A program made the position numbers and the translations under genes. From positions 1 through 45,007 of the forward strand of contig QPMI01000375.1 of the NCBI GenBank assembly GCA_004431415.1: DNA of 45,007 bases, given 5' to 3'. A model generated the notes under the pieces. It made no database searches, was not told the origin of the DNA, and was given only the letters and a program-made list of their open reading frames with translations. The DNA is from Cyanophora paradoxa CCMP329. Its lineage: Eukaryota; Plantae; Glaucophyta. This document shows, piece by piece, positions 1 through 45,007 of this stretch. Every line of letters starts with the position of its first letter. Position 1 is the stretch's first letter.

Positions 1-3000
1 GGGCCGGCGAAGCCGCAGCAGCAGAAAAAGACGCTTTTCCCAAAGGGGCACCGACCGACACCGCCCGCGTCGGCCCCGCCGCCGCCGCCGCCGCCGCCGC
101 CGGCCCCAGCGGCGGTGGCGGGGGCGGGGAGACGGAGGCGAGCTCGCAGGCGAGCTCGCAGCCGGCGCCCATGCCGAGCCCCGCCAAGCCCCCGCCGCCC
201 CGCTCCCCGCCGCCCCGCGCTCCCGCCCCAAGCCGACCCCTGCCCCGCTGCCCCCGGGGCTATCGTCATCGAGGTGCCCCTGGGAGCCCCCCCCCCCCCC
301 CCCCCGGGGGCCCCTTCGGGTCGGTGTACCGAGCCTCCCGCAGATCGAAGACGACGACGAGGATCAGACGAGAGGAGGGGCGCAGGCCGGCCCCGCGCCC
401 CGCCCCGCGCCTCCTCCGCCCCCGCCCCGCCCGCCTCGGCCCCCGCCCCGAACCTCGCCCCGCCCTCCCCCGCCTCCTCCGCGCGCCCCGCTGGCGCCCC
501 GCGCGTCGTCGGCCCCCGGCCGGCCCCGTTCCCCCAGAGGAAGAAGGCCGCCAAGTCCGCGTCGGCCCCCGCGGGGGCCCCGCCGAGGGCGGCGGGATGC
601 CGGCGGGGCCCCCCGGGCGACCCCGGAGGGCAAGGCCGCCGCCGCGTGCAGGGCGGTGCGCGCCCTCCCGCGGCGCGCCGCCCACGCGCGGGGCCCTCGC
701 CGCGCACCCCGCAGGCCTCCCCGCCGCCCCGCAGGCCCCCCCGCCTGCCCCCGTCCCCCTCTTCCCCCTCTGAGCAGCCCCCCTCAGATTGTGCAGGTCT
801 CCCCTCGGGGCCGCCCCCCGCCCCCGAAGGCTTCCTCAAGGGCACGCGCCTCTTCCACCGTACCCCCCACCTGCCTTCTTACGCCGTGCCCAGGCCTCTT
901 CATCTGCGTCCTGGGGTACAAGGATGTGGAGGCGCTCGACGTCCTGCACGCCTCCGAAGAGGTGCCCCGCCCCTTCCCCCCTGCTCCCCTCGCCTTCGTT
1001 GCTGATCCGCCCATCACCCCCTCTCCCCAGGGCGCCTTCGTCAAGATCGACCGCTACGTGCACGAGCGCTGCACGCACCTCGTCTGCTGGTATCCCCCCC
1101 CTCCCCCCCCTCCTGCCGCGGCTGAGGGGAGGGGGCAGCACGGCGGACATCCCGGAGGCGAGGCGGGCGGAGGCGGCGGGGAAGCGGGTCGTGCGGCGCG
1201 AGTGGGTCCGCGACAGCCTCCTCGCCCAGCGGCCCATCGGCCCCTACGGCCAGTGCGCCGCCCCCCCGCGCTTCCTCCCGCCCCACGCGAGGCGCCGGGC
1301 CGAGGGGCGGGGCCGGCGGGCAGGGACCCGGCGGCGCGGGCGATCCACGTGCCGCCGCGGAGCAGGGCGGGCCTCGCCTCGTTCCGGGGGCGGGCCTTCT
1401 GCTCGACGGGCATCGCCTCGGGGCCCCAGGTCGTTGACCGCGACGACCTCGAGCAGATGGTGCCCCGCCGCCCTCCCCCTCCGCTTCCTCCCGCCCCCTG
1501 CCCCACGCGGGCCCCGCAGGTGGAGCTGCTGGGCGGGCGCAACACGCGGGCCCTCAAGCGCGCCGAGAACCCCGTCCTGCTCGCCGAGCCGTCGTGCGCC
1601 CCGGCCGGGCCCTCCTCGGGGCGGCGGGGCGGCTCAGGGGCGGGGGCGCAGGGAGGACTCCCCGCAGCACGCCGCCCTCTCCACGAAGAACGGGCAGAAG
1701 GTGCCCGGCCCCCTCCCCCGCACGCCGCGCCGCGCTGCGTGACGCTCCCCTGCGCGGCGCGCCCGCCAGATCGCGATGGCTTTCAAGTGGGGCATCGACA
1801 TCGTCTCCGTACGGCGCGCCCCGTGCCCCAGCACGCCCCGCCCCCCGGCGCGCCTCGGGCCTCGAGCGGGGCGGGGCAGGTGGCTCTTCGACTCGTACGC
1901 GCAGTGGCGGGACCTCTCGCCGGCCCCCTACCTCCTCCTGCCCCACCCCGAGGAGCGCCTTGACGCCCCGCCGCCCCCTCCCGCGCCCCCCAAGCCCCAG
2001 GCCGCCCCTCCCGCCCCCGCCCCCGCTCCCCCCGCTCCGCCGCCCCCTCGCGCCGCCTCCGCCTCCTCCTCCGCCTCCGCCTCCGCCTCCTCATCCTCGG
2101 GCAAGGTCGCGGGCATCTCGCCGCCCGCCAGGCCCGGGCCCGCGCCGGCCTCCTTCGCGACTGCTCCGCTGGCGTCCCCGCAGCAGCCGCCGCCTCAGCC
2201 GGGGGCGAAGCGGAAGGCCGCCAAGGAGGAAGCAGGGCCGAGCGCGCCCGCGCAGCCGGTGCGCCGCCCCTCCGCCGCCCCTCACCGCGCCCCCCGACCC
2301 CCTCACCGCGCGTCGCGGGGCAGCCCGAGGCGGCGGCGGGGCCCCCCGCAAAGCGGCCCAAGACGCCAGCGAAGGCGGCCCCCTCCCCGCCACCGCCGCA
2401 GCCGCCGCCGCCGGCACCCCGCTTCCTCTGCACCGGCTTCGCCGACCGGGACAACCCGGACCACGCGTGCGTGCCGCCCCCGGGCTGCGGGGCGCCGCCC
2501 TCCGAGCCGGTGAGGGCGCGCAGGGCGCACTCCCTCCTGCGGAACCGCTTCCTGGGCCTCCTCGAGTCCCTCGGCGGTGCGCCCGCCCCCCCTCTTCTTC
2601 CTCCTCCGCCCCCGAGCGCCTCGCCCGGGTACCGGAAGGCGCGGAGACGGGCGAGGCGGCCGACGCGACGCACCTCGTCGCCCCGATGGCGAAGCGCACC
2701 GGCAAGTGGTCCGCCCCCGCCTCCCCTCCCGCCCCCCCGCCCCACGCCCCGCCCCGCCCCGCCCCGCCTAGCCCGACACGCCGGGCAGGCTGGCGGCGCT
2801 TGCGAAGGGGATCTGGATCCTGCGGCCCTCGTACATGTGCGCCCGCGCGCTCTCGCGCCCCTCTCCACGGGATCTGAGGGGCGGGGCGGGGCCGCAGGCA
2901 GGCGTGCGTGGAGGCGGGGCGGCTGGTCCCCGAGGAGCCCCACGAGGCACGCCCCGCCCCCGCCGCCCCGGCCCCGCCGCCCCCCCCGCCCGCTGAGCGC

Positions 3001-3923
3001 TCTCCCCTCGCAGTACTTCGGCGACGGCCTCTTCAACGGCTCCAACTGGCCCGCCCCCCGCCCCCGGCCCCGCCCCCGGCCCCGCCCCCGCCCCGGGGCG
3101 ACGTCGAGGGGTCGCCGCTGCGCAGGATGGGGGCCATGCGGCGGAGCAGGCTGCGGCGGGAGAGCACCGGCAGGGGCGCCTTCCACGGCATGAAGGGTCC
3201 GCCCCCGCGCCTGCCCCCCATATCTTTACCCGACGCGCGCCGGCCCGCGCCGCGCAGTCGTCCTCCTCTCGACGGACAAGCTGCAGCCGCGCGACATCGG
3301 CGACATGATCAGGTGCCGCCCGGGCTCCCCCGGCGCGGTGCGAGGCGCGGGGTGCGATGGCATGCGGCAGGGCCGGGGGCGGGGCGGTGCTGGACCCCCA
3401 CGAGGCGGCCAGCTGGCGGGGGGCGACCCTCGCCCTGCACGCCCCCAGCGGCCCAGCCGCCCCCGCCACCCGCGCCCTCCGCGCCCGCGCCGTCCCCATC
3501 GTCGCCCCCTCTACCTCGTCCGCCCTTCGCCCGCCCCTCCGCCCCGCCCGTCCCCACGCGCCTCGCCCTCGTGCAGATGGACCTTCTCTCCCTCGAGCAC
3601 GCGCCGAGCATCGTGCGGCCCGCCTCTGCCCGCCCCGGCCGCCCGACGGCTCACGCGCCGGGCAGGAGGACTACCGCTGGCAGGCGCCCGACGAGGGCGG
3701 CGGGCCGGCCTCCGCCCCACAGCCGAGCGGCGCCGGCCCGTCGAGCGCGGCCGGCCTGGGCCGGGGCGGCGCCGGCAGGGGCCGCGCCGGGGGCGCGGCG
3801 GGGCCCGATCTCAAGAGGGCCTCCGCGTTCCCAGCCCCCTCGCAGCCGCCCTCGCAGCGGCAGGCGGCGCAGCAGGCCGCGCCGGCGGGGCGCCCCACGC
3901 CCCAGCAGAAGGGGCCCCAGTAG
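1..3923 (+). CDS. TOPBP1: Multi-BRCT DNA damage/replication checkpoint scaffold, TopBP1-like; multi-exon, 5' end outside the window
   Basis: Spliced exons give BRCT signatures: GLFICVLGY...CTHLVC...GKRVVRREWVRDS (894-1253); FRGRAFCSTG...DRDDLEQMVELLGG...AFKWGIDIVS-WLFDS (1382-1900); and THLVAPMAKRTGKW-LAALAKGIWILRPSY...CVEAGRLVPEEPHE (2668-2946). The last closely resembles TopBP1 BRCT7 (THIVV...[24 protein letters not shown]...GHFVQEEDYE). Stop TAG at 3921-3923. Confidence 0.7.
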
Positions 3924-4013
3924 CCGCGAGCGAGCGGCTCGTCAACCAAGTCTGGAACTGTGCAACACAAACCCTTTACGTTCCCTGCACTGTGCACGCC
4001 GCAGCGACCACGA

Positions 4014-6578
4014 TCACTCCGGGGGCGGGTGGCCCCTCGCCTGCTGCCAGCTCTGCCGAACGAACGTCAGAGGGGGCGGCGCCGCTTCAGCCGGGCTCGA
4101 GGGCGGGCGGGCGCACGGAGTAGGCGAGGAAGGCGGCGGCGGTCTTCGACCCCACGAAGGAGGCCTCCTTCGAAGGGGGCGAGAGCTCGTCAGGCGGGCG
4201 CGCGGGCGGCCGGGCGGCGGCGGCGCGCGCGCACGAGGCCCTCCCCGACGAAGAGGCGCTCCCCGCGGTCGGCGCCGAGGGCGGCGAGGGCGGCCAGCAG
4301 CTCGCCGTGCACAGCCGTCCCGGCCTCCAGCCAGGCGCTCTCCTTGGGGAGGGCGAGGAGGACGCGCGTCGCGCCCCGCAGCCGCCCCAGCGCCTCCACA
4401 ACCTCCCCTGCCCCCGGCGTCATCGGGGCAGACAAGGGGATGGATTCTGCTAGGGAAGCTAGTGTTTGGCCCTCTTTGGAATGCGGTCTATCCTCTGGCC
4501 CTCGCCCAGCGGCCTGGACGGGGCGGGGCGGAGGGAAGGCCCTCGGGGCCGGGGCGGGGCGCACGCGGGGAGAGGCCCTCGAAGCGGCAGCGGAGCTGGA
4601 GGCGCTGGAGGGTGGCGACGTGCGCCCCGCCCGTGAGCCACGCGAGCTGCCCGGGGCCCAGCCCGTGGTGCGCCACCTCCAGGCTGCCCCGCGCGCCCGC
4701 GTCAGGGGCCGCCCGCGGCGCAGGGCCGGCGCGGCGCACTCGCGCAGGCCGGCGAAGGCGCCCTGGGGCCACGCGGCGGGGAGGCCCACGCGGAGGAGGC
4801 GCAGGCGGGAGCGCCGGGCGGGGCGGGGGCGGAAGAGGCGGCCAGGGCCGGCGGGAGCGCCTCGGGCTCCCCTCGCCCTCCGCGCCCCCGATGACCTCCA
4901 CGTCCTGCGCCGCACCGCATCACCTCGACGCGGATCGAATCTCGCCTCGCGGCGGGGCCGGCGGACGCTGCAGAAGAGCCCGGCGGCGGCGAGGCCCGCG
5001 ACCGCCTCCCCGAGGCGCCGGCAGCCGTTCAGCAGCCTGCGCGCGCGCGCGGCCGCGCCTCAGCGGGGCGGACGCCGAGCGCGAGCGGCGTGCGCGCGGC
5101 CGGCGCACAGGCGGCCGGCGTCGCCGAGGGAGACGCCGGGGGGCCAGGCGGCGGGGAGGGCGCAGCGCTCGACCATGAGGGCCCGACGGTGCCGGCGCCG
5201 AACTCCTCGGGGGCGAAGACGGCGGCCAGGTGCGGGGCGGCGGGGCCGAGCTCCGCGGGGCCTCCCGGGGCGCCCCGGCGAGGCGAGTACGAGGCGGGCG
5301 ACGCGGAGGCCCCGCGCGGCGAGCGCGGCGAGCGCGGCGGCGGCGCGCCCGTCGTACGAGTGCGCCTCGTCGACGCGGCGGAGGGCGGGGAAGGGGGCGA
5401 GGTGCGGCAGCGCCGCCTGCCCCACGCTGATCGCCGCCCCCAGGTGCTCCAGCCCCCGCATCGCAGGCACCTGCCGCCGGCCCAGCTGAGCGGCCGGCGC
5501 CGGGCGGGGCGGGGCGGGGCGTGCGGGGCGCGCACGGGCACGCCCTCGACGAGGACGGCGGGCTTGCCGCTGGAGGCGAGGGAGAGGGAGCGGAGTGCGG
5601 GGAGGTGCCGGTCCACGTCGAGCAGCCGGAAGACCGTCTCAAAGCGCTCCCCGTGCGGGCCTGCCGAGGCTCGGCGGAGGGGCGGGGGGGAGGGGGGCCC
5701 GGGCGGGGCGCACTGGAGGGCCCGTCGTTGTAGATCTCGACCTCGAGGCGGGCCAGCGAGCGCGGGGCGCCCCCCAGCAGCTCCAGCAGCGGCGAGCGGC
5801 GCGGATCGGGGGCGCCCGGGGCCGGCGGGGCGCCCCAGCCGGGGAGGGCGAGCTGGGCGCGCCAGTCGCGCTCCGGGAAGAGGAGCACGAGGCGGAGGCG
5901 CTCGAGGCGCGCGCAGGCCGGCTGCCGCAGCAGCGCCGCCGCCTGCGCCGGCAGCAGCTCCGCGCCCCGCAGCGCCAGCAGCTCCACCACGTGCACCTGC
6001 GCGAGCTCAAGCTCGAGAGATTCGAGGCGGGAGGGACGCGTGCACCTGGGGCTGCCGCAGCTGGACGAGAGGCTCCAGGCGCTGCCGCACGAGCCGCAGG
6101 TCCCGCTCCAGCTGCCGCTCGTACTCGGCCCGCCCGGGGCTCTTGCCGGCCGCGGGCGCGGCCGCCTGCCCGGCGGGGGGGGCTCGCCCGAGCGCCATCT
6201 GCAGCTGCATCTGCAGCATGCGCTGCAGGTCGTCCCCGCCACCGCTCTCCTCCACGGCCAGGCTCACCACAACCCTGAGACGAAGACGGGGATCGGACGG
6301 GCGGCGGCGTCAGGTCACTGAGTCAGCTCGGGCGGCGTGCTGGCGCTCCCTCGCCCCTTCAGGACGCACGCCATCGTCGCGGAAGTCAGAGGCGGCAGCC
6401 TTGCCACCGCCTCGCGCCAGCTGCGTGCGCGGATCGGAGTCGAGTCATGAACTCGGCCCCGGGGGGGGGCGCACCGGCGGCACACGGCGCTCAGGCTGAA
6501 GCGATCCACCAGGCACAGGCGGTCGAGCACGAGGCAAAGAGGGTGCTCGGGGAGCTGGCTCCACTCCGCGTCCCCCAT
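4014..6578 (-). CDS. F-box protein with leucine-rich-repeat-like C-terminal region (multi-exon)
   Basis: The N-terminal MGDAEWSQLPEHPLCLVLDRLCLVDRFSLSAVCR is an F-box motif. Downstream exons carry LRR-like repeats (LESLELE, LERLRLV, LARLEVE, LPALRSLSL, LEHLG, LQRLQLRC). Predicted last exon is SWQQARGHPPPE*. Confidence 0.75.
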
Positions 6579-6970
6579 TGCAATCGCTGTCTGAGCTTGT
6601 GACGCCGCCGCGTCCTGCAACCGATCGCGGTCTTCCGTGATCAGAGCTCCTTCGTACGCGTGCTCGATCACTGTCTGCTGGCGCAGGGACCCTTCGGACT
6701 ATGGCTACGGCCCTAGCCTACGGTACAGCATTAAAACCGACGGGCCGGAACTCTGAAGCCTTTTTTACGCGGCGAATGTTCCTCCAATTTGCGCATGCGC
6801 ACATGCTTCCGCGCACGTGGCCGGCTCAAGCTTTGAAGCACACCGATCAGCGGCCGGACTGTTCCTAGGGCCCCGGCTCGCACAGTGTACGTGGCTGGCG
6901 CTCCGAGTGCTCGGTCTTAGAATCTCTTCAAGATCTCAGGAGAGGTCTCGAGAGCGCGTCTCGGCCGCGC

Positions 6971-7934
6971 TCAGAGGTCGAAGGCCTCCTCGGCGTAGTG
7001 GCACTCCTGCGGGGCCGCGCGGTCCGTGCCTGAAGGGGCGGACGGTGCGGGGCGGGGGAGGGGCGCCACCTCGAGCTCGCAGATCTCCTCGGCGGCGGCG
7101 GCGGTCGGGCCGGCCTCGCACGCGCCCTCCGCGGCGGCGACGTCGGCGGTGAGGGCGTCGACGTCGAGCAGCGCGTCGTCCACGTCCACCTGCCGCCCCC
7201 CCGCCCTCGGCAGCCGCCCGGCGCGGCGGGCCCCGGCCTCGCGCGCGGCGCGCACCTGGTTGAAGTGGGGCGGCAGGCAGCCGAACCGCTGCGCGCCGGC
7301 GCTCAGCTCCGATCGGCTCCGATGGGAGGGGCCGGCGCGGCGCGCGAACCTCAGCGATCGTCTCCGTGTACTGGACGGCCTGCGCGCGGCGAGCTGTGAG
7401 CCGGGGCCCGCCGGCGGCGCCGGCGGCGCGGGCGGGCTGCGGCTCGCCTCGTCGGTCGCGCCGTTCGCCGCCGTGATGCGAGTGGCGGCCTCGCAGATGC
7501 CCGAGACGCTGGGCGGCGGTGGGGTGGGTGGCGCGGGAGACGCAGAGGGGGGGCTGGCGGGGGAGCCGCGCACGCGTCGCCGGACCAGGTGGGCCGCACG
7601 TGCCGCACGCTGTCCGCGAGGGGCGGCGGTCAGCGGCGAGGAGGAGGCGCGAGCGGCCCCGCGCGGCGCCGGCTGCGCACTGCTCGCAGTCCAGCGAGTC
7701 CAGCATGTCGTCGACGGCGCCCTGCGGGACGGGCGCCGGCGGCTTGAGCGGGAATCGCCGAGGAGGCGCCCCCCGGGCAGCCGGCGCACCTGCAGCTCCT
7801 TCGGGAGGTCGTAGGCGCTGCGCTCAAGGCCGGCAGCGTAGACACGGCAGGTGTCCTGGGCGATGGGCCCTGCTCGCTCTCGTCAGCGGCGAGCGCCGCG
7901 AAGAACAACAAGAAACAACGAGCGAACCGGGCAT
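6971..7934 (-). CDS. Hypothetical small acidic, Cys-containing protein (about 8 exons)
   Basis: GT/GC-AG splicing gives an open frame: MPGPIAQDTCRVYAAGLERSAYDLPKELQ GAVDDMLDSLDCE..VRHVRPT CVSGICEAATRITAANGATDE AVQYTETIAE RFGCLPPHFNQ VDVDDALLDVDALTADVAAAEGACEAGPTAAAAEEICELE ECHYAEEAFDL*. Codon usage is typical of exons here. No family recognised. Confidence 0.6.
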
Positions 7935-8255
7935 GGTGACCTGAGAACGCATCGCTGCTGTCTGCGCGGCGGGAGGCTTAGGGCGGCGCAGACGAAGCCG
8001 GAACGGGAGGATGGAGCGGCGGAGCATGCCGGCGACGACTACATATCAAGACCTAAACTCTAGCGCCGCGCTATGCGCGGGAACGCTCAGTGTGTCAGTT
8101 AGAGTTTCGAGGCCGCCGGGTTGGCGAGGCGCGTTTCTCGACTGCTTTTCAAATGCATGCTTTCCCGTTAGCGCTCCTGCGACGAGCTATACGCTCCTGG
8201 CGGACCTTCTCTTTTGCTGACGAACAAGCGGTACCCCTCGCGGCAGTTGCGCTCG

Positions 8256-10539
8256 ATGGGCCGGCACGGCCTCCTGGCGGCGGCGATCGTGCTGCTCGGG
8301 CTGGTGACGGTCGTGCGGGCCAATATCGTGCTGGATTGGAACGCGGCCTTCTGCGATGTGCTCAAGACCAGCGCGCCGGACTGGGTGCGCACGTCTGATC
8401 GCCTCGCACCTCTGTACAGAATGACACGCGACGTTCAGGACACCGGCCGAGTCGCCAGAGCAGGGGCTATGCTGCACATTGCCATCGCAGGTGCGGACGC
8501 TGGGGCGGGCGCTCGGCCGCCCTCACACCCACGCGCTGCAGATGCGTACGAGGACGCATCGAGGCTTCCCGCACAGAGCCTGAGGTGCGGCGCCGAGCGG
8601 TTGCGGGGCCGGCGCCATCCAGACGGGCGGGGCGGGGCGGTGCAGGGGGGTGACGCGGGGCGCGGCGGCGGAGGCGGCGGTGGCCTTCGCGGCGCACGAC
8701 GTGCTCGCCGCGGTGCTCCCGAGCTCCCAGTGGGATCTCCGCCTCAGAGACTTTGTCGCGGCGGCGCGCCCCTCGGCCTCCACCCCCGACCCGGTGCGAG
8801 CGAGGGAGCGGGCCGGCGGGGCGACCCGGCGCGCGCGCTGAGCCGGCGCAGGGCCTGGAGGCGGCGGCGAGGGTGGGGTCCCGCGCGGCGCGGCGCGTGC
8901 TGGAGGAGCGCGTCGACGACCACAGCAACGCGTGCGCTCCCGCGCCCCGCGCGGCCGGCGCGCCCCGCCCCGAGCGCGCGCCCCGCAGGTTCGCGTACTA
9001 CGCGGCGACGAACGGGCCGGGGCGGTGGCGCCCGACGCCGCCGCTCTTCAAGCAGATGCCGCAGAGCCCCGCCTGGCGCCTCGTCACGCCCTTCTCCGGC
9101 AAGCCGCACGCCTTCTTCGCGCTCGAACACGGGCCCCCCGACCTCTTCGTGTGTCCCCGCGCCCCTTAGAGCTCACTCGCCCCGCCGCGACTCGAACCCG
9201 GGCCCGGGGCGGGCCGCAGTCCCGCGAGTACGCCGCGGCGGTGGCCCTCACGCAGGAGCTCGGGGCCCGCGAGAGTCCGACCCGGTGCGCCGCGTGCCCC
9301 AGTTCGCCGGCCCCCGGGTCCTGAAAACGGTGTACCCCCAGCACCGAGGGGCAGACGGAGCTGGCGTACTTCTGGGCCGACTCGGCGCCGGGACGGGACT
9401 CGCGCCCGGGTACGCCTCTCTCCCCCGGGTTTGAATCTCGAATCGAGGCGGGCGCAGCGCACTGGAACCGCATCGCAGCGACCATCGCCCAGCAGCAGCA
9501 GATGTCCCTCCGCGACGTGCGCCGTACCCCTCCCCCACTCGCCGAAACCTCCCCGCGGGGATTCGAGCGGGCGCCGCGCAGACGGCCAAGTTCTTCCGCC
9601 TCGTCAACGTCGCCCTCGCCGACGTCTCCATCGCCGACAAGGTCAACAAGGTGAGGGCGAGGAGCCGGGCGAGGGGGTGCGGCGTTCCGGCCGCACGCCC
9701 CGCGACGCTGTACCCCCATCCCGCAGTTCAAGTTCGACCAGTGGCGGCCCGTGACGGCCATTCGCGAGGGCGTGAACGGGAACGAGTTTATCCGGTACCC
9801 CCCTTCTGTTCATTCGGCCCCGTTCCCCGCTCAACCAACCCCCCGCGCCCGTTCAGCGCTCAGCCGGACTGGACTGTGCGCCCCGTTCCCACCGCTTCCC
9901 CTCACTGCCCCCTCCCCAAGCCCGGCTGACGCGTACCCCCTTCTCCGCAGCCCCTGATGGACACGGAGAACTCGCAGGAGTACCCCTCAGCGCACGCCGC
10001 CTGCGCCGCCGCCCTCGTCCACGTGATCTCGAAGTTCCTCCCCTCCCTCTCCTTCCCCCCCGAGGTGCAGTACCCCCCGCGTCCTGCGGCTCGGGGCCCC
10101 GCGGGGCCCCGAGCCGCCCCCCTCGCAGGGCCTCGCCGTCACATCGGACTCGCCCATGATCCCCCCCGGCGTTGTCCGGGTGCGCTCGTACCCCCCTCTT
10201 CCCCTTTCCCCCTGAGCGCCTCGCAGACGTACCAGTCGCTCGACGAGATCGTCGAGGAGGTCAGGGGTACACCCCGCGCGCCCCGTGCCCCCTCCCCGAC
10301 GCCCCCCCGCCAGGTGGCAATGAGCCGGGTGTACGCGGGAAACCACTTCTCCTTCTCCGTTGCCGCCGGCCGCGTGCTTGGCATCCGCGCCGGTACCCCC
10401 CTTCTTCCCCCCCCCCCCCCCCCCCCCCCTCCCTTCATTCTGACGCGGGGCAGGGGAGGCGGCGTGGGCGCACCACGAGCGGCTCGAGAAGGGCCGCCCC
10501 GCCCTCTCCAGCTCCGCCCCCGGCGATCTTCCCCTCTGA
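8256..10539 (+). CDS. Secreted vanadium-dependent haloperoxidase / PAP2-haloperoxidase family protein, bacterial-type (multi-exon)
   Basis: Signal peptide MGRHGLLAAAIVLLGLVTVVRA followed by NIVLDWN. Other matching segments are AAVAFAAHDVL, GPGRWRPTPP, SREYAAA..TQELG and AYFWAD..HWNRIA. All three PAP2/VHPO vanadate-binding motifs are present: KFKFDQWRP (K-x6-RP), EYPSAH and SRVYAGNHF. Confidence 0.85.
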
Positions 10540-11444
10540 CCCCCCCCGCTCGAGCTTCTCCCTCGGGCCGCCCGTGCCCCTCCTCCCAGCCCCTCGCGCC
10601 CCCCGCGCCTGTACACTAGTTTTTCAGCGGGAGGGCGGTCGACACCCCTGTATCATATCGCAGCTAGGCTTAGGCCCCCCTTTTCAACCGAGTAGAGGCC
10701 CTTGCGGCCGGGCCTTTCGAATTCGGAGTGCCTGTTGGCAGCAGAATTGGGTGCCATCCTCAGCCTGGCAGCGCGCTCACCGTGGCGCCCGCTTCTCCGA
10801 GTCTGGGGCAGCTGCCTGCAGCAGGCAACCGGCTGCTCATGCTCAGCCGGTTCCGATACCGGTGGTCCATTGTGGCTCTGACTAGAACATCTGGCGAGTA
10901 CTGGTACAGGCGGCCGCTGCTCGAAGGGTCGGGTACACGACCGTACATCTACGTATACGTCGATGGCGGCCTCGGTGCAACGGCACCAACACGGATACTG
11001 TACGGGAGGCTCTACAAGGTCCTATCGGGCCTCCGGAGCGGCGCTGGCCGCCCGGCGGCCCCTGAAACGATTCTGCATGCGAATCCTGCACAAATGCGAA
11101 GGAAGCGGAAGAGTGAAGCCTGCTAATTACAGCGGTCGCTACGATAAACTACGGTGGGGAGAGCTGCCGCGGGGCCGAGGCCGGCCCCGCGGCGGGCGCA
11201 GACATAAGGCAAATGCGATGCACAGGCCGAAGACGGGCTGACATAGACATGCAGAAACCAGGCAGGCCTAGGCCAGGAGCCGGCCTGCTCTGGAAAGCGA
11301 AAAGCAACTAGGAAAGGGGGCGGAACTAGGAGAGGGGAGAGAAACAAACCGAAGCGCGGGGAGTAAAGCTGATTGTGGCACGCAGGAGGGGGAGGTGCGG
11401 CCGCGGGGCCGAGAAAGGGGAAGGGGGCGGGGAGAGGGGCCGGC

Positions 11445-13231
11445 TCAGGAGGCCGGGAGGAGGCGGCGCTTGAGCTCGGCGTGGATGAGGTTGCGCTCGA
11501 GCTGCGTGCCGCCCAGCACGTCCTGCGGGGGCGAGCGGGCCCGGGGTGAGGCCCCGGGGGGCGCGGGGGGGCGGCTCGGGCGGGGCGGGGGGGCACCTTG
11601 TTCTCCTGGATGCGGCGGAGGAGGTAGGGGATGACGTCGCCGACGGGCCCGAAGGGGACGTACTTGGAGACCGAGAAGCCGCCCTTGCCCAGCGAGAGGC
11701 TCAGGTAGTCCGCCATCGAGAAGAGCTGCGCGAACTGCACCCGCCCGTCCCCCGCCCCGATCCCCACCTCCCGCATCAGCGCCACCGCCTTCTGCACCGA
11801 CCGCCGGTTGTGCGCTGCCCCCGCGTCAGGCCTGCGGGACGGGGCGGGGGCCGGCCCGGGGCGGACGCACAGGCGAGGCAGACGGCGGCGACGTCGGCGT
11901 TGCGGAGCATGAGCTCGACGCCCTCGTCGTAGGCGGCGTGCGTCTCCTCGATGGTCCCCCAGCACGGGCTCGGGTCCCCGCGCCGCGCCGCCCGCTCCCG
12001 CTCCGACACGATGTAGGCGCCCCGCACGAGCTTCGCCCCCAGGTGGAAGCCCCGCTCGCGGGCCTGCTGGAGCCCCAGCCTGAGCCGCGCCGGCGCGTCC
12101 TTCAGGTACCTGCCGCCGGCGCCTCAGCTGGGGGCCTCGGGGCGCCCCGGAGCGCTGCCGGCGGGCGCGGGCGCACATCTGGTAGGTGGTGTAGATGAGG
12201 GGCCGCTCCCTGTTGTAGCGCTCCATGAAGTGGAAGGCGACGTAGTCGATCGCCGCCTGCTGCGCGTGCCACTCCGCGTCGATGAGCAGCGGCACGCCCT
12301 CCCGCGCGCACGCCTCCGCGATCCGCTCCAGCCGCCCGAAGAGCCGCTCCACGGCCGCGAGCTCCTCCGCCGTCAGCGGCGGCGGCGCCGGCCGGTCGGG
12401 GGTCCCCGGGAGGACGGGCCCGAGGAAGGCGGCGGTGGGCTTGAGCCAGGGGACCTCGTGCTCGGGGTGCGCGGCCCGGTGCCGCAGGTGCGCCGTCATG
12501 CGCTCCAGGACAACGTGCGGCACGATGCCCGTGAGCTTCACGCACGCGAAGGAGAAGGCCCTGTTGGACGCCGAGAGCCGGACTGTGTCCACGACGGTCT
12601 GCGCGTTGCGGTCGCACGAGCCGTCGTCCAGCGCGTCCTCCACGGAGAAGTCTAGGATCGTCGACAGGCCCTTCTCGTACAGCTCCTCCACCTTCGGCAT
12701 GCTCTCCCCGATCGTCTCCCCGGAGCAGAAGTGGCGGAAGAAAGTCTGCGCCCCCATACGTGAGCAACGCCGGGCGCGCGCGCCGGCCCGGGATCAAATC
12801 GCACGTGTTTGACGACAAAGAGGGACGGGCTGAGGTGAGCGGGGAAGATCTTGCGGTCTAGATCAAGCACCTGACAGCCAACTCAGCGGTGCCCTCCCGC
12901 GCGCGCGCGGGGAGGGCACCTTTGGGCCGAGCGCGAGAACCCACTTCTTCGAGCAGAGCCCCAGGATCGCCGCCGCGAAAAGAAGCTTGCTTGTGGGAGT
13001 GCTGCCAAAGACACCATCGAATTTCTCGAAGTCCGGTTGCTGGCTGGACGACGCTCGGCTGGCGGAAGGCTCGGGGTGCGCGAGTTCGGGCGAGGAAGGG
13101 TCCACCGCCACGCCAACTGGTGGCGCACGCTCGCCTCTGCTGCTGCGCGGCATCCCATGGACTGCAGATGCGTGCAGACGGGCCGCCGTTGGCGCGCGTG
13201 CCTGCCTTGCTGTGTGAAAGACTGCACGCAT
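11445..13231 (-). CDS. PRODH: Proline dehydrogenase, mitochondrial (multi-exon)
   Basis: Motifs TFFRHFCSGET, ILDFSVE, CVKLTG, LLIDAE, YTTYQMYLKD, KLVRGAY, ASHN, FAQLFSMAD and KYVPFGPVGDVIPYLLRRIQEN. The Arg/Ala-rich N-terminus MRAVFHTARQARA looks like a mitochondrial presequence. Confidence 0.95.
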
Positions 13232-13702
13232 TGCTTCGCTTGGCCTCGCTGGCCTCGCTGGCCGGTGCAAAATGAGCCTACTTGTTGCGTACATCAATGT
13301 TACGCGCTGGACGTGGCTCGCCTCGCCAAGTTGAAAACCGCCCCTTTATACGCACGTTTTCGTGGAGAGGCGCCCTGTTGGGGGTATCGTGTTTCCTGCC
13401 GCTCCTTCCCCCCTCGCTTCGTGCGCACAGCTAGCTGCCGCGCACGCGACGGGTTGCACACGTACAGCGGCGTTTACGGCGGCGAGGTGAACGACTTGAA
13501 CGACTCAGCTGTACTTGGCGGGCATGCGCAGCGTGCACAGCGGCACTAAGTATGCGCAGAGCACAGTAACATGCGCATGATCACGTCCGGCGCCGTACAC
13601 GTACGCGTCGACGCGTACGTCAACGTCATTGCCGCGTCTGCTCTGATCGTAACTTGGCCGCCGCAGGGCCGACTAGGCAACGGACTCTGGCCGGGGGTGC
13701 GC

Positions 13703-15330
13703 TCAGGGCGTGGGGACGTCGGCGCCGGACCGGAGGCGGGGCAGGAGGCCGCTGGCTCCCTGCGGGCCGAGGGGGTCCCCGGCCGCCACCTGCGCACCGC
13801 GAGCTCAGGGCGCAGCCCAAGGGGAGGGCGAGGTCGTGCAGGCTTCGGAGGGGTACCTGGGCGCCGACGCCCGCCTGGAATGCCTTGAAGATCTGCGGAG
13901 AGGGGGAGGCTCAGGCGCTGGGGGGAAGCGGACAGGGGAAGGAAGGTTCACCTCGCCGAACGCCATCACGTTGACGGGGCGCGCCTCCTGCCAGCGCGCG
14001 TACAGGCGAACGAAGGCGCGGCAGTAGATCTGGGGGGGGGGGTACGCGTTGAGGGGAGGGGGGGGCAAGGGCCGGGGGCGGGCGCACCTCGTGAAAGGCA
14101 CGCAGGGAGCCCTCGGCGTCTGCAGGAGCGGAGAGATGAGGAAGGCGAGGACCGACCGGCCGGGGACGGACTCTCGTGGTAGAAGTAGACGGAGAGGGTG
14201 CGCTCGTCCAGGAGGGAGAGGCAGAACGACGTCAAGTTGATCCCCGTGATCGCCTGGGGGTTGGGGGGTACTCCGTCAGTTGAGGGCTGGGGCAGCGAGG
14301 CGGGGAAAAGAGCGGGGGGCTGAGCACAAAGGGGAGTACGGGGTCGGAGCAGATGGAGCGGGCCTGCTTCGAATCCATCTTGGCGAAGTAGATCTGGAGG
14401 CAAAGGATGAGGAGAGGGGGGTACAGCATGCCGTAGAGGGGTGCGGGGGAGGGGGAACCAGGTTAAGGAGGCCGAGAATGCCCATGCCTCTGAAGTCGGT
14501 TGCGGGGTCCTTTCCCTGGAAGCCTGCGTGGGGCACGGGTCGGGAAAGCGGACGGGTAGAAGGCCCTTTTCGGGGGCCGCACCGATCTCGCCCCACTCGC
14601 TGGTGAAGCGGCCGCCGTTGCGGCGCACGTCGGGCCGGAGCAGGCCTGGGGTGCGCGCGTAGGGTCAAAGGGGGGTCTGGGGAGAGGGAGCCCGCCAGCG
14701 TACCCCAGAGCTCCTCGAGGAGGCCCTCGTGCTCTGCGTTGGCCGAGTCGTACGCTGTGCGCGCCAGCGCGCGGATTGACGCCCGCGCGATGTTCGCGTT
14801 GCGCACGCGCGCGAGGCAGTCCCGCAGCGGCGCCTGCAGGAGGCGGTGAGGCGCGCGACTCTCCTAGGGGGCCTCGCGCAGGCGCGCGGACCTCGATCGC
14901 GGCCCGCGCAGGCCCGCGGATGCCCTTCGCTGCGCAGATCGCATCAAGCACCTGCGGGCTCGAGATGATCATGCAGGCGGGCCGCCAGCTCGAGCTGCAG
15001 GCCGAAAGTTCGAACCTCGTCCGTATGGAAGTCGGCGGTCATGAGGGCGCGGCGGACGGCGGACATTCCGCGAGCTGACGAGAATGCGATGGCCAGCTCG
15101 ACGGCCGCGACCACAGCGCGGTCGGCGCGCTTCTCCTTTCCCGTGGCCGCGCGCAGGCACAGCCTCTCGATCTCGCATTGTCCGGAGAGCAGGCGTAGAA
15201 CGAATTTGATGCACTTGTACGCCCGGGAGCGCCTGGGAACGTGGGCGAGCGCAAGCTCGAAAGTGCCCGCGCTGCGGAGGAAGAGGGCAGCGCCAGCGAC
15301 CGCCGCTCCTATCCAAAAGGCCCAGAACAT
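13703..15330 (-). CDS. ELMOD: ELMO/CED-12 domain protein (ELMOD family ARF/ARL GAP), multi-exon
   Basis: Signature GFQGKDPATDFRGMGILGLLNL, plus YDSANAEHEGLLEELW, AITGINLT, CEIERLC and a C-terminal VNVMAF..IF. The N-terminus is hydrophobic. Confidence 0.9.
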
Positions 15331-15596
15331 CGTGACGCCTGGCCGCGCCTTAAGGTCGTTCGGCGTCTACTCCAGGAATGAAGTAGTTGGGCGGTATAGC
15401 CGGCGCTCGGCGGCCGAGCCAGCCTTTACGTACAGGGCTTGCGACGTTGAACGAGGCGCCTGGAAGCACGCTGCTAGCTGGTGCAAAACCCCGAAAGCGT
15501 CGAAAGGGGGTAGAGGCACTTCATTCGCGCTTGGACACGGACCCTAGGCCTGTCAAAGCGCAACAGCAGCAGACCGATGCGCGAGCACCGATAGCG

Positions 15597-18378
15597 ATGC
15601 GAGGGGCGCGGCCGGCGTGGCTGGCGCTCCTGGTGGCCTGCGCGATCCGCGTGGCGCTGGCCGGCATTTCGCTCGATGCGAGGTGCTCGTTCGAGCTTGA
15701 GCCCGCCCAGCACCGCACCTTCGGCGTCGGACCGTGTCCCTGCGAGTTCAGGTGCGCTTCTGATCCGCCGCTCGCCGCCGGGAGGCCGACACGCGCCTGG
15801 CGCGGCGTGCAGGACGAACCTGTGGCTCGAGGAGGGACCGCGGGATGCCCTGAGGGCGTACGCAGTCGACAGCCGCGGCGCGCGGAAGTACAGAACGAGC
15901 GGCGACGTCGAGGCGCACACCGCAGCGACGCACAGGCCCGCCCGCCCTGCGCCCGGCGGCCTCGCTGCACAGGGCCCACCCGGCCCGCAGGAAGGGCTGG
16001 CACACTTTCTACGGCGAGCGACTCTACCTGATCGTGGTGAGATCGCCCGCGCAGACGCCTGCGGCCGCGCCGGCCGCTGAGGCGCGCGGGGCCGGCAGGC
16101 GAACGAGGGGACGGAGCGGATGCGCGTGGGGCTGGAGCTGGCGGCGGAGACGGCCGGTGGGGGACGGCTCTCCGGCGCGGGCCTCGGGGAGGAGGGGGAG
16201 AGGGACGTCTGCGCCCTCTACGAGGCCCGCGGCACGGACGACTTCCTGCTGGAGCCGGCGCCCCCGCCCGCCCCGCGCCGCCCCCGCCCCGCCCCCGCCT
16301 CCGAGGCCGAGGAGGCCGACGAGGCGGACGACGGGTACAGGGCCGCCGGCTACTGCGGCGAGTGGCACGCGGCGTTCGCGCGGCGGCAGGCGGCGCTGCG
16401 GGCGGAGTTCCTCCCGGGAGGGGTACAGCCGCTTCCTGGCCCCGCGGAGGCGGAGTCCGCCGGGGCCCTCCTCCCCGCGAACGCGTCGGAGGCGTTCGCG
16501 CGGTGCGCCCCGCCGCCCGCCGCCCCCAGCGACGCCCAGGCCCGAGCCGGCGCCGCGCCAGGAGAGCGGCGGTGTACGTGTGCGCCGGCGTCTGCGGCGG
16601 CTTCGGCGACCGCGTCCTCGGCGCCGCGTCCGTCTTCCTCGTCGCCCTCCTCACCGACCGGCGCGCACGTGCCCCCCTCTCACTTCCCCCCCTCCGCTCC
16701 GGCCTGAGCCTCCCGGGGTACAGAGCGTTCTTCATCGACTGGACGCGCCCCTCGAACGCATCGTCGTTTCTGGAGGGGTACGTGGACTGGGAGGCCACCC
16801 CCGACCTCCAGGTCCTCGTTGCATTCTTGTCCTGGCCCCGGCCCTTCCTGAAGCCTCTACCCCGGCAGGCAGCGCTGCGGCGGGAGGAGGGATACCGCTC
16901 CGTCAATCTCATCGACTCGTGGGACATCCATGACGTACCCCCCTCCCTGCTCCTGCCTACCCCTCCCCCAACCTTCGGCGCAGCGGCTTGCGGCGGCGGA
17001 GGACCTGGACGCATTCTTCGGGGCCGTCTCCTTCGTCCAGGTACCCCCCCGCCCCAGAAACACTTCCACTCCACCTAGCATTCGTATGTCTTCGAAGACG
17101 CGTCGCTGAGCATTCCACGGCTCCGGCATGTCGCAATCCCCGGCTGTCTCTTTGACTTGCCGCCTCAGACGAACTACTACCTCTACGACGCGCTGCGGCG
17201 GAACGCCGTGTACGGCCCGCGCCTCCGCGCCCTCGGTCTGGGCCGCAGGCGCGCCGCGAACCCTCCTCCTGTGCTTTACGTGCTTGAGCTTCCTAAGCCT
17301 CTGAGCTCCCGCAGCTCGGCGCACGCCTTCTCGTGCATCGCGCGGTACCTCTTCCGGCCCCGGCCCCAGGCCCGCCCTCCCCTCCCGCCCCTCTGCTAAC
17401 CCTCGTGTTCTTGGCGGCGTCTGAGGGAGCGCAGGTGGCGGCAGCGGCGCGGCGGGCGGCGGCGGCGCTCGACTCCGCCCCCTTCGTCCTCGGCATCCAG
17501 GTGCGGGGGGCGCGCCCTCGGCCCTCGGCCGTGGGCGGCGGGAGGCGAGGGGCGGCGGGGCCAGGTGCGGACGGGGGGGGACGGGCGGTGGCCGGAGGGG
17601 TGGACACCCCCCTTCCGCCTCGAGGACATCCTCGCCTGCGCCGAGGCCCGCCCCCGCCCCGCTCCGCCCCCCTCGCTGTGACGCCGCCCGGCCCGCAGGC
17701 GGTGACGGAGCAGTACGCCGGCGGCCTCGCCGCGCGCCGCGGGCTTTCCCTCGAGGCGGCCCGCGCCCAGGTTCGCCCGGCGCCCCGGCGGCCCCTCCTC
17801 ACGGCTCCGGGCGAGCGCGGGGGCGAGCCCGGCCCGTCGTCACCCCCCTCGCCACGCAGGTGCGGTGGGCGGTGGCGGCCGACTCGCCGCGCCTCCTCGA
17901 GAGGCTCCGCGCCACCTACGGCGAGCGGTGCCGCCCCGCCCGGCCTCTCCGCGCTGCGAGCTTCAGCTGAGGCGGGGGCAGGGTGGTGACGGCGGCGGGC
18001 CCGATCGCGCACATCGAGCTGAGCGGGCCCGGGGAGGCGGCGGCGGCGATGGAGCGCCTCCTCGCCGACGTCGCCCTCCTCGCCCGCGCCGACCAGGTGT
18101 TCGCTTTTGTTACGAGCGTTGGCATCTGGGCTCGCGCCCGCGCGCGCCTGACGCGGGGCAGCTGCTGATCATGGACTCGAACCTGGGGCGGATCGCGGCC
18201 TTCGTGGGGGCAGGGCCCCACACCGCCCGCATCCTCTACCACGGCGGCGACCAGGCCCGACCCGCCCCGCCGCTCTTCCCACCCTTCCCCTTCCTCACCC
18301 CCCGGGGCGCAGTGCGCGCACTTCCCGCCCCGCTACATCCTGGCCAAGCAGTGGGTCCCCGTCAGGCCCGGCGGCTAG
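15597..18378 (+). CDS. Secretory-pathway GT-B fucosyltransferase-like glycosyltransferase (GT23/GT37-like), multi-exon
   Basis: Signal peptide MRGARPAWLALLVACAIRVALA. Motifs typical of the alpha-1,2/1,6-fucosyltransferase superfamily: CGGFGDRVLGAASVFLVALLTDRAFFIDW, AFSCIARYLFRP, LGIQVRTGG, ADSP and LADVALLARADQLLIMDSNLGRIAA. Confidence 0.75.
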
Positions 18379-18566
18379 TACGCCCCAAGAGCCCCCGCGC
18401 CGCCTTCCCTCCGCCACCCCCTCGCCGTCTGCAGCCGGCGGGCGCGCCCCCAGCCCCAGTGGAACGTTAGTAGCCTAGCAAACTTGTTGTACCTTTATAC
18501 TCATCAGCTCTGGTTCACGGGTCCAGCGACTCGGCAGGCGGGGCGTGGAGCAGCGCGGGGGCGGGC

Positions 18567-19906
18567 CTAGGAGACTTCGGTGCCGAGGACCTCGACGACG
18601 GCCGCCCCGCGGCTCGCCTCCCGCAGCGCCCCCTCGAACGCCTCGAACGCTGCCTGCGACCGCCGGGCGCCTCAGCGACCCGGCGAGTGCGGCGGGGCCC
18701 TGCCGGGCTGAGGGGGCTGTGCGCGCCCGCTCGACGAGGAGGCGGACGGTGACGGCGCCCTCGCCATACTCCGCCTCCTCCTTTCCCATCGGCCCGTGCT
18801 GCCCCCGGCCCCGCGTTGGAATTCCTGGGGCGAGGGGGGGGGGGGGGGGGGGGGGGGGGTGCTGCCGGCACCGCCTCGATGAGGTTGTACAGGGTGCCCA
18901 TCAGGTCGAAGCCGACCTGCGAGGGGGGGGGAGTGGCGTGGGCGCAGGGAGCGCCGCGGGGAGAAGCTGCGCGGGAGCACCTGCACGGAGACGCGGAGCT
19001 TCGGCGTGAGGACGCGCTTCGGGGCCTGGCGGAGGCACTCGGCCGCCGTCCCCCCGTAGGCGCGGACGAGGCCGCCGGCCCCCAGCTGCGCGAGCTCAGA
19101 GCGGTGCCGGCCGGCTCGGGCTGGAGTGGACCTTGATGCCGCCGAAGAAGCGCACTACGAGCACGGCGACGTCCGTGAGGCCCTGGCCCTCGATCGCTGC
19201 CAGGATCGGGCGCCCCTGCGCGCGCACACGCCCTCGTAAGCCCCGGCCGCAGCGCCGGCCCCGCGCTCGATCGCACCGCCGTCCCGCCAGGCTCCCCATC
19301 ATCATTGAACTTCACAATGTTGTCACCGATCTTGTAGGCCTGCCGCCCGCACCGGTGAGCCCGTCCCAGCTATAGCTAAGCGCTAGCGTGGGCGAGCGAG
19401 GCGGACCCAGCAGTTGTGCCTCGCCTCCGGATCGCGCACGCTCTCGAAGAACGCCAGCGCATCCTCTGGCGACGAGCACGGCGCCGCGCTGCTCGCGCGT
19501 TAGCGCGACCGGTCTACGTCACCTGCTCTCGCGCTGCGCTGCGACATCACCAGGCGATGAATGTAGACTTCTTGATGACATCCGTGTGCGAGTGCGGAGC
19601 GGCGAGCGTCGTGCGCTCGTCGCCTGCGCCGTCCGAGCTCGAGGGCGCCAGCCTTCCCGCAGCTGGTCCCGCGGCTCCCGCGAAGCTCCGCGCGCGCGCA
19701 CTCGCCGTGAAGGCTAATGCTGCCGCGTCTTTCCTGGCACCGCACGAGGCGAGCCGGAGCCGACTACTAGGAAGATGCGCGACCGCGTGCCGCAGAGCCA
19801 GCGCTGCAGGATCAGATCAAATGCTGCTGCTGCGGCCGTCGATCGCTGCTGCTGCGCATGCGATCGCTGATCTTCGACTTCGCCGCCGAATTCCGCTACC
19901 CCGCAT
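18567..19906 (-). CDS. IMPACT/YigZ (UPF0029) family protein with probable organellar presequence (multi-exon)
   Basis: Motifs [30 protein letters not shown] and [21 protein letters not shown]. Predicted N-terminus [27 protein letters not shown] comes from a 7-nt coding first exon. The start position is inferred. Confidence 0.88.
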
Positions 19907-20106
19907 CGAAGCCGAGCCTGCCGAGGCTGCTGCCGAGCTCGCGCCCAGAGAGCTCGCACGGAAGCCCACAATAGAACGCAATGTCTCGCGCGGATCGCCC
20001 CCATCCCGTACGCGCGCCCGCGCGCCGCTGCACCCTTGCTCTCGCGCTGACATCCATACCAGGAGGATTGTGAGCACGCCCCGCGCGCTTCTTGGCGCGC
20101 TTTTAG

Positions 20107-20915
20107 ATGCCTAGGAGCGTGAGAAGAGACGGTCAGAGGCGAGCGGCTTCGCCGCGCGGCACCGCGCTTGTCTTTCCCGTGCTCCGACCGCCAGTCCTTC
20201 CGCGCCTCGGCCACCACATCGCCACTGGCGCGCCTGTGCCGCACAGGGAAAATTGTCTGATCGATATCCCCGCTTGCATCGCAGACGCGGAGCTCTCCGA
20301 TGAGGACATCAAGCAGGTGCGCGTGGGTGCCGCGCCGCTTGCATTGAAGGGCTAAAGATCCTTACACTTACGGCCCGACGGCGGCGCTGCCCGCGGCCTT
20401 TTCAAGGGAGCAAGCTTGAATCTTCGCGCGCAATGGCGATGGGAGACGCGAGCAGATCTAGACCTAGCGTTGCAGGAAGCTCTGCAGCTGATGCCGGTAC
20501 TCGCAGTTAGCACACGAACGTGCCCTTTCGACGGGGAAAAACGAGAGCCGGTGCGCTCCCGGCCCGCCGCTCCCTCGAGCTCGGCGCCCGCGGTGCTTGC
20601 ATGCCGACGGCCGGGCAGCATCCTGGCGGGGATGAAGGCCACCCGGACGCGCTGCTCCGAGGGCATTCCGCAGCCCGGCACGCCGAAAAAGGAAACTAAA
20701 TGTGAGATCAAATTTTCGTCGTGCCTCGCTCTAGATCTAGAGCTGCCAATCGCAAGTCTGACTCTGGCGCCCCCCGCGTAGCCGCGGCGGAGGGGACGGC
20801 GAAGACGACGAAAGCGGCGGCGAAGGGCAAGGCCAAGGGCCGCGGGAAGAAGAAGGCCGAGCCCGAAGAGGAGGAGGAGGAGGAGGGCGAGGAGGGCGAG
20901 GAGAACGTCGCCTGA
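20107..20915 (+). CDS. Small (~105 aa) hydrophilic protein, paralogue A (Lys-rich then acidic tail)
   Basis: Five exons splice to MPRSVRRDDAELSDEDIKQLAHERALSTGKNESRILAGMKATRTRCSEGIPQPGTPKKETKSAAEGTAKTTKAAAKGKAKGRGKKKAEPEEEEEEEGEEGEENVA*. This aligns exon by exon with the inverted copy at 26449-27078. Confidence 0.7.
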
Positions 20916-21206
20916 GCGCGCGACTCGAATTCGATTTGGCCTGCTTCTCTGTGATCTCATCGGCTGCAGCTGCAGGGCCCCGCGCTTTCATTGATGTATA
21001 TAGCTTAAGCTTTTAAAGCACTCGTGATTTTCGCACGATGTAGCGCGTATTTAAAATAGCGTTGCGCGCGCATTACACGGCGTTTCGTTTCGTGGCTCGG
21101 GAACGAACAACGACTGCAAAATCAGTTTACACGGGCCTCGCACCGACAGACGCGCACTGCGGGGGACGGACGGACGGGAGGGCGGGAAGGTACTTGTACA
21201 GGGCCC

Positions 21207-24817
<3,611 letters not shown>

Positions 24818-24896
24818 CGGCCGCAGGCCCGCAGCACGCAGGGGGGTAGTGTGCAAATCGAGGCAAGTCAGCAGTTTCTAGCTCGACAGATTCCAA
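24818..24896. promoter_or_regulatory. Putative minimal bidirectional promoter between FtsH4 and TPI
   Basis: Only 79 nt separate the inferred divergent start codons, and the segment is locally A/T-richer. Confidence 0.5.
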
Positions 24897-25821
24897 ATGG
24901 CACACAAGCGGAAGGTGAGCGACGCAGAGCTTAAGCGAGTGGTGACTTCCGTCCCTCCACCCCCGGACGCAGCCTGACGTCGCGCGCGTCCGCGTCGGCG
25001 CAGTTCTTCGTCGGCGGCAACTGGAAGTGCAACGGGACGGTTGCTTCCATTAAGTCCCTTGTCGACGCGCTCAATGCCGGCTCCATCCCGCCCGCGGACA
25101 AGGTCGAAGTCGTCGTCGCGCCGACCTACGTCCACCTCTCGCACGTGAAGGGCATCATCCGCCCCGAGATCGCGGTGTCGGCGCAGGACATCTGGTACGA
25201 GAAGAGCGGCGCGTTCACGGGCGCCATCAGCGCGGACCAGGTCAAGGACCTCGGCCTCAACTGGACTATCATCGGCCATTCCGAACGGCGCTCCGTGTTC
25301 AAGGATACCGACGAGATCATTGCCAAGAAGACGAAGGCGGCGCTGGACGCGGGCCTGCACGTCATCGCGTGCATTGGCGAGCTGCTCTCGGAGCGCAAGG
25401 AGGGCAAGACGCTCGAGGTGTGCCTGCGGCAGCTTGAGGCGTACAAGTCCGTCGTCGGCAGCGACTGGTCGAAGATCGTCATCGCGTACGAGCCGGTCTG
25501 GGCCATCGGCACCGGCGTGACGGCGTCGCCCGAACAGGCGGAGGAGGTGCATGCCGAGCTGCGCAAGTGGCTCAAGGGCATCTCGGACAGCGTTGCGGAT
25601 ACCACGCGCATCCTGTACGGCGGCTCCGTCACCGCCGCGAACGCGGCCGAGCTCGCGTCGAAGCCGAATGTCGACGGCTTCCTCGTCGGCGGCGCTTCCC
25701 TCAAGGGCCCCGACTTCCTCACCATCATCAACTCCGTGAGCCTCTTTTCCGTCCCGGCGCTTCCTTTCCCTCGCCCTCCTTCGCTCATCGGTCGTCTCGG
25801 CAGGCGAAGTACATCGACTAA
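24897..25821 (+). CDS. TPI: Triosephosphate isomerase, cytosolic-type (3 exons)
   Basis: MAHKRK|FFVGGNWKCNG, IIGHSERR, AYEPVWAIGTG, ILYGGSV and DGFLVGGASLK, ending INS|AKYID*. Introns at about 24915-25003 and 25736-25803. No transit peptide. Confidence 0.98.
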
Positions 25822-26448
25822 GCTCGGTGGCTTCCTCGTCTCTCCTTTCTTCCTTGCTTTTGTATGGGGCTGAAGCGTAATTATCTTCAACAGTTCTCAT
25901 TCCTTCTCCAGCGACGGGGAGGACAGAGCTTGGCCCGGGCGGGGTGGGCCAGATGGCTAGCGCTAGCGGGCCAGATTATTCACACGTCGACAGCGCGGGC
26001 CAGGACGCCCCCCGGGACGCATATAGCGGGCCGGGCTACTTTCACGAGACTTCACGAGTTGCAACCAACGCCCCTAGCTCCGGGATGGCCGAATATGCAG
26101 CGCATTAATATTGATAGCACAGACAGACTAGCTATAGCTGCGCACTGCGGCATTCTGTCGTTTTCCATGCACTGTGATCATGATAACACGGGCATACTAG
26201 CTGCGGACTACGCAAGAGCTAGAAGCGGCGGTGCTACCTACGGGGCGACAAGCTGCGGACGACGCAGTCAGGGCCCTCTGAAGGGAGGGAATTCGACATC
26301 GTTATCGCAGCTGCCAGTTCACGCGTATTCGAAATCGTAATCGAGCTCGATCGAGATATGCACAGGGAAAATATCTATTTACAGCGTCTCGACTTGGCCT
26401 GCCAGCGCTCAAACGGGGCAGCCGGGAGCAGGTCGCCGCGCGAGCGCT

Positions 26449-27078
26449 TTACTCGAGGTCGCCACCGGCCTCCATCTTCTTCTCGTCGGCGAGCTCCTCC
26501 TCGTCCTCCGCCTCGGCCTCTTCGTCCGCCTGCGGATTGTAGTCCTCGTCCTTCTCACCCTGGTTGATGAAGCGCGGGTTCCTTCGGCGGAAGCACGCGT
26601 GAGCGGCGACGCGAAAGCATAGCTAGCGCCGGAAAAACGCATGCGCACTGGTGATCGGACTTGCGTGTGCCAGGCTGCGCAATGCCCTCCGCGCAGCGCG
26701 TCCGGGTTGCCTTCATCCCGCCCCGAATGCTGCCGGGCCGTCGGCATGCTAGACCACGGGCGCCAAGCGAGAGGGGCCGCGGCCAGGGCAGGGAGTACCG
26801 GCTCTCATCCTTCCCGGTCTCCATGGCCCTCTCGTGTGCCTGAGGGCCGGATAAGAGCGGGCGCAGGGGACAAAGCGAAGCAACAAAGGCCCTACCATCT
26901 TGTCGATCTCCTCATCGGACTTGTTGCAGTCTGCGGGCGCGCGTCGCAGTAGCGCGTGCGCTCAGGTCAGCGCTTCAGCGTTCGAAGGCCGCGCCGAAAA
27001 TCGAAAGCTCGGCGCAAGGGAGGCGTCGCGCGGCGAAGCCGCTCGCCTCTGGCCGTCTCTTCTCGCGCTCTTAGGCAT
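26449..27078 (-). CDS. Small (~100 aa) hydrophilic protein, paralogue B (acidic tail)
   Basis: Exons splice to MPKSARRDDCNKSDEEIDKMAHERAMETGKDESRIRGGMKATRTRCAEGIAQPGTRKSDHQNPRFINQGEKDEDYNPQADEEAEAEDEEELADEKKMEAGGDLE*. It is homologous to 20107-20915. Confidence 0.7.
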
Positions 27079-27540
27079 CTAAAAGCGCGCCACGAAGCGC
27101 GCGGGGCGTGCGCGGCCCCGACATCCATATCATGGCGAATTATAACCGTTAAGAAATAGAGAAAAGCGCAAGGCGAGTGCGCGGCGGCGCGCGGGAGGGG
27201 CGCACACTCGTCCTACGCGCAGTGCAGTCAGCGCGCGCGCTGCGATGGCGGGAGCAGGGGCGCACCGGGTGCGGCGCATTCTTAGAGTGCGGCATGGTAC
27301 GTCTCAGGCCTGGATCGTTGGATTTGCCGTGTGAAATCGATGTACAGCGAGCTGCAAAATCAGTGCAAATTTCCAGGAGGGGTACCGGTAGAGCCTGATC
27401 AATAGCAACCGCTGCAAGTTCGGCGCGGCTCCGAGCTCGGAATGGCGCGCAGCGTCCCTAGCCTTTTAACGCGACCTTGAAGGGGCCACTTATCCGGGCG
27501 CGGCCCTCCACATCCGCGCGGAACATCAGCGCCCACAGCC

Positions 27541-30362
27541 ATGAAGCGCAATCTGACGTTTGCGATTCTTGGCGCTTCCATCACGTTTGTTATTCTTGTC
27601 AACGTTATGCCGCGGGTCGATCTGGACACAGTCCGTGCTCGCCGCGCGGAGCTTGAGCGCGGCGGGCTAACATATCGGTCTCCCGCCGACGCGCGAGGTG
27701 CTTCGTGTTTGGAACTTTGCTCCCATCGCGCTGATCCGCTAGCCCAGATGGCCTCGGCGGTGAGGAGGTCGATTGCGCCGCCCAAGCCGTGCGTCTCGCG
27801 ACGCGCCGCGGCGCTACAGCCGCCCGCCTCGTTGCCCTTGCATCGCTCGCGGGCTTTTTCACGCTGCACACGTGCAGGAGGACGCTCTGCTACCTCCGGG
27901 GCAAGAGAACATAGCTGTCGGAGTCCTCACCAGCGAAGATGTCCTGGAGACGCGTGTGCTGTGGGTACAGGACACGTGGGCCCGCCGTTTCGAGGTATGA
28001 GCCGGGCGCGCGGCGCCTGCCGCCGGCTCGCCGGGCGCCGAGCCGGCCCCCGCAGAATCTAGTCTTCTACACGGACTACCGCAACCGAGAGGAGGCGGAG
28101 CTGACGTGGGGCGAGGAGGAGCCCCCCCGCGCCGAGGAGGAGGACGAGAGCGGCATCGTCCACATACTGCCCACCGAATACGAAGAGTCGGCCCTCCCGC
28201 ACCCCGCGCGCCCCGCGCCCATCCCCCCCCTCCCCCCCTCACCCCCCCTAAGGTACGAGGAGTCCGGCGCCTGGATGGAGCTCGCCGCCCTTCGGGTCGG
28301 CGTACCCCCTCCCGCCGATCCTTTTCCCCCTCCCTCTTCCCCTTCTTTGACCGCCTCGCGCCACGCGCCTTGTCCCCCCGCAGGACCTGCACAGCCGGTA
28401 CCCGGGGATGTCGTGGTACCTGCTGGTGACGGACGAGACGTGAGCGGGGCGGGGGCGGCGGGGCGGCGGGGGGCGGCGGGCTGAGGCGGGGGCGCAGGTA
28501 CGTCCTCGCGGAGAACCTCCTCCACACCCTCGCCAAGGTCCCCCGCCCCGCCCCCCGCCCCGCGCTCGGCCCGCCGCGCTCCGCCGTGACGCCGGCGCCA
28601 GTTCGACGCCCGGCGGGACCACTACGTGGGGGCCCTCGCCTGGGAGTCCGCCAAGCGCCAGTACCTCGTGCGCCCGCACCCCGCCCCGCCCCGCCCCGCC
28701 CGCCCCGCCCGCCCGCCCGCCCCGCCCGCCTTGTCCAACGGGCGCCCGCAGTTTGTGGAGGTCTCGGCGGGGGTGGCGATCAGCGGGCGGCTCATGCGGT
28801 GCGGCGGGGCCGGGGGCGCCCCCTCTGCGGGCGCCTGCGACGGCGGCGCAGGCGCATGGCGGCGCGCATGGACGACTGCGAGCGCGAGTTCGTCACCGAG
28901 TGGGCCGGCGACCTCCGCATCGCGTGCGCCCTTCCCGGCCCCCCCGCTCTCGCCGGGGTCCCCGCGAGCCGGCGGCGTGCGCAGGCGCTGCGTGCAGCTG
29001 GTGGCCAAGCGGGTGACGCCCCAGTTCGAGCGGTGCGGGGCCCGCCCCCGGCCCCGCCGTTCCCCGGCCGGGGCTCAGCGTCCGGGCAGGAGCTTCCACG
29101 CGGAGCGGCCGCAGACGCTCCTCGGGGCGAAGACGGCGGGCCCGGGGGGCCCCCTGCACATCCGGGCCCGCCCCGCGACCTTCTTCGGGCTCTCGGCGCT
29201 CGACATGTTCGGGCTGGAGGGCGTCGTCGAGCGCTACAAGGGGGCGGCGCCCATCACCTACGGCCTCCTCCACCCCCTCTTCACCGACTCGCACCAGTAC
29301 GAGCTCCTCAACCAGGGGGTCCGCCCCCGCCCGCGGCCCCGCCGGGGCAGCGGCGCGCGGAGCCTCACAAAAGGCGGGGGCGGGGCCAGCAGCAGCGGGA
29401 GTCGGAGCGGGAGGCGGAGGAGGCGATGGAGCGGCAGGCGGAGGAGTACCGTGCCCGCCTCCAGGAGCTCCGCGAGGCCGAGCAGGCCCGCCCACCGCCG
29501 CCCCCGCCCCCGCGCCCCGCCCCGCCGCCCCGCTCACCCCGCCCCGCAGGCCGACCAGCAGCAGCAGGAGAGCGGGGAGGAGGGCGGGGAGGACCCGCAG
29601 GAGGGGCTCCCCGAGGGCGAGCCCGCCCCGCAGGAGATGGAGCCCCCGCCGCAGGAGCCGCCCCCGCAGGAGCCGCCGCCCGCAGAGCAGCCGGCGCAGG
29701 AGCCGCCCCCGGCCGAACAGCAGGAGCAACCGCCGCCAGAGCAGCCACAGCAGGAGCCGCCGCCCGCAGAGCAGCAGGAGCCCCCACCGCAGGAGCCGCC
29801 CCCGCAGGAGCCGCCCCCGCAGGAGCCACCCCCGGCTGAGCAACCTGCGCAGGAGCAGCCGCCACAGGAGCCGCCGGCAGCTGAGCAGCAACCACAGGAG
29901 CCGCCGCCGGCTGAGCAGCCGGCACAGGAGGTACCTCCAGCTGAGCAGCCGGCACAGGAGGTACCGCCGGCTGAGCAGCCGGCACAGGAGCCGCCGCCGG
30001 CTGAGCAGCCGGCACAGGAGCCGCCGCCGGCTGAGCAGCCGCCACAGGAGCCGCCGGCAGCTGAGCAGCAACCACAGGAGCCGCCGCCGGCTGAGCAGCC
30101 GGCACAGGAGCCGCCGCCGGCTGAGCAGCCGGCACAGGAGCCGCCGCCGGCTGAGCAGCCGGCACCGGAGCCGCCAGCAGAGCAGCCGCCACAGGAGCAG
30201 CCGCCGGCTGAGCAGCCGCCGCCGGCTGAGCAGCCGCCGGCTGAGCAACCGCCGGCACCGGAGGCGCCTCCGCCACCGGAGGCCCCTCCTCAGCAGGCGC
30301 CCAGCGAGGCGCCGCCCGCACGGAGGCAGCTCCGGCGTTTCAGGCGACTCTCCAGGAGGTAG
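27541..30362 (+). CDS. Type II membrane GT31 (Fringe / core-1 beta-1,3-galactosyltransferase-like) glycosyltransferase with long Glu/Gln/Pro repeat tail (multi-exon)
   Basis: N-terminal signal anchor [25 protein letters not shown] segments [55 protein letters not shown]...[26 protein letters not shown] and ITYGLLHP. Confidence 0.8.
29630..30270 (+). repeat. Coding tandem repeat, 30-nt unit caggagccgccgccggctgagcagccggca ([10 protein letters not shown]) with 15-nt sub-variants
   Basis: A directly visible array of near-identical 30-mers, in frame within the last exon of the GT31 gene. Confidence 0.95.
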
Positions 30363-30606
30363 TGCCGGCCGCCGACTGTCATGCATGTTCTAGTTCTTTC
30401 AAAACCATACGTAGTAGTAGCCAGGCCCTAGGATTAGGCCCCAGGTAGCGATCGGCAGTACCCAGATCTGATTGACAAGTATGTGAAGTCGATGCCTACA
30501 GCGCTCATATTCACACAGGGGGCAAGACAGCGGGCATCAGCTCTAGATGAAGCACAGCGTCGGCCGGGAAAGTCAGGTCTGCGGGCGGCGGGCTCGCGCC
30601 GCGCGC

Positions 30607-32529
30607 TCAGTCGGGGTGGAAGCGGAGGCACTCCTTGTATATCAGCTCTGCGGGGCGGGGAGGGGAGGATTTGAGGGGGGCGGGGGCCAGCCAGGCGGGC
30701 GGGGCGGGGCGGGGCGGACCCTTGAGGTCCTTCCGCGTCAGCTCGCGGTCCTCGAACTCGAAGGTGAAGATCTGCGAGGCGACGGGCTGCCCGGCGCGCC
30801 CCGTCAGGCGCCGCCGAGCTCGCGCCGGGGCCGCCCCGGCCGGGCGGCCGCACCTCGTCGTTGGGGTCGTGCAGCTCGGCGAGGTACGGGTGCTCCAGCG
30901 CCTCCTCCGCCTGCGCCGCGCCGGCCGGGCGCTGAGGTTGGCCGGCCGGGGACGACGGGGCGGCGCGGGGGCGGGCACGGTGCAGCGCTTCTTGGGGTCG
31001 ACGATGAGCATCTTCTCGAGGAGGTCGATGGCGAGGGGGTTCCCCTTGGGGAAGATCTTGGAGAAGGGGACCCGCGGCCGCTTCGGCAGCGCCTGCAGGT
31101 ACCGCACCGCCTTCTCCGACCCGTTGATCGACTTGAGCTCCTCGTCCGTCGGCGTCCCCAGCACCTTCGTGATCAGCTCCAGCTGGTGGATGTCTGCCGC
31201 CCCGCCCCGCCCCGTCACGCCCGCTCACGCGCGCGCCCCGCCCGTCCAGCGGCGCGGCTGGCGCACAGTCACGACCGGGGAAGAGGGGCTTGCGGCCCAG
31301 CAGCTCAGCGAAGATGCAGCCGACGGACCACATGTCGACTGGGGGAGGGGGGGGGCGGGTCAGGGGACGGGCGGGCGGCGAAGCGCCGGGTCCCGGACGC
31401 ACTGGCTTTGGTGTACTCGCCGCGGAGGATGAGCTCAGGCGCACGGTACCAGCGCGTCACCACGTACTGCGTCATGCCTGCGAGAAAAGAAATCGGCAGA
31501 CACCCAGGGGCCTTCGAAAGAGCTTTCGCACCCTGGTTCTCCTCCTCGGGATCCGACACACGAGCAAGACCAAAGTCGCAGATCTGAGACGCGAACGCGA
31601 TAAGCAGAGGGGCGGGGCGCAAGGCAGGGCCGCCCGGCCGGGGCTGACCTTGAGCTCGCAGTTCTTGTTCACGAGCAGGTTGCCCGGTTTCTGGCGGCGG
31701 GCGAGGAGCGTAAGGAAGGAGTCGAAAAGAACTGCGAGGTGCCAGCGGACGCACAAGGTCGCGGTGGAGGACGTGCGCGGAGTGGATGTACTTGATCGCT
31801 CGGAGGATCTGGTACAGGAAGTACTGGCAGTGGTCGTCCGTCAGCGGCTGTGGGGACTTGATGATCTGGTGCAGATCTGCGTGGCAGCCGTGAGCCCCGA
31901 CTAAACTCCGTTCTCCAGCTCTGCGGCACCTGTGTCCATCAGCTCGACCACAATGTAGACATCCTCGAAGTTCTCCTGGCTCTCAGGCCGCATAACGTCT
32001 TTGAGGGCGATGACCTAACGAGCAAAGTTTCGCACGCGGCCACAAAAACTGAAGGGGTGCACGTACGTTCTCGTGGTTGAGATGGCTGAGTAGCCGGATC
32101 TCGCGCAGCGTACGCTTCGCGTCCGTGGGATCGTCGAAGGCCTTCACAACCTTCTTGATGGCCACATTCTCGCCAGACTTCTCGTCACGCGCAGCACTGC
32201 GTCGCGGGGGGAATCAGTGCCCCGGGCGGCGCGCGATGCAAGCTAGGGCAATCGCTCTGCTATCTACGATCTAGCTCAGTCTCGCCCGCACTAACCAGAC
32301 AACACCTGCGAGAAGCGGGCGTTTCTGTCAGCGCAATTCCTATGGGCCGGCACAGGGGCGGTTCGGACCGTAGGCGCCGTGTCCGAGAGGCTTTACGAGC
32401 GAGTACTTGTCATCCACATCAAACCGGTTGCCCGAGACGACGAAAGAACGCTTTCCCTGCATCCGGTGCCTCTTAGCGCGGCCGGTTGACAGCGCACGAT
32501 CAGGAGGGCGATACGAGGCCGTGCACCAT
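30607..32529 (-). CDS. Mitogen-activated protein kinase (ERK/plant MPK-like) with TQY activation loop (multi-exon)
   Basis: Motifs [67 protein letters not shown] and the CD domain [14 protein letters not shown]. The start is either ATG 32529 (ATG-only first exon) or ATG 32462. Confidence 0.95.
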
Positions 32530-33003
32530 GGCGGGAGAGCGTCCTGAGCCCCGCGAATTCAGGGAGGTTCCTGCTGGTTTCGGGGGTACCGCCGGTTTGA
32601 CCTTGCTCCGATCAAATTCATCTTCCAGTTGAATTGCGCTAACGCCAACAGCACGCTAACGGCGAGCCTGGCGATAACGTCAACGCGTTCAACACCTCGT
32701 TATGCACCTCGCAGGCTGGCACGCTAAGAGGAAAATCCAGCCTGAAAGAGCCCGGCCCAGGACAGGGAAGTTTGATTGAACGCCGAAAAGAGGTCGCAGG
32801 TGTGTGTAAGACGAAGTGCGGAGGAAGGAACGCAGACGACGGAGGGCTCGGCAGCAGCTCTGTTCAGATCGGAAGATACAGGTCCTGTAAACACGGAACT
32901 AACGGAGGAGGGACGGTGGAATGGAAACAGGAAGAGAAAAGAAAAGGAGAGGTGAAGTAGGCGAGGTGGGGCGGGTCCTGGCTAGCTAACGCGAAGAACC
33001 CCC

Positions 33004-33552
33004 CTATTGCGCAGGCGCCTCGCCGACCTGCGAAGCCGACAGTAAGCGATAAGCGCATTAATATAAACGAGTCGAACTGGGCCGCACCTTGGCCTCCAAT
33101 TCCCGAATGCGTGCCATCGCATCGTCCAACTCCTTCTTCATCCTGTCGTTGTCGCTCTTGAGGCCCTCGTACTCGGCTGTCGTGGGAGCACCCAGGTACG
33201 TCTTGATGAAGCTGCAGCGCACGGCTCAGTCAGGTGTGGCGACAAGCTCCAAGGAAGGGAGGGCATACTCAAGAGCATTCGCGGGCTTCTCGGGCTCCTC
33301 GTACAGGGCCACAAAGACTAAAAGGAGAAGATGTGAGCACGAGCTCTGCACACGCTGCAGAGCCGGGCGAGCTAAGCCAGCCGCAGCACCGGCGCACCTT
33401 TGGTCACAGCATCGATGACTCCGCTCCGCTCCAGGTACTTCCGGAACTCGTCCTTCTTCGAGTCGGTGGGTTGCTGCAGCGTGGAGGGTGAGCGGGGACG
33501 CGGTCCGAAAATAAGGTGCAGAGCGCCCGCCGCGACGCACCGGGTAGCTCAT
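33004..33552 (-). CDS. MYCBP: c-Myc-binding protein (MYCBP/AMY-1) homologue (5 exons)
   Basis: Spliced product MSYP..PTDSKKDEFRKYLERSGVIDAVTKVFVALYEEPEKPANALE-FIKTYLGAP...ELEAKVGEAPAQ* matches the MYCBP consensus DSKREQFRRYLEKSGVLDTLTKVLVALYEEPEKP. Confidence 0.92.
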
Positions 33553-33639
33553 CGCTCAGGCTGTGCTGCGTCTGCGGCTCCTGTGCTGTGTCGCGGGGGC
33601 TGAGTCGCTGGTTCGAAATAGTCTAACAAGTTGGGTGGG

Positions 33640-33704
33640 GTACGGCTGAATTCGCCGCGGCAGTCGATTCCCCTGCTTTCCTGTGGTTCCTGAATCCGCG
33701 GCAG
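33640..33704 (+). other. Probable 5'-UTR intron upstream of LAMTOR5
   Basis: gtacgg...ctgaatccgcggcag has the local intron size, a donor, a CTGAN branch-like motif and a CAG acceptor. Confidence 0.4.
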
Positions 33705-33747
33705 CTCCTTCCTGAGATCTGGCTCATAAAGCCCCGATTCCCGATTG

Positions 33748-34035
33748 ATGCAGTCCTCGCTCGATATCGAGGAGGCGCTCGCTCAGGTTCACGTCAGCGA
33801 AGCGAGCGGCGTGGTCGCGGCCGACCGCAGAGGACTCTGCATCGGCTCGACGGGCACCGCGCCCCCTCGCGCGGCGGGGTCCGTTGCGAACATCGCGCGG
33901 ACCGCAGCGAAGCTCGGCTCGCGGGGGTCGAAGGTCGCGGTCTGCATCGAGACGGAGCTCTCGGTCGTGCTCGTATCCGGCTCGCCAGAGTACAGCGTCG
34001 GCATCTTCAACCCGACGCAGCCGGCGCCGGCGTGA
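33748..34035 (+). CDS. LAMTOR5: Ragulator subunit LAMTOR5/HBXIP-like roadblock protein, intronless
   Basis: 95 aa. GVVAADRRGLCIGSTGT...AGSVANIARTAAKL....VAVCIETE parallels LAMTOR5 GVLCTDSQGLNLGCRGT...AGVISVLAQQAAKL....PVVCLESD. Confidence 0.8.
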   Translation: MQSSLDIEEALAQVHVSEASGVVAADRRGLCIGSTGTAPPRAAGSVANIARTAAKLGSRGSKVAVCIETELSVVLVSGSPEYSVGIFNPTQPAPA

Positions 34036-34763
34036 TGTTGTTCGCGGCGCCCGTGTGCGCCCCTTGGCGCGCAGGGGCGCTGCCTGGCCCCGCGCTGGCC
34101 GCGGCGGCCTGTACGGCATGGAGCGCGTGCGGCGGCCGCGCCGCAAAGCCAAAAGCGCTCTACCGCCGCTTCCTCGCCGATGGCCCATCCCACCTCTCCA
34201 CCGCCCCTCAAACCCCCCGCGTTCTGACCGCGCCCGCCGGCTTCCCCCCTCCGCCCTCCGCCCGCGTCTCGGCGGGGCCTCCCGCGCCTCCTCCGCCGCC
34301 GCCCCCCCGGCCTCTCGGCCCGTCGCTCCTGAGGCAGCTGCTCCTCGCGCCGCTCTCGGCCTTGGCGGAGCGGCGGCCGCTGCTCTTCGCCGTGGCCCTC
34401 TTCCTCGTCGCTGGCCTCTGCGAGATCGGCGGCGGGTGGATGGTGTGGAAGGCGGTGCGCGAGGGGGCGCCCCGCTGGTGGGCGGCCCTCGGCAGCCTCG
34501 TCCTCGTCGGCTACGGCTTCATCCCGACCCTCCAGCGCGAGACCTTCGGCCGCACCTACGCCGCCTACGGTGCCCGCCGCCCTCCCCCGCCGCGCGCCCC
34601 GCCCCCGGGCCCCGCCGACGCCGGGGCAGGCGGCTTCTTCATCGTCCTCTCCCTGCTCTGGGGCGCCCTGTTCGACGGCTTCCGCCCCGACCGCTACGAC
34701 CTCCTCGGCTCCCTCATAGCCCTCGCCGGCGTCGCCCTCGTCATGTTCGCCCCCCGCAAGTGA
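34035..34763 (+). CDS. ynfA: YnfA/UPF0060 (SMR/DMT-like) small membrane protein with long N-terminal targeting-like extension; one 60-nt intron at 34570-34629
   Basis: LFLVAGLCEIGGGWMVWKAVREG...FGRTYAAYG|GFFIVLSLLWG..DGFRPDRYDLLGSLIALAGVALVMFAPR is the YnfA consensus. The ATG at 34035 overlaps the LAMTOR5 TGA. Confidence 0.9.
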   Translation: MLFAAPVCAPWRAGALPGPALAAAACTAWSACGGRAAKPKALYRRFLADGPSHLSTAPQTPRVLTAPAGFPPPPSARVSAGPPAPPPPPPPRPLGPSLLRQLLLAPLSALAERRPLLFAVALFLVAGLCEIGGGWMVWKAVREGAPRWWAALGSLVLVGYGFIPTLQRETFGRTYAAYGARRPPPPRAPPPGPADAGAGGFFIVLSLLWGALFDGFRPDRYDLLGSLIALAGVALVMFAPRK

Positions 34764-34775
34764 CTCAGCGCGCCG

Positions 34776-34885
34776 TCAGTTGCCGCCGTCCGCGTTCACG
34801 GCGCCTGCGGGGGCAGGGGATGCGGGGCGGGGTGCGCGGGGGCGGGGCCGAACGCGGCCTGGGCGGCCTGCTGAGCCGCGCGGGA

Positions 34886-34917
<32 letters not shown>

Positions 34918-37900
34918 ACGCGAGGGACGGCTCCTGCGAGGCGGAGGCGGGGCGCGTCCCGCCCCCGCCGCCCCGCCGGGGCGCAGCTCGGAGGCGAGGA
35001 GGGGCACGAGGGCGGGCCGAAGGGACGGGCGCGAAGGGCGCCAGCGACTTGACGGGAGGCCGCCTGCGCGGGCGCGCCGGGTGAGGGGCGGGGCGGGGCC
35101 GAAGGGGGGCGGGGCGGGGGGCACCGGAGAAGAGCTCGGCAAGGAAGGAGGCGCCGTCGGAGCGGGGGCCCAGGCCTGCCCCCGGCACGTGCCTCAGAAG
35201 CGTGCGGCGGGGGGGCGGGGCGGGGACGGGGCGGACCGGCGCGGAGGTCGCCGGGCTCGAGGAGGAAGATGGCGTCGCCCTCGGCGTCCACCGGCTCCTC
35301 CCACACCCGCGCCGCGCCCCCTGCACGCACCCCTCCAGGCCCCGCACGCCGCCCGAGGCCCGGCGCAGCGCGGCGCACCCGAGGGGCCCAGGAGCGTGAG
35401 CCGCACGGTCCCCTTCGGCAGCGCCGGCGCCCCGCTGCACCGCGCCCCGCGCGTCGGGCGAGCCGGCCGGAGGGGCGCGGGTGCACGCGGAGTACGCACC
35501 CGGGGCCGAGGGAGTCGCTGAGGACGCGGACGACGCACGGCACCTGAAAGCGAGTTCGAATCCGCATGGGACCGTTCAATCACCGGCGGGCGCACCTCGC
35601 GCAGCACCAGCATGGCGAGGGACGTGGATTGCTGCGCGCGACGCTTTGAGGGGAGAAAGGGAGGAAAGGGAGCCATCCGGAGTCGAACCCGGGCGACGGT
35701 GGTCTTCGCCGTTGCCAGGCATTGGTCCTTGAGCAGGAGTTCCACGCGCTTGCCCTCCCCCACCGGCACGTCCTGCACCCGGGCTGGAAGCGAGCGGGCA
35801 GCGGAAGGGGGAGAGGGCGGGGGGTACGGCGAAGGTGAAGGGCTCGGCGCCCTCGCGGCGCTTCTCGACGGCCCCCGCCGCGTTCAGCACCTGACAAAAG
35901 GGCTGAGCAGAGGCCTGGCGCCGAAGCGAATGCAGACAACGGTGTACCCGAAGCCAGACGGGGAGGCGCCACGCGACAGCTTCGCTGAACTCCCCGACCT
36001 GCCCCCCGGAGCTCAGGGCGGTACGGAGGCGTGTTGGGGCAGGGCTCGCGCCTGGTACGCGATGCCGACGCGCAGGGAGCCGGCGGGGGGGCGGAGGCCG
36101 CTGCGCGGGGGGCCTCGTCGCGGGCTGCGCGCGTCCGGGGCGGCGGGGAGAAGGGGGCGGGCCTGCCGGGGCGGGAGTTGCTGGGGCGGGAGGCGGTCCC
36201 GTCGGTCCCCGAGATGGAGGCGGCGCCGCTCGGCGAGATCGACACCGTCCCGCTGCGCCGGCCGTCAGGCGGCGCCCCGCGGGGCGGGCGCAGCGGCGGC
36301 CGCGCCTGCCGGAGCGGTCGCGGTGGGCGTGGGGCACGCGGGGCGGCGGGGGGCGGGCCCGGGGCGGCGGGAGGGTGGGAGGGGCCATGGCGAGGGTGGC
36401 GGAGGGGAAGGCGGCGGCGGGGTCGGCCCCGGCCTCGGGGTCCGGCTCCACGACCGCCCCCGGAAGGGCCCCGCCCCCCGGGGCGCACCGGCAGCCGCCC
36501 CCGGCCCCGACCCCCGGCGCCGCCGCCTCCTCCCCGAGGGCCGCGCCTCGGCGCCCTCGCCCGCCTCGGCGAAGGCGTCCACGGCCCGGCGCACCCGCGG
36601 CGCCGCCGCCGGCCGCACCCCGTCCCGCGTCCTGCGCGGCGAGGCGTCGAAGGGCGGGGGCGCGGGGCACGGGAGGGGCACCGGCGGCGGGAGCCGCAGT
36701 AGACGGCGACGCCGAGGGCGAAGAGGAGGCAGACGGCGACGGGGACGACGATGCCGGCGATGAGCGCCACGTTCGGCCCGCCCGGCGCCTCCGCCTGCCG
36801 CCCGAACTGCACCGCTGGCGGGTCCGCCAGCGCCGCGCCGCCCGCGGAGGAGGCCCCGCCGGGCGCCGAGCCGCCGCCGGCGGGGGCGCCCGGGGCGGAG
36901 GTGCCGCCGGCTGACGCGAGGCGTGAGAGGGGGCGGGCCGCAAAGCTTCGCGCGGCCGCACGGGGGAGGAGGCTGGGGGGGACGCCGGGCGCGAGGGACG
37001 AGACGACCAGCGCGTACCGCTGCGGCCGCCTCAGCAGGCGCCCCGGCAGCTAAAGGGTCTCACGGTGCTAGAGCCTTCACGGCGGGCGCGCTGCACGTCT
37101 CGGGGCGCGGGGGCGGGGGCGGGCGGGGCCGGGCCTGGCGGTCGGGGAGGGGCATGCTGGCGCTGGAGACGACCACGGTCACGTTCCCCGCCGCCCCCGC
37201 CACCTCCACCTGCCCCCCGCGCTCAGGGGGAGGGCGGGGCGGGCGGGGGAGGCGGGCGGGCCTGCTCGACGTTGTTGAGCGCGTCCCGCTGCGCGCCGCC
37301 GTTCCCCAGGTGCGCCTCCCCCTCCACGTACACTACCAGGTCCAGGTCGTTCGTCTGCGAGCGCAGCGGTGGGCGGGTGTGCAGCGCGGGGCGGGTTAGG
37401 GCGCACGAGCACGCGGCCCGTCGTGGCGCCGGCGGCCGGGTCCGTCCAGACCTGCCGCACCCGCCGTGAGGGAGGGGACAGGGAGGGGGCTACGACGGCG
37501 GCGAACGAGGGTGGCCTTGATGTTGCGCGGGGAGGAGAGGGGTACGTAGAAAGACGAAATGTAGGGGCCGCCGGTGGGGAAGCCCTGCAGGAAGCGTGAG
37601 GGAAAGGGCGGGAAGTGGCCCCGGTGGGACTCGAACCTGGTCGTCCTTGAGGAGGAGCCAGGAGACGCGGGGCGAGGGGCCCAGGGGCAGGCTCGTGGAA
37701 AGCTGCACGGGCGCCCGGAGCCGCGTGGGCGAGGCGGGGGCGGGAGGGGGCGGGGGCGGGGCGCACGTCGAGGCGGCCGAAGCCCTGCATCTCCCGCGCG
37801 ACGGGCACCTCCTCGAGGCCCCGCAGCGCCTCGGGGCGCGGGTAACCCCTGCCGGCCACGCGTCGCCCCGGCGCGGGGGTCGGGCGGGGTGCGGGCGGCA

Positions 37901-40900
37901 GCGCACTGGAGGCCGGCGAGGGGCCGGGCGCCGTTGATGAGGATCGCCTTGACGAGGGCCGCCGAGGGCCTCCCGAGGGGCCCACCGCCGGCGCCGCTCG
38001 GCCCCTGCCGGGAGCGCTGAGCGGCGGAGCGGCGGGGGCGGGGGCGGCGAGGAGGGGGGGGCGGACTCGCGGAGGAACTGGCGGACGATGGCGGCGGCGG
38101 CGGCGGCGAGCGAGGCCGACACGGAGGTCCCCGAGGACTGCGCCCCCGGGCCCGCCCCTCGCTCCCCCTCCCTCTGCGCGCCGACCGGGCGGGGCGGGGC
38201 GGGGGGTGCGGACGAGGGCGAGGGAGGAGGGGATGCGGGTGCCGTCCGGGAGCAGCAGCGGCCGCCCGCCGCGCACTGCTCCGTCGCCACGTCGTCGTCC
38301 GACATCTGCCGGGGGCGGCGGGTGAGGGGGGCGGGCGGGGCGGGGCGGGGTGGCGGGGCGGGAGGGCGGACGGCGGCGACGACGGACTGGCCGACGGCGA
38401 CGAGGTCCGGCTTCATGCGCCCGTCGAACGTCGGCCCTGCGCGCGTGCGCGTTGGCGAAGTCGAGGAGGGCGGCCCGGGGGCGGGGGCGGGCCCTGCGCG
38501 GAGAAGCCGGCGACGTTCGCCTGGTCGTAGTGCGACGGCTCCTGCCGCGGCACCCTGCGCCCGCCCCGCCCGCCCGCCCGCCCGCTCGCCCCGGCCCCGC
38601 GGCCCCGGCGGGGCGCGGGGGCGGGCACCGCTCGCAGCAGGTGGGGTCCGGCAGCGTCGCCGTCTCGCAGCAGTCGCTCCTCGGGGAGTAGGCCACCGCC
38701 GCCTGCCCCGCGCCCCGTGAGCGCCGGCGGGGCCCGCGGGGCCGCGCGCGGTGCCCGCCTGGAAGCCCTCGTTGGAGGTCTGGCTGGCGCCCACGACGAG
38801 GCAGTTCTTGCACGTCGCCGGCGCCGCTGCCGCCGCCCGCCTCAGGGGGCGTTGGCGGGGGAGGAGGGGCCGGGGCGGGCGCGCCGATGGTCCCCCGCCC
38901 GTTCCACCCGTCGTTCCCCGCCGCCACGACGATCAGCATGTCTGCGCAGCGCGCTCCCAGACCCGTCTGGGCGACGCGAGGAGGGCGCGGCGCGCACCGG
39001 GGTGCTCAAAGGCGAACCGGTCGATTGTGTTCTCGCTGAGGCCTGCGCGGCGGGGCCGCGTGGGCTGCACGATACGGAGAACGCTAGAACAAATCAAAGG
39101 TACCGTAGTAGTTGCAGGAGGGGGTCCCCGTGGCGGTGCGCTTGCAGCCCCTGCCGGGCCGTCAGGGTGGGCACACCAGGAGGGCGCGCAGGGCGGCGGG
39201 CCATGTCACGAGGTGGATGCGGGCGCCGGCGTTGTACTGGGCCTGGGGGTACAGGGCTCAGGTCCGTCGGAGGATACCGGGTGATTCAGAAGGCGCACGA
39301 GGAGAACGCTCTCCTGGAAGGGGTCTGGCAGGCCCGGCATCTGCCCCCCCGTCGGTGGGGAACACAGAGGCGCGGAGTGGTCGAGGGAAGGGTACGCACG
39401 GTGCCCGACGCGTCGCCGTAGTCCGTGAAGACGATCTGGGGGGGCTCGGGGTCGGGAGGGGCGAGAGGACGGGGAGGGGTACGAGGGGCCGCGCCTTGGC
39501 GTCCCGCGCGAGGCCCGAGTACTCCCCCACGCGCGTCAGCGCCGCGGGGTCCGCGACCTGCGCCCGCGTGAGGCCCGGCAGGGGAGGGGGGGGGCGCCTG
39601 CGGGGGGCACCGGGGTGTAGTCGCGGGAGGCGAGGCCGGCGAGGACGCCGACGGAGCGGGTGCCGTGCTCCGAGGGGCCCGAGATCGACGCCCCCGCCGC
39701 CACCAGGTACAGGATCACCTGAGCGCCCGCCTCGCCCGGGGCGCCGGTGGAGGGGGCGGGGCCGGGGGGCTCGCCTTGCGGCGGGCGGGGTTCGGGGCGA
39801 CCTTCGGGGGCACCGTGCTGTCCCGCTCCCGGAACATGCTGCCCGGCCCCGCGCTGAGGCGCCCCGGGGGCCGGGGCGCGGGGCGGGGGCGCGGGGCCGC
39901 GCACCACATGTCGAAGTCGAGGCCGTCGTCCCCCGCCCCCACCACCTCCCCCGCCCCCGCCAGCCCCGCCTCCCAGAAGACAGCAGCCCCCAGCCCGCCC
40001 CCGGGGTCTGCCCCTCGAAGCCTCGGAGAGGGGCGGGCGGGCGGGGTCGGGGGCGGCAGCGGCGGGCGGCGCGGACCGGCGGCCTGGGTGAGGGCGGCGG
40101 CGTAGCGCATGCGGAGGGCCGGTTCCGAGACGGGCTGCACCCAGAGGACCCCCGGGCGGGAGGCGAGGTACCCCAGCGCCGCCCCCCGCGCGTCCGGCGC
40201 CCCCAGGGAGACCCGCACGACGGCGCCGTCTTCGCCGGCGGCCGCGCCGTCGCCGTGGGCGGGGCGCGCGGGGCGCACGGCGGCCGGGAGGCCCGTCAGG
40301 CGCGAGAGGGCGTCTTGCCAGCGAGCCAGCAGCGGCCCGCCGCCTGCCCCCGGGCCGTACTCCGCCCCGCCAAGCGTACGCCCCCAGGCGACCTTCACGG
40401 CCCACTCGGCCGTCGCGTTCGCTCCCCGCGCGAGGGCCTCCGCCCGCGCGTCCCTTTTGTGCCGCTCCTCGAGAATTCCAGCCTGTCCCGCGCCGGCTCA
40501 GCGCGCCCGGCGACCGCCGCCCCTCCCGCGGCTCACCCAGAGCACGCCGGGGACGCCCAGCGCGCGTTCCGCGTCGCGCTCCGTGGCGAGCAGAAGGAAT
40601 GTGTTGTGCGGCACGTAGTCGCCGAGCTGCAGCCCCAGCGCCGCTTCCACCGCGCTGCGAGCCTCCGGGCCCGCGAGGTGCAGCATATAGACGGCGTGAG
40701 GCTCGTCTACGCTGCAGGGGCCGCATGCCACGCCGCGGCTGCCCAGCCGATCCACATCCAAAGCGAGCGACCGAAGAAGGATCTGCGGTCCAGTTCAGCG
40801 CAGCAGCTGCGGCGCTTCCAGCTAGGGGCATGCGCGCCTTTCTGGGGTGCCGTTCGGCGTGCGCGAAGAGCTGCGGCCGGTTCTCGCGCCAGCTCAAAGA

Positions 40901-41002
40901 CGAAGGCGAGGCGCCTGAAACTGGCGCGGCTAGCAGCGCCGACACCGCCAGCGCTACAGCTAGCAACACCAGCGCTTGCGGCAGCCTCTCCGGCGCAGCC
41001 AT
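34776..41002 (-). CDS. Type I membrane S8 subtilase (Kp43/Dictyostelium Tag-like) with Pro-rich cytoplasmic region and C2-like C-terminal domain; many exons, exact stop uncertain (34765-34796)
   Basis: Signal peptide MAAPERLPQALVLLAVALAVSALLAAPVSG and prodomain DYVPHNTFL. Catalytic segments GAGEVVGAGDDGLD (Asp), HGTRSVG (His), VVAAGNDG (oxyanion Asn), GPTFDGRMKPDLVAVG and SGTSVS (Ser). Also PSAALVKAILING, QGFGR, VWTDP, NDLDLVV, NNVEQV and TM VALIAGIVVPVAVCLLFALGVAVYC. Downstream exons continue in frame (GSLRVGIAYQVGEF...). Confidence 0.8.
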
Positions 41003-41554
41003 GCGGATGAACTCCGATCCGGCGCAGTCGAAAGTGGTCTCGGCCGGAGCCGAACCGGTGCCTGCCCAACCTCGCGACTGGTCATGGGCTGCGCGTGCCG
41101 TGTGCAACACCGTGAGCCCATCTTGGCAAGCCCATCCCGTTAGCAGCTGCAGCAACTGCGGCCGGAGCATCTGGTCGCTCAACGGCCGGCACCTGGAGTT
41201 GACTCACGTAGCACTAGCTTACCAATTGCAGAGCTGTTGCGCTAGCGAGGGGCAGCAGACCCGGGCAGTGCACGCGCTACACCGTACTAACACGTAGTGG
41301 CAGGCTGAGCACCGGCAGGCCCGGCAGCAGAGCAGCTCGCAAGTTTTAGCGCTGCGCATACAGGATCCACCACCCACGCGTCAGAGCGAGCGCGCACCGA
41401 GGCCGACCCGCCGGGGCTATAGCTAGCTGCAGCTCGCGCAGCTGCTGCGATAAGGTGGGCGCGCGCTGCACGTGCCTCCTTCTCTGATCCGGCCACATGC
41501 ATGACGCGCGCGCGCGCGGGCGGGCGAGCCAGATCGATCGCCAGGACCGATATC

Positions 41555-42316
41555 ATGCAGGTGCATCAGGAGAGGGGGATGGGGTGGAACGAGGCGGCGC
41601 ACCAGGCGATCGGGAAGAAGCCGAGCGCCGCGGAACCGAAACTCAAGAACGTCGCCTCCGTGGTCGTCCGCGTGCGCCCGCCTCGCCGGCGCGCGTTCGC
41701 CCATTGCAATCGCTGACGCCGAGGGCGCCCTCGGCCTCGGGCTCGCGCGCAGGCGACGGCGTCGTTCACGTCGCTGGGGTCGGTGGCGCAGACCCACCGG
41801 CGCCTCGCCGTCGCCGTCTACGTCGCCCTTATCCTCGTCTGGCTCGGCTACTGGCGCGCCCCGCCCGCACCCCGCATCTCCGCCCGCGCCGATCTGATTG
41901 AGGGCGGGGCGGGGCGCCGGGCAGCGCGTGGATGATCTGGTCGCTGACGCAGGAGTACAACAAGTTCGTGGGGCAGACGAACGAGATCGAGGAGGTGGTC
42001 AAGGAGGCCCGCCCCCGCCCCCGCCCCAGCGCCCGGTCGCGATCGAGGCCTCACGCCGCGGCGCCCCGCCCCGCATGCGCAGCTCCCTGCCGTCATGATC
42101 TGCTACAACCATTTCGTGCCCTTCGGTTCCCCTAAATGTGAGCCGCCCGCGCGCCGACCCCTCAGGGGAGCCCTCACGCGGGGCTCTCGGGCGGGGCCGG
42201 CGGGGCAGACACGTTCCGGGAGGGGCGGTGGCGCTGCGCGGCCTTCGACGCGGCGAACAAGAACGCGCCGCTCGGCGGCCCCTGCACCATGGAGCGCTAC
42301 ACGGGTGCCCGCCCCG

Positions 42317-42352
<36 letters not shown>

Positions 42353-44064
42353 CCGCGGCCCCAGGCCCCCACCCCTCGAGGGGCCTGCGCCGGCTCAGCG
42401 GCCGGGGCGGCAGGGGCGGGCTGAACGAGGACCTCTTCCCCAGCGACGGCTGCGTCGTCTTCCGCCCCAACGCCGACGTCACGAGCACCATGCAGGCCCG
42501 CCCCGGCCGCCCCGCCCGAGGCCCGAGGCCCGGCGGCCGGCCCCCAACGCCCCGCCCGCGCAGATGTTCAGGATCGAGGCGGAGTGGGAGGGGCCCGTCG
42601 AGCAGGCCCGCCCCGCCCCCGCGCCCCTGCGCCGCGCTCGCCCGCGCCGACGCCCCGCGGGGCCGGCAGGACGAGCACCGGATGTACGCCGCCCTCTTCC
42701 TCGACCCCAACTTCCACGAGGTGCCCCCCCCCCCCCCCCCCCCCCCCACCCTCCCCTCGCTCGGCTGGCGCCCTTCTGAGCGGCGGCGGCGCGCAGGACG
42801 ACATGTGAGGGCCCGGCCCGGGCCCCGCGGGGCGCGAGGCGTCCCCTGACGCACCCCGGCCGGCGCAGCGTCAAGGCGTCGCACAACCCCATCTACTTCC
42901 CCATGGGCCGGCGCGCCGGCACCTCCTTCCCTCTCCTCCGCCCTCCCCTCCCCGGGGCCGCTCACGGGGGTGCAGGCATGGGTACGCGTCGCTGGAGAAG
43001 ATCTCGTGGGAGTTCGCGAGCGGGTGAGCGGGGCGGGGCGGGGCGCGGGGCGGGGCGGGGCGGGGCCTGAGGGCCCCCCCTTCGCCCAGGTACAAGGACT
43101 TCACGTACGAGGTCGAGTGGCAGGACGCCGGCCACGCCCCCGCCGCCCCCGTGCGCCTCCGAGTCCATGCGCCCCCCCGGCCTCGCCCGGACGGGCCCGA
43201 GGCGGCGCGCAGGCGTTCCTGCGGGAGGCGGCGCCCCTGGCGGCCGGCAACACGGTGACGGGCGCCTCCCTCTTCGTCCGCTACCTCTCCATGGAGGTGC
43301 ACCCGGCCCGCCTCGAGGCCCCCCCGCCCCTTCTCCCCCCGCCGAGGGCGCCGGGGGGGCCCGGGCAGACGCTGGCGCACACCGAGGTCCGCTCCACGGA
43401 CCTCCAGTCCACCATCACCCTCGTCCGCCCCGCCCCGGCCCCCGCCCGCACCCGCCCACGCCCGCCCGCCCACGCGCCCCCGCCAGGCCATCAGCAGCAT
43501 CTTCTCCACCTACACCACCATCGTCTCCACGGTGTGCGGGGCCGGGGCCGGGGCGGGGGCGGCGCCGACGGGGGGCCCCGCACGGGCGCAGGTGTTCGCG
43601 GTGCTCTTCGTGCCGATGATGGCCGAGGAGCTCTTCTTCGTCTCCCGCGTCTGGAAGCTCTGGAAGGCGCCCCCCCGGCCCCGCCCCGCCCCTCGCCCCT
43701 CCCCCTCACCCGCCCCCCGGCCCGCATGCGCAGGGCGCCGGGGCGGACCCCGAGGACCCCGCCCCCGGGACGGCCGCCGCGCCGGCGCCCCCTGCGCTCG
43801 CCACCCGCGACCTTGACCTCGTCAAGCCCCCCGGCGGCAGTCAGTACCCCCACCCCCCACCCCCCCTGTCCCCCCGCGCGCCCCAGGGGGCCAGCGGCGG
43901 CTGACTCTGCGAGGTGCCGCGTAGACGGGGGGGTGGAGTTCGGGGCGGGAGGCTTCGAGCCCGAGCACGGCTGGGGCCCCGCCCCCGCCGTGCACGTGCC
44001 CGTGTACCCGGGCCCTCCCCCCAGCGCCCGGCCCGCCAGCGGGCCGCACACCATCCGCGTCTGA
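41555..44064 (+). CDS. Two-transmembrane protein with a large extracellular loop, DEG/ENaC- or PAC-channel-like topology (multi-exon)
   Basis: TM1 LAVAVYVALILVWLGY-CAWMIWSL is followed by TNEIEEVVKE-LPAVMICYN. A Cys-containing loop leads to LFVRYLSME-TLAHTEVRSTDLQSTI and then hydrophobic AISSIFSTYTTIVSTVFAVLFVPMM. The tail is Pro-rich and ends ...HTIRV*. Confidence 0.65.
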
Positions 44065-44872
44065 TCCGGCCGACCTCCCTCTTTACTGTCTAGTTTAATT
44101 TCTAACTGAGTCGGGGGTCTTTGTATCCCCGTCCGACGGTCTATGTAGCTGTTTGTCCGCTCTTCAACCTGCGGATATTCAGTACCCTCTATCAATTATT
44201 GAGTTACATAGTTTCAGGAACACTCTGACATCCATATGCTAGTCTGACTCTGAATTCTGTGTTTTACGTATACTAGGTACGCCGTGTGACGTATACCATT
44301 CATGCATATGCCGTGATGATTTTCGAATTCTAGCCGGAAATTAGTCTTTGCGCATGCGGCACTGCAGTCTTTCCTGTTCAATTGCAACGGCTCCTTTTTC
44401 TTCCGATCGATCGCAAGACTTAATTTTGGCAATTGCAAGACTCTGAGACCCGGCCCGGCTGCCAGGCGGACCCGCGCGAAACCCGCGAGACTTCGATTTT
44501 TAGAAAATTTCGCGAGACTTTTAGTTGCGCCAGGAATCCGGCCACGGGCCAGTCACACATGCACATTTCGCCTGAACTCCGGAAAACCCGTTCGATGTTC
44601 CGCGTGAAAATCTGAAAATCTCAGGACACTTTGACGCAGTGATCGGATCCGCATGGTAAACGTAGCGGAGAGGCACGTCTCTCCGCACCGTGGCACGAGC
44701 CGCGGCCGCGGATTGTTCACTCAAAAATTAATGCTAGCGCTTACGAAGTGCTAATGGAACTAAACATAAGCTGGCAACTACATGAAACAAAAAGCACGTA
44801 CGGCAAAAGAAGAAGAATGCAAAAAGGGCCCACCGGGACGGAAGAATCCGAAATTTTAGATCGCACACGCAG

Positions 44873-44970
44873 CTACGCGTGCGAAGCGGCCGGGAAGCGG
44901 CGGACGTAGTCGGCGTAGTAGAAGAGCGTGATTAAAGGCTGCCCCAGCATGATCGAGAGCCAGAAGACCA
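44873..44970 (-). CDS. DGAT1: Terminal exon of diacylglycerol O-acyltransferase 1 (MBOAT); gene continues beyond the window
   Basis: After the acceptor ctgcgcag the exon reads VFWLSIMLGQPLITLFYYADYVRRFPAASHA*, matching the DGAT1/ACAT C-terminal FW..(L/F)GQP...L.YY.D motif. Confidence 0.8.
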
Positions 44971-45007
44971 CTGCGCAGGGAGGCTAAGCGTCAGGGGGCC
45001 CATGGCC

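Follow-up and report, generated by a model that had tools for sequence, protein, structure and literature searches.

Two proteins produced from one mRNA is a layout that has so far been documented mainly in green algae. Exclusively bicistronic nuclear loci have been described in Chlamydomonas, Chromochloris and Auxenochlorella (Gallaher et al. 2021, PMC7896298; Duenas et al. 2025, PMC11892635), the Iso-Seq criterion being one mature mRNA over both ORFs and no monocistronic form (PMC7896298). A locus of the glaucophyte Cyanophora paradoxa CCMP329, where a LAMTOR5 gene and a YnfA gene are found head to tail on contig QPMI01000375.1, raises the question of whether a nuclear gene of this type also exists in the Glaucophyta. 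The stretch of DNA that was analysed as a whole, called here the window, comprises 45,007 nucleotides. The original prediction, made from the letters of this window, proposed that a single mRNA yields both proteins. The analysis presented below leads, with moderate confidence, to a nuclear bicistronic glaucophyte gene with one promoter, one spliced mRNA of ~1.07 kb and two unrelated ORFs, the second of which would be reached by leaky scanning. The features on which the argument is built are collected in Table 1.

Table 1. Features of the LAMTOR5-YnfA locus, in the order of their first nucleotide (positions of the window)
Feature	Position	Strand	Description	Basis
5' leader of the RNA	33650..33747	+	95-98 nt, no AUG, 58% GC	contig starts 33653 (X1) and 33650 (X3)
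ORF1, LAMTOR5 (Ragulator subunit)	33748..34035	+	95 aa, intronless	Pfam, PDB sequence search, fold
UGAUG stop-start overlap	34033..34037	+	ORF2 in the -1 (+2) frame relative to ORF1	
ORF2, YnfA/UPF0060	34035..34763	+	222 aa, one 60-nt intron	Pfam PF02694; public protein P0001
ORF2 exon 1	34035..34569	+	~115-aa N-terminal extension and first half of the YnfA domain	Pfam, composition
RNA hairpin	34044..34083	+	9+8 bp, one G.G mismatch, loop CCUU, -38.9 kcal/mol	folding
Intron	34570..34629	+	GT..AG, 60 nt, multiple of three, no stop codon	RNA contigs
ORF2 exon 2	34630..34763	+	second half of the YnfA domain, stop 34761-34763	Pfam
Short 3' tail	34764..34785	+	13-22 nt past the stop	contig ends 34785 (X1) and 34776 (X3), not mapped poly(A) sites

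The two ORFs are complete, lie on the same strand and each pass the Pfam cut-off, with a spacer of -1 nt between them. As read directly from the sequence, the TGA of ORF1 (34033-34035) and the ATG of ORF2 (34035-34037) share one base, in agreement with the initial description of two conserved ORFs overlapping by a single nucleotide. The companion claim, that no intergenic room is left for a promoter or a poly(A) site, holds for the same overlap. Processing of the spliced-leader or operon type was rejected on this ground, since overlapping ORFs leave neither an acceptor nor a poly(A) site. The neighbouring genes are found on the opposite strand, the upstream one head-to-head and the downstream one tail-to-tail, so that neither a promoter nor a 3' end can come from a same-strand neighbour. 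The coding bias of the genome is present in both ORFs, with GC3 values of 0.875 (ORF1) and 0.906 (ORF2) vs GC2 values of 0.573 and 0.619, respectively, an indirect indication that both would be translated into separate proteins. A geometric scan of the window returned four other pairs, each made of an AUG-free ORF and, shortly after it, an ATG that opens a long frame. A Pfam search of these look-alikes gave no match for any of the four; they were rejected as further bicistrons and serve as a chance control. The LAMTOR5/YnfA pair stands above this chance level because both of its ORFs belong to curated families and are covered by spliced RNA.

The first ORF is LAMTOR5 by Pfam, by PDB sequence search and by fold. 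Its frame is closed upstream by an in-frame TAA at 33727 and, as had been noticed at the outset, it is short (95 codons) and devoid of introns. The match to the Pfam LAMTOR5 family PF16672 is full-length (E 7.8e-13, 48.8 bits for a cut-off of 27), and the family-invariant residues D26, G29 and G36 are kept. When ORF1 was compared to the PDB with phmmer, the only significant matches were human LAMTOR5/HBXIP chains (E 4e-5 to 2e-4), and its nearest relatives in the protein library, 33-44% identical, are named LAMTOR5. Its AF2 model (pLDDT 87.5), compared in turn to the PDB structures, retrieved LAMTOR5 chains at all of ranks 1-9 with TM scores of 0.71-0.83, the other roadblock proteins ranking lower. 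The roadblock fold and the signature residues are common to ORF1 and human LAMTOR5/HBXIP, even if the two proteins are only ~25% identical in structural alignments. A word-indexed search of public protein sets with ORF1 returned no match, not even ORF1 itself, which means that it is unannotated there; the public gene model for the locus begins at AUG2. The presence of LAMTOR5 in this organism is understandable since the Rag GTPases, lost in green algae, are retained in glaucophytes (PMC9664231). Both Rag and Rheb are reported in this group, and Ragulator is patchy among microalgae according to the same review (PMC9664231).

For the second ORF, the exons were searched against Pfam, and the public protein P0001, which has the same sequence as the joined product, was used in its place. 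ORF2 matches PF02694 (YnfA/UPF0060) with an E of 1.4e-34 over profile positions 3-106 of 107, exon 1 contributing positions 3-64 (E 4e-18 over 3-63) and exon 2 positions 65-106 (E 3.7e-13). In the unspliced ORF2, an insertion of 20 residues, which corresponds to the intron, interrupts this match exactly between profile positions 64 and 65. The location of this intron downstream of the ORF1 stop had been predicted, and the 60 nt are indeed removed in the RNA contigs. The spliced product is identical to P0001 over its 222 residues and starts at the 34035 AUG. In bacteria, YnfA is the UPF0060 protein of E. coli, of the small multidrug resistance family 3. Compared with this bacterial protein, ORF2 spans nearly the full YnfA model and adds a predicted targeting extension of ~115 aa at the N-terminus; the algal YnfA relatives found in Coccomyxa (230-237 aa) likewise carry an N-terminal extension.

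The ORF2 product begins with MLFAAPVCAP, with a phenylalanine at residue 3, and its 115-aa extension contains 12 K/R and 2 D/E. The cyanelle transit peptides of Cyanophora are characterized by a phenylalanine near the N-terminus, as in MAFVAPIVAV (PMC4510345). Two marks of such a peptide were looked for, a phenylalanine among residues 1-10 and a low number of acidic residues in the extension. Both are present, and the N-terminus of ORF2 fits a predicted transit peptide of the cyanelle type. The earlier guess of an organelle-targeted product is thus consistent with the N-terminal phenylalanine rule (PMC4510345). Judging from the sequence, ORF2 truly begins at AUG2: the frame is closed just upstream of it, no in-frame AUG follows except one at 34440, within the first membrane helix, and the peptide that it opens shows the transit-peptide fit.

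The RNA evidence consists of assembled short-read contigs from three independent studies (X1, X3 and X8), which could merge overlapping transcripts. A 1073-nt contig of X1 (record 2) lies on 33653-34568 and 34629-34785, and a 1067-nt contig of X3 (record 13) on 33650-34568 and 34629-34776; each of them contains both complete ORFs. A third contig, from X8 (record 18, 33905-34126), extends across the ORF1/ORF2 junction. The splice joint 34568/34629 (cut +1) is found in X1, X3 and X8 and is missing from the DNA-like run X17. All the local intron joints are missing from X17, which identifies X1, X3 and X8 as RNA. For the proposal of one mRNA for both proteins, what the contigs show is continuous coverage: X1 and X3 each have an unbroken spliced contig over the two ORFs, and in X8 the junction is crossed. 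Contigs are no proof of a single molecule, nor of the absence of monocistronic forms. The possibility that short-read contigs merge two overlapping transcripts counts against the bicistronic reading, and so does the depth of the low-depth run X8, which climbs from 5.8 to ~20 along the locus (5.8, 10, 21 and 17 in successive contigs). This rise would fit a second, shorter transcript or an internal start site, or else a 3' bias. In addition, ORF1 terminates 534 nt upstream of the exon junction, a configuration that would expose the mRNA to NMD, should the pathway of the exon-junction type be active in this organism.

Along this RNA, AUGs are encountered at 33748, 34035, 34118 and 34180, AUG1 and AUG2 coming first. 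An ATG search in any frame of 33416-34034 returned the ORF1 start (33748) as the sole occurrence. To compare the start contexts, the general -3/+4 rule was applied as it is given in PMC11892635. Under this rule, ORF1 has a weak context (uugAUGc, with U at -3 and C at +4) vs a G at -3 for ORF2 (gugAUGu), exactly the asymmetry that had been announced; the start of one neighbouring gene, read for comparison, is gcgAUGa. The second half of the proposed leaky-scanning signature, AUG depletion, is accurate as a description, ORF1 being AUG-free apart from its start, and statistically weak when taken alone. Indeed, AUG-free windows of 285 nt represent 19-23% of all those in the stretch and 10.7% of the GC-matched ones, and a depletion with a chance probability of 11-23% is weak evidence.

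A new element at this locus is an exceptionally stable hairpin, the stem of which starts 6 nt past the ORF2 AUG. An outer helix, formed by 34026-34034 with 34091-34099, encloses the UGAUG and brings the total to -56 kcal/mol. Folding against shuffled sequences gives a z of -3.03, with 0/200 shuffles equally stable. For the 5' leader of the RNA, the z is +0.59, an ordinary degree of structure. When all 44-nt windows of the whole stretch are ranked, both strands included, the hairpin falls within the top 0.018%; the element of 74 nt falls within the top 0.15%. None of 3000 synonymous recodings of the encoded peptide reaches the stability of the hairpin (mean -22.2, sd 3.9). An Rfam identity was rejected, the best hit being at chance level only (E 0.73). 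In 1990, Kozak reportedly found that a stable hairpin located shortly 3' of an AUG affects start-codon recognition, with an optimum spacing of ~14 nt. A hairpin soon after an AUG in sub-optimal context could pause the scanning 40S in this manner, as may happen here. The distance between AUG and stem at the YnfA start is 6 nt, however, and this value below the reported optimum counts against a role of the hairpin.

Taken in the order of the RNA, these elements suggest the following course of expression. A promoter near 33650 would give rise to the single spliced mRNA. Scanning 40S subunits would first reach AUG1 of LAMTOR5 (33748) in its poor context, where some of them would initiate and produce the 95-aa Ragulator subunit. 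The remaining 40S would then pass 285 nt without a further AUG and would initiate at AUG2 (34035, G at -3), from which a YnfA/UPF0060 membrane protein would be made in precursor form, with its predicted cyanelle transit peptide. The hairpin probably slows the scanning subunit at this point and would raise the use of AUG2. Termination at the overlapping UGA followed by reinitiation may account for a small part of the ORF2 product.

This last process could also be the main route to ORF2 on the same bicistronic mRNA, the post-termination ribosomes being held by the downstream hairpin. The UGAUG overlap is comparable to the viral UAAUG and AUGA junctions, and an exceptional hairpin directly 3' of the junction could block the post-termination 40S from moving on. 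The depletion of AUGs near the stop would be expected here too (PMC11892635). The length of ORF1 speaks against it, however, since the efficiency of reinitiation drops with ORF length (PMC11892635) and 95 codons would have to be translated beforehand. The weak context of AUG1 would be pointless under pure reinitiation, whereas it is predicted by leaky scanning, and the in vivo tests of green-algal bicistrons fitted leaky scanning. The calicivirus-type TURBS core UGGGA, on which one form of reinitiation depends, is missing from the whole transcript (no TGGGA in 33650-34785). A dominant contribution of reinitiation is thus considered unlikely. The hairpin could be given yet another function, the stimulation of a programmed frameshift at the junction that would yield a LAMTOR5-YnfA fusion. 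The -1 frame of ORF2 would suit such an event, and so would the position of the hairpin 6-9 nt past the junction, the usual site of a -1 stimulator. This hypothesis has next to no credibility and was rejected. No slippery X XXY YYZ heptamer is found in the CCG GCG UGA UGU UGU UC that precedes the hairpin, a +1 shift enters the third frame instead of ORF2, and the fusion would bury a transit peptide whose phenylalanine motif has to be free at the N-terminus (PMC4510345).

The remaining alternatives call into question the mRNA or its first ORF. Contigs do not resolve single molecules, overlapping UTRs are reported to be common in this genome (PMC6704402), and the X8 depth climbs along the locus, all of which would fit two overlapping monocistronic transcripts merged by the assembler, with the end of LAMTOR5 inside ORF2 and the start of YnfA inside ORF1. 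Such a merger appears improbable when it is confronted with X1 and X3, each of which provides one unbroken contig with nearly identical ends, and with the loose ends listed, among which no poly(A)-like one is located inside ORF2. It would also require a promoter within a coding sequence of 288 nt, and it would reduce the AUG-free stretch between AUG1 and AUG2 to a coincidence. The absence of ORF1 from public protein sets and the limited identity of its closest relatives (just 33-44%) could point instead to an ORF1 that no longer works as a gene and only throttles the translation of YnfA, be it as a long upstream ORF with a regulatory role or as a remnant in decay. This explanation is very improbable in view of the full-length LAMTOR5 match with its invariant residues, the confident LAMTOR5-like fold and the maintained coding bias of ORF1, to which can be added the presence in glaucophytes of the Rag GTPases, the clients of Ragulator (PMC9664231).

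The proposed bicistronic gene, read by leaky scanning, can be compared with the known systems. In common with the green-algal bicistrons, the locus has an ORF1 of ~290 nt for a small conserved protein (288 nt here, for a median of 291 nt in Auxenochlorella, PMC11892635) and a longer ORF2 close behind in another frame. The weak ORF1 context, the better ORF2 context and the few or absent AUGs before ORF2 are equally shared (PMC11892635, PMC7896298), as are the short 5' UTR and the introns downstream of the ORF1 stop. It differs from them by a one-base overlap instead of spacers with medians of 40-183 nt, by its occurrence in the Glaucophyta, by the very stable hairpin past AUG2, and by the nature of the data, which here are short-read contigs. 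The LAMTOR5/YnfA pair is not reported in the two papers on green-algal bicistrons (PMC7896298, PMC11892635), and the literature searched contains no nuclear bicistron in glaucophytes and no LAMTOR5 bicistron. In the Coccomyxa YnfA loci (L001, L002), tblastn with ORF1 gave nothing better than an E of 0.29; two distant LAMTOR5 loci (L003, L004) have no YnfA nearby, and a metagenome scan with ORF1 found no relative. Conservation of the pairing, which the original prediction had named as a check, was therefore not seen in these distant, non-glaucophyte relatives, a result that is silent on the glaucophytes themselves.

Viral genomes provide a second term of comparison, with the UAAUG of influenza B segment 7, the TURBS sites of caliciviruses and the AUGA of victoriviruses. 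Overlapping stop and start codons and a second ORF in another frame are found there as here. Unlike these junctions, the present one belongs to a cellular nuclear gene, has no TURBS motif and places its structure downstream instead of upstream; the weak start of its ORF1 points to a bypass more than to coupling.

A wider interpretation is put forward tentatively, and it may well prove wrong. Nuclear bicistrons could be regular in glaucophytes, being either ancestral to the Archaeplastida or easily evolved in compact genomes, and this locus could represent a sub-type with a stop-start overlap, where a selected hairpin sets the starts at ORF2 and a TOR subunit is inversely coupled to a plastid transporter. 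If the bicistronic reading is correct, the UGAUG and its selected hairpin would constitute a natural junction for studying how RNA structure tunes the ribosome split, and this junction could also be put to use in cassettes that express two genes in algae. The lack of LAMTOR5 in the public protein set distorts the presence/absence tables for the TOR-Rag-Ragulator pathway. If the reading is true, annotated genes of Cyanophora would have small conserved genes hidden upstream of them. The third primary-plastid lineage would then be added to those with nuclear bicistrons of the green-algal type, which is relevant to the question of an ancient or a recurrent mechanism.

The two reading frames that meet at the UGAUG junction each belong to a Pfam family, and the one-base stop-start overlap of two conserved ORFs put forward in the original prediction can be read directly. 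ORF1 matches LAMTOR5 (PF16672; E 7.8e-13, 48.8 bits for a cut-off of 27). It is absent from the word-indexed public protein collection, and an exhaustive HMMER search of 1.84 billion representatives returned just 18 relatives (E from 3e-6, 32-44% identity), of which all those with a functional name, from a bicosoecid, Capsaspora and bivalves, are LAMTOR5. It aligns to these relatives over its full length, with D26, G29 and G36, invariant in the family, all conserved. Human LAMTOR5/HBXIP gives the sole matches below E 0.001 in a phmmer search of the PDB with ORF1. A confident AlphaFold2 model built from the relatives' alignment (pLDDT 87.5, pTM 0.76) has only LAMTOR5 chains among its top nine PDB matches (TM 0.71-0.83), other roadblock proteins scoring lower. 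ORF1 is a real, unannotated LAMTOR5. The public gene model consists of ORF2 alone, so that an annotation based on it would assign ORF1 to the 5' UTR. The presence of LAMTOR5 in an alga is explained by the organism being a glaucophyte, a lineage in which Rag and Rheb GTPases are reported, unlike green algae and plants, which have lost them; across microalgae the distribution of Ragulator is patchy (PMC9664231).

ORF2 matches YnfA/UPF0060 (PF02694, E 1.4e-34), and its spliced product is identical to the public 222-aa protein P0001 (EukProt tig00001600_g9400.t1). The unspliced frame differs from the latter solely by 20 intron-encoded residues, which split the PF02694 match exactly between profile positions 64 and 65. 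Its nearest relatives come from algae, are about as long and likewise carry extensions (Coccomyxa proteins of 230 and 237 aa, 50-54% identity); shorter YnfA proteins, mostly unnamed and metagenomic, come next. The ORF2 product opens with MLFAAPVCAP, the start of an N-terminal extension some 115 aa long in which P, A, L and R abound and 12 basic residues stand against 2 acidic ones. Cyanelle transit peptides of Cyanophora, for example those beginning MAFVAPIVAV or MAFIAPCPAI, are distinguished by a phenylalanine among their first ten residues (PMC4510345). The claim of an organelle-targeted product is thereby upheld by a predicted cyanelle-type N-terminus, which, as judged from sequence, argues for plastid targeting as well as for an N-terminus that has to be free at the ORF2 start codon, AUG2. 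The ORF2 frame is closed immediately 5' of 34032 and its only other in-frame ATG, at 34440, lies within the first membrane helix of the conserved domain, which leaves the AUG at 34035 as the sole workable AUG start. Both ORFs carry the coding bias of the genome (GC3 versus GC2: 0.875 versus 0.573 for ORF1, 0.906 versus 0.619 for ORF2).

Coordinates of the LAMTOR5-YnfA locus, its upstream neighbour and the chance controls
Feature	Position	Strand	Description
Upstream neighbour	32918-33646	-	five exons, introns 57-80 nt, CT..AC on + strand
ORF1	ATG 33748 to TGA 34033-34035	+	95 codons, intronless
ORF2 start	ATG 34035-34037	+	one base in common with ORF1 stop, UGAUG
Outer helix	34026-34034 with 34091-34099	+	predicted fold
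RNA hairpin	34044-34083	+	9+8 bp, predicted -38.9 kcal/mol, begins 6 nt after AUG2
ORF2 intron	34570-34629	+	60 nt, GT..AG; removed in X1, X3, X8
Look-alike pair, chance control	4891-5486	+	AUG-free short ORF, then ATG with long frame
Look-alike pair, chance control	21934-22823	+	AUG-free short ORF, then ATG with long frame
Look-alike pair, chance control	39908-40615	+	AUG-free short ORF, then ATG with long frame
Look-alike pair, chance control	39539-41359	-	AUG-free short ORF, then ATG with long frame

Contigs assembled from four sequencing runs lie on the locus. Canonical intron joints identify X1, X3 and X8, from three different studies, as RNA; their absence from X17, which carries 32500-34144 unspliced, identifies it as DNA. 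The ORF2 intron, correctly placed 3' of the ORF1 stop by the original prediction, is spliced in all three RNA runs. Its length is a multiple of three and it is stop-free; if retained, it would leave the frame intact and add a proline-rich stretch of 20 residues midway through the YnfA domain, without truncation. Complete ORF1, the junction and complete spliced ORF2 are held by a single contig in X1 (1073 nt, 33653-34568 plus 34629-34785) and again in X3 (1067 nt, 33650-34568 plus 34629-34776). In the shallow X8 run, four overlapping or adjacent contigs cover the locus, one of which (33905-34126) crosses the junction; their successive mean depths along 33695-34769 are 5.8, 10, 21 and 17, a rise compatible with 3' bias and also with a further, shorter RNA covering mainly ORF2. 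One contig that spans two genes does not in itself demonstrate a single transcript, and contig depth is flat by construction. The proposal of one mRNA for both ORFs is therefore sustained as far as the X1 and X3 contigs span them, a single molecule being beyond contig resolution; that the mature RNA carries both ORFs is nevertheless quite likely.

No same-strand neighbour explains either end of this RNA, since both neighbours lie on the minus strand. Their exons measure 49-126 nt and their introns 52-80 nt, and the first exon of the LAMTOR5-YnfA RNA is 919 nt long and intron-free; the improved Cyanophora paradoxa assembly has 67.6% GC and a mean intron of 86 bp (PMC6704402). The upstream neighbour is head-to-head and its RNA contigs end at 33639-33646; a mere 3-10 nt separate these ends from the LAMTOR5-YnfA contig start, so that there is practically no spacer. 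It starts at 33552 (gcgAUGa), and its small coiled-coil product presumably resembles c-Myc-binding protein (MYCBP/AMY-1). The downstream neighbour is tail-to-tail, its 3' part lying at or before 34928. Reads and contigs are interrupted at a (GGC)n run in this short spacer (34875-34927 and 34890-34915), and two contigs carry single-G insertions relative to the window, at 35013 and 35021.

By analogy with green algae, leaky scanning is proposed for LAMTOR5-YnfA. Part of the 40S subunits would initiate at AUG1, the ORF1 start, and the remaining ones would scan past 285 AUG-free nt to initiate at AUG2. The start contexts are as originally described, weak for ORF1 (uugAUGc) and with a -3 G for ORF2 (gugAUGu), and no ATG other than the start occurs within ORF1 in any frame; the closest one 5' of it on the plus strand is at 33415. 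Ribosomes missing AUG2 would start at the AUG at 34118 (ggcAUGg, strong context), which opens 467 codons of a third frame. The latter is open for 545 codons (33884-35521, plus strand) across the ORF1 end, the whole of ORF2 and the downstream spacer, lacks family support and probably owes its length to a GC content of about 78%. The main mechanistic rival, not exclusive with leaky scanning, is termination-reinitiation at UGAUG; the length of ORF1 (95 codons), the weak AUG1 and the lack of a UGGGA motif in the transcript speak against it. A LAMTOR5-YnfA frameshift fusion, with no slippery site and a transit peptide that would be buried, is excluded in practice.

The leaky-scanning signature claimed earlier holds as to AUG depletion, but 10.7-23% of windows are equally AUG-free: 19-23% of all 285-nt windows and 10.7% of the GC-matched ones, while ORF1 codon shuffles are AUG-free in 48% of cases. 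A scan of the 45-kb window for AUG-free ORFs 45-200 codons long, whose next ATG lies no more than 80 nt downstream and opens at least 80 codons, yielded five cases including LAMTOR5-YnfA. Pfam finds no family in either ORF of the four look-alike pairs, two of which have an ATGA overlap. Being this common by chance, the AUG-depletion and geometry signature alone is not evidence, and the case for a bicistron is carried by the match of each ORF to a curated family, by the obligatory start at AUG2 and by RNA coverage.

Structure downstream of a start codon can slow scanning subunits there, an effect described by Kozak, and the hairpin, absent from the original prediction, may do so at AUG2. UGAUG lies at the base of a predicted 74-nt structure of about -56 kcal/mol. 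The segment 33960-34100 has a folding z of -3.03 (0/200 shuffles as stable), and the 5' leader is not unusually structured (z = +0.59). Only 0.018% of 22,482 44-nt windows on both strands, and 0.014% of 7,205 GC-matched ones, are as stable as the hairpin; the 74-nt element is in the top 0.15%. Among 3000 synonymous versions of the same 22 codons drawn with local codon usage, none reaches the native value for the hairpin (-22.2 ± 3.9 versus -38.9) or for the 74-nt element (-38.0 ± 4.4 versus -57.1). In view of this extreme predicted stability against windows, shuffles and recodings, the hairpin looks selected at the RNA level. An Rfam search there gave no family. The full explanation, a bicistronic mRNA read by leaky scanning with a putative role for the hairpin, appears moderately probable.

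The layout matches that of curated green-algal bicistrons. In those, both the 5' UTR and ORF1 are short (median ORF1 length 291 nt in Auxenochlorella; PMC11892635), the Kozak-like context is weak at the ORF1 start and better at that of ORF2, and the sequence ahead of ORF2 is depleted of AUGs; mutagenesis of such loci in vivo demonstrated leaky scanning, ORF2 output being inversely related to ORF1 context strength (PMC11892635, PMC7896298). TOM22, OST4 and PET100 occupy the ORF1 position (PMC11892635), and introns in 'UTRs' are one detection criterion (PMC7896298). Between the ORF1 stop and the ORF2 intron lie 534 nt; since green-algal bicistrons also have introns after ORF1, NMD is a shared question and not a locus-specific objection. 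The pairing was compared outside glaucophytes, at Coccomyxa YnfA loci, which show no LAMTOR5, as one would expect of green algae, from which the pathway is missing, and at two distant LAMTOR5 genes, which have no adjoining YnfA; a metagenome scan with ORF1 gave no close relative. Literature searches returned no report of nuclear bicistrons in glaucophytes or of a LAMTOR5-YnfA pair. Nuclear bicistronic mRNAs laid out as for leaky scanning are already known as a kind; the unusual traits of this locus are its one-base overlap and its apparently selected hairpin.
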